DNA from: Actinomycetota bacterium
Lineage (GTDB): Bacteria > Actinomycetota > Acidimicrobiia > IMCC26256 > JACDBD01
Length of the DNA stretch: 64,000 nt
Direction of reading: 5' to 3'
NCBI GenBank assembly: GCA_046724655.1
Contig: JBKOWY010000018.1
Location: forward strand, 8,863 to 72,862
Every line of letters begins with the position of its first letter. Positions within the stretch are counted from its first letter, which is position 1. Below the pieces are notes generated by a model. The model was not told the origin of the DNA. It saw only the letters and a list, made by a program, of their open reading frames with translations, and did no database searches. The position numbers and the translations under genes are program-made. Positions 1-64,000 of the stretch are shown one piece after another.

Positions 1-2
1 TT

Positions 3-1385
3 CACGGCGCCGTTGACCAAGTTGGCGTCCTCGGCTTCGAGCATCGGCGGCGTGAGGACGTGCCGGCCGATGATCCGCTCGCTGAAACCCGGCGCGCGCA
101 TCTCCACCTCGTGTTCGACCCGCGCTGCGAACGCCTCGGTCTCGCGCCCGTCCCACTTGCCCGAGATGTCGCCGCCGGCGTCACCGCGAACCCGATGCGG
201 GACATGCGTGTAGCCCCAGACGACCTCGGTCCCGGTCGGGGACCGCGTCGGATCCGACGTCGTCAGCTGCCCGATCAGCACGAAGGGCCGCGCCGGAACT
301 TGTCCGGTGACGAGCTGGGCCGAGTACTCCGTGAGATGGTCGAGCGAATCGCCGAGGTGCACCGTGCCGGCGCGGCCGGCGGGCTCCGCCGCCCACGGAA
401 CCTTCGCGTCGAGCGCCCAGTCGATCTTGACGGTCGCGTGGTCGTAGCGGAACCGGCGCATGCCGTCGAGGATGCGCGGCGGCAAGTGCTCGGGGCGCAC
501 CAGCGAGCCATAGAGCGCGGGCGCGCCGACATCGGCGAGCACGGCGCGCCGCACGCCGATCTCTCCGCCGTCCGCCGTGCGAACGGCGACGGCCCGACGT
601 CCGCGCACCTCGATCGCGGTCACGGGCGTCGAGCACACCACGCGCCCGCCGTGCGCCTCGAGGCGGCGCACGAGCGCGTCGGTGAGTTGGCCGGAGCCGC
701 CTTCGGGGACGGGGAAGCCGTGCTCCTGGCCGAGCGAGGCGAGAACCCAGCCGAACAAGCCGCCGAGGGTCTGCTCGGGGCCGAGGTCGGTGTGGAGGGT
801 GTTGCCCGCGAGCAGCATTGCGCCGCCCATGCCCCGGAACGACTCGTCGGCCATGGCCCGGACGGGCAGCAACACGAACCGCGCAAAACGCGCCCACTCG
901 CGAGGCCCGACGGCCGCGGCCAGCCGGCCACCGGCGCGCACCGGCGGGAACGGGGTCAACAAGGCGTCGATCAAATGACGTCCGGCGCGCTGCCACTGCG
1001 CATACAGCTCCCGCCAGGCCGCGCCGTCACCGGGGGCGTAGTTGTCGAGCGACGCCGCAGTCTCGTCGAGATCGGTCGACAGCACTGCGCACCCGCCGTC
1101 GGGGGTCGGATGGGCGAGCGCCAGCGGTGCGCGCCGCCACCGCAACCCGAAGTCCTCGAGGTGCAGCGCCCGGATGACGGGCGAAGCCGCCGCGAGCGGG
1201 TAGAACGCGCTGAACCGGTCGTGGACGAATCCGGGCTGGGTGAGCTCGCCGCTGCGCACGGCGCCACCGGGATCCGGCTGGGCCTCGAGCACGAGCACGT
1301 CCCACCCTTCGTCGGCGAGCATGTTGGCGGCGACGAGCCCGTTCGGCCCGCTCCCGATGACCACCGCGTCCGGATTCTCAGTCAT
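3..1385 (-). CDS. NAD(P)/FAD-dependent oxidoreductase, phytoene-desaturase/amine-oxidase superfamily; C-terminus lies beyond the left edge
   Basis: Hand translation of the minus strand from ATG 1385 gives MTENPDAVVIGSGPNGLVAANMLADEGWDVLVLEAQPDPGGAVRSG... (GxGxxG start) and stays open to position 3. It is absent from the ORF track because no stop lies in the window. The 587-aa plus-strand ORF 60..1823 is its antisense shadow. Confidence 0.8.
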   Translation of the reverse strand, partial: MTENPDAVVIGSGPNGLVAANMLADEGWDVLVLEAQPDPGGAVRSGELTQPGFVHDRFSAFYPLAAASPVIRALHLEDFGLRWRRAPLALAHPTPDGGCAVLSTDLDETAASLDNYAPGDGAAWRELYAQWQRAGRHLIDALLTPFPPVRAGGRLAAAVGPREWARFARFVLLPVRAMADESFRGMGGAMLLAGNTLHTDLGPEQTLGGLFGWVLASLGQEHGFPVPEGGSGQLTDALVRRLEAHGGRVVCSTPVTAIEVRGRRAVAVRTADGGEIGVRRAVLADVGAPALYGSLVRPEHLPPRILDGMRRFRYDHATVKIDWALDAKVPWAAEPAGRAGTVHLGDSLDHLTEYSAQLVTGQVPARPFVLIGQLTTSDPTRSPTGTEVVWGYTHVPHRVRGDAGGDISGKWDGRETEAFAARVEHEVEMRAPGFSERIIGRHVLTPPMLEAEDANLVNGAV

Positions 1386-1433
1386 TCCCACACCCAGTCT
1401 CGCGGTCCATCAACCGGACAACGAATCGGTCGC

Positions 1434-1778
1434 TCAGGCCTGCTCTTGGCGACGGCGGGCGTCCTCGAGGAGCTCGAGCACTTCGGTGTCGACGGCCGCC
1501 GCCTCCGGGCCGTAGCCCAGCACCGCGGTGCCTTGCGCGCCGCAGTGCGGGCACGCAAGACCCACGACCGCAAGCATGTCGTCAGGATCGGAGGCGCCCT
1601 CGAGCCGCCGGAGGTGCCGGAACACGGTGTCGTCGGCGGGCGAGAGACGGTGGCACGTGAGGCATTCGACCTGCCCGCCCTCCCGCGGCATGAACTGGCC
1701 GGTGAACCCGAGCGACTCGAGCTCACTGAGCACTTCGAGGATCGTCTCGTCCTCGCCTTCCCCGGGCACGTACTCCAT
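1434..1778 (-). CDS. small acidic hypothetical protein with zinc-ribbon-like Cys pairs (CLTCH ... CPHC)
   Basis: The 114-aa ORF has normal amino-acid composition and high GC3. I do not recognise a family. Confidence 0.6.
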   Translation of the reverse strand: MEYVPGEGEDETILEVLSELESLGFTGQFMPREGGQVECLTCHRLSPADDTVFRHLRRLEGASDPDDMLAVVGLACPHCGAQGTAVLGYGPEAAAVDTEVLELLEDARRRQEQA

Positions 1779-1980
1779 CTACGAAGAAGCTACCCGCGCG
1801 TGGACACGGTTTTTGGCGTCTGACCTGGTAGAATGCTTGTAGCGAGCGAAACCACCACTGCTCGCGGGTCACCTCATCGTTCCGTTCGCGGTTCGCGCAC
1901 GGGTCCGAGGAGACCCACCGCCGGAGGGTGCGGCGGGCGCGACCACAAGCAGACGCGAACAGAAAGAGGCGACTTCCACA

Positions 1981-3150
1981 GTGTCATCCACGTTCGAGAC
2001 GCTCGGCGTTCCTGCCGATCTCGTCGCCGCGCTCGCGCGCGACGACATCACCGAGCCGTTCCCCATCCAAGGGCTCACCATTCCCGACGCCCTGGCGGGC
2101 CGCGACATCTGCGGCAAGGCCAAGACCGGGTCGGGCAAGACCCTCGCGTTCGGGCTTCCGCTGCTCGAACGCGTCGGCCGGGCTGAGCCCAAGGCCCCCC
2201 GTGGCCTCGTGCTCACACCGACCCGCGAGCTCGCCAACCAGGTCAAGAACGTCCTCGCTCCGCTGGGCAAGCTCCGCGGCGTGCGCGTCACGGCCGTCTA
2301 CGGCGGCGTAGCGATGGACAAGCAGATCGCCGCGCTCCGCAAGGGCGTCGACGCCGTGATCGGGACGCCCGGCCGGCTCATCGACCTCCTCGAACGGGGG
2401 GAGCTTTCACTGCGTGCGGTCGAGATCCTCGTCGTCGACGAAGCCGACCGCATGGCCGACCTGGGCTTCATGCCCCAGGTGCAGAAGCTGCTCCATCGCA
2501 TCGAGTCCGAGCACCAGACGATGCTGTTCTCCGCCACGCTCGATGGTGCCGTACGCAGGCTCGTCGACCGATACATGCACGATCCTGTCCGCCACGAAGT
2601 CGAGTCGCGTGAGGCGACCGTCGACGAGATGCAGCACCGCTTCCTGCACGTCCACCAGATGGACAAGGTGAAGGTCGCCGCCGCGATCAGTCGTGGCGCT
2701 GAAAGGACGCTCGTCTTCGTGCGCACGAAGCGGGGCGCGGACCGCCTCGTGAGCCAGCTGCGCCGCGAGGGCGTGCGCGCCGGCGCCATCCACGGCGATC
2801 TGCGGCAGGGCGCGCGCGAGCGGGCGCTGGCCGACTTTTCCCGGGGCAAGCTTCCGGTGCTCGTCGCCACCGACGTCGCCGCCCGCGGCATCCACGTCGA
2901 CAACGTGGACGTGGTCGTGCACTACGACCCGGCCGACGACGAGAAGGCCTATCTCCACCGTTCCGGCCGTACCGCTCGCGCCGGCGAGGCGGGTACCGCC
3001 GTCACGCTCATGCTCTGGAACCAGGAGAACTTCGTACACGTCGTGCGGCGGCGACTCGGTCTCGACGAGCCCATCGTCGAGGTCTTCTCCAACGACCCCC
3101 GGCTCACCGACCTCTCGAGCTTCGACACCGCCCACAGCGCCGTCGCCTGA
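1981..3150 (+). CDS. DEAD-box ATP-dependent RNA helicase
   Basis: Helicase motifs are present: AKTGSGKT (Walker A), VVDEADRM (DEAD), SAT and HRSGRTARAG. The start is GTG with AAGAGG upstream, after a roughly 150-nt structured leader. Confidence 0.95.
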   Translation: MSSTFETLGVPADLVAALARDDITEPFPIQGLTIPDALAGRDICGKAKTGSGKTLAFGLPLLERVGRAEPKAPRGLVLTPTRELANQVKNVLAPLGKLRGVRVTAVYGGVAMDKQIAALRKGVDAVIGTPGRLIDLLERGELSLRAVEILVVDEADRMADLGFMPQVQKLLHRIESEHQTMLFSATLDGAVRRLVDRYMHDPVRHEVESREATVDEMQHRFLHVHQMDKVKVAAAISRGAERTLVFVRTKRGADRLVSQLRREGVRAGAIHGDLRQGARERALADFSRGKLPVLVATDVAARGIHVDNVDVVVHYDPADDEKAYLHRSGRTARAGEAGTAVTLMLWNQENFVHVVRRRLGLDEPIVEVFSNDPRLTDLSSFDTAHSAVA

Positions 3151-3207
3151 GCCAATGGTCGGCCGAAAAGCGACACCGTGGCGGCGGGCGCGTGTCACGA
3201 TGGCCGC

Positions 3208-4398
3208 ATGACGCGCATCTCACGCCGAGTCGGCGAGATCACCGAGTCCGCCACGTTGGCCGTCGACGCCCGCGCCAAGGCGCTCAAGGCCGCGGGCGAG
3301 GACGTAATCGGGTTCGGGGCCGGCGAGCCCGACTTCCCGACGCCCGACCACATCGTCGCCGCCGCCGTCGAAGCGTGCCGCGACCCGCGCAACCATCACT
3401 ACACGCCTACGGGCGGGCTACCGGAGCTGCGAGCCGCGATCGCGGAGAAGACTCACCGAGACTCCGGCGTCGCGTGCGACGCGTCCCAGGTGCTCGTCAC
3501 GAACGGCGCCAAGCATGCCGTCTACGAGGCGCTCCAGACGATCGTCAACCCCGGTGACGAGGTATTGCTGCCGGGGCCGTACTGGACGACGTACCCGGAG
3601 ACGATCGCGCTCGCCGGCGGCACGACCGTGGTCGTGCCGACCAACGAGGCGACCGAGTTTCGCGTCATGGTCGGGCAACTCGAAGCGGCCCGCACGCCGC
3701 GCACGAAAGCGCTGTTCTTCATCTCACCCGGCAACCCCACCGGCGCCGTATACCGGCCGGAAGACGTCGAGGCCATCGGGCGCTGGGCGCTCGAGCACAG
3801 CCTATGGGTGATCAGCGACGAGATCTACGAGCACCTCACGTTCGGCGACCACCGATTCGCGTCGATGCCGGGACTCGTAGCCGAACTCGCCGGCAGCAGC
3901 CTCATCCTCAACGGGGTCGCCAAGACGTACGCCATGACGGGCTGGCGCGTCGGCTGGATCGTCGGCCCGCCCGACGTCATCAAGGCTGCGACCAACCTCC
4001 AATCGCACTCGACGTCCAACGTTGCCAACGTGTCGCAGGCGGCGGCGATCGCCGCGTTGAACGGCGATCTCGAAGCGGTCGCATCGATGCGCGCGGTGTT
4101 CGAACGCCGCGGGACGCGCATGCACGAGCTGCTGTCCGGCATCCCGGGCGTGTCCTGTCTCGCTCCGCAGGGCGCGTTCTACTGCTTCCCGTCATTCGAA
4201 GGCGTGCTCGGCCGCGAGATCGGTGGGCGCACCTGTCGGAGCACGCTCGACCTCGCGGCTGTGCTCCTCGACGAGGCGAAGGTCGCCGTGGTTCCCGGCG
4301 AGGCATTCGGCGCGCCCGGGTACGCGCGCCTGTCGTTCGCGACCTCCGACGACGACATCGAAGAAGGCCTGCAGCGCATGGCCAAGCTGTTCTCGTAA
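3208..4398 (+). CDS. pyridoxal-phosphate-dependent aminotransferase (aspartate aminotransferase class I)
   Basis: The sequence [46 protein letters not shown]..., [16 protein letters not shown] is typical of AspAT. The start is placed at the internal ATG 3208 of ORF 3178..4398. Confidence 0.9.
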
Positions 4399-4442
4399 CG
4401 CAAAACACCGTCGGCCTGGTAGGACCCCGGTAGGGTCGAAGC

Positions 4443-6026
4443 ATGGCGCGTGTCCTCGTCACCGAGCAGATAGCCCCGCGAGGGCTCGACGCGCTGCGGA
4501 CCGCCGGCCTCGAGGTGGATGAGCGCCTCGACCTGACCCCCGACGAGCTGCCGGACGCGGTGAAGGGCGCGGCCGCCGTCATCGTCCGCAGCGCGACCCG
4601 GGTGACCGCCGAGGTCCTCGACGCCGGCACGGACCTCGTCGTCATCGGACGGGCGGGGATCGGACTCGACAACGTCGACGTCGCCGCGGCGACGCGCCGG
4701 GGCGTCATGGTCGTCAACGCGCCGCAGTCGAACGTTCTGTCGGCGGCCGAGCACACGCTCGCCCTGCTGCTCGCGCAGGCCCGCAACGTCCCCCAGGCCG
4801 ACCGGGACCTGCGCGCCGGCAACTGGAACCGGTCCCGGTGGGAAGGCATCGAGCTTCACGACAAGACCCTCGGCGTCGTCGGCCTCGGCCGGGTCGGCGT
4901 CCTCGTCGCTCAGCGCGCCCACGCCTTCGGTATGCGCATCGCGGCGTTCGATCCTTACGTGAGCGGTGAGCGTGCCCGTCAGCTCGGGGTACGGCTCGTG
5001 CCGACGCTCGAGGAGCTCGTCGCCACCGTCGACTTCCTGACCGTGCACCTGCCGAAGACCCCCGAGACGATCGGCCTCATCGGCCGGGACGCGCTCGCGA
5101 AGGCCAAACCGACGCTCCGGATCGTGAACACGGCACGTGGTGGCATCGTCGACGAGGACGCGCTCGACGAGGCCCTGCGCGAGGAGCGCATCGCGGGAGC
5201 CGCACTCGACGTGTTCGACGTGGAGCCCACGGCCGAGTCGCCGCTGTTCGAGCTCGACAACGTGGTCGTCACACCGCATTTGGGGGCGTCGACCGCCGAG
5301 GCCCAGGACAAGGCGGGGCAGACGATCGCCGAGCAGGTCGTGCTCGCGCTGGCGGGCGACTTCGTTCCCTACGCCGTGAACGTCGCGGCCACCGAAGCGT
5401 CGGAGACCGTCCGTCCCTTCCTCCCGCTCGCCGAGCGGCTCGGCACGCTCTTCACCGCGCTGGCCGGGGGCGTCGTCGACACGCTCGAGGTGACCTACGA
5501 GGGTGAGATCGCCGACTACGACTGCCGCGTGCTGACGCTCGCGATCACCCGCGGCGTGCTCGCGTCGGTCGTCGACGAGCCCGTCTCGTTCGTGAACGCG
5601 CCGCAGCTCGCCGAGATGCGAGGGCTCGAGATACGTGAGACGACCTCGTCGTCTTCCCGCGACTACGTCAACCTCGTCTCAATGCGAGGCAAGGTCGGCG
5701 ACCGGCCGGTGCATGTCGCCGGCACGCTCGCCGGACAGCGGGGGGAGCCGCGCATCGTCGGCATCGACGACCACAGCATCGAGGTCCCGCCGTCGAGCCA
5801 CATGGTCGTCGTCCGCAACGAGGACGTGCCTGGGATGATCGGCAAAGTCGGCACGATCCTCGGCAGCGCCGGTCTGAACATCGAAGACATGCGGGTCGGC
5901 AAGAGCCCGGCGGGGGAGGCCGCGCTCATGGTGCTCACCACGTCGACGGCGGTTCAGGCCGACGTCGTCGAGCGACTCCGCGCCGAACGCGGCATCGTGG
6001 ACGCCAAAGCGATCGAGCTGGATTAG
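4443..6026 (+). CDS. serA: D-3-phosphoglycerate dehydrogenase (long form with C-terminal ACT domain)
   Basis: The 527-aa protein has the 2-hydroxyacid dehydrogenase fold (GLGRVG, NTARGGIVDE) and a C-terminal ACT-like segment (HMVVVRNEDVPGMIGKVGTILG). Confidence 0.95.
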   Translation: MARVLVTEQIAPRGLDALRTAGLEVDERLDLTPDELPDAVKGAAAVIVRSATRVTAEVLDAGTDLVVIGRAGIGLDNVDVAAATRRGVMVVNAPQSNVLSAAEHTLALLLAQARNVPQADRDLRAGNWNRSRWEGIELHDKTLGVVGLGRVGVLVAQRAHAFGMRIAAFDPYVSGERARQLGVRLVPTLEELVATVDFLTVHLPKTPETIGLIGRDALAKAKPTLRIVNTARGGIVDEDALDEALREERIAGAALDVFDVEPTAESPLFELDNVVVTPHLGASTAEAQDKAGQTIAEQVVLALAGDFVPYAVNVAATEASETVRPFLPLAERLGTLFTALAGGVVDTLEVTYEGEIADYDCRVLTLAITRGVLASVVDEPVSFVNAPQLAEMRGLEIRETTSSSSRDYVNLVSMRGKVGDRPVHVAGTLAGQRGEPRIVGIDDHSIEVPPSSHMVVVRNEDVPGMIGKVGTILGSAGLNIEDMRVGKSPAGEAALMVLTTSTAVQADVVERLRAERGIVDAKAIELD

Positions 6027-6463
6027 CGGGCCGCTCGCCTCAAACCGTCGGCCTCGGCGGCGGCGGGATTGCGGTAGCAGCGGTCGGGGTGTGTGCGCTC
6101 GTAGTTGAGGCCGCCGGCCACGTGGTAGATGTGGCTCGACATCTTCGCCTTCACGGGGTGGCTGGCCGGGCACGCGCCGTCGACGGGCTCGACCCAGGCG
6201 TCGCCCGCATCCGCTGCCACCACCGGCGCGGCTTCGGGCGCCGGCGCGGTGGCGGGTGACGTGGCGGTCGCCGGAGTTGGCGTGACCGTGACCGGTGTGG
6301 CGGGGGGCGATTCCTCGATTCGAGGCTGCGGCGGGTACGGCGCCGGTTGGGACTGCCACCGCAGATCGGACTCCGAGCGCTGCGTCTCGAACCAGCGCCA
6401 GACCGCGTACGCCGCCGCCGCCAGCAGCCCCAGCTTGAACATCCGCTTCAGGAATCGCCTCAC
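6023..6463 (-). CDS. membrane-anchored protein with Pro/Thr/Ala linker and short C-terminal sunset-like domain
   Basis: A GTG at 6463 is preceded by GAGGAGGGGG. There is one TM helix (LGLLAAAAYAVWRWF), a PT-rich linker, and a C-terminus HPVKAKMSSHIYHVAGGLNYERTHPDRCYRNPAAAEADGLRR. Its stop overlaps the serA stop. Confidence 0.6.
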   Translation of the reverse strand: MRRFLKRMFKLGLLAAAAYAVWRWFETQRSESDLRWQSQPAPYPPQPRIEESPPATPVTVTPTPATATSPATAPAPEAAPVVAADAGDAWVEPVDGACPASHPVKAKMSSHIYHVAGGLNYERTHPDRCYRNPAAAEADGLRRAAR

Positions 6464-6551
6464 AGCATTCCCCCTCCTCGAGTCCCCGCAAGTCTCGCAC
6501 GCGCACAAAGAAATTGACTCGTCCCGGCCCAGCTGCGACCATGAGCGGACC

Positions 6552-6605
6552 ATGACGAAGGAACTGCGCCCCGACAGCATCAACAGCGGCCTGCTCCTTA
6601 CCTAG
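6552..6605 (+). CDS. candidate leuA leader peptide MTKELRPDSINSGLLLT (three consecutive Leu codons)
   Basis: Read by hand: ATG 6552, Leu codons ctg ctc ctt at 6591-6599, TAG 6603-6605. It is immediately followed by two hairpins and a T-run upstream of leuA. Confidence 0.5.
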   Translation: MTKELRPDSINSGLLLT

Positions 6606-6634
6606 TCGCGAGCACCCTCCGGTGCTCGCGGACG

Positions 6635-6670
6635 CCTCCTCGTGCCTTCGGGCCGGGGAGGTTTTTCGTT
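6635..6670 (+). terminator. intrinsic terminator/attenuator in the leuA leader
   Basis: The sequence ccTCCtcgtGCCttcgGGCcggGGAgg forms a stem of about 11 bp with a ttcg loop, followed by TTTTTCGTT (T-run 6662-6666), 34 nt before leuA ATG 6700. It is preceded by a perfect 10-bp hairpin at 6607-6630 (cgcgagcacc/ggtgctcgcg). Confidence 0.6.
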
Positions 6671-6699
6671 GCCGAGAAACCAAACGGCGGGAGAGCGAG

Positions 6700-8241
6700 A
6701 TGGACCGAGTACGGATCTTCGACACGACGCTGCGGGACGGCGAGCAGTCGCCGGGCATCTCGCTGGACGTAGCCGAGAAGCTCGAGATCGCCGAGCAGCT
6801 TGCCCGCCTGGGCGTCGACGTCATCGAGGCCGGGTTCCCGATCGCGAGCCAGGGCGACTTCGACGCCGTCGAGGCCATCGCCAAGAGCGTGCGGGGCTCG
6901 ACGATCGCCGCACTCTCACGAACCGGATTCAAGGACATCGACCGGGCCTGGGAGGCCGTTCACCACGCCGAACGGCCCCGCCTGCACGTGTTCATTGCCA
7001 CCTCGCCCATCCACATGAAGAAGAAGCTGCGGATGACCGAGGACCAGGTCAAGGAGGAGGCGGCAGCCGGTGTTCGCCGGGCGCGGGGCTACTGCGAGGA
7101 CGTCGAGTTCTCGCCCGAGGACGGCAGCCGTTCCGAAGTCGACTTCATGTGCGAGGTGTGTCAGATCGCGGTCGACAACGGCGCGACCACGATCAACATC
7201 CCCGACACCGTGGGTTTCGGCGTCCCCGAGGAGTTCGCCGAGCTCATCTCGTACGTCGTGGCGCGAGTCAGGGGCGACTACGTCGTGTCCACCCATTGTC
7301 ACAACGACCTCGGCCTCGCGGTCGCCAACTCGCTGGCCGGCGTGAACGCCGGCGCTCGCCAGGTCGAGTGCGCCATCAATGGCATCGGCGAGCGCGCCGG
7401 CAACGCCGCCCTCGAAGAGGTCGTGATGGCCATCAAGACGAGGAGCGATTACTTCAACCATCTCGACGTCGGTGTGCGCACCGAGGAGCTGGCGCGCACG
7501 TCACGCATCGTGTCGCGGCTCACAGGCTACCCGGTGCAGTACAACAAGGCCGTCGTCGGTCGCAACGCGTTCGCGCACGAGGCCGGCATCCACCAGCACG
7601 GCGTCCTCGAGGACAAAGAGACCTACGAGATCATGGACGCCAACACGGTGGGGCAGGAGGCCGCGCAGATCGTCCTCGGTAAGCACTCGGGCCGGCACGC
7701 CTTTGCCGACTCGCTCGCGAAGATGGGCATCAAGATCCAGGGCGACGCGCTGAACACGGCGTTCACTCGCTTCAAGGAGCTCGCGGATCGCAAGGTGCAG
7801 ATCACCGAGGCCGATCTCGAGGCCATCGTGGCCGAGGAGCTCGGCACCGGGATCGTGCACCGCTTCGACGTCGTGAGCCTCGACCTGTCGGGCGGCACGT
7901 CCTCGACGCCGACCGCGAAGGTCGTGCTGACCGATGGCGACGGAAAGCTCGAAGCCGAAGGATCGGGCAACGGCATGATCGACGCCGCCATCGCCGCCAT
8001 CGCACAAGCGACCGGCGTCGAGGGCCGGCTCACCGACTTCCAGGTGCACGCGGTGACCGGAGGTGGTGACGCGCTCGGCGACGTCGTCGTGCAGCTCGAG
8101 GCGGACGGCATGAAGGTCACCGGCCGCGGCGTATCGACCGACGTGGTCGAGGCATCCGCTCGTGCCTACCTGAACGCCGTCAACCGCGTCGTCAGGCTGC
8201 GCGAGCGCGGGGAGGAACGCGAGATCGAGATCGGCCCGTGA
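6700..8241 (+). CDS. leuA: 2-isopropylmalate synthase
   Basis: The protein starts MDRVRIFDTTLRDGEQSPG, contains HCHNDLGLAVANSLAG, and has a C-terminal LeuA dimerisation/regulatory region. The start is at the internal ATG 6700, with ggcgggagag upstream. Confidence 0.93.
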   Translation: MDRVRIFDTTLRDGEQSPGISLDVAEKLEIAEQLARLGVDVIEAGFPIASQGDFDAVEAIAKSVRGSTIAALSRTGFKDIDRAWEAVHHAERPRLHVFIATSPIHMKKKLRMTEDQVKEEAAAGVRRARGYCEDVEFSPEDGSRSEVDFMCEVCQIAVDNGATTINIPDTVGFGVPEEFAELISYVVARVRGDYVVSTHCHNDLGLAVANSLAGVNAGARQVECAINGIGERAGNAALEEVVMAIKTRSDYFNHLDVGVRTEELARTSRIVSRLTGYPVQYNKAVVGRNAFAHEAGIHQHGVLEDKETYEIMDANTVGQEAAQIVLGKHSGRHAFADSLAKMGIKIQGDALNTAFTRFKELADRKVQITEADLEAIVAEELGTGIVHRFDVVSLDLSGGTSSTPTAKVVLTDGDGKLEAEGSGNGMIDAAIAAIAQATGVEGRLTDFQVHAVTGGGDALGDVVVQLEADGMKVTGRGVSTDVVEASARAYLNAVNRVVRLRERGEEREIEIGP

Positions 8242-8897
8242 CGGCAGCGCCGGTCAACCGGTGGACCGAGGCGGCCTGGGCCCAGCGTTATTTGAGCGAG
8301 CGCGACGACATCCCCCACCGCATGGAGGGCTTCGCGGTGCTGATGGAGCTGCTCCCGCCGGCGCCGCGCCGGGTGCTCGACCTCGGCACCGGCGACGGCT
8401 TCACGCTCGGCCTCGTGCGGGGCGCGCACCCCGACGTCGAGGGTGTCGGCGTCGACTTCTCGGCTGAGATGCTCGGGCGCGCCCGCGAGCGCTTTGCCGG
8501 CGAGACCGGCGTCGAGATCGTCGAGCACGACCTCGACCGGCCGCTAGCGGCGCTCGGGCGCTTCGACCTCGTCGTGTCGAGCTTCGCGATCCATCACTGT
8601 GTCGACGAGCGCAAACGGGCGTTGTACGGCGAGGTCTTCGACGTGCTCGAGCCGGGCGGCCCGTTCTTGAATCTCGAGCACGTGGACTCGCCGACGCCGG
8701 AGCTGCACGTGGCGTTCCTCGCCGCTGTCGGCAGGACCCCGGCGCAAGACGACCCGTCGAACAAGCTCGTCGATGTCGAGATGCAGCTCGGGTGGCTGCG
8801 CGACATCGGCTTCACGGACGTCGACTGCTTCTGGAAATGGCGCGAGCTGGCGCTGCTCGCGGCGGTCAAACCGCAGGAGGGTTCAAGCGGCGAGTAG
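8238..8897 (+). CDS. class I SAM-dependent methyltransferase
   Basis: It carries the VLDLGTGDG motif I. The GTG start overlaps the leuA stop (GTGA). Confidence 0.85.
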   Translation: MTAAPVNRWTEAAWAQRYLSERDDIPHRMEGFAVLMELLPPAPRRVLDLGTGDGFTLGLVRGAHPDVEGVGVDFSAEMLGRARERFAGETGVEIVEHDLDRPLAALGRFDLVVSSFAIHHCVDERKRALYGEVFDVLEPGGPFLNLEHVDSPTPELHVAFLAAVGRTPAQDDPSNKLVDVEMQLGWLRDIGFTDVDCFWKWRELALLAAVKPQEGSSGE

Positions 8898-9074
8898 CCG
8901 AGCGGTTTCGACCGCGAATCCCGCGATGAAGACCGGGATGAGCGCGTAGCAGACCGCTTTGCCGACATACCCGCCGACCGTCCCGAGCTCGGCACACAGG
9001 TCGAACCTCAGAACTGTTTGCACGGAAACGAGCATCACCAGACAGACACTGGCGGCGCAGAGCGATGCGACCAT
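8883..9074 (-). CDS. small hydrophobic (2-TM) hypothetical protein
   Basis: MVASLCAASVCLVMLVSVQ...YALIPVFIAGFAVE is hydrophobic, and GGAGG precedes ATG 9074. No family is recognised. Confidence 0.45.
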   Translation of the reverse strand: MVASLCAASVCLVMLVSVQTVLRFDLCAELGTVGGYVGKAVCYALIPVFIAGFAVETARLLAA

Positions 9075-9197
9075 GGTGCGAACCTCCTGCCACTTGACGG
9101 TTTCTCCACGGTCCACTGTGCGCCGAAGGGCATGTCGCGACAGTGCGGTGCATCACGGTCCCCAGGTGACCTGGGTCACCCTGTTGACCTATGTGCG

Positions 9198-9902
9198 TCA
9201 AACGGCCCCGTATACCGGCAACCAGGCCCCACGCAGCGTGGTCGCCTCCTCAGTGATCAGGAAGGCAACCATCGCCGCCGCCACGTCCGGAGCCACCCAT
9301 CGAGTGAAGTCGGCTGACGGCATGGCGCGACGGTTTGCCGGGGTGTCCAGCACGGACGGCGCAATCGTGTTGGCGGTGACACCCGTCCCGCAGCACTCGT
9401 CCGCGATGACTTCAGCCAGCGTCGCCACGCCCTCCTTCGCGACGGCATAGGCCGACTGACCGTTGCGCCCTTCCTTCGCGGTTCGGCTCGACACCAACAC
9501 GAGGCGACCCCAACCTTCCTCGAGCATCTCGGGTAGCACGGCCCGACAGCACAGGAATGCCGAGGTCAAGTTGAGGTCGACCACGCGCCTCCACGTCTCC
9601 AGTGACTGCTCGTGTACGAGCTCACCGCCGTGCCAACCACCGACCAGGTGCACGAGCACCCCGATCGACCCGAGCTCCCGCCTCGCTACCGCCATCGCAT
9701 GATCGACAGAGTCGGGATCGGTGACGTCGGCCTCTACGACCGTGAGGTTCCGGGTCAGGTCGCCAAGAGCTGCTCGGAGTGCTTCCGTCTCTGCCTCGTT
9801 CCGGCACGTCACCGTGACTCGGTGACCGTCGTCGAGCAGCCGGCGCGTCACGGCCGTCCCCAACGCTCCAGTACCCCCGGTAACCACCGCTCCACGGCCC
9901 AT
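9198..9902 (-). CDS. SDR-family short-chain dehydrogenase/reductase
   Basis: The N-terminus has VVTGGTGALG, and a YAVAK catalytic Tyr-x3-Lys motif is present. Confidence 0.9.
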   Translation of the reverse strand: MGRGAVVTGGTGALGTAVTRRLLDDGHRVTVTCRNEAETEALRAALGDLTRNLTVVEADVTDPDSVDHAMAVARRELGSIGVLVHLVGGWHGGELVHEQSLETWRRVVDLNLTSAFLCCRAVLPEMLEEGWGRLVLVSSRTAKEGRNGQSAYAVAKEGVATLAEVIADECCGTGVTANTIAPSVLDTPANRRAMPSADFTRWVAPDVAAAMVAFLITEEATTLRGAWLPVYGAV

Positions 9903-10061
9903 CGTTCCACCTTTCGGTCCTATGACTCGCGCATCGCTTCCCTGGAGGCCTTCCTACTCGGTTCGGGCCGGCACGAAACCGGCGGCGTGACGAGCTGGCG
10001 GCGCTCGTGAGGGGAAGCCCGATCAGGGACCCGGCAAGCTCGTAGTCATTCGACAAGGTCG

Positions 10062-10393
10062 GTGCTTCGCAGGGTGAAGGGCGATCTCGCCGGAGGCGAG
10101 TCCTGCACGGGCAAGCTCACCTTGGAGGGCGTGATGAAGACCGGCGCGACGTGCCTCGCGCAGGAGCTCGAGGGCACGGTCAAGGGCCGACCGGGCGCGG
10201 TGCGCTTTTGGGCCGCGGCGTCGCGGGTGTCGTCCGCGAGTTCCTCTACGACAAGGACGGCAACATCGTCGGGGCCGACCAGCCGCAAGCCTTTACCACC
10301 GACAACGTCCCGCACTTCGCTGACTGCAACAAGCCGCAGGGCATCACCTTCCTGACCTTCAGCGCCATCGTCGAGCATTTCGGCCGCAAATAG
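10062..10393 (+). pseudogene. small hypothetical gene with an apparent 1-nt frameshift near 10200-10230
   Basis: The plus frame from 10062 (..GDLAGGESCTGKLTLEGVMKTGATCLAQELEGTVKG..) has near-100% GC3 up to about 10205. The GC3 signal and protein-like sequence then continue in the frame of ORF 10151 (..REFLYDKDGNIVGADQPQAFTTDNVPHFADCNKPQGITFLTFSAIVEHFGRK*). Confidence 0.45.
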
Positions 10394-10398
10394 AAGCG

Positions 10399-11001
10399 TC
10401 AGCCGTCGGGCGCCAACCGTGGCGCCCACGACGGGCGCCGCGCCTCGTGCGTCGCGATCTCCTCCTCGTGCTGCAACGTGCTCCCGATGTCGTCGAGCCC
10501 GTGCACGAGCCGGTGCTGCGTGTGATCGTCGAGCTCGAACGGCTCGTCGAGGTCGATGGCGGGCACCGCAACGCGACGGTCGACGACGTCGATGACGATC
10601 TCGACCGTGGGATCGTCCTCGACCGCCTGCATGATGCGCGTCACGACGTCCTGCGGCAGCTCGACGGGCACGAGGCCGATCTTGAAGCAGTTGTTGCGGA
10701 AGATGTCGGCGAAGCGAGGAGAGATCACGGCGCGGAAGCCGTAGTCCTCGAGCGCCCACACCGCGTGCTCCCGTGACGAGCCCGTACCGAAGTTGGCGCC
10801 CGCGACGAGGATCTGCGCGTCGCGGTACCGGTCCTGGTTGAGGACGAAGTCCGACCGCTCGCGCCACTCGGCGAAGAGCCCGTCACCGAAGCCGGTGCGC
10901 TCGACCCGCTTGAGCCAATCGCTCGGGATGATCTGGTCGGTGTCGACGTCGCTGCGTGGGAGCGGGACGGCGCGGGCGACGATCTCCTGCACCGCCTGCA
11001 T
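10399..11001 (-). CDS. leuD: 3-isopropylmalate dehydratase small subunit
   Basis: The 200-aa protein reads MQAVQEIV...VDTDQIIP...GANFGTGSSREHA. Its ATG overlaps the leuC stop (ATGA). Confidence 0.95.
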   Translation of the reverse strand: MQAVQEIVARAVPLPRSDVDTDQIIPSDWLKRVERTGFGDGLFAEWRERSDFVLNQDRYRDAQILVAGANFGTGSSREHAVWALEDYGFRAVISPRFADIFRNNCFKIGLVPVELPQDVVTRIMQAVEDDPTVEIVIDVVDRRVAVPAIDLDEPFELDDHTQHRLVHGLDDIGSTLQHEEEIATHEARRPSWAPRLAPDG

Positions 11002-12404
11002 CAGCCCAGGTCCTCGGGGGTCGTGAAGCGGCCCGCGACGGCGGTGGCCGCGGCCACGGCCGGGGAGACGAGGTGCGTCCGGCCGCCCTTGCCCTGACGT
11101 CCTTCGAAGTTGCGGTTGGACGTCGAAGCGCACCGCTCGCCGGGCGACAGCTTGTCGGGGTTCATGGCCAGGCACATCGAGCAGCCCGCTTCGTCGCGCC
11201 AGTCGAATCCGGCCTCGACGAACACCCGGTCCAGGCCCTCGGCTTCGGCCGCCGACTTGACCGCCATGGACCCCGGCACGACCAGCGCCCGCAGCCCGTC
11301 GCGCACCCGCCGGCCACGCACGACGTCCGCCGCAGCCCGCAGGTCTTCGACGCGCGAGTTCGTGCACGACCCGATGAACACCGTGTCGACCTCGATGTCG
11401 CGCAAAGGCGTCCCCGCCTTCAGGCCCATGTAGCCGAGCGCACGACGCGCGGACTCGCGCTGGGCCGCTTCCGCGAACGAGTCGGGGTCGGGGACGACGT
11501 CGTCGATCGTCACCGTTTGGCTCGGGTTCGTGCCCCAGCTGACGGACGGTCGGATCTCGGCCGCGTCGAGGACGACCTCCTTGTCGAAGGTGGCGTCGGC
11601 ATCGGTCGGGAGCGCGCGCCAGTTGTCGACGGCACGCTCCCAGTCCTTGCCCGTCGGCGCGAAACGACGGCCCTCGAGGTAGGCGAACGTCGTGTCGTCG
11701 GGCGCGACCATGCCCGCGCGCGCTCCCGCCTCGATCGACATGTTGCAAACCGTCATCCGCCCCTCCATCGACAGCGAGCGGATGGCCGAGCCCCGGTACT
11801 CGATGATCGAACCGATGCCGCCACCGGTCCCGATGCGGGCGATGATCGACAGGACGATGTCCTTCGGCGTCACGCCGGCCGGGAGCGCGCCGTCGACCGT
11901 GACTGCCATCGTGCCCGGCTTCGCCTGCGGGAACGTCTGCGTCGCCAGCACGTGCTCGACCTCGCTCGTGCCGATCCCGACCGCGAGCGCGCCGAACGCC
12001 CCGTGGGTGGATGTGTGGCTGTCGCCGCAGACGATCATCAGCCCGGGCTGGGTGAGGCCCTGCTCGGGGCCGATCACGTGCACGATGCCGCGGCCGGGGT
12101 CACCCATCCCGTACATCTGGATGCCGAACTGCTCGCAGTTGCGGGCCAGGACCTCCATCTGCTTGGCCGAGATCGGGTCCTCGACCGGGCGGGCGCGGCT
12201 GGTGGTCGGGTTGTTGTGGTCGATCGTCGACACGGTCAGGTCGGGCCGGCGCACCGTGCGACCGTGCAGGCGCAGCCCGTCGAAGGCCTGCGGGGACGTC
12301 ACCTCGTGCACGAGATGGAGGTCCACGTAGAGCAGGTCGGGCTCGCCTTCGGCCCGGTGCACGACGTGCCGCTCCCACACCTTCTCGGACAGCGCCTGAC
12401 CCAT
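11001..12404 (-). CDS. leuC: 3-isopropylmalate dehydratase large subunit
   Basis: Matching segments are [39 protein letters not shown] and GSCTNSR. The start is taken at ATG 12404; an upstream in-frame GTG is less likely. Confidence 0.92.
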
Positions 12405-12417
12405 CTCGAACAGCGTA

Positions 12418-12435
12418 TTGGCCGACGTCGGCCAA
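12418..12435. promoter_or_regulatory. perfect 18-bp palindrome TTGGCCGACGTCGGCCAA abutting the putative leuC -10
   Basis: Read directly from the sequence. On the minus strand it is followed by TACGCT (12417-12412) and 7 nt later by the leuC ATG. Confidence 0.4.
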
Positions 12436-12443
12436 CAAACACC

Positions 12444-12487
12444 GTTCACCACGGCGAAACAGTCGCGAAACACAGCCCCCTTACGGT
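12444..12487 (+). promoter_or_regulatory. GlnR-box-like site plus -10 (TACGGT) of the wHTH/antiporter operon
   Basis: GTTCAC-n6-GAAAC-n6-GAAAC (12444-12471) is followed by GCCCCCTTACGGT, and the hexamer ends 6 nt before ATG 12494. It is nearly identical in layout to 38455-38498 upstream of amt. Confidence 0.45.
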
Positions 12488-12493
12488 CCCCGC

Positions 12494-12997
12494 ATGGACG
12501 TTGTCCTGGTCCGGTGGCCCGAGGAGGACGCCCGGCTCCGGGAGCTCCGAGCGACCGGTGCGCCGCGGTTGTTGCTCCTGAACGGTGAATCGGCGCCACC
12601 CGAGCGGGCGGACTGCCTCGAGGATTGGATCCGGCTGCCCGCCGACGACCGCGACGTGCGAGCCCGGGTCGCGATCTTGTCGTCACGCGCCGAGACCGAC
12701 CATCCTGCGCCGCGGGTCGACGACGACGGGTTGCTGCGTCACCGACAGCGCTGGGTCGCGTTGTCACCGGTGGAAGCGGCGCTCGCGGTCACGCTGGTCG
12801 ATCGCTTCGGCGCCGTCGTGGGCCGAGACACGTTGGCCCGACGGGCATGGCCGGACGGCGTCCCGACCCGCAACGCCCTCGACGTGCACGTGCTGCGCCT
12901 GCGACGCCGCATTGCGCCGCTCGGGCTCGAGATCCGCACCGTCCGCTCCCGCGGGTATCTGATGCAGGCGGCGCAGCCGACGGCCGACGTCCGGTAA
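12494..12997 (+). CDS. OmpR/PhoB-type winged-helix transcriptional regulator with truncated, probably non-phosphorylatable receiver remnant
   Basis: The C-terminus [68 protein letters not shown] is a trans_reg_C-type wHTH. The N-terminal part is only about 70 aa. Confidence 0.8.
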
Positions 12998-13009
12998 CCG
13001 ACGCGCCCC

Positions 13010-15715
13010 ATGTCGGTCACGAGCGTTCTCCTCGACATCCTGATCGTCCTCGTCGCGGCCAAGGTGGCGGCGGAGGTGGCCGAGCGCGTCGGCTTCCCGC
13101 CCGTCGTCGCCGAGATCCTCGCCGGCGTGGCGATCGGTCCGTCGGCGCTCGACCTCGTCGGCACTGAGCAGACGTTGCGCGTCCTCGGCGAGATCGGCGT
13201 CATCCTCTTGCTGCTGCAAGTCGGCATGGAGATGGACCTGGCCGAACTCGGAGCGGTCGGGCGCGCGTCGGTGATGGTCGCGGTGGTGGGCGTCGCCGTG
13301 CCGATGGCGGCCGGGTTCGGCGTGTCCGAGATATTCGGCTACGACGCGAAGACGGCGCTGTTTCTCGGTGCCGCGCTCGCCGCCACGAGCGTGGGGATCA
13401 CGGCGCGAGTGTTCAGCGACTTGCGCGCGCTCGCCAGTGTCGAGGCGAGGACCGTGCTCGGCGCGGCGGTCGCCGACGACGTCCTCGGCCTCGTGATCCT
13501 CACGGTCGTCGTACGGATCGTGTCCGAGGGCAGCGTGTCGCTGCTGAGCGTGCTCGGCATCGTCGCGATCGCCGCTGCCTTCCTCGTCGCTACCACTGCC
13601 GTGGGCGCCCGCGCTGCGCCGCCGCTGTTCCAGTTCCTGCACCGGTACGCGCGCTCCACGGGGACCGTGGTCGCGCTCGCACTTGCATTCACGCTCGCGT
13701 TCGCCGAGCTTGCCGATGCTGCGCAGCTGGCGCCCATCGTCGGCGCATTCGTGGCCGGGCTCTCGCTGTCACGCAGTGCGGTCTCTGACCGCATCACCCG
13801 CGAGCTCGCGCCCGTCGGTCACCTCTTCATCCCGGTGTTCTTCCTCCAGATCGGTATCGACGCCAAGGTCGAGGCCTTCTTCGACCCGACGGTCCTGGGT
13901 ATCGGCGCCGCCCTGCTCGCGGTCGCGGTCGCCGGAAAGCTCGTCGCCGCCATCGGCGCCGCCGGGTCGCCGGGCGACAAGCGCCTCATCGGCTTGGGCA
14001 TGCTCCCGCGGGGCGAGGTGGGGCTGATCTTCGCGACGATCGGGCTGCGCGAGGCGATCCTCGACCAAGACCAGTACGCCGCTCTGCTGCTGGTCGTGCT
14101 GGCCACCACGCTGCTCGCGCCGCCACTGCTGCGCTGGCGGCTCGAGCAACTGCGGGCCGGACGGGCGGCGCGGCGGCATCCGAGCGCGGCGCCGCCCCAC
14201 GGGCGCTGGCTGGTGACGCATGACGGTGTCGTCGATGTCGCCGGCGCGCCGCCCGAGGGTCTTGCCTTGTCGCTCGCGCTCGAAGCGGCGCAGGCGATCA
14301 GCCGGGGCGGTGTTCGTCCCGGCCAGGCGCTTCTCGATTACCTCGGCGATCTCGGTGACACTCCAATGCGGTGGGAACGTGATGCATCACGCCGGCTGTT
14401 CGAGATCCTCCGCACGGGTGACGCGCGGACGTGGCGGTTCCTGGAGACGACGGGGGTGCTCGAGCGCGCCCTACCCGAACTTGCGGAAGCCGTGCGCCGT
14501 CGCCGAGCCGATCCGTTCGTCGTGGACCCGTCGCATGTGCTGCGGTTCTCGCTCGTCGAGGCGATCCGGGAGCTCGTCGAGACCGATGAGCGCGCTGCCG
14601 CCGAGTACGCGCGTCTCGAGCATCCCGAGTGGTTGCTGCTCGCGGCCTTGATTCTCGACACCGCCGGCGAGGACGCGTCCCCCGTTGATCTCGCTCGTCG
14701 GCTGGCGCGGCGCCTCGACCTGGGCGCGACGGCCGAGCAGGAGATCGCGCTCCTCGTCGGCGACTCGAGCCTGTTACGGGCTGCCGCCCAACGCGTGGAC
14801 GGCTTCGACGAGGAGCGCGTGTTCGCACTCGCCACCCACATCGACCGTCCCGAGCGCGCCCGCGCCCTGTATGTCCTCACGCTCGCCCTTGGTGGCCTCG
14901 AGCCGTGGGACCGCACCCGTCTCGACGAGCTGCACGATGTCGTGCTGGCCGTGCTCGAGCAGCCCGATCTCACGGGGCTCGACGCCCGCAATCTCGTCGA
15001 ACGGCGGCGCGCCGAAGCGTTGCGCATGGCCGACAGCAATCGCGCCGTAGCGGAACGCATCGCGGCCGCCCCGCGCACGTACCTGTTGGCTCAGGAAGCT
15101 CCCGACGTCGCGCGGCAGGCCGCGCTCCTCGAGCCGCTCTTGCTGCGCAATAGCGCGCGCGTCGCGGTTGCGCCGCTCGACCAAGGACATTGGAGGATCG
15201 AGGTCGCGTCCCGTGATCGACCGGCGCTGCTTGCGACCGTGTCCGGAGCCCTCGCCGAGTCAGGGCTCAGTGTCGAGAGCGCGGTCGTGGCCACTTGGGA
15301 CGACGGCGCCGCGCTGGAGTCGTTTCGCGTCGTGCCCACCGCCGGGCCACTACCTGACGCCGACGCGCTAACCGCGGCGATCACGGAGGCATTCAGCCGG
15401 GCCCTCGAGGCTCCGCCCATTCCCGATGCCCAGGTCACCTTCGACGACGATGGCTCGCCCTGGTACACGCTGGGCGAGGTGCGCGCGGCGGACCGCCCCG
15501 GCCTGCTGCACGCGATGACGGTCGGGTTCGCAAGCGCGAACGTCGACGTGCACTCGGCGCGGGTGGAGACCGTCGAAGGCGTCGCCGTCGACCGCTTCGA
15601 GCTCACCGACCGCAACGGCCGAAAGCTCACCGAGGCCGCGAAGCAAGCTGTGCTGAGCGCGGTCACCGGTGGAGTCCGCTCCGGCCGCCGCGGCCGGCTG
15701 CTGCGCCGCCGCTGA
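13010..15715 (+). CDS. fusion protein: CPA2-type cation:proton antiporter (N) + GlnD-like degenerate HD region + two ACT domains (C)
   Basis: This is a 901-aa continuous ORF. Residues 1 to about 385 are multi-TM (MSVTSVLLDILIVLVAAKVAAEVAERVGFPPVVAEILAGVAIGPSALD...). The middle has TGVLERALPELAEAV, VVDPSHVLRFS and ALILDTAGED, which are GlnD-like but lack the HD signature. Two ACT-like segments follow: WRIEVASRDRPALLATVSGALAESGLSVESAVV and YTLGEVRAADRPGLLHAMTVGFASANVDVHSARVETV. Confidence 0.85.
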   Translation: MSVTSVLLDILIVLVAAKVAAEVAERVGFPPVVAEILAGVAIGPSALDLVGTEQTLRVLGEIGVILLLLQVGMEMDLAELGAVGRASVMVAVVGVAVPMAAGFGVSEIFGYDAKTALFLGAALAATSVGITARVFSDLRALASVEARTVLGAAVADDVLGLVILTVVVRIVSEGSVSLLSVLGIVAIAAAFLVATTAVGARAAPPLFQFLHRYARSTGTVVALALAFTLAFAELADAAQLAPIVGAFVAGLSLSRSAVSDRITRELAPVGHLFIPVFFLQIGIDAKVEAFFDPTVLGIGAALLAVAVAGKLVAAIGAAGSPGDKRLIGLGMLPRGEVGLIFATIGLREAILDQDQYAALLLVVLATTLLAPPLLRWRLEQLRAGRAARRHPSAAPPHGRWLVTHDGVVDVAGAPPEGLALSLALEAAQAISRGGVRPGQALLDYLGDLGDTPMRWERDASRRLFEILRTGDARTWRFLETTGVLERALPELAEAVRRRRADPFVVDPSHVLRFSLVEAIRELVETDERAAAEYARLEHPEWLLLAALILDTAGEDASPVDLARRLARRLDLGATAEQEIALLVGDSSLLRAAAQRVDGFDEERVFALATHIDRPERARALYVLTLALGGLEPWDRTRLDELHDVVLAVLEQPDLTGLDARNLVERRRAEALRMADSNRAVAERIAAAPRTYLLAQEAPDVARQAALLEPLLLRNSARVAVAPLDQGHWRIEVASRDRPALLATVSGALAESGLSVESAVVATWDDGAALESFRVVPTAGPLPDADALTAAITEAFSRALEAPPIPDAQVTFDDDGSPWYTLGEVRAADRPGLLHAMTVGFASANVDVHSARVETVEGVAVDRFELTDRNGRKLTEAAKQAVLSAVTGGVRSGRRGRLLRRR

Positions 15716-15745
15716 TGGACCCGGGCGCGCGACGCTGGTCGCCGC

Positions 15746-17539
15746 ATGCGGTTGGGCGTCGACACCGGCGGAACGTTCACCGACCTGGTCGCTGACGACG
15801 GGCGGGTCGTCAAGGTCCCCTCCACGCCGGACGACCCGACGCAGGCGCTGCGGGCCGCCCTTGACGGTGCCGGCGCCGGGCGCGACGCCGAGCTGCTCGC
15901 GCACGGCACCACCGTCGCCACGAACGCCCTGCTCCAAGGGAGCGGAGCGCGTGTTGCGCTCGTGACCACGAAGGGATTCGCGGACGTCATCGAGATCGCC
16001 CGCCAGGCTCGGCCGTCGCTGTACGACCCGATGGCCGACCGGCCGCCACCGCTCGTTCCCCGTGACCTGCGCCTCGAGGTCGAGGGACGGCTGGACGGAC
16101 GAGGTCGCGTGATCGAGCGGTTCGACGCGTCGCGTATGCCCGAGCTGCCGGCGGACGTCGACGCGGTGGCGGTGTGTTTACTGCACGCCGACCTCGACGC
16201 CGGCCACGAGCAGCAGGTCGCCAAGGAGGTCGTCGCGCGCGGCCTCGACGTGACGTGCTCGCACGAGGTGTCCCCCGAGTTCCGGGAGTACGAGCGGATC
16301 GTGACGACGGTCGCGAACGCGCTTCTGCGCCCGGTGTGCCGCGACTACCTCCGCGGCATCGACGGCATTGCCCGCGAGGTGCTGGTGATGACATCGGCGG
16401 GCGGGCTCGTGCCGGTTGCCGAGGCTGCGGAACGTCCCGCCGCGCTACTGCTCTCGGGGCCTGCCGGTGGCGTCCGCGCCGCCGCCGCGATCGCGGCGGC
16501 GTGCGGGTATCCCGACGCGGTGTCGTTCGACATGGGTGGGACGAGCACCGACGTGTGTCTCGTGCGCGGCGGCGTGCCCGAGCCCGCGCCGGCGAGGACG
16601 GTCGCCGGGTACCCGATCCGGCTCCCGGCCCTCGACATCCACACGATCGGCGCCGGCGGCGGATCGGTGGCGCGCCTCGACGCCGGCGGCGCGCTCGTGG
16701 TCGGTCCCGAGAGCGCCGGCGCGGTGCCGGGACCGGCGTGTTACGGGCGCGGCGGCGAACAGGCGACGGTGACCGACGCGGACCTCGTGCTCGGCCGCAT
16801 CCCGGCCGGCGCCACCTTCGCGGGACTGGGCCGCCTCGACGAGCAGGCCGCGCAGCGTGCGCTCGAACGTGCGCGGGTCGAGGCGGACGGTGTCGCCACC
16901 GTCGTCGACGCCGCAATGGAACGTGCCGTGCGCGTCGTGACCGTCGAGCGCGGTGTCGACGCGCGCGACCTCGCCTTGGTGGCGTTCGGCGGCGCCGGTC
17001 CGCTTCACGCCTGCGCGATCGCCGGCGCGCTCGGCATGCGCGCCGTCATCATCCCGCCGCGCGCCGGTGTGCTCTCGGCCGTGGGCCTCGTGTGCTCGCC
17101 CCGGGAGCGCGAGCTCGTGCGGTCGTGGCCGGAGCCACTGGAGCACGGCGGCATCGATCGCTCGCTCGACGCGCTGGCCGAGGAGGCGGCCGCGCTCGTG
17201 CTGCACGGCGATGACCCGGGTGACGTGGAAGTGGAACGCCTGGTGGACTGCCGGTACGCGGGGCAGAGCCACGAGCTCACGGTGACGGGCCCGGCTGCGT
17301 TTCCCGTCGAACACGAACGCCGCAACGGCTTCGCCCGGCCCGGCGCGCCGGTCGAGATCGTTGCGCTGCGCGTGCGGGCGCGACGGCCGGCGCCACTCAC
17401 GCCGGACGAGCTGCCGCCGATCGAGCGGCCGTCCCTGCGCGGGCCCGAGGTCGTGGCCGAGCCCGACTGCACGGTCTGGCTACCCGACGGCTGGCGCGCC
17501 GACCCGGGTCCACTCGGCGCGTGGGTGCTTCGGCAATGA
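15746..17539 (+). CDS. hydantoinase/oxoprolinase family protein, A subunit type
   Basis: MRLGVDTGGTFTDLV, HGTTVATNALL and FDMGGTSTDV are typical of HyuA/OplA-type proteins. Confidence 0.88.
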   Translation: MRLGVDTGGTFTDLVADDGRVVKVPSTPDDPTQALRAALDGAGAGRDAELLAHGTTVATNALLQGSGARVALVTTKGFADVIEIARQARPSLYDPMADRPPPLVPRDLRLEVEGRLDGRGRVIERFDASRMPELPADVDAVAVCLLHADLDAGHEQQVAKEVVARGLDVTCSHEVSPEFREYERIVTTVANALLRPVCRDYLRGIDGIAREVLVMTSAGGLVPVAEAAERPAALLLSGPAGGVRAAAAIAAACGYPDAVSFDMGGTSTDVCLVRGGVPEPAPARTVAGYPIRLPALDIHTIGAGGGSVARLDAGGALVVGPESAGAVPGPACYGRGGEQATVTDADLVLGRIPAGATFAGLGRLDEQAAQRALERARVEADGVATVVDAAMERAVRVVTVERGVDARDLALVAFGGAGPLHACAIAGALGMRAVIIPPRAGVLSAVGLVCSPRERELVRSWPEPLEHGGIDRSLDALAEEAAALVLHGDDPGDVEVERLVDCRYAGQSHELTVTGPAAFPVEHERRNGFARPGAPVEIVALRVRARRPAPLTPDELPPIERPSLRGPEVVAEPDCTVWLPDGWRADPGPLGAWVLRQ

Positions 17540-19092
17540 TGCTCGACCCGGCATCGCTCCAGGTGCTGATCGCGCGGCTCACCGGCATCGCCGACGAGAT
17601 GGGCGCGGTGCTGCGCCGCGCCGCGTACAGCCCCAACATCAAAGAGCGCGCCGACTGCTCGGCGGCGCTGTTCACGGCGGCCGGCGAGCTGCTCGTGCAG
17701 GCCGAGCACATCCCCGTGCATCTCGGGTCGATGCCGGCTTCGGTTCGCGCGGCCATCGATGCGTGCGGCGAGCGCCTTCGACCCGGCGACCAGGTGGTTC
17801 TCAACGACCCGTTCGCGGGCGGCACGCACCTCAACGACGTCACGCTGGTCGCCCCGTGCTTCGCCGGTCGTGACCTCGTCGGCTGGGTCGCCAACCGCGC
17901 CCACCACGCCGATCTCGGCGGGATGGCGCCGGGCTCCATGCCGCCCGAGGCGGTCGACATCCAGCAGGAGGGCCTGCGCGTCCCGCCCGTGCTGCTGACG
18001 CAGGACGTCGAAGCCGTCATCGTGACCAGCTCGCGCACACCGGACGAGCGACGCGGTGACCTGGACGCCCAGCGCGGCGCCAACCAGCTCGGCCTGGCGC
18101 GCCTCGCTGAGCTCGTGACCGAGCACGAGTCGGTGGCGGCGCTCGCCGAGGTCGTCGATTACGGCGAACGCCGGATGCGCGCCGCGCTCTCGGAGCTTCC
18201 TGACGGGCGATTCCGGTTCGAGGACGTGCTCGACTCCGCCGGCCCCCGTCCCGAGCAGCAGTCGCCGGCGCGGGTGGTCGTGACCCTCGCGATCGACGGG
18301 GAGCACGCGACGTTCGACTTCACCGGTACGGACGCGCAGCGCCCCGGCAACGTCAACGCCGTCGAGGCAGTGACCGTGAGCGCGGTGGCGTTCGCGTTGC
18401 GATCGGTCACCGACCCCACGATCCCTGCCAACGGCGGGACGATGCGACCCGTCACCGTCATCGCACCAGCAGGCACCGTGGTCGCCGCAACGCCGCCGGT
18501 TGCCGTCGGTGCGGGCAACGTCGAGGTCAGCCAGCGCGTCGCCGACGTGTGCCTCGGCGCGCTGGCGTCGGCTGCGCCCGGCCGGCTCGGCGCTGCCGGG
18601 CAGGGGACGATGAACAACGTGCTCGTCGGGGGCGACGGCTGGGTCTACTACGAGACCGTCGGCGGAGGGCAGGGAGGTCGCCCCGGCAAACCGGGCATGA
18701 GCGGCGTCCACACGGCCATGACCAACACACGCGACACACCGGTCGAGGCGCTCGAACGGGCGTTGCCGATTCGGGTTCGCCGGTACCGGCTGCGCGACGG
18801 TAGCGGCGGCGCCGGGGCGTCTGCCGGCGGCGACGGCATCGGGCGGGAGCTCGAATTGCTCGAGGCGGCCACGCTCTCGCTCGTCACCGAGCGGCGCGTG
18901 AGCCGGCCGTGGGGTCTCGCGGGCGGCGAGCCCGGCGCGCCGGGGGAGAACTGGCTGCTTCCCGACGGCGACGAGTCACAGGCGCGGCGGCTACCCGACA
19001 AGTGCACGGTGCAGCTGGCGGCCGGTGATGTCGTGCGCCTCCTCACCCCCGGCGGTGGTGGCTACGGCTCGACATCAATCAATCCGCGATGA
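17536..19092 (+). CDS. hydantoinase B/oxoprolinase family protein
   Basis: Matching segments are SPNIKERADCSAALF, HIPVHLGSM and NDPFAGGTHLNDV. The ATG overlaps the upstream stop (ATGA). The last codons (SINPR*) are contributed by the 65-bp repeat. Confidence 0.88.
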   Translation: MMLDPASLQVLIARLTGIADEMGAVLRRAAYSPNIKERADCSAALFTAAGELLVQAEHIPVHLGSMPASVRAAIDACGERLRPGDQVVLNDPFAGGTHLNDVTLVAPCFAGRDLVGWVANRAHHADLGGMAPGSMPPEAVDIQQEGLRVPPVLLTQDVEAVIVTSSRTPDERRGDLDAQRGANQLGLARLAELVTEHESVAALAEVVDYGERRMRAALSELPDGRFRFEDVLDSAGPRPEQQSPARVVVTLAIDGEHATFDFTGTDAQRPGNVNAVEAVTVSAVAFALRSVTDPTIPANGGTMRPVTVIAPAGTVVAATPPVAVGAGNVEVSQRVADVCLGALASAAPGRLGAAGQGTMNNVLVGGDGWVYYETVGGGQGGRPGKPGMSGVHTAMTNTRDTPVEALERALPIRVRRYRLRDGSGGAGASAGGDGIGRELELLEAATLSLVTERRVSRPWGLAGGEPGAPGENWLLPDGDESQARRLPDKCTVQLAAGDVVRLLTPGGGGYGSTSINPR

Positions 19093-19224
19093 CGGCGGGT
19101 TTGCCGACCGTCATCACAAAGCCGGAGCTTGCGACGGCGACAATCAATCCGCGATGACGGCGGCTTTGCCGACCGTCATCGCAAAGCCGGAGCTTGCGAC
19201 GGCGACAATCAATCAGCGATGACG
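19076..19224 (+). repeat. 65-bp tandem repeat, 2 full copies plus a 19-nt partial third copy
   Basis: Copies at 19076-19140 and 19141-19205 differ at 2 positions, and a partial copy lies at 19206-19224. Each unit contains the hairpin GCGATGACGGCGGC-ttt-GCCGaCCGTCATCGC and a CGATGA stop/start junction. Confidence 0.9.
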
Positions 19225-19745
19225 AGGTTGATCGCGTCGCGTGCCTTGTCCTTGGACGCAGGCGCCAGGAACACCGTGTAGACGCGGCGGCCCTGGAGCA
19301 CCGTGAGCTCGCCGAACGAAACCTTCTCGTCGAGCATGGTCCGCTCGAAATTGTTCGTCTTCGGAAGCCAGTGGGCTCGGTCACCCAGCCTGCGCACGTT
19401 CTCGACCTTCAGCCCGTCGAACTTCGCGTTGGCGCGGGCTCGCATGTACGCCTTCGAGGCTTCGTCGTCTGATGGGAGCTCGCCGACGGAGAAACTGACG
19501 ACGCGCTTGGGGTCCTTCTCGGCGACGTACCCGCAGGTGGATGCCTCCGTGCCGGTGATGTTGGTCTCGCGCCGGACGGACTTCCCGAGAATCTTCTTGG
19601 CGTCCTTCCGGGAGAACAGCTCGCACGCGTTCGGCTGCGCTTGTTGGCCGAGCGCGTCAGCACCACCCACGCTGACGACGCCGCCCAAGCCCACGACGGC
19701 GGCAACCGCGGCGCTCCGGAACCTGCGTTCCATCACGGTGCTCAT
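19209..19745 (-). CDS. secreted hypothetical protein (N-terminal signal-like segment)
   Basis: The sequence RRFRSAAVAAVVGLGGVVSVGGADA is followed by a soluble domain. The ATG overlaps the greA stop (ATGA). The C-terminal VIAD* is encoded by the partial repeat copy. Confidence 0.65.
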   Translation of the reverse strand: MSTVMERRFRSAAVAAVVGLGGVVSVGGADALGQQAQPNACELFSRKDAKKILGKSVRRETNITGTEASTCGYVAEKDPKRVVSFSVGELPSDDEASKAYMRARANAKFDGLKVENVRRLGDRAHWLPKTNNFERTMLDEKVSFGELTVLQGRRVYTVFLAPASKDKARDAINLVIAD

Positions 19746-20212
19746 CCGGCCGGCCGCACGCTCACGACCTCGACCTGGAACGTCCGTCGGGGTGCCTCAT
19801 AGGTGATCACCTCGCCCGGGGAATGGCCGAGGAGTGCCTGTCCCAGCGGAGAACCGGTCGAGAGCACCTCGTAGGTGTCGTGGCGCTCCTCGATCGAGCC
19901 GACCAGATAGGACGTCGTCGCGTCGTCGCCTTCCATGCGGACCTCGACCACGGTGCCCGGCGCGACGACGTCGCCGCGCGGGCCTTCGACTTGCACCGCC
20001 CGGCGCAGCATGTCCTTGATCTGCCGGATGCGAGCTTCGTTGTGCCCCTGGTCGTTCTTGGCCGCGTCGTAGTCGGCGTTCTCGCGGATGTCGCCGTGCT
20101 CGCGAGCGCGCTCGAGCCAGGCGGAGATCTCCTTGCGGTGCACGCCGGAGCGCCAGTCGAGCTCCTCTTCGAGCCGCTGGCGCGCTTCGGGAGAGAGATG
20201 TACCTCGTCCAT
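19742..20212 (-). CDS. greA: transcription elongation factor GreA
   Basis: EISAWLERAREHGDIRENADYDAAKNDQGHNEARIRQIKDML is the GreA N-terminal coiled coil, and the C-terminal domain is present. Confidence 0.95.
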   Translation of the reverse strand: MDEVHLSPEARQRLEEELDWRSGVHRKEISAWLERAREHGDIRENADYDAAKNDQGHNEARIRQIKDMLRRAVQVEGPRGDVVAPGTVVEVRMEGDDATTSYLVGSIEERHDTYEVLSTGSPLGQALLGHSPGEVITYEAPRRTFQVEVVSVRPAG

Positions 20213-20255
20213 GAGGGAGAAATGCTATCGCCGCGGCCGCGGCGCCTCGTCGGCC

Positions 20256-20942
20256 TTAGACCTTGCGGAAGAAGATCTGGAACTCCATCTCGCCTTCGTC
20301 CTTGATGTTCGCTACCACTGGCGAAGTGGGCGCCGTGATCCCGTAGTCGGCGAAGACGACGTGGAGGTTGCCGATGACCTGGATGTCGCGCCCGTCCCAG
20401 CGGCCCTGAACCGGGATCGAGACCTGGCGCGTCACGGCGTGCAACGTGAAGTCGCCCATGGCAGTCGCATTCACGGTTTCGCCCGCCTTGGGCACGGACT
20501 CGAACGCGATCGGCTGGGCGAGCGCGAACTTCGCCTCGGGGTAACGGTTCGACTCGAGGCCGCGATCCTTGATGGCGTTGTCGCGTTGGCTGCGGTCCGA
20601 GGTGAGGGTCCGAAGATCGGCCGTCACACTGACGTCGTGCACGGTCATGCCGGTGATGCTGAAGGAGCCGGTGATATCGCTGGTGCGCCCAGTGGTCGTC
20701 TGTTCGATCGCCCCGCCCACGAGCTGCTCCTGCACCCGGTACCCGACGATGCTGTTCGGGTCACCCGGGCTGACCCGATAGGTGCCGTCGAGGGCCCCGC
20801 CCTCCGAGACGGGCGTCTTCTTGATGGACACCCGAGGCTCGGGGTCGCTCTTCAGGAAGAAGTACCAGCCCGCGAACGCGAGGGCTACGAGAAGGACCAC
20901 CGTGGCGCCGATCGCAATGAGGATCTTGGTGAGCCGTCGCAT
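20256..20942 (-). CDS. YceI-family (polyisoprenoid-binding-like) protein with N-terminal membrane anchor
   Basis: Matching segments are GYRVQEQL..., TGSFSI, LRTLTSDRSQRDNAIKDRGLESNRYPEAKF and MEFQIFF. The start is at ATG 20942, preceded by GGGAGG. The upstream extension of the ORF is rejected. Confidence 0.85.
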   Translation of the reverse strand: MRRLTKILIAIGATVVLLVALAFAGWYFFLKSDPEPRVSIKKTPVSEGGALDGTYRVSPGDPNSIVGYRVQEQLVGGAIEQTTTGRTSDITGSFSITGMTVHDVSVTADLRTLTSDRSQRDNAIKDRGLESNRYPEAKFALAQPIAFESVPKAGETVNATAMGDFTLHAVTRQVSIPVQGRWDGRDIQVIGNLHVVFADYGITAPTSPVVANIKDEGEMEFQIFFRKV

Positions 20943-21027
20943 GGACGCCACCTCCCGGGCGGTCTGGGTCACGCTACGGGATGTATACGGGCGAGGGGCG
21001 TCGGTGGTTCGACTACGCTGACCGCCG

Positions 21028-21060
21028 ATGAAGAGCTCCATCGTCATCGTCATTCGCTAG
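21028..21060 (+). CDS. candidate leader peptide [10 protein letters not shown] (Ile/Val codon run)
   Basis: Read by hand: atg aag agc tcc atc gtc atc gtc att cgc tag. It is followed by hairpin 21062-21081 and terminator 21089-21114, upstream of leuB-ilvE-cimA. Confidence 0.5.
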
Positions 21061-21088
21061 CGGACGCCGACCCCGGCGTTCGCCCTCG

Positions 21089-21119
21089 ACCGTCCACTTC
21101 GGTGGGCGGTTTTTCGTTG
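21089..21119 (+). terminator. intrinsic terminator/attenuator in the leuB leader
   Basis: aCCGTCCAC-ttcg-GTGGGCGGt forms a 9-10 bp stem followed by TTTTTCGTTG, and GTG 21143 lies 24 nt downstream. The segment cgccc (21081-21085) can alternatively pair with gggcg (21104-21108). Confidence 0.6.
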
Positions 21120-21142
21120 TCAGGAAGGGACCAGAAATCACC

Positions 21143-22135
21143 GTGACCCACCGGATCGGGATTATCGGCGGTGACGGCATCGGCCCCGAGGTCGTGGCCG
21201 AGGCGCTGAAGGTCGTCGACGCGACCGGCGTCGCCTACGACGCCGTCCCGTTCGACCTCGGGGGCGCCCGCTACCTGCGCACGGGCGAGGTGCTGCCCGA
21301 CGCCGAGCTCGCCGAGATCGGCGGGCTCGACGCGGTGCTGCTCGGCGCGGTGGGAACGCCCGACGTCCCGCCCGGCGTCCTCGAACGGGGCCTGTTGCTC
21401 CGGCTGCGCTTCGAGCTCGATCTGTACGTCAACCTGCGGCCGTTCAAGGCCGGGCCCAGCGCGCTCAACGGTGGAGTCGACTGTGTGGTCGTGCGCGAGA
21501 ACACCGAAGGCGTCTACGCCGGCGAGGGTGGGTTCCTGCGCAAGGGCACGCCGCACGAGGTCGCCACGCAGGGCTCGGCGAACACCCGCCTCGGCGTCGA
21601 GCGCTGCGTGCGGTTCGCGTTCGACCTCGCACGGTCACGCGCACGTCACCACGTGACCCTCGTCCACAAGACGAACGTCCTGACGTTCGCCGGCGACCTC
21701 TGGCAGCGCACGTTCGACGCGGTCGCGAGCGAATACACCGACGTGCAGACCGGCTACCACCACGTCGACGCCGCCTGCATCCATCTCGTCCAAGATCCCG
21801 GCCGCTACGACGTGATCGTCACCGACAACCTCTTCGGCGACATCCTCACCGACCTCGCCGGTGCCGTCTCGGGCGGCATCGGCCGGGCCGCCTCCGCCAA
21901 CCTCAATCCCGCCCGGACCGGGCCGTCGCTGTTCGAGCCCGTACACGGATCTGCGCCCGACATCGCAGAAACCGGGCAGGCCGATCCCCGGGCTGCGATC
22001 ATCTCCGTAGCCATGCTGCTGGACTTCCTGGGAGAGACCGAGGCGGCCGCCCGGGTCGAGAAGGCTGTGTCCGCCTCCGACGACGTGGCCGGGACCACGT
22101 CGGGGATCGGCGACGCGATCGCAGAAAGGGTGTAA
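21143..22135 (+). CDS. leuB: 3-isopropylmalate dehydrogenase
   Basis: [24 protein letters not shown] and [11 protein letters not shown] are typical of the isocitrate/isopropylmalate dehydrogenase family. Confidence 0.93.
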
Positions 22136-22138
22136 CGG

Positions 22139-23059
22139 ATGCCCATCGAGAAGACGGCGAAGATCTGGATGGACGGCAAGCTCGTCGACTGGGACGACGC
22201 CAACATCCACGTCCTCACCCACTCGCTGCACTACGGGTCGGGCGTGTTCGAAGGCATCCGCGCCTACCCGACCGCGAACGGACCGGCCGTGTTCCGGCTC
22301 ACCGATCACATGCGGCGGCTCGGCCAGTCGGCGCACCTCTTCCTCATGGACCTGCCGTACTCCATCGACGAGCTCGTCGAGGCGACAAAGGAGACGATCC
22401 GGGTCAACGACGTCGAGTCGTGCTACATCCGGCCGATCGCCTACCTCGGGTACGGCGAGATGGGCCTCAACCCGCTTCCGTGCCCTGTCAACGTGTCGAT
22501 CGCGGTGTGGCCGTGGGGCACATACCTCGGTGACGAGGGGATCAAGCACGGCGTGCGCATGAAGGTGTCGTCGTGGCGTCGCATGGACCCGAACGTCAAC
22601 CCCGTGGCCGCCAAGGGCACCGGCATCTACATCAACTCGAGCCTGGCGAAGGTCGAAGCGCTCAAGTCGGGCTACGACGAGGCGATCCTGCTCAACACGC
22701 ACGGCTTCGTCGCCGAGTGCACGGGCGAGAACGTTTTCGTGGTCAGCGACGGCGTGCTCATCACGCCGCCGCTGTCGTCCGGCGCGCTCGAGGGCATCAC
22801 GCGCGACTCGGTGATGACGATCGCCCGCGACTTGGGCTACGAGGTGCGCGAGGAGAACCTGCTCCGCACCGATCTCTACTGCGCCGACGAGGCCTTCCTC
22901 ACCGGCACGGCGGCCGAGATCGTCCCGATGCGCTCGGTCGACGACCGTGAGATCGGCGAGCCCGGCGAGGTCACCCGCAAGATCCAGGAGACGTACTTCG
23001 CCACCGTCCACGGCGAGGTGCCGCAATACAAGGAATGGTTGGACTATGTCCGCGAGTGA
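22139..23059 (+). CDS. ilvE: branched-chain amino acid aminotransferase
   Basis: Matching segments are KIWMDGKLVDWDDANIHVLTHSLHYGSGVFEGIRAY, AKGTGIYINSSLAK and EGITRDSV. Confidence 0.95.
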   Translation: MPIEKTAKIWMDGKLVDWDDANIHVLTHSLHYGSGVFEGIRAYPTANGPAVFRLTDHMRRLGQSAHLFLMDLPYSIDELVEATKETIRVNDVESCYIRPIAYLGYGEMGLNPLPCPVNVSIAVWPWGTYLGDEGIKHGVRMKVSSWRRMDPNVNPVAAKGTGIYINSSLAKVEALKSGYDEAILLNTHGFVAECTGENVFVVSDGVLITPPLSSGALEGITRDSVMTIARDLGYEVREENLLRTDLYCADEAFLTGTAAEIVPMRSVDDREIGEPGEVTRKIQETYFATVHGEVPQYKEWLDYVRE

Positions 23060-24635
23060 AATACCGACGAGCGTCGAGATCTACGACACGACGCTGCGGG
23101 ACGGCGCGCAGCTCGAGGGCATCTCGCTCACCGTCGACGACAAGCTCCGCATCGCCGAGCAGCTCGACATGCTGGGTGTCCACTACATCGAGGCAGGCTG
23201 GCCGGGCGCCAATCCCAAGGACGATGAGGCGTTCCGCCGCATCCCGCGCGAGCTGAAGCTCGAGAGGAGCAAGGTCGTCGCGTTCGGCTCGACCCGCCGC
23301 GTCAAGGGCAAGGTCGACTCGGACGACACGCTGCGCCAACTCCTCGAGGCCGGCACCGAGGCCGTGTGCATCGTCGGCAAGTCCTGGGACTACCACGTCA
23401 CTGAGGCGCTCCAGACCACGCTCGACGAGGGCGCGGCGATGGTCGCCGACTCGGTCGAGTTCCTCCGCGACCACGGCCGCCAGGTGCTCTTTGACGCCGA
23501 GCACTTCTTCGACGGCTACCGCGGCAACCCCGAGTTCGCGTTGCGGGTGCTCGAGGGGGCGGCACAGGCCGGCGCGTCACATCTCGTGTTGTGCGACACC
23601 AACGGTGGGACGCTCCCGCACGACATCGAGCGGGTCGTGCGCGAGGTCGTCCAGTACTTCGGCGGCGACGTTGCCGTCGCCGTCCACCTGCACGACGATG
23701 CCGGCACCGGCGTCGCCAACGCCCTCGCGGGAGTCCGGGGTGGCGCCACGCAGGTCCAGGGGACAATCAACGGCTACGGCGAACGCACCGGGAACTGCAA
23801 CCTCACCGCGATCATCCCGAACCTCACGCTGAAGATGGGCATCGAGACGATCCCGCCCGACCGTCTCGAGCGGCTCACCCCCGTGGCCCACCACGTGGCG
23901 GAGCTCGTGAACATGGCGCTGAACCCGCAGGCCGCTTACGTCGGCGAGTCGGCTTTCGCGCACAAGGCCGGGCTCCATACGAGCGCGCTTCGAAAGCGAC
24001 CGGACGCTTATGAGCACGTCTCTCCGGGGGCCATCGGCAATCACACCCGCGTGCTGGTCTCGGAGCTCGCCGGCGGAAGCACCATCGGACTCAAAGCGAA
24101 GGAATTCGGGATCGACCTCGATCAGCCCACACTGGGCGAGGTCGCCCAACGGGTGAAGGAGCTCGAACACGAGGGCTACCACTTCGAGGCAGCCGACGCA
24201 TCGCTCGAATTGCTCATGCGAAGGATGTCCGGGTGGCAACAGGAGTGGTTCCACGTCGGCTCGTGGGAGGTCATCGCTGAACAACAGTCCGACGACGTCT
24301 CGACGCGAGCGATCGTCGTCGGCGAAGCGGGCAGACAATCCTTTGACGAGACCGCTCGTGGGAACGGGCCGGTGAACGCCCTCGACAAGGCGCTTCGGAA
24401 GGCACTCAACGGCCGTTACGAGGCGCTGGATCACGTTCATCTCACTGACTACAAGGTGCGGATCCTCGACAGCCACAAGGGCACGGGCGCCGTCACGCGG
24501 GTGCTCATCGACTCCACGGATGGCGACGCGACGTGGACGACCATCGGCGTGGGCGAGAACATCATCGAGGCGTCGTGGCAGGCGCTCGAGGACTCCCTCG
24601 TCTACGGCTTGCTGCGCGCCGAGCTGCGCAAGTAA
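23046..24635 (+). CDS. cimA: LeuA-family synthase of the citramalate synthase (CimA) type
   Basis: IYDTTLRDGAQLEGISLTVDDKLRIAEQLDMLGVHYIEAGWPGANPKD and HLHDDAGTGVANALAG match the roughly 530-aa CimA-like branch rather than the leuA at 6700. The start ATG 23046 overlaps the ilvE end by 14 nt. Confidence 0.8.
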   Translation: MSASEIPTSVEIYDTTLRDGAQLEGISLTVDDKLRIAEQLDMLGVHYIEAGWPGANPKDDEAFRRIPRELKLERSKVVAFGSTRRVKGKVDSDDTLRQLLEAGTEAVCIVGKSWDYHVTEALQTTLDEGAAMVADSVEFLRDHGRQVLFDAEHFFDGYRGNPEFALRVLEGAAQAGASHLVLCDTNGGTLPHDIERVVREVVQYFGGDVAVAVHLHDDAGTGVANALAGVRGGATQVQGTINGYGERTGNCNLTAIIPNLTLKMGIETIPPDRLERLTPVAHHVAELVNMALNPQAAYVGESAFAHKAGLHTSALRKRPDAYEHVSPGAIGNHTRVLVSELAGGSTIGLKAKEFGIDLDQPTLGEVAQRVKELEHEGYHFEAADASLELLMRRMSGWQQEWFHVGSWEVIAEQQSDDVSTRAIVVGEAGRQSFDETARGNGPVNALDKALRKALNGRYEALDHVHLTDYKVRILDSHKGTGAVTRVLIDSTDGDATWTTIGVGENIIEASWQALEDSLVYGLLRAELRK

Positions 24636-24644
24636 AGACCGCAC

Positions 24645-25187
24645 ATGCCGACCGATCCCTTCGTCCCCGAGCGGCTGGAAGAGGAGCCGCGCCAGGAGCC
24701 CAATCTCCCGCCGGGTGTGAAGATGCCGGCGCCGCGGCGATGGTTCGCCAACCGCCCCGGTGACATCCCTGCGGGGTGGCCCTCGGGGAAGCTGCTCGGC
24801 TCGCCGGGCCCGAACATCGGGTACGCGCTGACCCTGGCGAATCGGGTGCGCGACCGGTTCGAGCTGGCGCCGCACGAGGATCTCGACGATGCCGTCGCCG
24901 TCGTGGCTGAGATCGCCATGCGGCGCGCCGCGATCTTCGGCCGGGCGCCGGTGATCACCGACGTCGAGTTCGGCATGCAGAGCATGGGGTACAACGGCGC
25001 CGACCCCGACTTCGTCGCCTGGCGCAAACGCGCCGTGCACGGCGCCGAGCACAACTACTACGAGCGCCGCGCGCTGGTCGACGCCATCCCGGTCGACATC
25101 CTCCGCCTCGTCCCCTCCGCCCTCCCAGCCCACCTCGACGAGGCGCGCCAGTCTCTGCGCTCGGTCGGTCGGGGTCCGGTGGAGTGA
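24645..25187 (+). CDS. conserved-looking hypothetical protein
   Basis: The 180-aa ORF has a normal composition and high GC3. No family is recognised. Confidence 0.6.
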   Translation: MPTDPFVPERLEEEPRQEPNLPPGVKMPAPRRWFANRPGDIPAGWPSGKLLGSPGPNIGYALTLANRVRDRFELAPHEDLDDAVAVVAEIAMRRAAIFGRAPVITDVEFGMQSMGYNGADPDFVAWRKRAVHGAEHNYYERRALVDAIPVDILRLVPSALPAHLDEARQSLRSVGRGPVE

Positions 25188-25188
25188 C

Positions 25189-25231
25189 GATGCGCTCCTG
25201 AACTTCGCTAGGCGAAGTTCAGGAGCGCATC
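25189..25231. repeat. perfect palindromic hairpin (20-bp arms, 3-nt loop), copy L
   Basis: GATGCGCTCCTGAACTTCGC-tag-GCGAAGTTCAGGAGCGCATC. It starts 2 nt after the stop of the 24645 gene and overlaps the stop of the DUF559 gene. Confidence 0.9.
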
Positions 25232-26177
25232 ATGCAGGACAGCGGATCACGTCCCGGATATCACGGGCGACGCCGTCCGGACTGGTGCGCACGTCGTCCC
25301 AATGGAATCGCAACGGACGGAGTCCCAGGGCGACGAGGCGACGGTCCCTGCGAGCATCGTGCTTTCGCGGCGAACGGCCGGCATGGCGCTCCTCGCCGTC
25401 CAACTCGATGACCACCCCGAATTCCGGGTAGGCGAAGTCGACGCGGGCCACGAACTCGTTGCCGTTGAACACCTCGTACTGGGCGACCGGCTCGGGCAGA
25501 CCGGCGCGACGCAGCAGCTGGCGGAACCTGGTCTCGAGGATGCTGCCCACTGGTCGTTGACCGGCGGCCTTGCGATCGAGCACCGCACGAACGACCCGAC
25601 CACCAGGGCGGAGAATCCCGCCGAGTTCTTCCCACCGACGCCACGCGGCGGTCGTCGAGAACCACCCCCGTCGAAGCCCGTCGTCGAGAAGCTCTTCGAG
25701 GCGGTCGACGCCGACCACCACGCCAAGGTCGAGGAGTGTTCGAAGGGGCCTCGTCGCCGGTATCCCCTCGATCTCGGTGACGTCCCTGGCGTCGAGACGC
25801 TGCGACTCGTGCCACAGGACGTCGGCTCGTCGATAACGTCGGCGATGCCTGAACGCAGTCACCTCGACGACGCCTTCCCCACAGTCGACCAAACCCAACA
25901 GCGCTGCGGCCGCTCGGTGTGAGGCAACCGCGGGACCGGCGAGACACGCGGCCATGAGCCGCTGCCGCCAGGTCGGCGGTGCGCCCGCGACGCGGTACAC
26001 CCCGTAGTCGACGGGCTCCCACTCGCCGTTATTCACACGACGGTCGATGGCGCTGTGATGTATCCCGGCCTCGATGGCTTGCGTACGGCTGAACACGCCG
26101 TGCTGCCGTTCGGAGAGACGGGTGATCGATGCGCGAGTTCCCACGCGCCGCATCAAAGCACCCGGGTACGACAGCAT
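25230..26177 (-). CDS. DUF559 (Vsr-like endonuclease fold) protein with AbiEi-like N-terminal wHTH
   Basis: The N-terminus reads LSERQHGVFSRTQAIEAGIHHSAIDRRVNNGEWEPVDYGVYRV. The C-terminus reads ARVDFAYPEFGVVIELDGEERHAGRSPRKHDARRDRRLVALGLRPLRFHWDDV. The start is ATG 26177 or 26153. Confidence 0.8.
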   Translation of the reverse strand: MLSYPGALMRRVGTRASITRLSERQHGVFSRTQAIEAGIHHSAIDRRVNNGEWEPVDYGVYRVAGAPPTWRQRLMAACLAGPAVASHRAAAALLGLVDCGEGVVEVTAFRHRRRYRRADVLWHESQRLDARDVTEIEGIPATRPLRTLLDLGVVVGVDRLEELLDDGLRRGWFSTTAAWRRWEELGGILRPGGRVVRAVLDRKAAGQRPVGSILETRFRQLLRRAGLPEPVAQYEVFNGNEFVARVDFAYPEFGVVIELDGEERHAGRSPRKHDARRDRRLVALGLRPLRFHWDDVRTSPDGVARDIRDVIRCPA

Positions 26178-26182
26178 CGTCG

Positions 26183-26223
26183 GTGCGTCCCTCAGCTTCG
26201 TATACCGAAGTTGAGGAGCGCAT
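26183..26223. repeat. degenerate copy R of the 25189-25231 hairpin element
   Basis: gtgcgtccctcagcttcg-tata-CCGAAGTTGAGGAGCGCAT. The right arm matches the right arm of copy L at 17 of 20 positions. The left arm is about 14/18 complementary. Confidence 0.6.
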
Positions 26224-26229
26224 AGGAGA

Positions 26230-26251
26230 AACCTGACTACCATGTCAGGTT
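26230..26251. promoter_or_regulatory. palindrome AACCTGAC-taccat-GTCAGGTT just upstream of the decayed acyl-CoA dehydrogenase
   Basis: Read directly from the sequence. A related half-conserved site, AACCTGAC-tggccg-GTCAAGAC, lies at 61487-61508 upstream of the intact acyl-CoA dehydrogenase. Confidence 0.4.
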
Positions 26252-26255
26252 AGGC

Positions 26256-27414
26256 GTGGCGCGCAATTCGGCCTCTCGGAGGAGCACGAGGAGTTCCGGG
26301 CTGCGCTCAGGCGGTTCGCCGAGAAGGAGATCGCCCCCCACGCCGCCGAGGCGGACGAGCACGAGGCGTACCCGCAAGCGAGCATGGACGCGTTCCGCGA
26401 ATCCGGCTTCGTCGGCGCCCTCTACCCGCCCGAATACGGCGGTCACGCCGGCGACGTCCTGACGTCCGCCCTGGTCATCGAGGAGCTGGCGCGGGCGTGC
26501 GGCTCGACGGCCCTGACGGCGCTCGTGAGCCGCACCGGCGTCAGCGCGCTCCTCGCCCACGGCTCAGAGGAGCTCAAGCGCCGGCTCGTACCACAGGTCG
26601 CGGCGGGCGAATGGCAGGCGAGCTACTGCCTCTCGGAGCCCAACTCCGGCAGCGATGCCGCCGCGATGACCACCCGGCCGTCCCCGACGGCGACCAATGG
26701 ATATTGAGCGGCCGCAAGGCCTGGATCACCAGCGCCGGCGTCTCACGCCTCTACACCGTCTTCGCCAAGACGGACCCGGCCGCCGGGCATCGGGGCATCA
26801 GCGCGTTCGCGGTCGAGCACGACCGGCCCGGGCTCTCCGTCGGCAAGCTCGAGCACAAGATCGGACTCCGCGGCTCTCCGACCGGGAGCTCGTGTTCGAG
26901 GACGGACCGTTCCATCCGAGAACCTCATCGGTGAGCCCGGGCGCGGGTTCCACTACGCGCTCGAAGCTCTCGACGCATCCCGGCCCATCGTCGGCGCCCA
27001 GGCGGTCGGCATCGCCCAAGGCGCGCTCGACGTGGCCGGCGTCTACGTGCTCGAGCGGCGGCAGTTCGCCCAGCGGATCGCCGACTTCCAGGGCGTGCAA
27101 TTCATGCTCGCCGACATGGCCACCCAGCTCGAGGCGGCTCGTCTCCTTGTCTACGCCGCGTGCGCCCGCCTCGACGCCCATGAGCCAAATGTGAGCAAGG
27201 GCTCGTCGATGGCGAAGCTCTTCGCTTCCGACGCCGCCATGCGCGTGACGACCGACGCCGTCCAGCTCCTCGGTGGCGCCGGCACCACCCGCGAGTTCCC
27301 CGTTGAGCGGCTGATGCGGACGCCAAGGTCACGCAGATCTACGAAGGGACGAACCAGATCCAGCGCGTCGTGATCGCCCGCAAGCTCCTCGACGAGCTCG
27401 CCGCCGGCTCCTAG
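26256..27414 (+). pseudogene. acyl-CoA dehydrogenase pseudogene (at least 5-6 frame disruptions)
   Basis: ACAD sequence can be followed only by hopping frames. The segments are: FGLSEEHEEFRAALRRFAEKEIAPHAAEAD...SYCLSEPNSGSDAAAMTTR, then VPDGDQWILSGRKAWITSAG...KIGLRGSPT, then RELVFED, then ENLIGEPGRGFHYALEALDASRPIVGAQAVG...FPVERLMR, then DAKVTQIYEGTNQIQRVVIARKLL...*. The shifts lie near 26262, 26677, 26883, 26900-26913 and 27319. Confidence 0.8.
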
Positions 27415-27463
27415 CGCTCCGAAGCCCTCCGAAAGTTCGCAATTCGCCGCCCCTACACTCGGG

Positions 27464-27523
27464 CCGCGGCGACGGCGGCTTTGCCGACCGGCGCCGCAGG
27501 AGCCCGAGCTTGCGAGGGCGACA
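27464..27523 (+). repeat. diverged third copy of the 65-bp repeat core, immediately upstream of gltX
   Basis: GCGGCGACGGCGGCTTTGCCGACCGGCGCCGC-aggaGCCCGAGCTTGCGAGGGCGACA aligns with GCGATGACGGCGGCTTTGCCGACCGTCATCGC-aaaGCCGGAGCTTGCGACGGCGACA at 19151-19207. The stem differences are paired. AAGGAG and ATG 27535 follow. Confidence 0.65.
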
Positions 27524-27534
27524 CAAGGAGATAG

Positions 27535-28971
27535 ATGGCCGACGCCCCGCGGGTGCGGTTCTCACCCGCTCCAACCGGCTCCCTGCACGTCGGCGGCGCG
27601 CGTACGGCCTTGTTCAACTGGTTGTTCGCACGCCACGAAGGCGGCGTGTTCATCCTCCGCATCGAGGACACGGACGTCGCCCGGTCGCGCCCGGAATGGA
27701 TCGAGGGCATCCAGGACACGCTCGGCTGGCTCGGCCTCGACTGGGACGAAGGCCCGATCCTGCAGAGCACGCGCTTTGACCGCTACCACGCCGCCGCCGA
27801 CCGGCTGCTCGCCGAGGGCTGGGCATACGAGTGCTACTGCACGGAGGAAGAGGTGCGAGCGCGCAACGAGGCGGCGCGAGCGGCAGGCCGCACACCGGGC
27901 TACGACGGCCACTGCCGGGACCTCACCGCCGAGCAACGAGCCGCGCTCGCCGCCGAGGGTCGCCCCCGATCGCTGCGGTTCCGCACACCCGACACGGGCA
28001 CGAGCACGTTCACCGACCTCATCCGGGGCGAGGTCAGCGTCGAGTGGGCGACGATCCCCGACTTCGTCATCGTCCGCTCGGACGGGACGCCGCTCTTCTT
28101 CCTCGCCAACGCCGTCGACGACGTCGAGATGGGGATCACGCACGTGATCCGGGGCGAGGACCTCCTCGACACGACCCACCGCGTGCTCGCCCTGCGTGAA
28201 GCGCTCGGCGCGCACGACCGCCCCGTCTATGCGCACCTTCCTCTGATCGTCGGCGCCGACCGCGCCAAGCTCTCGAAGCGTCATGGCGCCGTCGCCCTCG
28301 AGGAGTTCCGCGACGCCGGCTACCTCCCAGAGGCAGTGCTCAACTATCTGGCGCTCCTCGGCTGGGGCCCCGAGGACGGCCGCGAGATCCTCGAGCGCGA
28401 AGAGCTGATCGCCGAGTTCGAGCTCGACCGCGTGGTCCACTCACCCGCCTTCTTCGACCACCAGAAGCTCGACTGGATGAACGGCGAGTGGATCCGGCGC
28501 CTCGACCTGGACGAGCTGGAGCGCCTGGCCCTCCCGACCGCCGAGGCTCGGTTCGGCGCCCGGCTCGACCGGGACGTGTTCCGGGGCGCGCTGCGCATCG
28601 CCCAGGAACGCGCCGTGACCATCAACGCCATGGTCGAGCAGATGGAGTTCCTGTTCGTCGACGACGAGGACCTTGCCATCGATCCCGAGTCGTGGGCGCG
28701 CCTGGAGAAGACGGAACGGGCAGCCGAGATCCTCGACGCGGTCATCGACTACCTCGAGACGTGCGACGAGTGGACGGTCGAGAGCCTCGACATCCGCCCC
28801 GTGCTCGAGAAGCTGCAGGTGAAGCCGCGCAAGGTGATGCACGTGATCTACACGGCCGTCGAGGGCCGCGCCGCCGGGCTTCCGCTGTTCGACTCGATGT
28901 ATCTGCTCGGCCGCGAGCGCACACTCCGGCGGCTGCGAGCGGCGGGCGAGCGCCTTCGGTACGGTCGGTGA
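27535..28971 (+). CDS. gltX: glutamate--tRNA ligase
   Basis: RFSPAPTGSLHVGGARTALFNWL carries the HIGH-type motif and KLSKRHG the KMSKS-type motif. Confidence 0.95.
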   Translation: MADAPRVRFSPAPTGSLHVGGARTALFNWLFARHEGGVFILRIEDTDVARSRPEWIEGIQDTLGWLGLDWDEGPILQSTRFDRYHAAADRLLAEGWAYECYCTEEEVRARNEAARAAGRTPGYDGHCRDLTAEQRAALAAEGRPRSLRFRTPDTGTSTFTDLIRGEVSVEWATIPDFVIVRSDGTPLFFLANAVDDVEMGITHVIRGEDLLDTTHRVLALREALGAHDRPVYAHLPLIVGADRAKLSKRHGAVALEEFRDAGYLPEAVLNYLALLGWGPEDGREILEREELIAEFELDRVVHSPAFFDHQKLDWMNGEWIRRLDLDELERLALPTAEARFGARLDRDVFRGALRIAQERAVTINAMVEQMEFLFVDDEDLAIDPESWARLEKTERAAEILDAVIDYLETCDEWTVESLDIRPVLEKLQVKPRKVMHVIYTAVEGRAAGLPLFDSMYLLGRERTLRRLRAAGERLRYGR

Positions 28972-29642
28972 GGATCAGCTGGCGCATCGTCCGACGGGTC
29001 GGGGTCGTCGTGGTCCTCGCCGCGCTGCTGTATTACGTCGTCACGTTCGTGCAGGTGTGGTGGGCAGCCCGTCACGACGACAGCCGCCGGTCGGAGGCGA
29101 TCGTCGTGCTCGGCGCCGCGCAGTTCAACGGCCGGCCGTCGGCCGTGTTCCGGGCGCGTCTCGACCACGCGGCCACCCTCTACAAGGAGCGCGTCGCCCC
29201 GACGATCGTGGTCACCGGGGGCAAGCAGACCGGCGATCAGTTCACAGAAGCGACGTCCGGCGCGAACTATCTCCACACCAACGGCGTGCCCGACGCCGCG
29301 ATCTTGCGCGAGACGACGAGCCGCACGTCGTGGGAGTCGCTCGCCGCCGCCGCCCGCGTGTTGCGGGACCGAGGTGAGAAGCAGGTCGTGCTCGTCTCCG
29401 ACCCGTTCCACGCGCTCCGCATCCGGTCGATCGCGAACGAGCTCGGCCTCGATGCGGTCACGTCGCCCACGCGGAGCAGCCCCATCTCCGGCTTCGAAGA
29501 GTGGCGCCGGTTCCTGAGCGAGGCGCTGCGGGTCGCCGTCGGGCGCATCGTCGGGTTCGGGCGTCTGGCGCGGGGCGCGAACAGGGTGGGGAGGCTCGTG
29601 CCGGGACTCGGTAGCATGGCTGTTCCTTCGGGGGTGGTGTAA
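28968..29642 (+). CDS. YdcF/ElyC (DUF218) family protein with N-terminal TM anchor
   Basis: The GTG overlaps the gltX stop (GTGA). Matching segments are AIVVLGAAQFNGRPSAVFRARLDHAATLYKERVAPTIVVTGG and VLVSDPFHALR. The 3' end overlaps tRNA-Gln by 15 nt. Confidence 0.8.
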   Translation: MRISWRIVRRVGVVVVLAALLYYVVTFVQVWWAARHDDSRRSEAIVVLGAAQFNGRPSAVFRARLDHAATLYKERVAPTIVVTGGKQTGDQFTEATSGANYLHTNGVPDAAILRETTSRTSWESLAAAARVLRDRGEKQVVLVSDPFHALRIRSIANELGLDAVTSPTRSSPISGFEEWRRFLSEALRVAVGRIVGFGRLARGANRVGRLVPGLGSMAVPSGVV

Positions 29643-29699
29643 TCGGCAACACAACAGGTTCTGGCCCTGTCGTTGGGGGTTCGAGTCCTCCCCCCCGAG
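29628..29699 (+). tRNA. tRNA-Gln (anticodon CTG)
   Basis: Hand-folded cloverleaf: acceptor TCGGGGG/CCCCCGA, D arm GTGT-AATCGGCA-ACAC, anticodon arm ACAGG-TTCTGGC-CCTGT, T arm GGGGG-TTCGAGT-CCTCC, discriminator G. CCA is not encoded. Confidence 0.9.
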
Positions 29700-29747
29700 C
29701 CCGCACAGGTCCCGCGCACCGTTCTCGGTGCACGGGCCGGTGCCGAA

Positions 29748-29820
29748 GGCCCCGTCGTCTAGTGGCCTAGGACGCCGCCCTCTCAAGGCGGAAACGGCAG
29801 TTCGAATCTGCTCGGGGCTG
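29748..29820 (+). tRNA. tRNA-Glu (anticodon CTC)
   Basis: Hand-folded cloverleaf: acceptor GGCCCCG/CGGGGCT, D arm GTCT-AGTGGCCTA-GGAC, anticodon arm CCGCC-CTCTCAA-GGCGG, T arm GGCAG-TTCGAAT-CTGCT. Confidence 0.9.
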
Positions 29821-29851
29821 CAGCTCGTGACAGTCGAACGAGGCACGCACT

Positions 29852-29885
29852 GACCCGGTCACCGACGGCCGGGTCGCTGCGTTTT
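29852..29885 (+). terminator. hairpin plus short T-run after the tRNA pair
   Basis: GACCCGG-n10-CCGGGTC is followed by gctgcgTTTT. Confidence 0.4.
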
Positions 29886-29913
29886 CCCTGGTCAACCCCA
29901 GTATTCGCCCTGC

Positions 29914-30171
29914 TTACCATTCGATGCGGGGCTGCCCCGCGCTCACGTGCAAGGTGCACGGCATGCCCAGCAGCGCGAGCGCGTCGCGTGGCGCGTCGCT
30001 GGCGCGCACCGAGACGACGTCGCCCTTCCGCGGTCCGGTCGTGATCGTCAGATCGAGCGCGATCGCGCCGTCGCCGTGCTCGTCTGCCCACACGACGAAC
30101 GCGTCGTACGTGCCGTCGGCAAGCGGAGTATCCACCACTCGCATCGTCGCGCGAGTTAGCGTCATCGACAC
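29914..30171 (-). CDS. small hypothetical protein
   Basis: The 85-aa ORF has high GC3 and normal composition (..DGTYDAFVVWADEHGDGAIALDLTITTGPRKGDVV..). No family is recognised. Confidence 0.5.
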   Translation of the reverse strand: MSMTLTRATMRVVDTPLADGTYDAFVVWADEHGDGAIALDLTITTGPRKGDVVSVRASDAPRDALALLGMPCTLHVSAGQPRIEW

Positions 30172-30365
30172 GAACTCACAGTGCGCGAGTTGTCAGCAGC
30201 GAACCGCGATGCGGTGTGTGTTCGAGGGCGGACGAAAGGCTGATATGACGCTCAGAGAGCTTGCTCTTTGCGCGCGAGTCGAACAGAATTAACGGAAATG
30301 CTTGAAATTGCGGTCGAATTAGGTTCCACTTCTTTGGATACCTGGCCGCAAGTTCGGAGGTCCGC

Positions 30366-30647
30366 GTGAACAAGTCAGAACTTATCGATGAGGTTCACTC
30401 GGCGGCAGGTGGTGACGTCGATAAGAAAGACGTGGCGACCGTTGTCGACAAGCTCATCGAGGTCGTCGAACGTGCCGTCGCGCGCGGCGACAAAGTCACG
30501 ATTCCCGGTTTCGGCGCTTGGTCGCGTACCCAGCGCGCGGCACGCACGGGGCGCAACCCGCGCACCGGCGAGCCGGTTCAGATCGCGGCATCAAAGGGCG
30601 TGAAGTTCTCGGCTGGTGCCAGCTTCAAGTCCGCCGTGAACAAGTAG
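30366..30647 (+). CDS. hup: HU-family nucleoid-associated DNA-binding protein (HU domain only)
   Basis: MNKSELIDEV...KVTIPGFGAWSRTQRAARTGRNPRTGEPVQIAASKGVKFSAG is an HU sequence. The start is GTG, with GGAGG 6 nt upstream, and an AT-richer promoter region lies at 30230-30360. Confidence 0.93.
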   Translation: MNKSELIDEVHSAAGGDVDKKDVATVVDKLIEVVERAVARGDKVTIPGFGAWSRTQRAARTGRNPRTGEPVQIAASKGVKFSAGASFKSAVNK

Positions 30648-30702
30648 GTGCGAGTGACGAGAACTGTCGCCTCGTATCTACGGGCAATAATCCCAACGAA
30701 AG

Positions 30703-31131
30703 GTGGTGACCGTGCCTCCGGCGAAAAGACGCACAGCACGGAAATCAACTAGGAAGACAGCACGTAAGCCGGCGAAGAGGCGGACAACCGCCAAGCGTCG
30801 GACTGCACGCAAGTCGACGGCACGGAAGCCGGCACGTCGGCGGCGCAAGGCCGCTGCGGCGCCGGTGAAGCGGCGTCGTCGGCGCAAGACGACTGCGGCG
30901 AAGAAGACGGCCAAGCGTCGTCCGGCCAAGCGTCGCCGTCGTAAGGCCACTGCTGCGGCGAAGCCCGCGAAGCGGCGTCGTCGTCGTAAGGCCACTGCTG
31001 CGGCGAAGCCGGCGAAGCGGCGTCGCCGTCGTAAGGCTGCCGGTGCGGCCAAGCCCGTGAGGCGTCGCCGTCGCAAGGCGTCGACGGGAACGGCAAAGCG
31101 GCGTCCGGCGAAGAGGCGGGCCCGTCGGTAA
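30703..31131 (+). CDS. extremely basic Arg/Lys/Ala-repeat protein (histone H1 / HupB-tail-like)
   Basis: The 142-aa protein is built from AKRR/ARK repeats (..KATAAAKPAKRRRRRKATAAAKPAKRRRRRK..). It lies 55 nt after the hup stop, in a different frame. The start is GTG 30703 or 30712, with AAAGGTGG upstream. Confidence 0.7.
   Translation: MVTVPPAKRRTARKSTRKTARKPAKRRTTAKRRTARKSTARKPARRRRKAAAAPVKRRRRRKTTAAKKTAKRRPAKRRRRKATAAAKPAKRRRRRKATAAAKPAKRRRRRKAAGAAKPVRRRRRKASTGTAKRRPAKRRARR
30943..31077 (+). repeat. 45-bp in-frame tandem repeat (about 3 units) inside the basic protein gene
   Basis: The unit aaggccactgctgcggcgaagcc(c/g)gcgaagcggcgtcg(t/c)cgtcgt is repeated at 30943 and 30988, and a diverged unit lies at 31033. 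Confidence 0.8.
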
Positions 31132-31164
31132 GACCGGCGAGGCCAACCTTCAACTCAGGTGAGT

Positions 31165-31187
31165 AGGGGGCCTTCGGGCCCCCTTCT
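31165..31187. terminator. GC-rich hairpin between convergent genes (hup operon / deacetylase)
   Basis: AGGGGGCC-ttcg-GGCCCCCT is followed by tct. Confidence 0.65.
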
Positions 31188-31208
31188 CGCGACCGGACGC
31201 CGCTTGCG

Positions 31209-31955
31209 TCACACCTTATCGATCAGCTTGAACCCCTCGGCGGGCCCGATCCCGGCCGCCCGTCCCGCCGTCTCGGCCTCGGCCCGCACACGGGTGGCGA
31301 AGGCCTCCCGCTGGGCCTCCACGTCGGGCGCCTCGGAGTCGATCCCCATGGTCGATCGCCACTGGCTGCGGTGGCACAACAGCGCCCGGACCTTGGCGTC
31401 GAGCTGGTCGCCGATCCGCTCGAGGTGGTCGACCTCCTCCGCCTCGAACAGCAGCAGCAGCCGCGGGCGGTGCGGGGGAAGGCCGAGGTCAGGAAAGAAA
31501 TGGTGGTCGCGGGCGGCGACCACGCCGTCGAGGACGAGCCACCCGGCGTGGCGGTGGTCGGGGTGGAGCCGATACCGCTTCCACGGGTCGTGGCCAAGCA
31601 CGACGTCGGGCCGGATCCGTCGGATCGCCGCCGTGACGAGCGCCCGTTCCGGGAGCCCACTCCCGAGCTCCCCGTCCGGCAGGCCCAGCATCTCGATGCC
31701 GGTGATACAGAGCTCCTTGGCGGCCGCCTCCTGCTCTCGATGCCGTGTCGCCACCAGGGCGGACAAATCGGCGTCCGGGTCCCAGGTGCCCTTCGACCCG
31801 TCCGTGATCACCAGCAGGTGGACGGTGGCGCCGGCCGCCGCCCACTTGGCCAGGGTCCCGCCCGCTCCGAACTCCACGTCGTCCGAGTGGGCCCCGATGG
31901 CCAGCACGCGTCCCGGCGTCGGCAGATCGCTCGACGGTGGTGCGGGCTCGCTCAC
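31209..31955 (-). CDS. PIG-L/LmbE-family N-acetylglucosaminyl deacetylase-like protein
   Basis: VLAIGAHSDDVEFGAGGT and HPDHRHAG match the family. The GTG start overlaps the upstream stop (GTGA). Confidence 0.85.
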   Translation of the reverse strand: MSEPAPPSSDLPTPGRVLAIGAHSDDVEFGAGGTLAKWAAAGATVHLLVITDGSKGTWDPDADLSALVATRHREQEAAAKELCITGIEMLGLPDGELGSGLPERALVTAAIRRIRPDVVLGHDPWKRYRLHPDHRHAGWLVLDGVVAARDHHFFPDLGLPPHRPRLLLLFEAEEVDHLERIGDQLDAKVRALLCHRSQWRSTMGIDSEAPDVEAQREAFATRVRAEAETAGRAAGIGPAEGFKLIDKV

Positions 31956-32533
31956 CGAGAGCGTGACAGGAGACCGAGCCGGTCCAGGTCGTCGGGGACG
32001 TCGATGTCGAACGCCAGCTCGGCGTCCCGGAGCACGCGGAAGCCGAGGCCGAGCCGCCGGGCCTCGGCCGCGTGACGGCGGAACGAGCCCGGCCCGTAGG
32101 CGAACCGGAACGGTGCATCGACCGGTACCGAGAGCACGGTCGTGCCGTCGTCGCGGTGGCACGGCACGACGCCGACGACGGGCCGGGCTCGGTCACGCGC
32201 CAGCGGCGTGAGCGTTCGGGCCAACGGAAGGTCCGCGTGCACGATCACGGCCCGGGCGCAGCCGCGTGCTTCGACCCATCCGCGCCCGACCACCGCGGCC
32301 GCGTCGAGTGAACCCGGATCGTCGACGGCATCGAGGCCCCGCGCCCGCGCCCAGTCGCGCACGTCGGGCGCGCTCGACACGACGACGGCCGGCAGCTCAC
32401 CGGCGGCGGCCGCCACGCCGTCGGCCAGCCGTCGGGCGAGATCGGAGCGGGCGTCGTCGTCGAGCAGCGCGGCAAGGCGTACCTTCCCTAGCGCGAACGC
32501 TCGTACCGGGATCACGACGCCCACGCCGCTCAC
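31952..32533 (-). CDS. cofC: 2-phospho-L-lactate guanylyltransferase (CofC/FbiD family, F420 biosynthesis)
   Basis: VVIPVRAFALGKVRLAALL...IVHADLPL...FRFAYGPGSFRRH is the CofC-like pattern. Confidence 0.75.
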   Translation of the reverse strand: MSGVGVVIPVRAFALGKVRLAALLDDDARSDLARRLADGVAAAAGELPAVVVSSAPDVRDWARARGLDAVDDPGSLDAAAVVGRGWVEARGCARAVIVHADLPLARTLTPLARDRARPVVGVVPCHRDDGTTVLSVPVDAPFRFAYGPGSFRRHAAEARRLGLGFRVLRDAELAFDIDVPDDLDRLGLLSRSR

Positions 32534-32566
32534 TGGAGGCTCACCGTGCGCGTGAAGTGCGAGCGC

Positions 32567-33319
32567 ATGTGGCTGCGTATGCTACCGGCCGTGGAACCCG
32601 TGTATTCCCTGGTCCGCGCGGCGTTGTTGCCGCCGCTGCACTACGGGATCAAATGGACGATCGAGGGCGCGCACCTCATCCCGCCGCGCGGACCGGTGAT
32701 CCTGGTTAGCAACCACACGTCGTATCTCGACCCGCTCGTGCTCGCGTACCTTGCCGATCGCCGTCACCGGCGAGTCCGGTTCCTGACCAAAGCCGAGCTC
32801 TTCGACAAGAAGCCACTCGGCTTCATGTTGCGCCAGGTTCACCAGATCCCCGTGGTGCGGAACTCGCCGACGGCGGCCGGCTCCCTCGAGCTCGCGGTCG
32901 AAGCGCTCCGGCGTGGTGAGTGTGTCGTCATCTTTCCCGAGGGGACCATCTCGCTCGACCTCGAGCCGATGGCGGGCAAGACGGGAACCGCTCGCCTTGC
33001 CGCGCAATCGGGGGTGCCGGTCACACCAGTCGGGCTCTGGGGCGCGCACCGCATCGTGTTCAAGGGCCGCAAGCCGCAGTGGCAGTGGGGCGTGGCCGAG
33101 ACCGCCGTCGTCGGCCCGCCGTTGCGCATCCGTGCCGACGAGGACGTCTTCGCCGCCACCGATCGCATCATGAGCGCGATCGCGACGTGCGTCGCACGAG
33201 CACGCGAGATCTACCCGCAACGCCCCGGTGAGGGCGACGACGGATGGTGGCAGCGCGGTCCGGAGACGGCCCGGGTGCGCCCCGCGAAGCGCGCCAAGGA
33301 ATCCGAGGCCGCCTCGTGA
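32567..33319 (+). CDS. plsC: 1-acyl-sn-glycerol-3-phosphate acyltransferase (lysophospholipid acyltransferase family)
   Basis: VSNHTSYLDP is the HX4D box, and VIFPEGT is present. The start is uncertain (32546, 32567 or 32579). Confidence 0.85.
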   Translation: MWLRMLPAVEPVYSLVRAALLPPLHYGIKWTIEGAHLIPPRGPVILVSNHTSYLDPLVLAYLADRRHRRVRFLTKAELFDKKPLGFMLRQVHQIPVVRNSPTAAGSLELAVEALRRGECVVIFPEGTISLDLEPMAGKTGTARLAAQSGVPVTPVGLWGAHRIVFKGRKPQWQWGVAETAVVGPPLRIRADEDVFAATDRIMSAIATCVARAREIYPQRPGEGDDGWWQRGPETARVRPAKRAKESEAAS

Positions 33320-34335
33320 GTGAGGACCCCCGGGTCGCAGTCGTAGGAGCAGGGTCGTGGGGGACGGCTGTCGCCGCGCTCGTGTCGACCAACGCCGAGA
33401 CCGTCCTCTGGGCGCGCCGGCCCGAGCTCGCCGCCGCCATCGTCGATCGGCACGAGAACTCCGAGTACCTGCCCGGTGTCGAGCTCCCCGACGACTTGCG
33501 GGTCACGGCCGACATCGAAGAGGCGTGCGCAACCGCGGACGTCGTGGTGCTCGGCGTCCCGTCGCACGGCATGCGCGCCGTGCTGACAGAAGCGGCCAAG
33601 TTCGTGCGCCCCGCCGTTCCCGTCGTCAGCCTGGCGAAAGGCGTGGAGCAGGGAACGCTGCGGCGCATGACCGAGATCATCGCCGAGGTGCTCCCGACAC
33701 ACCTGCGCGAGCGCATCGGCGTGCTCACCGGCCCCAATCTCGCCCGTGAGATCGCGGCCGGGCAGCCGGCGGCGTCGGTGGTCGCCGTGGAGGACGAGCC
33801 GACGGCCGAGGATCTGCAGCGCCTGCTCATGACGGCAACGTTCCGCGTGTACACGAACCCGGACGTGGTCGGATGCGAGATCGCCGGCGCGCTCAAGAAC
33901 GTCATGGCGATCGCGGCAGGCATCGCTGATGGCCTCGGCTACGGCGACAACACGAAGGCCGCGCTCCTCACGCGCGGTCTCGCCGAGCTCACGCGCCTCG
34001 GCATCGGGCTCGGCGGCAATCCCCTTACGTTCTCGGGCCTCGCCGGCATGGGCGACCTGGTCGCGACGTGCACGAGCACCCAGAGCCGCAACCGCGCGGT
34101 CGGCGAGCAACTCGGTAAGGGTCGCCAGATCGACGACATCGTCGCCGAGATGAGGATGGTCGCTGAAGGCGTGAAGTCGACCGCCGCCGTCCTCGAGCTC
34201 GCTCGGCGACACCGGGTCGAGATGCCGATCGCGGAACAGGTCGGAGCCGTACTGTACGAAGGCAAACGCGCCGAGGACCTCGTCACCGCGCTCATGCTGC
34301 GAGAAGCCAAACCAGAGCTCCACGGCATCACATGA
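33316..34335 (+). CDS. gpsA: NAD(P)H-dependent glycerol-3-phosphate dehydrogenase
   Basis: VAVVGAGSWGTA, LTGPNLAREIA and GALKNVMAIAAG match the family. The GTG overlaps the plsC stop (GTGA). Confidence 0.93.
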   Translation: MSEDPRVAVVGAGSWGTAVAALVSTNAETVLWARRPELAAAIVDRHENSEYLPGVELPDDLRVTADIEEACATADVVVLGVPSHGMRAVLTEAAKFVRPAVPVVSLAKGVEQGTLRRMTEIIAEVLPTHLRERIGVLTGPNLAREIAAGQPAASVVAVEDEPTAEDLQRLLMTATFRVYTNPDVVGCEIAGALKNVMAIAAGIADGLGYGDNTKAALLTRGLAELTRLGIGLGGNPLTFSGLAGMGDLVATCTSTQSRNRAVGEQLGKGRQIDDIVAEMRMVAEGVKSTAAVLELARRHRVEMPIAEQVGAVLYEGKRAEDLVTALMLREAKPELHGIT

Positions 34336-34354
34336 GCAGCGTGATCGAACCAGA

Positions 34355-35632
34355 GTGAGCGAGGGCGCCTCAACTCGGGTCGGCGTGCTCGGCTCCTCGG
34401 CACAGGCTCTGGTCGACGCGCACGGGGCCGTCAGACCCGACGACGCGCCCTGGCAGGTCGACTGGTGGATTGGCGCCGACGACCGCTGGCACGTTCCCGC
34501 GCGCGAGGCGTCGCTGCGCCAGTCGCTCGTGGGTGCGGCGCCGGTGGTCGAGACATCGCTACGCGTCCCCGGCGGTGACGCGGTGCACCGCGTCTACGGC
34601 ATCGGCGGACCCGGCGGCCTCGTGGCCCTCGAGATCGAGAACGCGTCCGCCGCGCCCTTCGTCGCCGCGCTCGTTCTGGGCCCGGCCCCGGGTGGCCACT
34701 TGCGGGAAGTCGGTAGCAGCAGGTCGTGGGTCACCGTCAGCGGGCGTCCGGTCCTGCGCACGCCCCGGCCGGTGACCCGCTGGGCCGCCGGACTGAGCGA
34801 CGAAACCCTCGAGACGGTTGTCGAAGGCCGGGCCGAACGGGGCACCTTTCCCGGGATACGCCGCCGGGGTATGCGGCTCGAGGTCGCGTTGCTCCATCCA
34901 CTTGCGCATCGGACGCGCCTTCGCTGCGCGCTGGCGGTGGGTCGCGATCGTTCGGTGCGCGTGGACGCCGTCGATCCGACGCTGCTTCCCGACGCGCACG
35001 TCGCCTCCGCCGGCTGGGCGGCGCACTTGCGCCGCGGGATGCAGGCGGTCCTCCCCGACCACCGGCTCCAGCAGGCCGTGTACGCCGCGCGTGCCGCGCT
35101 GCTGCTCGGCGCCGACGCCGCCACCCGCCCCGACGCCGCGGAGCTGGCGGCGTTGGAGGACTGGGGGTTCGACACCGAGGCCGTCGCCACGTGGCGCCGC
35201 CTGGGCATTCGTGAGCGAAGGCGAGCGGCGCAGCGCATCCCTGATCCCAGGTCGTGGGAGACGATCCAGGCGCGCCTGCGGGCGGCCTCGCCGACATTCG
35301 CGTGGCACGACGGTCCAGCCCCGTTCCTACGAGCGGTGCGCGACCTCCTCCTGGGCCCGAGCGACGGCGGCTCCGTGACGCTGCTGACCGAGTATCCGGC
35401 CTGCTGGCGTGGTCAGGGCCTCGACGTACGCGAGGCGCCCACGCGTGCCGGCCGCGTCTCGTACTCGGTGCGCTGGCATGGCCCCCGGCCGGCGCTGCTG
35501 TGGGAGTGCGAGAACGCGATCCGGCTCTCGGCGCCCGGCCTCGACCCGTCCTGGTCGACAACGGAGGCGCGGGGTGAGGCCCTCTTGGCCGCGCCTACTG
35601 GCCAGGCACGCGACGCGGGGAGCTTTGCGTAG
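34355..35632 (+). CDS. hypothetical protein (425 aa)
   Basis: This is a long ORF with protein-like composition and high GC3. Its 3' end overlaps the convergent GH38 gene by 38 nt. No family is recognised. Confidence 0.6.
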   Translation: MSEGASTRVGVLGSSAQALVDAHGAVRPDDAPWQVDWWIGADDRWHVPAREASLRQSLVGAAPVVETSLRVPGGDAVHRVYGIGGPGGLVALEIENASAAPFVAALVLGPAPGGHLREVGSSRSWVTVSGRPVLRTPRPVTRWAAGLSDETLETVVEGRAERGTFPGIRRRGMRLEVALLHPLAHRTRLRCALAVGRDRSVRVDAVDPTLLPDAHVASAGWAAHLRRGMQAVLPDHRLQQAVYAARAALLLGADAATRPDAAELAALEDWGFDTEAVATWRRLGIRERRRAAQRIPDPRSWETIQARLRAASPTFAWHDGPAPFLRAVRDLLLGPSDGGSVTLLTEYPACWRGQGLDVREAPTRAGRVSYSVRWHGPRPALLWECENAIRLSAPGLDPSWSTTEARGEALLAAPTGQARDAGSFA

Positions 35633-38384
35633 CCGCGTCGTCCAGGCGCAGCGTGGCGATCTCCCACGGCCGGAGCTCGAGCGTGCCCTCGACGCGCGCA
35701 CGAGGACGGCCCACCAGGTCGACCGTCCAGCCGGTGACGGGCGCGCCTTCCCATTCGATCGCCGCCGTTGCGACGTCAGGGGAGGGGTTGAACACGCGCA
35801 CCACGAGCCCGCCCGCATCTCGCAGCACCGCCGAAACCCGGGCGCCGTCGACCTGCAAGGGCGCGCCCGTGGGCTCGCGGCGCGCGCCCGACCACCCCCC
35901 GGCCCGGATTCGCTCGAGCGGGACGAGCACCTCGTCGGCGACGTCGTAAAGCCGCGCGCCGAGCCAGTCGCCGCGATGAGGGACGAGCGCCCAGTCGAAC
36001 GCGAGAGGCCCGAGCATCTGCGGCCCGTGGAGCGGATAGGGATATCCCGCCGGGCTCGCGCGCATCGAGAGCTGCATGCGCGAGAGATAGCCCGTCGCCC
36101 GCAGCAGCGTGAGCGCGAGCTCGGTTCCTTGCCTCCCGTCCTCGCTGACGAGCTCGTACTCCAGCAGGCCGTCGTGAACGAGGGCGAGGCCGGCGTTGCC
36201 GTCCGATGCATCTACGAAGCGGCGAGACACGAATGTCGGCAACCCGAACTCGTTGGGACCACCCTCGGCGCCGAGGCCCCGGTCGACGACCGCGAACGCG
36301 CACTCGGCGTTCGAGACGGTCGCCGGCGACGGCAGCGGGAAATGCACCCGCAGGCGGTGATCGCGGCAGGGATTGTCGAGCTCCGTGTGGACCCGCAGGA
36401 ACCGCTCACCAGTCCGCAACTCCAGCGTCGTGTGCACAGTGGCGGCCACCATCTCGTCGGCGCGCTGCCCGCAGAAGCGCTCGTCGCCGATTGCATGCGT
36501 GGGCCACCGGTAGATCGCGTCGACACGCACTCGAGCCCGCACGGGACCGTCCTCGAGCGTCGTGACCTCGACGGATTCCGGTTGGTCGACGACCAGGTCG
36601 TCGGCGGGTGGCGAGTAGTTGTACACGTCGCCGCCGTCGCCGCCGTCGACCAGGCGACCGAGGCGCGGCAGCGTGAGTCCGTCGGCGGTGGTGACCGTGT
36701 AGGTGCCATCGCTGCTGTCGACCTCGACGTGCAGGTGCTCGTTGTCGAGCGACGAGGGGCCCGCGGACACCGCGGTCTCCGGCCCGGCTCCGGCGGCGAC
36801 GGTGTAGCTCCGCCAGCCGAAGCCGGGGACGTCCTCGACGGAGAAGATGGCCTCGCGGACGGGCGCCGCCATCACCCGGAAGCTGAACGTCTTCCCTTCG
36901 TCGCCGAGGCGGACGAGCTCGTCCCGGATCTCGGTCAGGTCGACGGCGGTCTCGCCCGGATGCGCGCCCTGGAACACGAGGTCGAGCGTGCCGTCGTCGG
37001 CTTCGGTCATCGCGTAACGCCCGATGCGCTCGCCGGCGAACTCGGGGCCGTTCATCATCTCGAGGACCCACCGCACCTTCTGGCCGGCGACGATGGTCGA
37101 GAAGCCCTCACCGGTGAGCACCCCGAGCTCCTGCGTCGGGCACGGCGTGCCATCGGCCGAGACGAAATGGAACGGTCCTTCACCCGGCACGTTCACCGAG
37201 AGCAGACCCCCGCGCCGCGCTTGGGTCGGGTTCACGACCAGGGTCGACCCCGCGGGCGCATCGACCGCGGCGGCGAGGTCGCGCAGCGCGTCACGCGTGA
37301 GCACGTCGCCGATCTGGCGGGCCTCGTGGTAGCGGACGAGCACCTGGTCGACGACCTCGTCGTCGCTGCACGCGCAGGACGAGTCGTGGGCGCTGTTCAG
37401 CACGAGGTTCCGCCAGGCGATGCCGAGGAGCGCGTTCGGATATCGCTCGGGAGGTAGAAGGAGTGCCGACAGCGGCTCCGCCCGCCGCTCGAGCGCCCGT
37501 TCGGCGCGGGCGCACGCCTGATGGACGTCGACGCGGTTCGACGCCACGCCCATGAGCACGTTGGCGCGCGCGCCGGACCGCAGCTCGCCCCGCCACGTCG
37601 TCAACCCGTCGGTAGGTTGCTCGGCGAGGTATTCGGGCAGCGAGGTGACGACGAACCGGTAATCGTCTTGGATCTCGTTCGCTTCGGCGACGACGCGTCC
37701 GAGCCACGGCTGCGGCATCTGGTGGTCGGTGCCATTCATCAGCAACATCGCTCCGCCCGGAAGGCGAGCCGGGCCCAGCTCGAGCTCGTAGCTGCGCGCC
37801 CGGGCGACGAGTTGCTTGGCATCGTCGGGGAGGTCGCGCCCGTTCGAGTACGAGCCGTACAGGTACTCGGCGCGCACGGTCGATCCGTCGGGCGCTTCCC
37901 AGTTGAACGCCGTCTTGGTGACGCTCGACGGCACGCCGCGCCACACCACCGCGTGCTCGAACCCGGCCTGCCGCAGGATCTGGGGCATCTGCGCGATGTG
38001 GCCGAACATGTCGGGGAGGTAGCCCACCGGCATGCCGCCCCCAAGCTCCGTGGAGCGTCGCAGACCGAGCTGGAGGTCGCGCACGATCGTCTCGCCCGAG
38101 ACCATGAACTCGTCCATGAGGACCATCCACGGCCCTACCGACAAGCGGCCGGTGGCCGCCAGGCGCCGCAGCGTCTGTGCCGCTTCGGGGCGGACCTCCA
38201 GGTAGTCGTCGACGACGACCGTCTGACCGTCGAGGAGGAACCTGGCGTAGCTCAGGTCACGCTCGAGGAGGGGCAGGAGCTCGTCGAGCAGGCGCACGAG
38301 CCGGGCCCGGAAGACCTGGAAGGGCGCGTACCACTCTCGATCCCAGTGCGTGTGGGGGAGGATCGCAACGGTCGTCGGCGGCAC
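35595..38384 (-). CDS. glycoside hydrolase family 38 alpha-mannosidase
   Basis: The 929-aa protein has VAILPHTHWDREWY, FLLDGQTVVVDDYLE and GPWMVLMDEFMVSGE. Confidence 0.9.
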   Translation of the reverse strand: MPPTTVAILPHTHWDREWYAPFQVFRARLVRLLDELLPLLERDLSYARFLLDGQTVVVDDYLEVRPEAAQTLRRLAATGRLSVGPWMVLMDEFMVSGETIVRDLQLGLRRSTELGGGMPVGYLPDMFGHIAQMPQILRQAGFEHAVVWRGVPSSVTKTAFNWEAPDGSTVRAEYLYGSYSNGRDLPDDAKQLVARARSYELELGPARLPGGAMLLMNGTDHQMPQPWLGRVVAEANEIQDDYRFVVTSLPEYLAEQPTDGLTTWRGELRSGARANVLMGVASNRVDVHQACARAERALERRAEPLSALLLPPERYPNALLGIAWRNLVLNSAHDSSCACSDDEVVDQVLVRYHEARQIGDVLTRDALRDLAAAVDAPAGSTLVVNPTQARRGGLLSVNVPGEGPFHFVSADGTPCPTQELGVLTGEGFSTIVAGQKVRWVLEMMNGPEFAGERIGRYAMTEADDGTLDLVFQGAHPGETAVDLTEIRDELVRLGDEGKTFSFRVMAAPVREAIFSVEDVPGFGWRSYTVAAGAGPETAVSAGPSSLDNEHLHVEVDSSDGTYTVTTADGLTLPRLGRLVDGGDGGDVYNYSPPADDLVVDQPESVEVTTLEDGPVRARVRVDAIYRWPTHAIGDERFCGQRADEMVAATVHTTLELRTGERFLRVHTELDNPCRDHRLRVHFPLPSPATVSNAECAFAVVDRGLGAEGGPNEFGLPTFVSRRFVDASDGNAGLALVHDGLLEYELVSEDGRQGTELALTLLRATGYLSRMQLSMRASPAGYPYPLHGPQMLGPLAFDWALVPHRGDWLGARLYDVADEVLVPLERIRAGGWSGARREPTGAPLQVDGARVSAVLRDAGGLVVRVFNPSPDVATAAIEWEGAPVTGWTVDLVGRPRARVEGTLELRPWEIATLRLDDAATQSSPRRVPGQ

Positions 38385-38420
38385 CGGCCCAGGATACGAG
38401 CCGGGCTGCGTCGGGAGCGG

Positions 38421-38440
38421 CCGTCAGAGTCCCGTCAGAG
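38421..38440. promoter_or_regulatory. direct repeat CCGTCAGAG x2 with 11-bp phasing in the GH38/amt divergent region
   Basis: The sequence is ccgtcagagtc ccgtcagagcc. Its function is unknown. Confidence 0.3.
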
Positions 38441-38454
38441 CCGTGTTTCGGTTC

Positions 38455-38498
38455 GTTCACGGATCGGCACCGGTCGCGAAACGTGCCCCCCTTACGTT
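38455..38498 (+). promoter_or_regulatory. GlnR-box-like site plus -10-like TACGTT upstream of amt
   Basis: GTTCAC-n6-GCACC-n6-GAAAC is followed by gtgCCCCCCTTACGTT, about 85 nt before the amt GTG. Confidence 0.5.
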
Positions 38499-38583
38499 CG
38501 CCTTACCTCGCGCAGAGGGGCTGGAACCACGCGAGGGGGAGGGCAACGGCGCCTTTTCGAGCATTCACGAGCAGGAGGACGAT

Positions 38584-40179
38584 GTGAAACGGAAATTGTT
38601 GGGCAAGGGCGCCGCGGTTGTGACCCTCGCCCTCGTACTGGTGGTCCTTGCCGGCACAGCGGCGTTCGGACAGGACCCGAAGCCGGTGTTCGACGGCAAG
38701 CTGATCCCGGCGCCGTCGGACGTCGGCGTGAGCTTGAACATTCTCTGGGTCGTCATCTCCGCGGTGCTCGTCATATTCATGCAGGCGGGCTTCGCGTTGG
38801 TCGAGACCGGTTTCACCAGGGCGAAGCACGCCGCTCACACGATGTCGATGAACTTCGCGATCTTCGGGTTGGGTTTCGTCGCGTTCTTCGTCGTGGGTTA
38901 TGCGTTCATGTTCGGCGGCTACACCGCCAGCGGAGTCATCCCGTTCGGCTACGACAAGGCGGTCGGTGACGCGCTCATCGGCTCGGGTGATTGGACGTTC
39001 CTGTGGCACGGAGGGTTCTTCCTCACCAACCTCCCGAGCCTTGCGTTGACGGCACCGGTGGCGGCGTTCTTCCTCTACATGGTGGCCTTCATGGACACCA
39101 CAGCCACCATCCCGACGGGAGCGATGGCCGAGCGGTGGCGGTGGAAGTCCTTCGTGGCGTGGGGCCTCTTCGTCGGATCGATCTACTACCCGCTGTTCGG
39201 CGCGTGGACCTGGGGCGGCGGCTGGCTGGCGAAGCTGGGCAACAGCCTGCATCTCGGATTCGGTTACGTGGACTTTGCCGGATCGGGCGTTGTCCACGCG
39301 ATGGGGGGCTTTGCCGGTCTGGCCGGCGCGCTCGTACTCGGTCCGCGGATCGGCAAGTACGGTCCGGACGGGAAGCCACGGACGTTGGCGGCGCACAGCA
39401 TCCCGATGGCGCTGCTCGGCACGTTCATCCTGCTCGTGGGCTGGTTCGGGTTCAACGCGGGTTCGACACTCGCTGCCACAGACGTTCGGTTCGCGGTCAT
39501 TGCGACGAACACCGCACTGGCGGCTGCGTTCGGTGCAACGGTTGCGATGTTCTACGCGATGCGGCGGCTCGGGAAGCCCGACCCGGGGATGATGGCGAAC
39601 GGCATGCTCGCCGGACTCGTGGCGATCACGGCGCCGTGTGCCTTCGTGCAGCCGTGGGCAGCAGCGGTGATCGGTGCCATTGCAGCTGTCATCGTCATCG
39701 AGTCGATTCTCTTCATCGAGCGCAAGGGCGTCGACGATCCGGTAGGCGCGATCTCGGTGCACGGTGTCTGCGGCATCTGGGGAGTGCTCTCGGTCGGTCT
39801 GTTCGCGAGTGGGCAGTACGGGACCGCGTGGAACGGCACGACTGAAGGCTCGGCGGCAGCCGCCAAGGGTGTGAGCGGGATCCTCTACGGCCTCGACCCT
39901 GGGCTCGGTCAGCTCGTGGCTCAGGCCGTCGGGGCGCTCGTCATCGTCTTCGTGATGGGCGGGATCGCCTACTTGTTCTTCAAGATCTGCAACGCGGTCA
40001 CGAAGGGCGGTATCCGGCCCGCCGAGGACGTCGAGCGCGCGGGAATCGACCGGGAGGAGATGGGCGTCATCGCCTACTCCGACCTCACCCTCAGCGAGCT
40101 GGTGCTCGCGGGCGAGGACCCGGCCGAGGACAGGGTGCTCGCGAGCACTCCGTCCCCCGACCCGACCATCGGTAGGTAA
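38584..40179 (+). CDS. amt: ammonium transporter (Amt family) with signal-like N-terminus and long C-terminal tail
   Basis: Matching segments are WVVISAVLVIFMQAGFALVETG, DFAGSGVVHAMGG and GWFGFNAGS. The start is GTG 38584, preceded by GCAGGAGG. Confidence 0.93.
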   Translation: MKRKLLGKGAAVVTLALVLVVLAGTAAFGQDPKPVFDGKLIPAPSDVGVSLNILWVVISAVLVIFMQAGFALVETGFTRAKHAAHTMSMNFAIFGLGFVAFFVVGYAFMFGGYTASGVIPFGYDKAVGDALIGSGDWTFLWHGGFFLTNLPSLALTAPVAAFFLYMVAFMDTTATIPTGAMAERWRWKSFVAWGLFVGSIYYPLFGAWTWGGGWLAKLGNSLHLGFGYVDFAGSGVVHAMGGFAGLAGALVLGPRIGKYGPDGKPRTLAAHSIPMALLGTFILLVGWFGFNAGSTLAATDVRFAVIATNTALAAAFGATVAMFYAMRRLGKPDPGMMANGMLAGLVAITAPCAFVQPWAAAVIGAIAAVIVIESILFIERKGVDDPVGAISVHGVCGIWGVLSVGLFASGQYGTAWNGTTEGSAAAAKGVSGILYGLDPGLGQLVAQAVGALVIVFVMGGIAYLFFKICNAVTKGGIRPAEDVERAGIDREEMGVIAYSDLTLSELVLAGEDPAEDRVLASTPSPDPTIGR

Positions 40180-40207
40180 CGAGGAGTTCCACGGCGGTTG
40201 CGCAAGT

Positions 40208-40235
40208 GGTCGGCGGGCGACGGGGCCCGCCGACC
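40208..40235 (+). terminator. 11-bp GC hairpin after amt (no T-run)
   Basis: GGTCGGCGGGC-gacggg-GCCCGCCGACC. Confidence 0.45.
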
Positions 40236-40278
40236 GCTTCGCCGTGTGTGTACGCGTTCGAGCGCGCATACTGGTGAT

Positions 40279-40665
40279 GTGGGCCCGAGCCGGTACGTCG
40301 GCCAAAGCGTGTTCCTGCGCTGCTGGCCCCCGGGCATGCTCGCCTTCGCACTCATTGTGCTGCTCGGTACCGGCCGAGGTGCGTTCTTCTACGGGGGGCT
40401 GTTCGCGCTCTGCGGCCTGGTGTCGGCCCGCTACCTGCCGTGGCGCTTCGCCGTCCTCGACGACGGCATCGCATTGTGGTTCCCCTTCGGGCGGCGCCTG
40501 TTCCTGCCCAAGGACGCCGTGACGGTGCGCGTGCGTTCGGGGAGCCCGGTCGCGTATCCGGAAGTCTTCCGCCGGTGGGGCTACCCGCTCACCGACGGCC
40601 TCGTGGAGCGGCGTCGCAAGCTGCTGGCCGCCGTGCTCGTGCAGCACGGTTTCCACGTAGCGTGA
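40279..40665 (+). CDS. hypothetical membrane protein
   Basis: High GC3, two hydrophobic helices (MLAFALIVLLGTG.., FFYGGLFALCGLV), then a soluble tail. The start, GTG 40279, is chosen downstream of the amt terminator hairpin. Confidence 0.55.
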   Translation: MGPSRYVGQSVFLRCWPPGMLAFALIVLLGTGRGAFFYGGLFALCGLVSARYLPWRFAVLDDGIALWFPFGRRLFLPKDAVTVRVRSGSPVAYPEVFRRWGYPLTDGLVERRRKLLAAVLVQHGFHVA

Positions 40666-40670
40666 ACGCG

Positions 40671-41075
40671 ATGGTCGATCTCCGTGCCGGCGTTCCCGGC
40701 GTCAACGCCCCGGCGCCGACCACGTACGAGGAGTTCTGGCCGTACTACGTGAGCCAGCACCTGCACCCGGCGACGCGTGCCATGCACGTGATCGGCACCT
40801 CGCTGGCCATCCTCGCGATCGTGACGGCCGTCGTGTTCCGCGCGCCGATCCTGCTGATCGCGGTGCCGGTGCTCGGCTACGGCTTCGCCTTCGCGAGCCA
40901 TTTCATCTGGGAGAAGAACAAGCCGGCCTCCTTCGGGCACCCGCTGTGGTCGTTCCGCGCCGACCTGCGCCAGCTGTGGAAGGCGTACGGAGGTCTACTC
41001 GCCGACGACGTGCGGGCCGTGCGGGCCGCCGCCGGGGTGCCGCCCACCGCGCGCACGCTGGCCGAAGCAGCGTAG
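40671..41075 (+). CDS. DUF962 (Mpo1-like) membrane protein
   Basis: YEEFWPYYVSQHLHPATRAMHVIGT...GYGFAFASHFIWEKNKPASFGHPLWSFRADL matches the family. Confidence 0.75.
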   Translation: MVDLRAGVPGVNAPAPTTYEEFWPYYVSQHLHPATRAMHVIGTSLAILAIVTAVVFRAPILLIAVPVLGYGFAFASHFIWEKNKPASFGHPLWSFRADLRQLWKAYGGLLADDVRAVRAAAGVPPTARTLAEAA

Positions 41076-41082
41076 GCGGCAG

Positions 41083-42645
41083 TCACCCCCGCGCCCACTC
41101 CTTGGCCATCGGGCTGGGCTCCACCGTGTGTCCGACGCGCTCGAACCAACCGGCCTCGTACGCCTGCTCGAGCGCGTGCTGTTCATGCGCCGCCACGCGC
41201 GCCGGCGCCCGAACAGAGCGACCGCCGCCGGCGCCGGGAACCGCGTCGCAGGGCGGGGACGGGTCGGCCAGCGCGACGTCGAGGTTGATGCCGACACGCC
41301 GGTCGACTCGCTCGGTGGCGAGGCTCGCGCCGAGATTGTTGGCGCGCCGGTCGCGGGTCGTGAGGAACCAGGTCTGCCCGGCCTTGCCCGGCCCGCGCGC
41401 CGGCGCGCCCAGGAAGCGCCACTCGAGGAATCGAAGCACGGAGGTGTGGTCGTACAGCGTGTGGTCGACATACCCGCGCCGCGCGTAGGGCGAGGCGATA
41501 AGCGCGGGCACGCGGAAGCCGGCCTGCCCGAAGTTCTGGTCGTCGACCGGATTGGCCCGGTCGTCGGGAAGCACCGGCGGCTTGACGTGGTCGTAGAACC
41601 CGCCCCACTCGTCGTACTTGACCACGAACGCGCCGCGTCTCCAGTGCTTCGACCGCGCAAACGCGGCGAACACGTCGCGCAGGAACCGCTGCCCGGCGCG
41701 GATGTCGGCGAGCGGATGGTCGTCGGTGCGGTTCCCGCCCAGGAAGGCAGGATCGACCATCGTGAACTTCGGCAGCCTCCCCTGTTGCGCGTCGGTGAAG
41801 TACTGGTCGATCCGTCGTTGGAAGTTCGCCAAACGAGAGCCCCACAGCGCGAGCACGGGAAGGTCGGTGTAGTAGTAGCCCGCGCTCACACCCGCGTTCG
41901 CGAGCCGATCCCAGATCGTGTCCCACTGGTATCCGCCGGTCGCGAACGGCAACGTGTTGTCCTTGTACTCACCCGACTGGCCCGAGTGGAGGTAAGCGCG
42001 GTTGGGGTACGTCGGACCGAGGATCGAGGCGTGCCAGCGGTCGAACACCGTGAACTCGCGCGCCAGCTGCGACGTGAACGGCAGTGCGTCGCCGCCGTAG
42101 TACCCGAGCGCGAATGTGTCGTTGCCGCTGCCGGGGGCCAGGAAGCCGCCGTCCCGCTGTACGCGCCCTTGTGTCCACTGGTGGCCGGGATCGGGATGAC
42201 CGCATCCCCGGTACGGGTTCGCTTCGGCGGGGTTCGCGAGCAGGGGCGCGGTCGGGACGGTCGTCCCGTCGGGGGCGGGAAACGACTGGCGCTGCCTGCC
42301 ATCGACGCGGAAGCGCTTCCCGTACCGGCTCTTGCCGCGCTCGATGTACCTCTTGTCGTCGGCGAGCCAGCCGAAGTAGTGATCGAACGACCGGTTCTCC
42401 ATCATCACGACGACGACGGTGTCGATCGGCGACTCCTTCGCCGGCTGATCGAGCATCGACGTGAAGTCCTCGGCCGCGAGTCTCCCGCCGGCGGCGCGCC
42501 TCCCGAGCCCGAGCACCGGCGCACCCAACGCGACCGCCCCGCCCAGCTGCGCTGTTCGTCGCAGGAACTCACGCCGGTTCAAGGCCGCCTGTCTAGCGCG
42601 CCGCCGGACTCGCTTGCGTGCGCGTCGCCGTAACATCCATGTCAT
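41083..42645 (-). CDS. phosphoesterase family protein (phospholipase C / acid phosphatase type) with twin-arginine signal
   Basis: NRREFLRRTAQLGGAVALGAP is a Tat motif, and DTVVVVMMENRSFDHYFGWL is the phosphoesterase N-terminal motif. Confidence 0.88.
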   Translation of the reverse strand: MTWMLRRRARKRVRRRARQAALNRREFLRRTAQLGGAVALGAPVLGLGRRAAGGRLAAEDFTSMLDQPAKESPIDTVVVVMMENRSFDHYFGWLADDKRYIERGKSRYGKRFRVDGRQRQSFPAPDGTTVPTAPLLANPAEANPYRGCGHPDPGHQWTQGRVQRDGGFLAPGSGNDTFALGYYGGDALPFTSQLAREFTVFDRWHASILGPTYPNRAYLHSGQSGEYKDNTLPFATGGYQWDTIWDRLANAGVSAGYYYTDLPVLALWGSRLANFQRRIDQYFTDAQQGRLPKFTMVDPAFLGGNRTDDHPLADIRAGQRFLRDVFAAFARSKHWRRGAFVVKYDEWGGFYDHVKPPVLPDDRANPVDDQNFGQAGFRVPALIASPYARRGYVDHTLYDHTSVLRFLEWRFLGAPARGPGKAGQTWFLTTRDRRANNLGASLATERVDRRVGINLDVALADPSPPCDAVPGAGGGRSVRAPARVAAHEQHALEQAYEAGWFERVGHTVEPSPMAKEWARG

Positions 42646-43072
42646 GCGAGTGGTCCTGGGGTCCGACGAGAAGACGTCGCTGACCGACGCGGTGGCGGAC
42701 GACCTCGAGCGGCGCGGCCACGAGGTCTTCCTGGTGGGCCCGCCGGGCGGAGAGGCGATCGAGTGGGCCGAGGTCGGTCAGCGCGTCGGCGAGGCCGTCG
42801 CGAAGCGAGAAGTCGACACAGGCGTGTTGTTCTGCTGGACGGGGACCGGCGCATCGATCGCCGCCAACAAGGTGCCGGGCGTGCGGGCGGCGCTGTGCAC
42901 GGACGCCGCCACCGCGGCCGGCGCCCGCAAATGGAACGACGCCAACGTCCTCGTCATGGGCCTGCGCCTGACGACGCCGGATATCGCGGGCGAGCTCCTC
43001 GACGCGTGGTTCACCACCGAGCCCGAGCCGAGCGAAGCCGACAACATCGCCCGCTTGGAGGCCCATCGGTAA
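42644..43072 (+). CDS. rpiB: ribose-5-phosphate isomerase B (RpiB/LacAB family)
   Basis: MRVVLGSDEKTS...GVLFCWTGTGASIAANKVPGVRAALC matches the family. Confidence 0.9.
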   Translation: MRVVLGSDEKTSLTDAVADDLERRGHEVFLVGPPGGEAIEWAEVGQRVGEAVAKREVDTGVLFCWTGTGASIAANKVPGVRAALCTDAATAAGARKWNDANVLVMGLRLTTPDIAGELLDAWFTTEPEPSEADNIARLEAHR

Positions 43073-43102
43073 GCTCCGGCGGTCACGGGCCAAAGGAGAC
43101 CG

Positions 43103-43390
43103 ATGCCGACGTACGTCATGCTCACGACGCTCGGGCCCGACGGTTGGGCCACCGTCCGCGAGAACCCGAACCGGATCCGCGAGGTCACCCAAGAGGTCGA
43201 ATCGATGGGCCTAACGGTCGTCGCCCAGTACGCGTTGCTGGGACAGTACGACTTTCTCAACGTGATAGAAGCGCCCGACGAGGCGACGATGTCGAAGGCC
43301 GCGATCACACTCGCTTCGCGAGGAACGATGCGGACGACGACGTACCAGGCGATCGCGGTCGACGAGCTGATCGAGAGCTTGAAGCGCTAG
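43103..43390 (+). CDS. GYD domain-containing protein
   Basis: MPTYVMLTTLGPDGW...LGQYDFLNVIEAPDEATMSK...GTMRTTTYQAI matches the family. Confidence 0.8.
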   Translation: MPTYVMLTTLGPDGWATVRENPNRIREVTQEVESMGLTVVAQYALLGQYDFLNVIEAPDEATMSKAAITLASRGTMRTTTYQAIAVDELIESLKR

Positions 43391-43403
43391 CGCGAGCTCC
43401 GCG

Positions 43404-43628
43404 CTAGGTGATCCACCACATCGAGCGCTTCTTCTCCTCGCGCACCTCGTCGTCCACGAAGAGTGCGGGGAGGACCGAACCGTCGGACCGACGCTTGAGC
43501 TTGTAGCGGGCGTCGCTGCCTTCGTCGACGACCTCGGCGACCTCGAAACCACGTGCCCACCGCTCGTCGAAGCGCGAGCGCACTTCGACTCGGGTGCCTT
43601 GCTTCACGGGCGCGACGGTAACAGGCAC
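43404..43628 (-). CDS. small hypothetical protein (about 70 aa)
   Basis: Only the last 70 or so codons of track ORF 43404..45272 look protein-like (..VKQGTRVEVRSRFDERWARGFEVAEVVDEGSDARYKLKRRSDGSVLPALFVDDEVREEKKRSMWWIT*). The start is GTG 43628 or 43607. Confidence 0.4.
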   Translation of the reverse strand: MPVTVAPVKQGTRVEVRSRFDERWARGFEVAEVVDEGSDARYKLKRRSDGSVLPALFVDDEVREEKKRSMWWIT

Positions 43629-43688
43629 CTGACCAGGCCCGAAAGGACGTTGCGCGTCTGCCGGGGACGGGCTTGGTAGCTTCCGGCC

Positions 43689-44408
43689 ATGGTCGCGTCG
43701 GTCTCCGCCCCTCCGGTTCCCGCCCCGGAGGGCTCCGCGCCGCCCGCGGTCCGCACCCGGCCTCCGACCCTGCGGCTCGAGCGGAAGTGCTGGCGCGCCG
43801 GCGAGCGGACGGTCGTCGGCATCGACGAGGTGGGACGGGGCGCCTGGGCCGGGCCCGTCACGGTGGCGGCGCTCGTCCCTCCGCCGGATCACCTGCGAGG
43901 TGTGCGCGACTCCAAGGAGCTCACCCGCGAGGAGCGGGAGGTCGTCGCGGCCAGGGTGCTCCGGTGGGCGGTCGCCATCGGGATCGGCCACGCGTCCGCC
44001 GAGGAGTGCGATGCGCTCGGGATGACGGCGGCGCTGCGCGCGGCCGGACGCCGGGCACTGTCCCAGCTGGCCGACCTCGGATACGAGCCCGACCGCATCA
44101 TCCTCGACGGCAACTACGACTATCTGGGGCTCGGCTCGCGGGTCACCACCGTCGTGCGGGCCGACTCGACGTGTCTTGCGGTTGCCGCCGCGTCGTGCGT
44201 GGCCAAGGTGACGCGTGATGCGCTGATGCGCGCCGAAGCCGAGCACTATCCCGCCTACGAGTTCGAGTCGAACGTGGGCTATCCGGCGCCCGTCCACAAG
44301 TCGGCGCTGGCGTGGCTGGGACCGAGCGCCATCCACCGGCGCTCGTGGATCTTCATGGACGGGCTGTGCTGGCGGGGTGTCCCGCCGCCGCCCGGCCGCT
44401 TGTTCTGA
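43689..44408 (+). CDS. rnhB: ribonuclease HII
   Basis: VVGIDEVGRGAWAGPVTVAA, DSKELT and SIVAKV-like ASCVAKVTRD are present. The start is uncertain. Confidence 0.9.
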   Translation: MVASVSAPPVPAPEGSAPPAVRTRPPTLRLERKCWRAGERTVVGIDEVGRGAWAGPVTVAALVPPPDHLRGVRDSKELTREEREVVAARVLRWAVAIGIGHASAEECDALGMTAALRAAGRRALSQLADLGYEPDRIILDGNYDYLGLGSRVTTVVRADSTCLAVAAASCVAKVTRDALMRAEAEHYPAYEFESNVGYPAPVHKSALAWLGPSAIHRRSWIFMDGLCWRGVPPPPGRLF

Positions 44409-44420
44409 GGAGAAGAGAAC

Positions 44421-44990
44421 GTGGCTCTCGACCTGCCCGATCTGCACGACCGTGCCTTGCAGCAGACCCGGAGGTACGTCGCCGGTGTCGCCGACGACCG
44501 GTGGCACCAGGACACCCCGTGCGAGGGCTGGGACGTGCGCGAGCTCGTCAACCACATCGTGACCGGCAACTTCTGGGCCGGCGAGCTGGCGCGCGGCAAG
44601 ACGATCGACGAGGTCGGGGACCGGCTCGACGGCGATCTGCTCGGTGACGACCCGGTGACCGCCTACGACGCGTCCGCCCGCGCCGCGAGTGACGCGTTCC
44701 AGGCGCCGGGCGCGATGGAGGCGCCGTGCGCGGTGTCGTACGGGCCGGTGCCGGGGGAGGTGTACGCGGGCCATCGGCTGCTGGACGTGCTCGTCCACGG
44801 CTGGGACGTCGCCAAGGCCACCGAGCAGGACACGACGTTGCCGGCCGATCTCGTCGAGGCGACGTGGGAGGTCGTCGAGCCGCAGAAGGACATGCTGCTC
44901 GGCAGCGGGGCGTTCGGCGCCGACCACACGACGCCGCCGGGCGCCGACCGTCAGACCGCGTTGCTCACGCTTCTGGGTCGCACGCCGTAA
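44421..44990 (+). CDS. DinB-superfamily, mycothiol-dependent maleylpyruvate-isomerase-like (TIGR03086-type) protein
   Basis: PTPCEGW-like TPCEGWDVRELVNHIV and HGWDVAKA are present. The GTG is preceded by GAGGAG. Confidence 0.75.
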   Translation: MALDLPDLHDRALQQTRRYVAGVADDRWHQDTPCEGWDVRELVNHIVTGNFWAGELARGKTIDEVGDRLDGDLLGDDPVTAYDASARAASDAFQAPGAMEAPCAVSYGPVPGEVYAGHRLLDVLVHGWDVAKATEQDTTLPADLVEATWEVVEPQKDMLLGSGAFGADHTTPPGADRQTALLTLLGRTP

Positions 44991-45002
44991 CCTCCATCCC
45001 CT

Positions 45003-45368
45003 ATGGGCCAGGAGATCACCGTCAGCGCCCGGCCGGGCGCGTCGCCGTCGGTCCGGTTCTTCGATCTCAACCGGTCGCTGACCGGCATGGAAATCGAGCG
45101 CTACCACTCGGTCGACGACACGGCCGGCGACCGTCCCCCCGACGTGCTGGCCCGACGGCTGTTCGACCTCGGCGCCACGCGCGTGACGATCTACTCGAGT
45201 GTCGTGACCGTGGAGGCGCCGCCCGAACGCTGGGCCGAGCTCGAGCCCGAAGTCACGGAGACGATCGAGCATCTCTTCGGCTATTACGGCGACGAGGCCG
45301 GCTGGTCACCGGACGCGCTGAAAGCCCTCGGCATCGAGGTCAAACCCCCGCCCGAGCCGCAGAAATAG
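45003..45368 (+). CDS. hypothetical protein, possibly Nfu/NifU N-terminal-like
   Basis: The 121-aa protein has a pattern (..LARRLFDLGATRVTIYSSVVTVEAPPERWAELEPEV..) that resembles Nfu_N. This is a weak call. Confidence 0.5.
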   Translation: MGQEITVSARPGASPSVRFFDLNRSLTGMEIERYHSVDDTAGDRPPDVLARRLFDLGATRVTIYSSVVTVEAPPERWAELEPEVTETIEHLFGYYGDEAGWSPDALKALGIEVKPPPEPQK

Positions 45369-45380
45369 CCCGCCTGGTCG

Positions 45381-45396
45381 TCGAACACACGTTCGA
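45381..45396. promoter_or_regulatory. LexA (SOS) box TCGAAC-acac-GTTCGA upstream of imuA'
   Basis: This is a perfect actinobacterial/Gram-positive Cheo-box type palindrome. It is followed by TAGGGT (45398-45403) and, 7 nt later, by GTG 45411. Confidence 0.8.
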
Positions 45397-45410
45397 CTAG
45401 GGTCGGGGCC

Positions 45411-46064
45411 GTGGCCCTGGCGGCACAACCCCTCCGAGACGAGCAGTCCCGCGAGCTCCTCGACCTCGCCGCCGGGCGCGCCCAGCCCGTGGTGCTCGCC
45501 TGCGAGCGGGTCCTCACCGTGCCCCGCCCGCTGGGTGGGCTGCTCCCGGGCGGCGCGATCCAGCGCGGCACGGTGGTCGCGGTCGACGGCGATCCCGGGG
45601 CGGGGGCCACGTCGGTCGCGTTCCAGTTGGCGGCGTCGGCCACCGCGGCGGGGGAATGGGCCGCTGCGGTCGAGCTCGACGCGAGCCTCGGGGGGCTGGC
45701 GGCCGGGGAGGCGGGAGTCGCACTCGATCGGTTCGCCGTGATCCGGCGGGTGCCCCCCGCCCGCTGGGCGGCGGTGGTCGCGGCCCTGCTCGACGGGATC
45801 AGCGTCGTGCTCGCCGAGGTCCCCACGTTCGCCCGCGTCGGTGACGCCCGACGCCTGCAGGCGCGGGCGCGCGAACGCGGCGCGGTGTTGGTTGCGATGG
45901 GGCGGTGGCCGTCCGAAGCCGCGCTCCGTTTGCAGGCCGGAGGCTCGGTGTGGCGCGGCCTCGGTCACGGCGCGGGCGCGCTCGCAGAACGCGCCCAGCG
46001 GGTGTACGTGGACAGTCGCAGCGTCGCCGGGCGCGAGCAGGTCGCGCTCGTGCAGGCCGGCTGA
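45411..46064 (+). CDS. imuA': ImuA'-like RecA-fold mutasome accessory protein
   Basis: GGAIQRGTVVAVDGDPGAGATSVAFQLAASATAAGEWAAAVE is a degenerate RecA-like P-loop region. The gene sits directly upstream of imuB and behind an SOS box. Confidence 0.7.
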   Translation: MALAAQPLRDEQSRELLDLAAGRAQPVVLACERVLTVPRPLGGLLPGGAIQRGTVVAVDGDPGAGATSVAFQLAASATAAGEWAAAVELDASLGGLAAGEAGVALDRFAVIRRVPPARWAAVVAALLDGISVVLAEVPTFARVGDARRLQARARERGAVLVAMGRWPSEAALRLQAGGSVWRGLGHGAGALAERAQRVYVDSRSVAGREQVALVQAG

Positions 46065-46078
46065 ACAGGGTAAGCGCG

Positions 46079-47725
46079 ATGGCAGAGCGCACAGCCTGTC
46101 TGTGGTGTCCCGACTGGCCCGTCGTCGCGTTGCGCTCGCGTGATCCTGCGCTGCGCGACGTGCCCGTGGCTGTCGTCGAGCGCGCCGAACGCGGGCTCGT
46201 CGTGGTCGCGGCGTCGGCAGAAGCGCACGCAGAAGGGGTGACACACGGCTTGCGCCGGCGTGAGGCAGAGGCGCGCTGCCCCGGTTTGACCGTCGCAGAG
46301 GCCGACCGGCAGGTGGAGGCGCGCACGTTCGAACGAGTCGCGCGTGCGGTCGAGACGTTCACGCCCCATTTCGTGCTCGAGGAGCCGGGCCGGCTCACCT
46401 TCCCGACACGCGGGCCGTCGCGGTATTTCGGCGGCGACGCCGCCATGGCCACGCGTGTCCTCGACGCCGTGCGCGACATCGCGATCGCCGACGCGCGTAT
46501 CGGCGTCGCCGACGGCGGGTTCGCGGCAACGCTGGCGGCGCGCGCCGCCGAGGCCGGCGCTGCATATGTTGTGCCGCCGGGGGAATCGTCCGCGTTCCTC
46601 GCGCCATGGCCCGTCGCGGTGATCGACGACCCGGAGCATCCCGGACTGGCCGATCTGCTCGTCCGGCTCGGCCTGCGCACGCTGGGCGCATTCGCGGCGC
46701 TGCCCGATGGCGCCGTGCTCGGTCGCTTCGGATCGGCCGGTGCACGCGCCCACCGGCTCGCTCGCGGCCGCGACGAGCACAGCGCGTCACCGATGCCACC
46801 GCCGCCCGAGCTCATCGAGACCGCTGAGCTCGACCCGCCCGTCGCTCGCGTCGAGACGGCCGCGTTCGCGGCCAAGGGTCTGGCCGAGCAACTCATGGCG
46901 CGACTCGATGCGCTCGGCCTCGCCTGCACCAGGGTGATGATCGAAGCCGAGACCGAGCACGGCGAGCGGCTCGCCCGCTGCTGGCGTCACGAGGGCGCGC
47001 TCACCCCCGCCGCGCTGGCGGCGCGCGTCCGCTGGCAGCTCGAGGGCTGGCTGACGGGCGACGCAGAGGACGACGACGACATGCACGACGAGCTCGCGAC
47101 CGCCGGACTCGTACTGCTGCGCCTGGTGCCGGACGAAGTGCTGCCCGCCACCGGCCGCCAGCTCGGGTTCTGGGGCGGCGACGCCGCCGCCACCGACCGT
47201 GCCGGGCGCGTCCTCGCCCGCGTGCAGGGAATGCTCGGCCATCCGGCCGTGGTCACCGCCGTACCACAAGGCGGGCGCGCGCCTCGCGAACGGGTGCGGT
47301 GGGTGCCGTGGGGCGACCCTCGTGAACCGGCCCGTCCCCTCGACGCGGTCGCGGCGCCGGGTGCCAACGTCCGCGAGGTCCCGCCGTGGCCGGGCGCGAT
47401 CCCGCCGCCCGCGCCGGCGCGCGTCTTCGACCCGCCGCGGCCCGCGGAGCTGCTCGACCACGCCGGCGAGACGGTCACCGTGTCGGGGCGCGGCGATGCG
47501 TCGGCGCCGCCCGCACGAGTACACAGCGCGGCACTGCCCGGCAACGGCGGCGAAGTCGCCGCGTGGGCGGGGCCGTGGGCGCATGACGCTCGATGGTGGG
47601 ATCGGCGGGCCCGGGCCCGCCGTGCCTACTGGCAGGTGCTGGTGACCGCGCCCGACGGCGAGACCGTCGTCTGCCTCGTCGCGGTGGCCGCCGGACACGC
47701 CAGCCTCGAGGCGATCTACGACTGA
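46079..47725 (+). CDS. imuB: ImuB, Y-family polymerase-like mutasome protein
   Basis: MAERTACLWCPDWPVVA...VAVVERAERGLVVVAASAEAHAEGVTHGLRRREAEARCPGL is the typical ImuB N-terminus. The start is at the internal ATG 46079. Confidence 0.85.
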   Translation: MAERTACLWCPDWPVVALRSRDPALRDVPVAVVERAERGLVVVAASAEAHAEGVTHGLRRREAEARCPGLTVAEADRQVEARTFERVARAVETFTPHFVLEEPGRLTFPTRGPSRYFGGDAAMATRVLDAVRDIAIADARIGVADGGFAATLAARAAEAGAAYVVPPGESSAFLAPWPVAVIDDPEHPGLADLLVRLGLRTLGAFAALPDGAVLGRFGSAGARAHRLARGRDEHSASPMPPPPELIETAELDPPVARVETAAFAAKGLAEQLMARLDALGLACTRVMIEAETEHGERLARCWRHEGALTPAALAARVRWQLEGWLTGDAEDDDDMHDELATAGLVLLRLVPDEVLPATGRQLGFWGGDAAATDRAGRVLARVQGMLGHPAVVTAVPQGGRAPRERVRWVPWGDPREPARPLDAVAAPGANVREVPPWPGAIPPPAPARVFDPPRPAELLDHAGETVTVSGRGDASAPPARVHSAALPGNGGEVAAWAGPWAHDARWWDRRARARRAYWQVLVTAPDGETVVCLVAVAAGHASLEAIYD

Positions 47726-47746
47726 CTCGTCGGACAGCTCAGGAGC

Positions 47747-48091
47747 TCAGATCGGCCGCACGAGCTCGACCGTGTGCCCGGCCGGGTCCCGAAGCGCGGC
47801 GACCCTCCACCCCCACGGCTTGTCGGCGGGCGGCTCGTCGAACGGGACGTTCGCGGCACGGAGGCGCTCGTACTCCGCCTCGACGTCATCAACCTCGAAG
47901 TGGAGCTGCACGTGCTCGGCGTGCCCGATCGGCCGGCCGACATGGAACGCCACGCACGGCCGCCCTGTCTGATCGGCGAGCTGCACGAAGCGCTCTGTCT
48001 CCGACGACACACTCAGGCCCAGATTGCTCGTGTACCAGTCGCGCAACGAAGCGGGATCCTCGACGAACACCGTGACGAGCGAGAACCGCAC
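47747..48091 (-). CDS. VOC/glyoxalase-bleomycin-resistance family protein
   Basis: The 114-aa protein has FHVG...HLHFEVDDVEAEYERL...PWGWRVAALRDPAGHTVEL. Confidence 0.85.
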   Translation of the reverse strand: MRFSLVTVFVEDPASLRDWYTSNLGLSVSSETERFVQLADQTGRPCVAFHVGRPIGHAEHVQLHFEVDDVEAEYERLRAANVPFDEPPADKPWGWRVAALRDPAGHTVELVRPI

Positions 48092-48134
48092 GACCCCGAT
48101 GCTAAGCGGCCTGCTCTCGCCTGTCTCCCCTGAG

Positions 48135-48557
48135 CTAACGAACCTCGAAGATCTCGTACGTCAGCGTCGGGCCGTCGAGCGTCCCCTTGGCGACGGCCTG
48201 AATGCGATTGAGCCAGGCGTACCGCTCGTCGCCCGTCTCGAACAGTGGCGCGGCATAGACCGGTGACTCGCCCGGCGGTTTCGAGAGATCGATGCGCCCG
48301 CGGTAGTGCGTGAACAAGAGCGCGCCGTCGTGTGTCTCGAACGTCGTGCGCACGTCGAGCGTGCACGTCATGTCGGGCCCGATCGTCGCCCAGTCGGCCG
48401 CGGCCGTGCCCTTCAGCGTCGCCGACAAGCGCTCGCCTTCGAGCTTCGCCGCTTCCACTTCGACGATCGTCCGCATGCCGCTCGGCGTGTTCGGCAGCAT
48501 CATCGGGTCTTTCAACGTGATCGTTGCGGTGCACAGCGGCACGAGCTCGATGGTCAC
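48135..48557 (-). CDS. DUF3237 (UPF0311) family protein
   Basis: GMRTIVEVEAAKLEGERLSATLKGTAAADWATIGPDMTCTLDVRTTFETHDGALL is the DUF3237 pattern. Confidence 0.75.
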   Translation of the reverse strand: MTIELVPLCTATITLKDPMMLPNTPSGMRTIVEVEAAKLEGERLSATLKGTAAADWATIGPDMTCTLDVRTTFETHDGALLFTHYRGRIDLSKPPGESPVYAAPLFETGDERYAWLNRIQAVAKGTLDGPTLTYEIFEVR

Positions 48558-48570
48558 TCTGGCTCCTTGT

Positions 48571-49085
48571 TCAGCGGAGGATCTCGATCAGCAGGACCCA
48601 TGCATTCCCGAGAGCCCCGGTGTACGCCGCGACGACAGCGGCCGGCCACCAGTAGAGCCCTTCTCCGGCCGTCGCGGCGAACGTGATCGCGGTGATGACC
48701 ACAAGCACGGGGGAGCCGAGCCCGAAGACGCGGCGGATGACGATGGTCGAGCGCGCGGGCCTTCGTGGCCGTCGGTCGAAACGACCTCGCCCGCACCCCG
48801 CTGCAGCAGGTAGACCGCGGCAAGGAGCGCGGCGCCGAGGACGATCAGCTCCGCGCTCAGCGCGCCACGCGCTTGCCCTGGGATCAGCACCGCCGTCGAC
48901 GTGGCGAGCACGCTGCCGAGCAGGATCACGGCCTCGGCCGCGCGGTTCACCAGCAGCCTCGAAGCGACCACGTCTCGCAGGTTGATCGTGAGCCCGACGA
49001 ACACGAGACCGAGGAGCGCCGCCGACGCGCCGACGTGCGCAACCGCGAACTCCGACCAGTCACCGATCTCGTACGCCACTCTCAT
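48571..49085 (-). pseudogene. multi-TM membrane protein with one frameshift near 48775-48800
   Basis: Track ORF 48588..49085 is hydrophobic up to ..AAVYLLQRGAGEVV and then turns into Ser/Pro/Arg junk. A second frame continues as ..STIVIRRVFGLGSPVLVVITAITFAATAGEGLYWWPAAVVAAYTGALGNAWVLLIEILR* and ends at 48571. Confidence 0.55.
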
Positions 49086-49462
49086 CCCTCCCGTGCCGCG
49101 ACCACGTCGATCGCCACGAGCAGCGACTCCCGCCGCCAGCGCTCGAGGCTCCCGGAGTAACGGGGCTGGTACTTCTCGAACACGAGTCGCCGCCCTCGCT
49201 CCGACTCCGCGCCGCCCGCGACCACGCGCGCCCTCGCCTCGTACCTCGTATTCCGCAGCCGCACCGTCACGGCGGGATCGGCGCGCAGGTTGCGCACCCA
49301 GTCCGAGCGGTCACGCCCGCCGGACAACAGGTAGAGCGTGGACCCCTCTTGCCCGAACCAGATCTCGATCTCGTGGGGCCGACCCGTCAGACGCCCGCGA
49401 GTGGTGAGATAACAAAAGTCGTCGTCGGCGGCGGCGGACAAGCCGGCCGTGAGGTCTGCCAT
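49082..49462 (-). CDS. deazaflavin (F420)-dependent nitroreductase-family protein (Ddn/DUF385-like)
   Basis: From ATG 49462 the protein reads MADLTAGLSAAADDDFCYLTTRGRLTGRPHEIEIWFGQEGSTLYLLSGGRDRSDWVRNLRADPAVTVRL.. Confidence 0.75.
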   Translation of the reverse strand: MADLTAGLSAAADDDFCYLTTRGRLTGRPHEIEIWFGQEGSTLYLLSGGRDRSDWVRNLRADPAVTVRLRNTRYEARARVVAGGAESERGRRLVFEKYQPRYSGSLERWRRESLLVAIDVVAAREG

Positions 49463-49506
49463 TGCGGTGGGAGTCTCGCACCCGGCGGCGCGCGAAGCTC
49501 GGTGTC

Positions 49507-49956
49507 GTGGCGTCCATCGAGTACGCGCGAGAGCTCGCCCGCCGCGACCACGGGCTCGCGATCGTCGTGACGCAGCGGCCGGACGGCTCACCGCAGACAT
49601 CCATTGCCAACGCCGGCGTCCTCCCCCACCCGGTGACAGGCGACACCGTGGTCGGCCTCGTCGTGCGGGGCGATACGCGAAAGCACGCGAACCTGCGGCG
49701 ACGTCCCCGGGCGACCGTCGTCTTCCGGGCCGGGTGGGAGTGGGTCGCGGTCGAGGGACCGGTCGACCTCGCCGGGCCCGACGACGCCCTCCCCGGGCTC
49801 GACACCGACCGCGTTCCGCGCCTGCTGCGCGATGTTTTCAGTGCCGCCGGCGGTACGCACGAGGACTGGGACGAGTACGACCGGGTTATGGCCGCCGAGC
49901 GACGGGTGGGGGTGCTCGTTCATCCCGAGCGCGTGTATTCCAACCCTGGGACCTGA
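49507..49956 (+). CDS. PPOX-class (pyridoxamine-5'-phosphate-oxidase-like) probable F420-dependent oxidoreductase
   Basis: ..GLAIVVTQRPDGSPQTSIANAGVL...TRKHANLRRRPRATVVF.. matches the class. The start is GTG 49507, or TTG 49462. Confidence 0.7.
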   Translation: MASIEYARELARRDHGLAIVVTQRPDGSPQTSIANAGVLPHPVTGDTVVGLVVRGDTRKHANLRRRPRATVVFRAGWEWVAVEGPVDLAGPDDALPGLDTDRVPRLLRDVFSAAGGTHEDWDEYDRVMAAERRVGVLVHPERVYSNPGT

Positions 49957-50795
49957 TCGCTCGCTGGGGCGGCGACGCGGTTGTCGCGATCCGCGGCCGG
50001 CGAATCGGGCGGACCCGTGACCGCGCCGGCCCACAGCCATACCGCGAGCGCCACGAGCAGGACGGCGTACCCGATGAGCAGGAGCAACGGCGACACGGAG
50101 GGTGACCACGCGGGATCCTGCCAGATCAACAGGCTGCCGGTGTGGCCGACGGTGTAACGCCGCAGGTTCTGCGCGAACGCGCCGAACTGGGCCACCACGA
50201 ACGTGACCCCGAAGATCGCGCCCACCACGATGGCCACGCGCCGGCGCGCCAGGATTCCCTTGGGCCGCTGGCTGAGCGCGAAACCGCAGAGGATCGGCAG
50301 TCCGACCGCGAACGGCAGCGTGTACCGGCCTTGCCACCCGAAGCCGAACCGACGCGCCTCGATGAACTCGAGCACCGCCGGGACCACGACGGTCAAGCCG
50401 GCGACCGCGGCGATCAGCGCGGCCATGCGACGGCTGGTGAGGAGCAGGCCGAGTGCGACAAGGACACCGAGCGCCCCCGTCCAGAGCGCCAGCGTAAGGA
50501 AGGGCGCGGGCGTGTCGAGCCAGCCGAAGACGCCGATCATCTGGCGGTAGCTGTCGCGCGTCGAACCGAAAGTCTCCTTCAGGATCTCGAAGTCGCTGAG
50601 CCCCTTGGCCGACACGCCCGGCGGGTCTTTGGAGCCGAGGGCGTCGTTGAACGTGGTCCAGGCGAGCTCGAAGAGGATGCACAGCCCGACGACTCCGCCC
50701 CAGAGCTGCACGACGCGGGCCCGGAGGAGGCGGCGAATCGCCGGCCACGTGCCGGTGAGGAGGAGCACGACACCCGCGATCCCGAGCCAGACCAT
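49920..50795 (-). pseudogene. DUF2142-family membrane protein, C-terminal half only (N-terminal half missing or decayed)
   Basis: ..YRQMIGVFGWLDTPAPFLTLALWTGALGVLVAL...GWQGRYTLPFAVGLPIL.. matches the C-terminal half of DUF2142 proteins of about 500 aa. The upstream frame closes at a TGA near 50860, and no intact N-terminal half is found. Confidence 0.6.
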
Positions 50796-50849
50796 GCCGA
50801 GCGGCCGGGCGAGGACGAGGACTCCGGCCGCGATCGCGGCGCGAGTGAC

Positions 50850-51410
50850 GAGCCGGCCGTCGACGACAGCGCCTCGCGATCGCGATCAGCCTGGTGTTCG
50901 CGTTCTGCACATATTTCATGCCGCATTCCAAGACGTTCTTCATCGAGCCCATGGCGGCTTTGCTCGTCGCGTCGGCAACTTGACGTCCTTCATCACCGTG
51001 CAGAGCGAGTACAACGCGGACCACATCAAGGCAGCCGGGCTCGAAGCGACTGCGGCGAGGCGTCCCCTGACGTATCAGGAAACGATCCGCGTCCTCCGAG
51101 TTGTTGGTTCGAGCCCCGCTATGCGCAGCTCGTCGAGGGAGCTCGCACTGCCCCCGACACGGTCCGGTATTCCGGGCACGTGTTCACCGACGCCGGTTTC
51201 CGCGAGAGGAACGCCGCGCCTCCGACGGAGCGCGAGCGCCTCTTCTGGTTCGGAAGCGTCCCGGTGCTCGACGTATGGCCGGTGTGGATCGTGTTGTGGG
51301 GCGGCCCCAAATGGCTCTATCTCCTGGCGGCATTCCTGCTGTGCGCCGCGACCGGGTTCGTCGTGCTCGCCCGTGCCGTTCGGAGCCGCGGCCCCGAGCC
51401 CGGACCGGGC
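50850..51410 (+). pseudogene. plus-strand gene remnant readable only across three frames (membrane protein fragment)
   Basis: GC3-tracking plus frames give ..AIAISLVFAFCTYFMPHSKTFFIEPMAALLVASAT*, then LTSFITVQSEYNADHIKAAGLEATAARRPLTYQETIRVL, then WFEPRYAQLVEG...RERLFWFGSVPVLDVWPVWIVLWGGPKWLYLLAAFLLCAATGFVVLARAV. The matching minus frames contain stops. Confidence 0.3.
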
Positions 51411-51418
51411 TGGACAGA

Positions 51419-51434
51419 TCGAACGTGTGTTCGG
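51419..51434. promoter_or_regulatory. LexA (SOS) box TCGAAC-gtgt-GTTCGG upstream of dnaE2
   Basis: There is one mismatch to the palindrome. It is directly followed by TATCGT (51435-51440), and GTG 51470 lies 30 nt further on. Confidence 0.75.
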
Positions 51435-51469
51435 TATCGTAGTCGGCCCCGACGGAGTAGGGGCCGCCA

Positions 51470-54400
51470 GTGATCCACGACGTGATGGGCGGCGAGCGCG
51501 GCTACGCCGAGCTGCACTGCCACACGAACTTCTCGTTCCTCGACGGGGCCAGTCACCCCGAGGAGCTGGCCGACGAGGCCGCCCGCCTGGGCCTGGCCGC
51601 CCTCGCCGTCACCGACCACGACGGCCTCTACGGCGTGGTGCGCTTCGCCCTCGCCGCCCGCGCCCACGGGCTCCCCACCGTGTTCGGCGCCGAGCTGACG
51701 CTCGACGCGCCCCGCACGCCGCCGAACGGCTACGCCGATCCGCCCGGCGAGCATCTCGTCATGCTCGCCGAGGGGCCCGTCGGGTACGCCCGTCTGGCCC
51801 GGGCGGTGAGCGCCGCCCAGCTGGCGGGGGAGAAGGGCGCGCCCCGTCTCGACCTCGACGCCCTCGCCGGCGCCGCCCGCGCCCCAGTCCATCTCGACGG
51901 CTCGCGCGCGAGCTCGGTCAATGACGCCTGGTTCGTGCTCACCGGATGCCGCAAGGGCGCCGTCCCGCTCGCGCTCCTCGACGACGGCCCCGCCGCGGCC
52001 CGGCGCGCCCTCGATCGTCTCGTTGCCGCGTTCGGGCGCGACCGCGTGCTGGTGGAGCTGTGGGACCACGGCGACCCGCTCGACCGGCACCGCAACGACG
52101 CGCTCGCCGAAGTGGCGGCGGCGGCGAACGTCGACGTGATCGTGACCAACAACGTGCACTACGCCACGCCCGGTCAGCGACCGCTCGCGACCGCGCTCGC
52201 GGCCGTCCGCGCCCGCCGATCGCTCGACGAGATCGACGGCTGGCTGCCAGCGGCGCCGTTCGCGCACCTGCGCAGCGCGGCCGAGCAGCAACGCCGGTTC
52301 GCCCGTTGGCCGGGCGCGGTCGAGCGCACACTCGACATTGCGGCGACGTGCGCGTTCGACCTGAAGCTGGCGGCGCCCGAGCTGCCCGACCACGACGTGC
52401 CGCCGGGGCACACCGAGATGAGCTGGCTGCGCGAGCTCACCGCGCGCGGCGCCGCCGTCCGGTACCCGCCGAGCCACAAGCAGCACGCGCAGGCGATGCG
52501 CCAGATCGCGTACGAGCTCGACGTGATCGAGGAGCTCGGCTTCCCCGGCTACTTCCTCATGCTCGTCGACATCGTCGAGTTCTGCGATCGCAACGACATC
52601 TACTGCCAGGGTCGGGGCAGCGCCGCCAACAGCGCGGTCTGCTACGCGCTCGGCGTCACCAAGGCCGACGCCGTCGCGCTCGGATTGCTGTTCGAGCGGT
52701 TTCTCTCTCCCGAGCGCGACGGTCCGCCCGACATCGACCTCGACATCGAGCACCAGCGTCGCGAGGAGGCCATCCAGTACGTCTACGACAAGTACGGGCG
52801 CGACCGTGCCGCCCAGGTCGCCAACGTGATCACGTACCGGCCCAAGAGCGCGCTGCGCGAGATGGCGAAGGCAGCCGGCCTCTCACCCGGTCACGCCGAC
52901 GGGCTCACGAAGTGGATCGACCGGTGGGGGAGGGACGTCGGCGCCTTCGACGTCGTGAAGTCCGAAGGGCCGCCGGTGCCGGCGCTCGTCCTCGACCTCG
53001 CCGGCCAGGTGCTCGACTTCCCCCGCCACCTCGGCATCCACTCCGGCGGCATGGTCATGGCCGACCGCCCGCTGGTGGAGTTCTGCCCGATCGAGTGGGC
53101 CCGGATGGAGGACCGGTCGGTGCTCCAGTGGGACAAGGACGACTGCGCCGCGGCCGGGCTGGTGAAGTTCGACCTGCTCGGCCTGGGGATGCTCACGATG
53201 CTGCACCTCGCCGTCGACCTGGTCCGCGAGCACGAAGGCACTGAGATCGACCTCGCCACGATCCCCCAGGAGCCCGAGGTCTACGACCTGTTGTGCGCGG
53301 CCGACACCGTCGGCGTGTTCCAGGTCGAGAGCAGGGCCCAGATGGCCACGCTGCCCCGGCTGCGACCGCGGACGTTCTACGACCTCGTCATAGAGGTCGC
53401 GCTCATCCGTCCCGGCCCGATCCAGGGCGGTTCGGTGCACCCGTACCTGCGGCGCCGCAACGGCGAGGAGCCCGTCTCGTACCCGCACCCGATGCTCGAA
53501 AGCTGCCTCGAGAAAACCATGGGCGTGCCGCTGTTCCAGGAGCAGCTCATGCAGATGGCGATCGACATCGCCGGCTTCACCCCCGCCGAGTCCGACCAGC
53601 TGCGCCAGGCCATGGGCTCGAAGCGCTCCCACGCTCGCATGGCGGCAATGCGCGTGCGGCTGATCTCCGGCATGGCCGAGCGCGGCATCACCGGCGCCAC
53701 CGCCGAAGAGCTCGCGACCAAGTTCGAGGCGTTCGCCGACTTCGGTTTCCCCGAGAGCCACTCGGTCAGTTTCGCCTACCTCGTGTACTCGAGCTCGTGG
53801 ATCAAGCTGCACTACCCGGCCGAGTTCGCGTGCGCGCTGCTCAACGCGCAACCCATGGGCTTCTACTCGCCGCACACGATCGTGCGCGACGCCATCCGTC
53901 ACGGGGTCGAGGTGCTCGGGCCCGACGTGAATGCGTCCCGGAAGGACTGCACGCTCGAGCCGCGTACCGACGACGCGGGCCCGGTCGGTCACCCGCGCCC
54001 GGGCTGGCACGCCGATCCCTCGACCCGGGCGGTGCGCATGGGGCTGCGTTACGTGCGCGGCCTCGCCGACGCGCTGCTCGACCGCATCGACGCCGAACGC
54101 GAGCGCGCGTCGTTCACCGGGCTCGAGGACTTCACCCGCCGCACCGGGGCCCCCACCGACGCCATCGAGGCGCTGGCGACGGCGGGCGCGTTCGACAGCC
54201 TGGGCCAGACCCGCCGCAGCGCGCTGTGGGCGGCCGGCGCGTTGCGCGACGCCCGGCCCGACAAGCTGCCCGGCCTCGTCACCGGGATCGACGCGCCACA
54301 GCTGCCGGGAATGACCGAGGTCGAGGAGACGGCAGCCGACCTGTGGGCGACCGGCTTGTCCGCCGGTCGGCACCCTACCGAGTTCGTGCGCGAACGCCTG

Positions 54401-54730
54401 ACCGACCGGGGTGTCGTGACCATCGAGGCGCTGCGCGAGCTGCCGCACCGGAGCGTCGTCGACGTGGCCGGGACCGTCACCCACCGCCAGCAGCCCGACA
54501 CGGCCAAGGGCGTGGTCTTCGTGAACCTCGAGGACGAGACCGGCATGCTCAACGTGATCTGCACCGCCGACGTCTGGCGCCGATACCGCAAGATCGCCCG
54601 CATGTCACCGGCGCTGGTCGTGCGAGGGATGCTCGAGCGCTACCAGGGCGTGATCAACGTCGTCGCCCAACGCATCGAGGACCTCCCGCTCACCTCCGCC
54701 GACCTGGTCCGCTCCCGCGACTTCCGCTGA
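51470..54730 (+). CDS. dnaE2: error-prone DNA polymerase III alpha-like subunit DnaE2 (ImuC)
   Basis: The 1086-aa protein has YAELHCHTNFSFLDGASHPEEL (PHP domain), the pol III alpha core and an OB-fold C-terminus. The start is GTG 51470 or ATG 51485. Confidence 0.93.
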   Translation: MIHDVMGGERGYAELHCHTNFSFLDGASHPEELADEAARLGLAALAVTDHDGLYGVVRFALAARAHGLPTVFGAELTLDAPRTPPNGYADPPGEHLVMLAEGPVGYARLARAVSAAQLAGEKGAPRLDLDALAGAARAPVHLDGSRASSVNDAWFVLTGCRKGAVPLALLDDGPAAARRALDRLVAAFGRDRVLVELWDHGDPLDRHRNDALAEVAAAANVDVIVTNNVHYATPGQRPLATALAAVRARRSLDEIDGWLPAAPFAHLRSAAEQQRRFARWPGAVERTLDIAATCAFDLKLAAPELPDHDVPPGHTEMSWLRELTARGAAVRYPPSHKQHAQAMRQIAYELDVIEELGFPGYFLMLVDIVEFCDRNDIYCQGRGSAANSAVCYALGVTKADAVALGLLFERFLSPERDGPPDIDLDIEHQRREEAIQYVYDKYGRDRAAQVANVITYRPKSALREMAKAAGLSPGHADGLTKWIDRWGRDVGAFDVVKSEGPPVPALVLDLAGQVLDFPRHLGIHSGGMVMADRPLVEFCPIEWARMEDRSVLQWDKDDCAAAGLVKFDLLGLGMLTMLHLAVDLVREHEGTEIDLATIPQEPEVYDLLCAADTVGVFQVESRAQMATLPRLRPRTFYDLVIEVALIRPGPIQGGSVHPYLRRRNGEEPVSYPHPMLESCLEKTMGVPLFQEQLMQMAIDIAGFTPAESDQLRQAMGSKRSHARMAAMRVRLISGMAERGITGATAEELATKFEAFADFGFPESHSVSFAYLVYSSSWIKLHYPAEFACALLNAQPMGFYSPHTIVRDAIRHGVEVLGPDVNASRKDCTLEPRTDDAGPVGHPRPGWHADPSTRAVRMGLRYVRGLADALLDRIDAERERASFTGLEDFTRRTGAPTDAIEALATAGAFDSLGQTRRSALWAAGALRDARPDKLPGLVTGIDAPQLPGMTEVEETAADLWATGLSAGRHPTEFVRERLTDRGVVTIEALRELPHRSVVDVAGTVTHRQQPDTAKGVVFVNLEDETGMLNVICTADVWRRYRKIARMSPALVVRGMLERYQGVINVVAQRIEDLPLTSADLVRSRDFR

Positions 54731-54739
54731 CTCGTTCTT

Positions 54740-54776
54740 GCGTCAACTACGCCCCTAATAGGTGCCTAGTTGACGC
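54740..54776. terminator. 10-bp inverted repeat between convergent dnaE2 and CPBP genes
   Basis: GCGTCAACTA-n17-TAGTTGACGC. The right arm contains the CPBP stop codon, and there is no T-run. Confidence 0.4.
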
Positions 54777-55407
54777 CAAAAGAAAGAAGCACGATCAGCG
54801 ACACGAGTACGAGGGTGATGATCGTGAGGTTGTAGGCCAGGTGGGCGCGGGTCGACTCGAGCAACGCGCCGGTCTGCGAGCGCGTCTCGCGCCAGCCTTC
54901 GAGGTAGCACCACGTCAGGTACAGCCCGCCCATCGACAGCGCCAGCGCGGCGCCGATCGGGATACCGACGACGGCGTGGGCGAGGCCGAACAGCACCGAA
55001 CGGCCGACGTTGGCAACGGTGCCCCGCTGCTCGGCGCCCCGCCGGAACAGCCACTCTTCGCGAGCGACAAGGAGCGGCAGACCGACGATCAGCAACCCGA
55101 TGAAGAACAGCGGGATGACGACCGACACGATCCCGTAGTCCTTCTCGGTGACGCCGACGACCGGGTTGCCCTCGCCGCCGATCACCGTCCACCAGCCGAA
55201 CGAGAGGACGGGCAGCTGGATGAGAACCCATGCCGTCGGAACGATGAGCAGAACGATCGGCACCGCGCGGGCGAAGTGACGCCATCGCAGGCCACGGACG
55301 ACCGAGAGCGTCTTGTCATGGGCTTCGATCGACGAGCGGGCCGCTTCGAACAGCCGCAACCCGACAACCGCCAGCACCGCCACGGTCAAGAGGTCGAGGA
55401 TCGTCAC
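54766..55407 (-). CDS. CPBP-family intramembrane glutamic endopeptidase (CAAX protease-like)
   Basis: The EEWLFRRG and FGLAH motifs lie in a multi-TM protein. Confidence 0.85.
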   Translation of the reverse strand: MTILDLLTVAVLAVVGLRLFEAARSSIEAHDKTLSVVRGLRWRHFARAVPIVLLIVPTAWVLIQLPVLSFGWWTVIGGEGNPVVGVTEKDYGIVSVVIPLFFIGLLIVGLPLLVAREEWLFRRGAEQRGTVANVGRSVLFGLAHAVVGIPIGAALALSMGGLYLTWCYLEGWRETRSQTGALLESTRAHLAYNLTIITLVLVSLIVLLSFGVN

Positions 55408-55503
55408 GGCCCGAGAGTGTTCCCATCGCCGACGGCGCCGTCACCAATTAGGGTGAACCAGCCCCATGGGAACGAGAGCTATGACCGAGCCCCCGAGTAG
55501 CAG

Positions 55504-56736
55504 ATGGTGCGGCCGCCGCGTCTCCTTCGGCGCTTCGTCGCCATTGTTCGCTCCGACCCGTCCGGGGTCGGGGCGGGGTTCGTCGCGCTCCTGCTTTCGT
55601 CGGGTGGGGACCTCCTCGCCGGGCTGACGCTCGGCGCCATCACCGACACGCTGGAGAGTCTGCCCGGCCTCCTCGTGCTCGTGCCGGCAGCGATCGGCAT
55701 GCGCGGCAACATCTTCGGTGCGCTCGGCAGCCGCTTCAGCACGGCCATCCACACCGGCACGTTCCGGGTCTCGCGCCGCCTCGACACCCTCGTCGGCCAG
55801 AACGTCGCCGCGTCGCTCGCGCTGTCGCTGTCGATCTCGCTCGTTCTGGCCGTGCTCGCCAAGGCAGTGTCGGTCGGCTTCGGAGTCGCCAACTCGATCT
55901 CCATCATCGACTTCGTGGTGATCTCGGTCGTCGGCGGGATGTTGTCGTCGATCGTTGTCCTCCTTGTCGTGGTCGTGGTCACCGCGGTGTCCGTGCGCTA
56001 CGACCTCGACCTCGACAACGTCGCGACGCCGATCGTGACCGCCGCCGGCGACATGGTCACGCTGCCCGGCCTGTTCCTTGCCACGTACCTCGTGGGGATC
56101 AACGGGTTCACGCCCGCGGTGGCGGGCGTGTGCGTCGCAGCGGGTCTCGTGGCGCTCGTCATGAGCGTGCGGGCCGGGCTACCGATCCTCCGCAGCATCG
56201 TGCGCGAATCGGTGCCGGTGCTCATCCTGGCGGGCTCGGTTGACGTCATCGCAGGCATCACGATCCAGAAGCGCATCGAATCCTTTCTCGTGTTCCCGGC
56301 GCTGCTGGTCCTCGTGCCGCCGTTCCTCGAGGACTCGGGCGCGCTCGGCGGCATCCTCAGCTCCCGGATCGCAACCAAGCTGCACCTCGGCACCGTGGTC
56401 CTCACCCGCTCGCCGTGGCGCGCCGTGGGCGAGGACATCCTCCTCGTGTACGCGTACGCGTTGCCGGTGTTCTTCCTGCTGGGCGTGTCGGCCGACATCG
56501 TGTCGGCAGTGTTCGACCTGGCCAGTCCGGGTGCCCTGCAAATGATCGGGGTCTCTATGCTGGCTGGCGCATTCGCGACGACCGCTGCCGTCGTCGTCGG
56601 GTACTACGGCGCCGTGGCGACCTACCGGCTCGGCCTCGACCCCGACAACCACGGGATCCCCATGGTCACGTCGAGCCTCGACTTCCTGGGGGCGGTGTCC
56701 CTGATTCTGGCTATCGTGATCCTCGGCCTGAGTTGA
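55504..56736 (+). CDS. MgtE/SLC41-like divalent-cation transporter, membrane domains only (duplicated), no cytosolic MgtE_N/CBS part
   Basis: The 410-aa protein has two similar halves, each with GGDLLAGLTLG.../AGSVDVIAGITIQ..-type helices and PALLVLVPPFLEDSGALGGILSSRIATKLHLG. This was recognised by eye only. Confidence 0.7.
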   Translation: MVRPPRLLRRFVAIVRSDPSGVGAGFVALLLSSGGDLLAGLTLGAITDTLESLPGLLVLVPAAIGMRGNIFGALGSRFSTAIHTGTFRVSRRLDTLVGQNVAASLALSLSISLVLAVLAKAVSVGFGVANSISIIDFVVISVVGGMLSSIVVLLVVVVVTAVSVRYDLDLDNVATPIVTAAGDMVTLPGLFLATYLVGINGFTPAVAGVCVAAGLVALVMSVRAGLPILRSIVRESVPVLILAGSVDVIAGITIQKRIESFLVFPALLVLVPPFLEDSGALGGILSSRIATKLHLGTVVLTRSPWRAVGEDILLVYAYALPVFFLLGVSADIVSAVFDLASPGALQMIGVSMLAGAFATTAAVVVGYYGAVATYRLGLDPDNHGIPMVTSSLDFLGAVSLILAIVILGLS

Positions 56737-56748
56737 GGCCACACCTTG

Positions 56749-57984
56749 ATGGACGAGAAACCCCCGAGAAATCTCAGGGCCATGCTCTCGGAGGCCAAGG
56801 ACGCTTCCGAGCTCATGGTCGACCTCGCCTACGCCGCCCTGTTCTTCGGCGACCTCGCCATGGCCGAGGAGGTCGTCGAGCTCGACGAGCGTCTCGACGG
56901 CCTCGTGCACGAGATGCGCGAGGTGTGCATCCTTGCCGCCCGCTCGCCGCACGACGCCGAGCAGATGTCGAGCGTGCTGCACGTGATCTCCGCCATGGAA
57001 AAGATCGGGAACGCGGCCGTGGACGTGGCACAGATCGTCACGCACCGCTTGGGTATCCCAGCAGCCCTCGTCGCCGACCTCGCCGCCGCCGAGGAGGTCT
57101 CGCACCGCGTCCGGGTACGCGAGGGCTCCGAGCTCGCCGGACGCGCCCTCGCCGACGCCGAGCTCCCGGTCGAAGTGGGGATGCGCGTCGTCGCCATCCG
57201 CCGCGGCAAGGAATGGATCATCGATCCCGACGGCGACGAGGTCATGGTGCCCGACGACATCCTCATCCTGCGCGGCCCGGCCGAGGGCATCGCTGAGCTC
57301 CGCGCGCTCGCCGGCGCCCCCGAGTGGCGACCACCCAGCGTCGAGGAGGATCCGACCATCACCGACCTCGACCGCGCCGTCGATGTGCTCGTCGAGATGA
57401 AGAACATCTCCGAGGTCGGTGTCGGGCTCGCGTATTCGGCGTTGCTCTTCTACGACCAGAGCCTCGCGGCTGAGGTGAGCCATCTCGAAGATCGGCTCGA
57501 CGAGATGCGGGAGCGACTCGAGTTATGGGTGTTGCGGGCCGCCGCCGACCGCATCGACCCGTCGCCGCTGCGCGGCCTCCTGCACCTCGGCAGCTCTTCC
57601 GAGGAGATCGGCGACGCCGCCCGGCAGATGGTGTGGCTCGTGGAGCAGAACGAGGAGGTGCACCCCGTCCTCGGCCTCGCGCTCGGTGACACGGACGAGG
57701 TGATCGCACGCGTGCCGGTGCGCGCCGGTTCGCAGCTCGACGGGAGCACGCTCCACGATGCGAAGATCGAGCTGGAAACCGGTCTGTACGTGCTCGCCAT
57801 CCGGCGGGCCGGCCGGTACATCTACCGGCCTCGCGGTCATGTGCGCCTGGAGGCGGGCGACGAGCTCATCGCGACGGGGCCCGACGAGGGACGGGATCGA
57901 CTCGCCGAGGTGGCGGGCTACCGCGTGCTCGAGGACGACGACACGGGCGAGATCGAGCTCGTCCCGACTTCGGAAACCCGCTAA
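56749..57984 (+). CDS. cytosolic regulator-like protein: 2 x (PhoU-like helical segment + RCK_C/TrkA-C domain)
   Basis: The first half has DLAYAALFFGDLAMAEEVVELDERLD then HRVRVREGSELAGRALADAELPVEVGMRVVAIRRGKEWIIDPDGDEVMVPDDILILRG. The second half has GLAYSALLFYDQSLAAEVSHLEDRLD then ARVPVRAGSQLDGSTLHDAKIELETGLYVLAIRR...LEAGDELIATG. Confidence 0.75.
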   Translation: MDEKPPRNLRAMLSEAKDASELMVDLAYAALFFGDLAMAEEVVELDERLDGLVHEMREVCILAARSPHDAEQMSSVLHVISAMEKIGNAAVDVAQIVTHRLGIPAALVADLAAAEEVSHRVRVREGSELAGRALADAELPVEVGMRVVAIRRGKEWIIDPDGDEVMVPDDILILRGPAEGIAELRALAGAPEWRPPSVEEDPTITDLDRAVDVLVEMKNISEVGVGLAYSALLFYDQSLAAEVSHLEDRLDEMRERLELWVLRAAADRIDPSPLRGLLHLGSSSEEIGDAARQMVWLVEQNEEVHPVLGLALGDTDEVIARVPVRAGSQLDGSTLHDAKIELETGLYVLAIRRAGRYIYRPRGHVRLEAGDELIATGPDEGRDRLAEVAGYRVLEDDDTGEIELVPTSETR

Positions 57985-57998
57985 GGACAAGCAGACGG

Positions 57999-58033
57999 CG
58001 GAGCGAGCGCAGTGAGCGAGGCTCCGTTTTTTT
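57999..58033 (+). terminator. hairpin plus T7 run ending 5 nt before the P-type ATPase start codon
   Basis: CGGAGC-n16-GCTCCG is followed by TTTTTTT (58027-58033). GTG 58038 is the only start upstream of the conserved ATPase N-terminus. Confidence 0.6.
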
Positions 58034-58037
58034 CGAC

Positions 58038-60485
58038 GTGACCGCGCCGCCGCGTACGGGGCAACCGGTTGCGCCCGAACCGGCGTACGAGACCCCGCCG
58101 ACCGGGCTCACCGACGCCGAGGTCCGCGAGCGAGTCGATCGCGGACAGACGAACGCAACCGCCGAGCGCACGAGTCGCACCTACGGCGAGATCCTGCGGG
58201 CGAACATCTTCACCCGCTTCAACGCGATTCTCGGCCCGCTGCTCGTTGTCATCCTCCTGGTCGGTGAGCCGCAGGACGGCCTCTTCGGCATCGTCCTGGT
58301 CAGCAACGCGCTCATCGGCATCGTCCAGGAGATCCGGGCCAAGCGCACCCTCGACCGGCTCGCAGTTCTCAGCGAACCACGCGTGCGCGTCATACGCGAA
58401 GGCGAGGTGCGCGAGGTCGCGGTCGACGACGTGGTGCTCGACGACCTGGTCGAGGTCCGCACCGGCGATCAGATCGCCGCCGACGGTGTTGTGCGGGCGA
58501 CCACGGCGCTGCAGATCGACGAGTCGCTGCTCACGGGCGAGTCCGACCCCGTGGACAAGAACGTGGGCGACCCGGTCTTGTCGGGCAGCTTCGTCGTGGC
58601 TGGCTCGGGACGGTTCCAAGCCACCGCCGTCGGGGACGACGCCTACGCGCGCAAGCTCGCCGCCGAAGCCCGCCGCTTCGCGCTCACGCGCTCCGAGCTC
58701 ATCGACGGCCTCAACCGCATCCTGCGCTACGTGACCTGGGCCATCTTCCCGGTGGCCGTGCTCCTGCTCGTGAGCCAGTACAACGCCAACGATGACTGGC
58801 GCGACGCCGTGACTGCCACCGTGGCCGGCGTTGTCGGCATGGTGCCGCAGGGGCTCATACTCCTGACGAGCATCGCCTTCGGCGTCGCGGCGGTGACACT
58901 CGCGGCCCGCAAGGTGCTCGTCCAAGAGCTCCCGGCGGTTGAGGGGCTGGCGCGGGTCGATGTCGTCTGCTTCGACAAGACGGGCACGCTCACCGATGGG
59001 AGCATCGTCTTCGACAGGGTCGAACGACTCGACGACGATGCACCTGCCGAGGCGGCTCTCGCGGCCCTCGGTGCCGACGAGGATCGCAACGCCACCCTCA
59101 ATGCGATTGCCGAGGCGTTTCCGCCCCACGAGACCTGGGAGCGGACGGCGGCCGTCCCGTTCTCGTCGGCGCGCAAGTGGAGTGCGGCGAGCTTCCGCGA
59201 CCACGGCACCTGGGTGCTCGGCGCACCCGAGTTGGTCTGGCGCGATCGGGACGACGACGTCATGAGGAGGATCGATCAGTTCGCTGCCACGGGTCTGCGC
59301 GTCCTGCTCCTCGCCCGTACCGCCTCGGCGCTCGACGGCGACAACCTGCCGCCCGGACTGCGCCCGGCCGCCCTCGTCCTCCTCGAGGAGCAGCTGCGGC
59401 CGGACGCCCCCGACACCATCGCCTACTTCCAGCAACAGGGCGTCGCACCCAAGGTGATCTCCGGCGACAGCCCGCGCACGGTCGGCGCCGTCGCCGCCCG
59501 AGTGGGGATGCCGCACGCCGACAAACCGTTCGATGGGCGCGATCTCCCCGAAGACCTCGACGAGCTGGGCGCGCTCCTCGAGGAACGCTCCGTTTTCGGC
59601 CGTGTGACTCCCCATCAGAAGCAAGAGATGGTGAAGGCGCTGCAGGCGCGCGGTCACGCGGCCGCCATGACTGGAGACGGTGTGAACGACGCGCTGGCTC
59701 TCAAGCTCGCCGACATCGGCGTCGCCATGGGATCGGGCGCGCCCGCGACTCGGTCGGTCGCGCAGCTCGTGCTCCTCGACGACCAGTTCGCCACGATGCC
59801 GGGCGTCGTGGCCGAGGGACGTCGGGTCACCGCCAACATCGAACGCGTCGCCAATCTGTTCATCACCAAGACCGTCTGGGCGACGCTGCTCGCCATCGCG
59901 GTCGGGATCGCCCTCTGGCCGTATCCGTTCCTGCCCCGACACCTCACGATCATCGACACGCTCACGATCGGCGTCCCGTCGTTCTTCCTGGCCTTGGCGC
60001 CGAACACGCGCCGCTACGTCCCCGGGTTCGTCGATCGGGTGCTGCGGTTCGCGATCCCGGCCGGTGCGCTGGCCGCGATCGTCGGCTTCTCGGCGTTCGC
60101 GGTCGCGCGGCTGAACGATCTTCCGCTGGTTCAGCAGCGAACCGGCGCCACCATCGTGATGCTGATGATGAGTCTGTGTGTGCTGGTGATCCTCGCGGCT
60201 CCGCTGACATGGCGACGAACTCTGCTTGTCGCGCTGATGATCGTGGGCTTTGTGCTCTTGTTCCCTATCCCGTCAGTTCGCGATTTCTACGAGCTCAAGC
60301 TTCCCCGTGAAGTGCTCACCGAGACGCTCGTCATCGGCTTCGTCGGCGTCGCCGTGCTCGCAGGCGGGTGGGAACTGTCGCGGCGGATGAACCGCGGCCC
60401 GGCCGCGGCCGTGAAGGCGGGAACGGCGGGGAGGGCGCCGGCGACGCCGCCCCGCGAGACCGTTACAGCCAGTCGCGCCGCTTGA
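58038..60485 (+). CDS. cation-translocating P-type ATPase (P2/P3-like, Ca2+/Mg2+ type)
   Basis: DKTGTLT, TGDGVNDALAL, TGES and about 10 TM helices are present. Confidence 0.92.
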   Translation: MTAPPRTGQPVAPEPAYETPPTGLTDAEVRERVDRGQTNATAERTSRTYGEILRANIFTRFNAILGPLLVVILLVGEPQDGLFGIVLVSNALIGIVQEIRAKRTLDRLAVLSEPRVRVIREGEVREVAVDDVVLDDLVEVRTGDQIAADGVVRATTALQIDESLLTGESDPVDKNVGDPVLSGSFVVAGSGRFQATAVGDDAYARKLAAEARRFALTRSELIDGLNRILRYVTWAIFPVAVLLLVSQYNANDDWRDAVTATVAGVVGMVPQGLILLTSIAFGVAAVTLAARKVLVQELPAVEGLARVDVVCFDKTGTLTDGSIVFDRVERLDDDAPAEAALAALGADEDRNATLNAIAEAFPPHETWERTAAVPFSSARKWSAASFRDHGTWVLGAPELVWRDRDDDVMRRIDQFAATGLRVLLLARTASALDGDNLPPGLRPAALVLLEEQLRPDAPDTIAYFQQQGVAPKVISGDSPRTVGAVAARVGMPHADKPFDGRDLPEDLDELGALLEERSVFGRVTPHQKQEMVKALQARGHAAAMTGDGVNDALALKLADIGVAMGSGAPATRSVAQLVLLDDQFATMPGVVAEGRRVTANIERVANLFITKTVWATLLAIAVGIALWPYPFLPRHLTIIDTLTIGVPSFFLALAPNTRRYVPGFVDRVLRFAIPAGALAAIVGFSAFAVARLNDLPLVQQRTGATIVMLMMSLCVLVILAAPLTWRRTLLVALMIVGFVLLFPIPSVRDFYELKLPREVLTETLVIGFVGVAVLAGGWELSRRMNRGPAAAVKAGTAGRAPATPPRETVTASRAA

Positions 60486-61452
60486 ACCAGAAGTACAGGA
60501 AGAGCGTGAGCGCGAGCATCGACCCGAGCGCGAACGCATATCCGTACTTCCAGTTCAGCTCGGGAATGCTGTCGAAGTTCATGCCGTAGATCCCGGCGAT
60601 CAGCGTGGACCCGAGCAGGATCGCTCCCCATGAGGTCATGCGCTTCATGACCTGGTTCATGCGGTTCGACACCACCGCGAGGTCGGCCTCGAGCAGGCCG
60701 GTGAGGAGGTCGCGCTGGGTCTCGATCCAGTCCGTGACCCGCAGCACGTGGTCGTACACGTCCTGGAGGTGGACGATCGCCTCGTCGCCGAGGCAGGCGG
60801 CCTCGCGACGTAGCAGTGCCGCCAGCACCTCCCGCAACGGCGCGACCACACGACGGAAGTTGACCATGACGCGGCGGAGGTCGAACACCTCCCTGGGGAT
60901 GTCGTCGCCCTTGGTCACCGAGAACACGATCTCTTCGACGTCGTCGAGCCGGTCGTCGAATTGCTCGGCGATGTTGAAGTAGCGGTCGACGATGACGTCG
61001 AGAAACGCCCAGATCAGGAAGCCTTCGTCGTTGGCCGCCTCGTTCGTCCGCTCCACCTCGAAGCGACGGATCACGGGGTCGAGCTCGAACGGCGCCGGGT
61101 TGTCGGGGTCGTTGCTGGGCTGGCGAACCGACAGCACCCAGCCGTCGCCGAACACGATGTCGATCTCCCTCGTGACGAGTCGCTCCTCGACGAGGAAACA
61201 GTCGTGTACGGCGACGTGGAAGTGCTCTCGGTAGTGCTCGAGCTTCGTGCGCTGGCCGCCTTGGTGAAGGTCCTCGGCGGTAATGTGGCTGATCTGGAAC
61301 TGGGCAGTGAGCGAATCGAGCTCGGCCTCCGTGGGATCGACGCAGTCGACCCAGAGCAGCGTCTTCTCGGGCTCGATCGCCTCCGCGAGCCTGTCGGTCG
61401 GGACCTCTTCATGACCCTCGACCTCGTCCCGGTACAGCCAGGCCCGGATCAT
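60463..61452 (-). CDS. corA: CorA-family magnesium/cobalt transporter
   Basis: The YGMNF (GMN) motif precedes the last TM helix in this 329-aa protein, which starts at ATG 61452. Its 3' end overlaps the ATPase 3' end by 23 nt. Confidence 0.92.
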   Translation of the reverse strand: MIRAWLYRDEVEGHEEVPTDRLAEAIEPEKTLLWVDCVDPTEAELDSLTAQFQISHITAEDLHQGGQRTKLEHYREHFHVAVHDCFLVEERLVTREIDIVFGDGWVLSVRQPSNDPDNPAPFELDPVIRRFEVERTNEAANDEGFLIWAFLDVIVDRYFNIAEQFDDRLDDVEEIVFSVTKGDDIPREVFDLRRVMVNFRRVVAPLREVLAALLRREAACLGDEAIVHLQDVYDHVLRVTDWIETQRDLLTGLLEADLAVVSNRMNQVMKRMTSWGAILLGSTLIAGIYGMNFDSIPELNWKYGYAFALGSMLALTLFLYFWFKRRDWL

Positions 61453-61486
61453 CCGGCAAGCGTAGAGCGCACTGCTTCCGCGAACG

Positions 61487-61508
61487 TAACCTGACTGGCC
61501 GGTCAAGA
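61487..61508. promoter_or_regulatory. AACCTGAC-tggccg-GTCAAGAC, related to the palindrome at 26230-26251
   Basis: Read directly from the sequence, 20 nt upstream of acyl-CoA dehydrogenase ATG 61528, in the corA/ACAD divergent region. Confidence 0.35.
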
Positions 61509-61527
61509 CGCCGGGTACGATCACCAG

Positions 61528-62811
61528 ATGGCCGTCGAAGCACCCGAAGTCACCGGCAAGGATTTGCGCGAACAGACGCTCGCGTGGCTGCGCGACAACC
61601 TGCCGCCGGGGTGGATCGAGGCAGTCGACGCCGGCGACGACGAAAAGGTCGCTGCGTTGCGCCGCGACCTCGACTACGCGGAATGGTGCGTCCGTCTTGG
61701 TGAGGCGGGGTATGCGACCCCGACCTGGCCCAAGGAGTACGGCGTCGGCCTGTCGCTCGCGCCGGGTGAGGCGAAGGTCGTCAACGAGCTCCTCGGGCAC
61801 TACAAGGTCCCGCGGCCGTTCAACATCATCGGCCTCGGGATGGGCGGCCCGACCGTCATCACCTGGGGCAGCGAGGAGCAGAAGCAGCGCCTCCTGCGGC
61901 CGCTGGCGACGAACCAGGAGATCTGGTGCCAGATGTTCAGCGAGCCCGGCGCGGGGTCGGACGTCGCCGGGTTGTCGACCCGGGCCGTCCGCGACGGCGA
62001 CGAGTGGGTCGTCAACGGCCAGAAGGTGTGGACCTCACTCGCCCATCTCGCGAAGTGGGGGATGTTGCTCGCCCGCACAAACCCCGACGTACCGAAGCAC
62101 AAGGGGATGACGTATTTCGTCGTCGACATGCAGGCTCCTGGCGTCACGGTGCGACCGCTCGTACAGATCACGGGTGATGCCGAGTTCAACGAGGTGTTCT
62201 TCGACAACGTGCGCATTCCGGACTCCATGCGCCTCGGCCCCGAGGGGGATGGCTGGCGCGTTGCAGTCACCACGCTCATGAACGAGCGGGTTTCGCTGTC
62301 AGGCGCGGGCTCGGTGAGCGGCGACACGATCGGCGGAAGCTCAGTGACGCGACTCATCGACCGGCACCGCGGGACCACGGACGCCAGCGCGCGGCAGCGC
62401 CTGGCGCAGGCTTACATCGAGGGTCGTCTCATCCGTCTCAACAACGAGCGCGCGGCGGCGAAGCGCAAGAGCGGCGCCGAGGCCGGGCCCGAAGGCTCGA
62501 TCACCAAGCTCATGTCGGCCGAGTTCAATCAACGGCTGCAGAAGCTGGCCATGGACCTCGAGGGCGTCGGCGGAGTGGCGTGGGCGGGTGGAGAGGCACG
62601 CCCGCGTGGCGGAGGTCGTCCGACCTGGCTCGATGACGACGACGACCACGCCTCGGTCGCCCGCGGTTTCCTGCGGGCGCAGGCGAACACGATCGAGGGC
62701 GGGACGTCCGACATCATGCGCCACATCCTCGGCGAGCGTGTTCTCGGCCTTCCCAAGGAGCCCGACCCTTCGCGCGACACCCCATGGAAGGACGTCCCGC
62801 GCTCCGGATAG
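61528..62811 (+). CDS. acyl-CoA dehydrogenase family protein (FadE-like)
   Basis: CQMFSEPGAGSDVAGLSTRAVRDGDEWVVNGQKVWTS and TIEGGTSDIMRHILGERVLGLP match the family. Confidence 0.9.
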   Translation: MAVEAPEVTGKDLREQTLAWLRDNLPPGWIEAVDAGDDEKVAALRRDLDYAEWCVRLGEAGYATPTWPKEYGVGLSLAPGEAKVVNELLGHYKVPRPFNIIGLGMGGPTVITWGSEEQKQRLLRPLATNQEIWCQMFSEPGAGSDVAGLSTRAVRDGDEWVVNGQKVWTSLAHLAKWGMLLARTNPDVPKHKGMTYFVVDMQAPGVTVRPLVQITGDAEFNEVFFDNVRIPDSMRLGPEGDGWRVAVTTLMNERVSLSGAGSVSGDTIGGSSVTRLIDRHRGTTDASARQRLAQAYIEGRLIRLNNERAAAKRKSGAEAGPEGSITKLMSAEFNQRLQKLAMDLEGVGGVAWAGGEARPRGGGRPTWLDDDDDHASVARGFLRAQANTIEGGTSDIMRHILGERVLGLPKEPDPSRDTPWKDVPRSG

Positions 62812-62839
62812 TCGCGGCCGAACGGGGTGCGCAGCACCG

Positions 62840-63925
62840 ATGAACCGCAAGCTGCGGTCATTCCTCCGGCGGCGGGGCACCACGGCCGAGGAAATCGAAC
62901 GAGCCGAGCGCGAAGGCAGGCTGGTCGTGCTGGCGTTCGACTACCGGCTCATGCCCGGCCGGCCTCGCTACACGTTCGCCGAAGCATGTCGCCGTGCTGA
63001 TTTCGACGAGGTGACGCTGAAGCGACTCTGGCGCGCGTTGGGGTTTCCCGATCCCCCGCCCGGCGAGCGATTGTTTCGCGACGAGGACGTCGAGGCCATC
63101 ATCACGATGCGCCGGCAGATCGAATCCACGATCGTCCCCGTTGGCGAGAATCTCGAAGGGATTGTCCAGATCGTGCGGGTCGTCGCCGGCTCGTTGGCGA
63201 AGATCGCCGAGGTCGAGAGCGACGCGCTGGCGAGCGCTGTGCGGGAACGACGGCGGGCCGGGATACCCGAGGACGACATCGCCGCCGAAGTCCTGGAGTC
63301 GTTGGACTGGTCGAGGCTGTCACGGCTCATCGACTACGCGTTGCGGCTGCAGCTCCGGGCGGCGGCGCGTCGCAAGCTGACCGCGACGAATCCGGACGCG
63401 AGCGGAGCCGAGAACCTGGCGGTCGGCTTCGTGGATCTCGTGGGTTATACGGCGTTGAGCCAGGAGCTCGAGCCCGAAGAGCTCGCCGCGCTCGTGACAC
63501 GATTCGAGGAGCTCGCCTACGACACGGTGGCCGAGCACGCCGGTCGTGTCGTGAAGACCATCGGCGACGAGGTGATGTTCGTCGATGCCGAGATCGCGAA
63601 CGCGGCCAACATCGCGCTGCGTCTCACCGAACGATCTGCGGTAGACGAGTTGCTGCCCGAAGCGCGCGCCGGGCTGGCAGCCGGCACGGTTCTTTCGCAG
63701 GAGGGCGACTACTACGGTCCGGTCGTCAATCTGGCCAGCCGGCTGGTGGAGCTGCCACGGCCGGGCACCGTGCTCGCGTCCAGCGAAGTGCGCGACACCC
63801 TCGCCGACGACCCCGCGTTCATCTGGCACCGCCTCCGTAGTCGCCGCATCCGAGACATCGGACGGGTCGAAGTCTGGGCGCTCGAGCGTGCCCGCGAGCA
63901 GGTGCCGGAGCCGGAGGGCGGGTAA
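62840..63925 (+). CDS. class III adenylate/guanylate cyclase domain protein with N-terminal helical domain
   Basis: LAVGFVDLVGYTALS, VKTIGDEVMFV and GPVVNLASRL match the cyclase domain. The start is at the internal ATG 62840. Confidence 0.85.
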   Translation: MNRKLRSFLRRRGTTAEEIERAEREGRLVVLAFDYRLMPGRPRYTFAEACRRADFDEVTLKRLWRALGFPDPPPGERLFRDEDVEAIITMRRQIESTIVPVGENLEGIVQIVRVVAGSLAKIAEVESDALASAVRERRRAGIPEDDIAAEVLESLDWSRLSRLIDYALRLQLRAAARRKLTATNPDASGAENLAVGFVDLVGYTALSQELEPEELAALVTRFEELAYDTVAEHAGRVVKTIGDEVMFVDAEIANAANIALRLTERSAVDELLPEARAGLAAGTVLSQEGDYYGPVVNLASRLVELPRPGTVLASSEVRDTLADDPAFIWHRLRSRRIRDIGRVEVWALERAREQVPEPEGG

Positions 63926-64000
63926 CCGACCGCTGGATTGACCCTTCGGGTGCGGTACTTTTGCGCCGACATGTCTGGTAATTCCCGTGACTCCGCAGGC

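Follow-up and report, generated by a model that had tools for sequence, protein, structure and literature searches.

GlnR recognises 5-nt sites of two types, gTnAc (a) and GaAAC (b), placed 6 nt apart, and typically four of them in the order a1-b1-a2-b2 make up two 22-bp boxes, of which three of the four sites are sufficient (PMC10235972, PMC5826061). In S. coelicolor the promoter in front of amtB carries three boxes, including an atypical a2 site (PMC5826061), and in the cryo-EM activation complex the b2 site is found downstream of the -35 element, with GlnR touching sigma region 4 and the beta flap (PMC10235972). Autoregulation of mycobacterial GlnR through boxes in its own promoter is also documented. 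The pho box of E. coli PhoB consists of direct repeats with an 11-bp period that stand in for a -35 hexamer, the last of them ending some 10 bp upstream of the -10 element, and activation by PhoB is brought about by winged-helix domains arranged head-to-tail. In GlnR regulons the nitrate/nitrite genes have a co-activator in NnaR, an OmpR-type protein fused to HemD. The Acidimicrobiia, to which the DNA studied here belongs by its nearest relatives, occur in large numbers in soil, sludge, freshwater, sponges and the ocean, and almost none of them have been cultured. Nothing on nitrogen regulation in Acidimicrobiia was found in the library searched, and no regulator of the kind described below is mentioned in a paper devoted to molecular markers of the class.

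The window, which is the whole stretch of DNA that was analysed, has 64,000 nucleotides and 69.8% G+C, and the nearest relatives of its proteins are found in Acidimicrobiia metagenome bins. Two promoters in the window, at 12444-12487 in front of a regulator/antiporter operon (site A) and at 38455-38498 in front of amt (site B), had been described in an initial annotation as near copies of each other, and re-reading of the sequence bore out the strings and coordinates given for both. Site A reads GTTCAC-CACGGC-GAAAC-AGTCGC-GAAAC-ACA-GCCCCCT-TACGGT and site B reads GTTCAC-GGATCG-GCACC-GGTCGC-GAAAC-GTG-CCCCCCT-TACGTT. The layout common to both is TTCAC-n6-G(A/C)A(A/C)C-n6-GAAAC, followed by 10 nt and TACGnT, and the individual elements are these:

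12445..12449, plus strand: repeat 1 of site A, TTCAC, invariant in orthologous promoters and of high information across 104 sites (a column fixed by the scan pattern)
12456..12460, plus strand: repeat 2 of site A, GAAAC, 6 nt past repeat 1
12467..12471, plus strand: repeat 3 of site A, GAAAC, lying between -35 and -10 with 10 nt separating it from the -10 hexamer
12482..12487, plus strand: -10 hexamer of site A, TACGGT (TANNNT type), kept as TACnGT in orthologues
38423..38449, plus strand: extra 5-mers 5′ of the amt box, GTCAG (38423-27), GTCAG (38434-38) and GTTTC (38445-49)
38456..38482, plus strand: amt box of site B, TTCAC (38456-60), GCACC (38467-71, the degenerate middle repeat) and GAAAC (38478-82)
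38493..38498, plus strand: amt -10 hexamer, TACGTT, 10 nt past the last repeat

The two sites are identical in 30 of 44 ungapped positions and are reciprocal best matches when both strands of the 64-kb window are searched, the next best match reaching 26-27. None of 200 dinucleotide-preserving shuffles gave an identity of 30 (shuffle maximum 28), and with the mutual best match and the same layout this confirmed that the sites are near copies. A weight matrix built from 104 related sites, which were drawn from the listed matches of the class-wide scan below, scored site A at 54.4 bits and site B at 38.8 bits with a shuffle maximum of 12.4, and gave no further site above background in the 64-kb window. 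The composite pattern of repeats and -10 hexamer was found only at sites A and B in the window and about 80 kb of related loci searched. Where a shared core of the two promoters had been proposed as well, the repeats, the spacing and the distance to the -10 hexamer stood, whereas the shared spacer letters GTCGC and CCCCCT turned out to be lineage-specific and outside the general motif. The amt box is conserved in seven lineages of the same amt subfamily. The extra 5-mers upstream of it are in 11-nt phase and are kept in alignment A2 and in L014, L078 and L128, and they may be bound too. A sigma-70 -35/-10 pair was sought in 12250-12650 and none was found, which fits activator dependence.

Both sites resemble the GlnR box in site type, in 6-nt spacing, in promoter-proximal position and in the nitrogen genes downstream, and since site type, spacing and position are the same, "GlnR-box-like" describes the build of the element correctly. 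As with GlnR, direct 5-nt sites of the gTnAc and GaAAC types lie 6 nt apart with the proximal site between -35 and -10, and the targets include amt, glnA and PII. Like amtB of S. coelicolor, amt has extra upstream boxes here (six phased 5-mers) and a degenerate inner site. Across the 104 sites there are three informative repeats and no fourth one upstream, with the amt subfamily having its six phased 5-mers. Three conserved repeats (TTCAC-GAAAC-GAAAC) thus differ from the four that are typical of the GlnR element, and this difference in number is to be noted as a counterpoint. The direct repeats with an 11-bp period in place of a -35 element are also shared with the E. coli PhoB class as it is generally described, but PhoB needs a phosphorylated, complete receiver and its regulon is one of phosphate, whereas the genes here are those of nitrogen.

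The distribution of the element was investigated by scanning one genome per species, 185,579 species in all, with the pattern TTCAC-N6-GNANC-N6-GAAAC-N10-TACNNT. This pattern has 17 fixed bases, so conservation at those columns is partly circular, and the 10-nt gap to the -10 hexamer is fixed by the pattern as well. At least 120 loci were obtained, and about 100 of the matches listed are Acidimicrobiia bins, with Acidimicrobiaceae, Iamiaceae, Microthrixaceae, Ilumatobacteraceae, Poriferisocius and Sva0996 among them, the remaining matches listed being scattered over phyla as chance matches would be. Among the matches listed, the module precedes orthologues of the 167-aa regulator at 58-62 loci (45-94% identical) and amt homologues at 28 (30-86% identical). 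It is also found, among the matches listed, before glutamine synthetase (L016, L046) and GSII (L040), before GSIII in two Coriobacteriia (L038, L107), before PII (L094, L034, L095, L110), formamidase (L066) and Bmp-type binding proteins (L022, L033), and before a GntR regulator (L068).

At the two letters of the middle repeat that the pattern left free (GnAnC), most of the 104 sites have A, which gives GAAAC, and the information across these sites is carried by the 5-mers, the 6-nt spacers having almost none. Repeats that are kept while spacers drift are the signature of a protein-binding site and not of shared descent. The initial annotation had assigned both promoters to one nitrogen regulon, and this assignment is supported by the occurrence of the same module before amt, glnA, PII and formamidase genes across Acidimicrobiia. 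The question it had raised of whether further nitrogen genes carry the motif is answered positively by the matches listed. Judged from sequence, it is well supported that sites A and B are true copies of a class-wide cis-element of an Acidimicrobiia nitrogen regulon.

The genes served by the two sites, together with the divergent leuC gene and the leader of amt, are as follows:

11001-12404, minus strand: leuC (Pfam Aconitase, E 1e-178)
12494..12997, plus strand: regulator gene, 167 aa, OmpR/PhoB-type winged helix with half a receiver domain, candidate cognate regulator
13010..15715, plus strand: CPA2::GlnD-C fusion, 901 aa, second gene of the operon
15746-17539, plus strand: hyuA, hydantoinase/oxoprolinase subunit, distal operon gene
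17521-19092, plus strand: hyuB (ORF), hydantoinase/oxoprolinase subunit, distal operon gene
38499..38583, plus strand: amt 5′ leader, with a hairpin CTCGCG...CGCGAG followed by GGGAGGGC...GCGCC and ending in AGGAGGA
38584..40179, plus strand: amt, 531 aa, GTG start (Pfam Ammonium_transp, E 3.7e-102; NCBIfam amt)

Gaps of 12 and 30 nt suggest that the regulator gene, the CPA2::GlnD-C gene and hyuA-hyuB form a single operon. The hyuA/hyuB region (15746..19092) matches Pfam Hydantoinase_A and Hydant_A_N, and there are relatives in which hyuA-hyuB lie directly 3′ of the regulator gene. The first 380 residues of the 901-aa protein are a CPA2 cation/proton antiporter (Pfam Na_H_Exchanger at residues 16-376) and the last 450, which include two Pfam ACT domains, match the C-terminal region of GlnD (NCBIfam UTase_glnD, profile 369-844 of 850, E 6e-44). 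By this match the antiporter would bear the glutamine-sensing end of a nitrogen signalling enzyme. The GlnD-C part of the antiporter is a nitrogen link beyond those already noted in the initial annotation. Among the matches listed, the gene immediately downstream of the regulator gene and co-oriented with it is CPA2::GlnD-C at 16 of 62 loci, amt at four and PII at four. An explanation of the fusion gene as a lineage-peculiar insertion is ruled out by its recurrence at those 16 loci. The amt gene is divergent from a gene for a GH38 mannosidase.

In actinobacteria the -10 element is of the TANNNT type, transcription starts (+1) about 7 nt further downstream, and mRNAs without a leader are common. 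The ATG at 12494 lies 6 nt past the TACGGT hexamer of site A, which agrees with the arrangement of a leaderless promoter, i.e. a TANNNT hexamer about 6-8 nt before the start codon and no space for a Shine-Dalgarno sequence. Among the matches listed, the regulator ORF starts 6-9 nt past a TACNNT hexamer in 43 of 56 orthologues, and the same short distance from hexamer to start is seen at other targets (L022, L033, L066, L068 and L110). This distance and the TANNNT rule together place the predicted +1 at the A of ATG 12494, and the earlier proposal that the 12494 mRNA is leaderless is thereby well supported as a prediction. The amt gene starts with the GTG at 38584 behind an AGGAGGA ribosome-binding site, so that site B, unlike site A, is predicted to give a leader of about 80 nt. 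The amt upstream region and leader are near-invariant in seven lineages, the Amt proteins of which are 71-86% identical. Hairpins were found by RNAalifold in the alignment of the amt leader, with no compensatory changes in that alignment, and no Rfam match was obtained for the leader at gathering or permissive threshold. The idea that the leader belongs to a known RNA family was for that reason set aside, and that it is a structured RNA is unproven.

The 167-aa protein matches Pfam Trans_reg_C (PF00486) at residues 88-156 (E 1.8e-13), and no Response_reg domain was found in it by Pfam. Its AlphaFold model (pLDDT 91.5) has an N-terminal domain of three strands and two helices and then a winged helix. 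In the family profile, residues of about 18-77 align only to receiver residues of about 65-130 in BasR, RegX3, RpaA and GlnR, and the aligned half is the part past the phospho-acceptor aspartate, so that the receiver is incomplete. The segment LEDWIRLPA looks like the receiver ADDYxxKPF segment with the lysine lost. When clustered at 50% identity with E ≤ 1e-30, the family comprises 140 clusters, nearly all with members of 160-200 aa and with end-to-end matches, and judged by these lengths and matches the 167-aa ORF is not a truncated gene but a member of a compact family. Where family members bear a taxon name (P0332, P0356), it is that of Acidimicrobiia or Acidimicrobiales, and one member, P0246, is a natural tandem fusion of two units.

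Compared with PDB chains, the family profile scored 41, 35 and 31 bits with the GlnR structures 8hig, 8hml and 8hih, relative to 73 bits with NsrR, 56 with BasR and 52 with RegX3. The top Foldseek matches are all OmpR/PhoB regulators, and GlnR comes at rank 46-48. Of the base contacts of S. erythraea GlnR, R186, V190, R193 and R194, about two out of four are kept in the 167-aa protein as read from the alignment. These profile scores, the fold rank and the contacts point to a distinct lineage of the OmpR family, and by the sequence-profile and fold ranking the 167-aa protein is ruled out as a GlnR orthologue. On the profile and the structural model taken together, the 167-aa protein is a predicted winged-helix regulator of the OmpR/PhoB type with half a receiver and no phospho-acceptor. 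A weak NCBIfam match was to the DNA-binding end of the HemD-fusion model PRK07239, and no HemD domain is present.

Like GlnR, the candidate is an OmpR/PhoB-type protein proposed to act without phosphorylation; unlike GlnR, which has a complete receiver and solved chains of about 255 aa, it has 167 aa and half a receiver. The atypical orphan regulator HP1043 of Helicobacter (PDB 2hqr), which appears among the sequence and fold matches of the protein and its family, likewise joins an OmpR-type DNA-binding domain to a receiver-like domain that is not phosphorylated, but the receiver fold of HP1043 is full-size, whereas about half of it is absent here, including the phospho-acceptor strand. With NnaR there is a likeness in an OmpR-type DNA-binding domain lacking a normal receiver and in nitrogen genes as (proposed) targets. 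The difference from NnaR lies in the N-terminal domain, which in NnaR is uroporphyrinogen-III synthase-like (HemD-fused) and here is half a receiver, and in the fact that NnaR works with GlnR.

The most likely binder of the element, by way of positive autoregulation, is the 167-aa protein, an assignment that we favour with some reserve. Among the matches listed, the commonest and most conserved location of the module is the 167-aa gene's own promoter, and this constant self-association makes the protein a better candidate for the binder than GlnR. The common taxonomic range of the motif and the protein family points to the 167-aa protein as the cognate factor, as do the nitrogen sensors and transporters that recur downstream in the same orientation. 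The tandem fusion P0246 fits head-to-tail binding on direct repeats. The element is probably read by an OmpR-type regulator of a new, half-receiver kind, with its own gene under its control. As a counterpoint, a protein without a phospho-acceptor has no obvious route for sensing nitrogen.

The identity of the binder, the sign of the regulation and the nitrogen signal are what we infer in the following mechanism. The 44-bp block before ATG 12494 would be an activator-dependent leaderless promoter without a -35 hexamer, in which three direct 5-bp repeats with an 11-bp period are placed so that the last ends exactly 10 bp upstream of TACGGT and the start codon of the 12494 gene stands at the expected +1. 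Several copies of the 167-aa protein would bind the repeats head-to-tail, and the promoter-proximal copy would, in the manner of GlnR and PhoB, recruit RNA polymerase in place of a -35 contact. At amt the same module would operate with its middle repeat degenerate, with three more repeats upstream and with a conserved leader of about 80 nt. The outcome would be positive autoregulation plus activation of ammonium uptake, within a putative regulon of amt, PII, glnA, formamidase and the regulator operon itself, and either PII or the CPA2::GlnD-ACT protein, which is co-transcribed, might pass on the nitrogen signal. A wider and more tentative proposal, which we regard as possible but fall short of calling probable, is that Acidimicrobiia replaced GlnR or never had it. 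The master nitrogen regulator would then be an OmpR-type protein of 160-200 aa with a dimerising receiver half, which would activate itself, amt, PII and glnA through three repeats and take its signal from CPA2::GlnD-ACT or PII partners and not from phosphorylation.

A different binder is conceivable in the form of a canonical full-length GlnR encoded elsewhere, with the 167-aa protein as a target, a tier of a cascade or an NnaR-like co-regulator. The site sequence and spacing do fit the published a/b sites, the last site is downstream of -35, and amt, glnA and PII belong to the classic targets of GlnR; a module of similar form is moreover found before the GSIII genes of Coriobacteriia (L038, L107), outside the range of the 167-aa family. 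However, no GlnR is present among the sequences examined, i.e. the window and the 8-kb blocks around matches, and among the matches listed, which are overwhelmingly Acidimicrobiia, none is titled as a classical GlnR-bearing genus. The literature search found no paper tying GlnR to Acidimicrobiia, and among the matches listed the module is most frequent, class-wide, at the promoter of the 167-aa gene. In comparative genomics, a factor that is cognate to a box and regulates itself is usually recognised by that box standing before its own gene. GlnR in this role is considered unlikely, though a serious contender, and of the GlnR-box claim in the initial annotation the architecture was upheld but not GlnR as the binder, none being seen in the sequences examined and the 167-aa protein not being an orthologue.

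Another full-length regulator of the OmpR family, PhoP through GTTCACC or else MtrA, might act on the repeats alone or in competition, by which nitrogen genes would be coupled to signals of phosphate or growth. Unit 1, GTTCACC, is similar to the PHO-box repeat unit of the Streptomyces consensus, and there are documented precedents in Streptomyces, where PhoP competes with GlnR at amtB and MtrA represses at GlnR boxes. For PhoP, a PHO box must have two or more direct repeats of an 11-nt unit of the GTTCACC type, but units 2 and 3 (CGAAACA) are not PHO-like, and the gene set is related to nitrogen and not to phosphate, so we hold control by PhoP or MtrA to be quite improbable. A reading of the element as a PHO box was rejected on the ground that only unit 1 (GTTCACCACGG) of the three fits the consensus. 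Least of all can the resemblance of A and B be put down to chance or to a shared style of core promoter with no common regulator. Some of the identical letters, namely the GTCGC spacer and the CCCCCT that precedes the -10 hexamer, are indeed lineage-specific and outside the general motif, but the observed identity was reached in 0/200 shuffles, the repeats are kept while the spacers drift at about 100 loci in several families among the matches listed, and the genes served are functionally coherent. A coincidence of this kind is extremely improbable.

With the 167-aa protein as the preferred reader of the box, the analysis supplies a concrete class-wide cis-element with a short list of target genes, and singles out as candidate regulator a protein of unusual construction, in which half a receiver bears a DNA-binding domain of the OmpR type. 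From its operon partners, CPA2::GlnD-ACT and PII, comes a testable idea of nitrogen sensing without phosphorylation. The motif is ready for use in annotating nitrogen-responsive genes in Acidimicrobiia metagenome bins.

On the other side of site A, the spacer towards the divergent leuC gene contains two further features:

12412..12417, minus strand: leuC -10 hexamer, TACGCT, 7 nt before the leuC ATG at 12404
12418..12435, no strand: perfect 18-nt palindrome, TTGGCCGACGTCGGCCAA, not a conserved element

The palindrome had been put forward as a candidate operator for leuCD, and this reading had to be abandoned, as the dyad is not kept in orthologues that retain the box and both -10 hexamers and its frequency is near that of chance. 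The dyad is absent from every orthologous spacer examined, including L042, L071, L106, L114 and L124, and at its position relatives have TTGGGGGAAGGGCACCAA, TTGGGGGATGCCGGCCAA or other variants. Perfect palindromes of at least 18 nt were observed four times in the window where shuffles gave an expectation of 1.4, so that the palindrome by itself is unremarkable. As a leuCD operator, TTGGCCGACGTCGGCCAA was accordingly rejected on its unconserved dyad and on a palindrome count close to chance expectation. For the conserved flanks, TATTGG and CAACAAAC, the -10 hexamer and the -35 region of leuC are a better explanation. The spacer between leuC and the regulator gene is 89 nt in relatives too, in which the regulator is 80-85% identical, and these 89-nt spacers keep CCAACAAACACCGTTCACCnCnGCGAAACAGTCGCGAAACAC as a block, together with the hexamers TACnGT and, on the side of leuC, TACSCT. 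The leuC hexamer, TACCCT or TACGCT (TACSCT), and its spacing are kept in relatives, and the leuC promoter is probably leaderless as well.

Three further 5-mers precede the three repeats in the promoter of the ammonium transporter gene amt:

38423-38449: extra 5-mers GTCAG, GTCAG and GTTTC, which keep exactly to the 11-nt phase set by the three amt repeats

Together these make six phased sites, all of which are kept in the amt subfamily, and the layout recalls the three-box amtB promoter of Streptomyces (PMC5826061). The 5′ leader that follows (38499-38583), CTACCTCGCGCAGAGGGGCTGGAACCACGCGAGGGGGAGGGCAACGGCGCC, is nearly unchanged across seven lineages and is predicted to fold into two hairpins, to which an insertion of about 35 nt adds a third in some relatives. 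Compensatory changes in the hairpins were looked for among the relatives and none were found. The leader had no match in Rfam, which at gathering threshold returned nothing in the whole window besides two tRNA genes:

29628-29699, plus strand: tRNA gene (Rfam)
29748-29820, plus strand: tRNA gene (Rfam)

The amt leader is a candidate cis-regulatory RNA.

Neither a PII nor a glnD gene follows amt in the window, in contrast to the amtB-glnK-glnD operon of Streptomyces coelicolor (PMC5826061). The ORF found there is

40198-40665: 155-aa ORF following amt

and it had zero matches in Pfam and NCBIfam; in relatives an unannotated gene of 109-128 aa occupies the same place. A GlnD part is found behind the regulator gene, where the product of 13010-15715 carries a CPA2 cation/proton antiporter and, fused to it, the C-terminal part of GlnD with its two ACT domains. 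The nucleotidyltransferase part of GlnD is missing and no HD domain was detected by Pfam. Of 62 loci among the matches listed, 16 have this fusion, which may be a membrane-bound glutamine sensor, directly behind the regulator gene, and the regulator orthologues at loci with the fusion are 42-94% identical.

Other Acidimicrobiia lineages than that of the window place nitrogen genes directly after the regulator gene in the same orientation, PII at loci L053, L057, L064 and L073 and amt at L036, L089, L098 and L108, for example:

L089, 4874-5344 and 5472-6887: regulator-amt pair, same orientation

Also recurrent downstream of the regulator are genes for a membrane Fe-S protein of about 740 aa (L013, L050, L088, L120) and for a 253-aa protein without assigned family (L031, L059, L062, L097). 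The regulator family includes some longer members. P0241 (351 aa) has two stretches matching the regulator query, and P0246 (392 aa) carries two complete regulator units in natural tandem fusion (residues 30-179 and 225-382) which amounts to a covalent head-to-tail dimer.

The module was also found in two Coriobacteriia:

L038, 4870-4912: three-repeat and -10 module, Thermophilibacter provencensis
L107, 794-836: three-repeat and -10 module, Candidatus Olsenella pullicola

In both, a type III glutamine synthetase gene lies 41 nt downstream. These hosts are beyond the range of the 167-aa regulator family, and the module may therefore be a GlnR-type site in Coriobacteriia.

On the other side of the regulator promoter of the window lies

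12404-12417, minus strand: stretch from the leuC ATG to its -10 hexamer TACGCT, which lies 7 nt ahead of the ATG

The leuC mRNA appears to be leaderless too, and the 89-nt leuC-regulator spacer would thus appear to hold two back-to-back leaderless promoters. Relatives keep the hexamer (TACSCT) and its spacing to the ATG.
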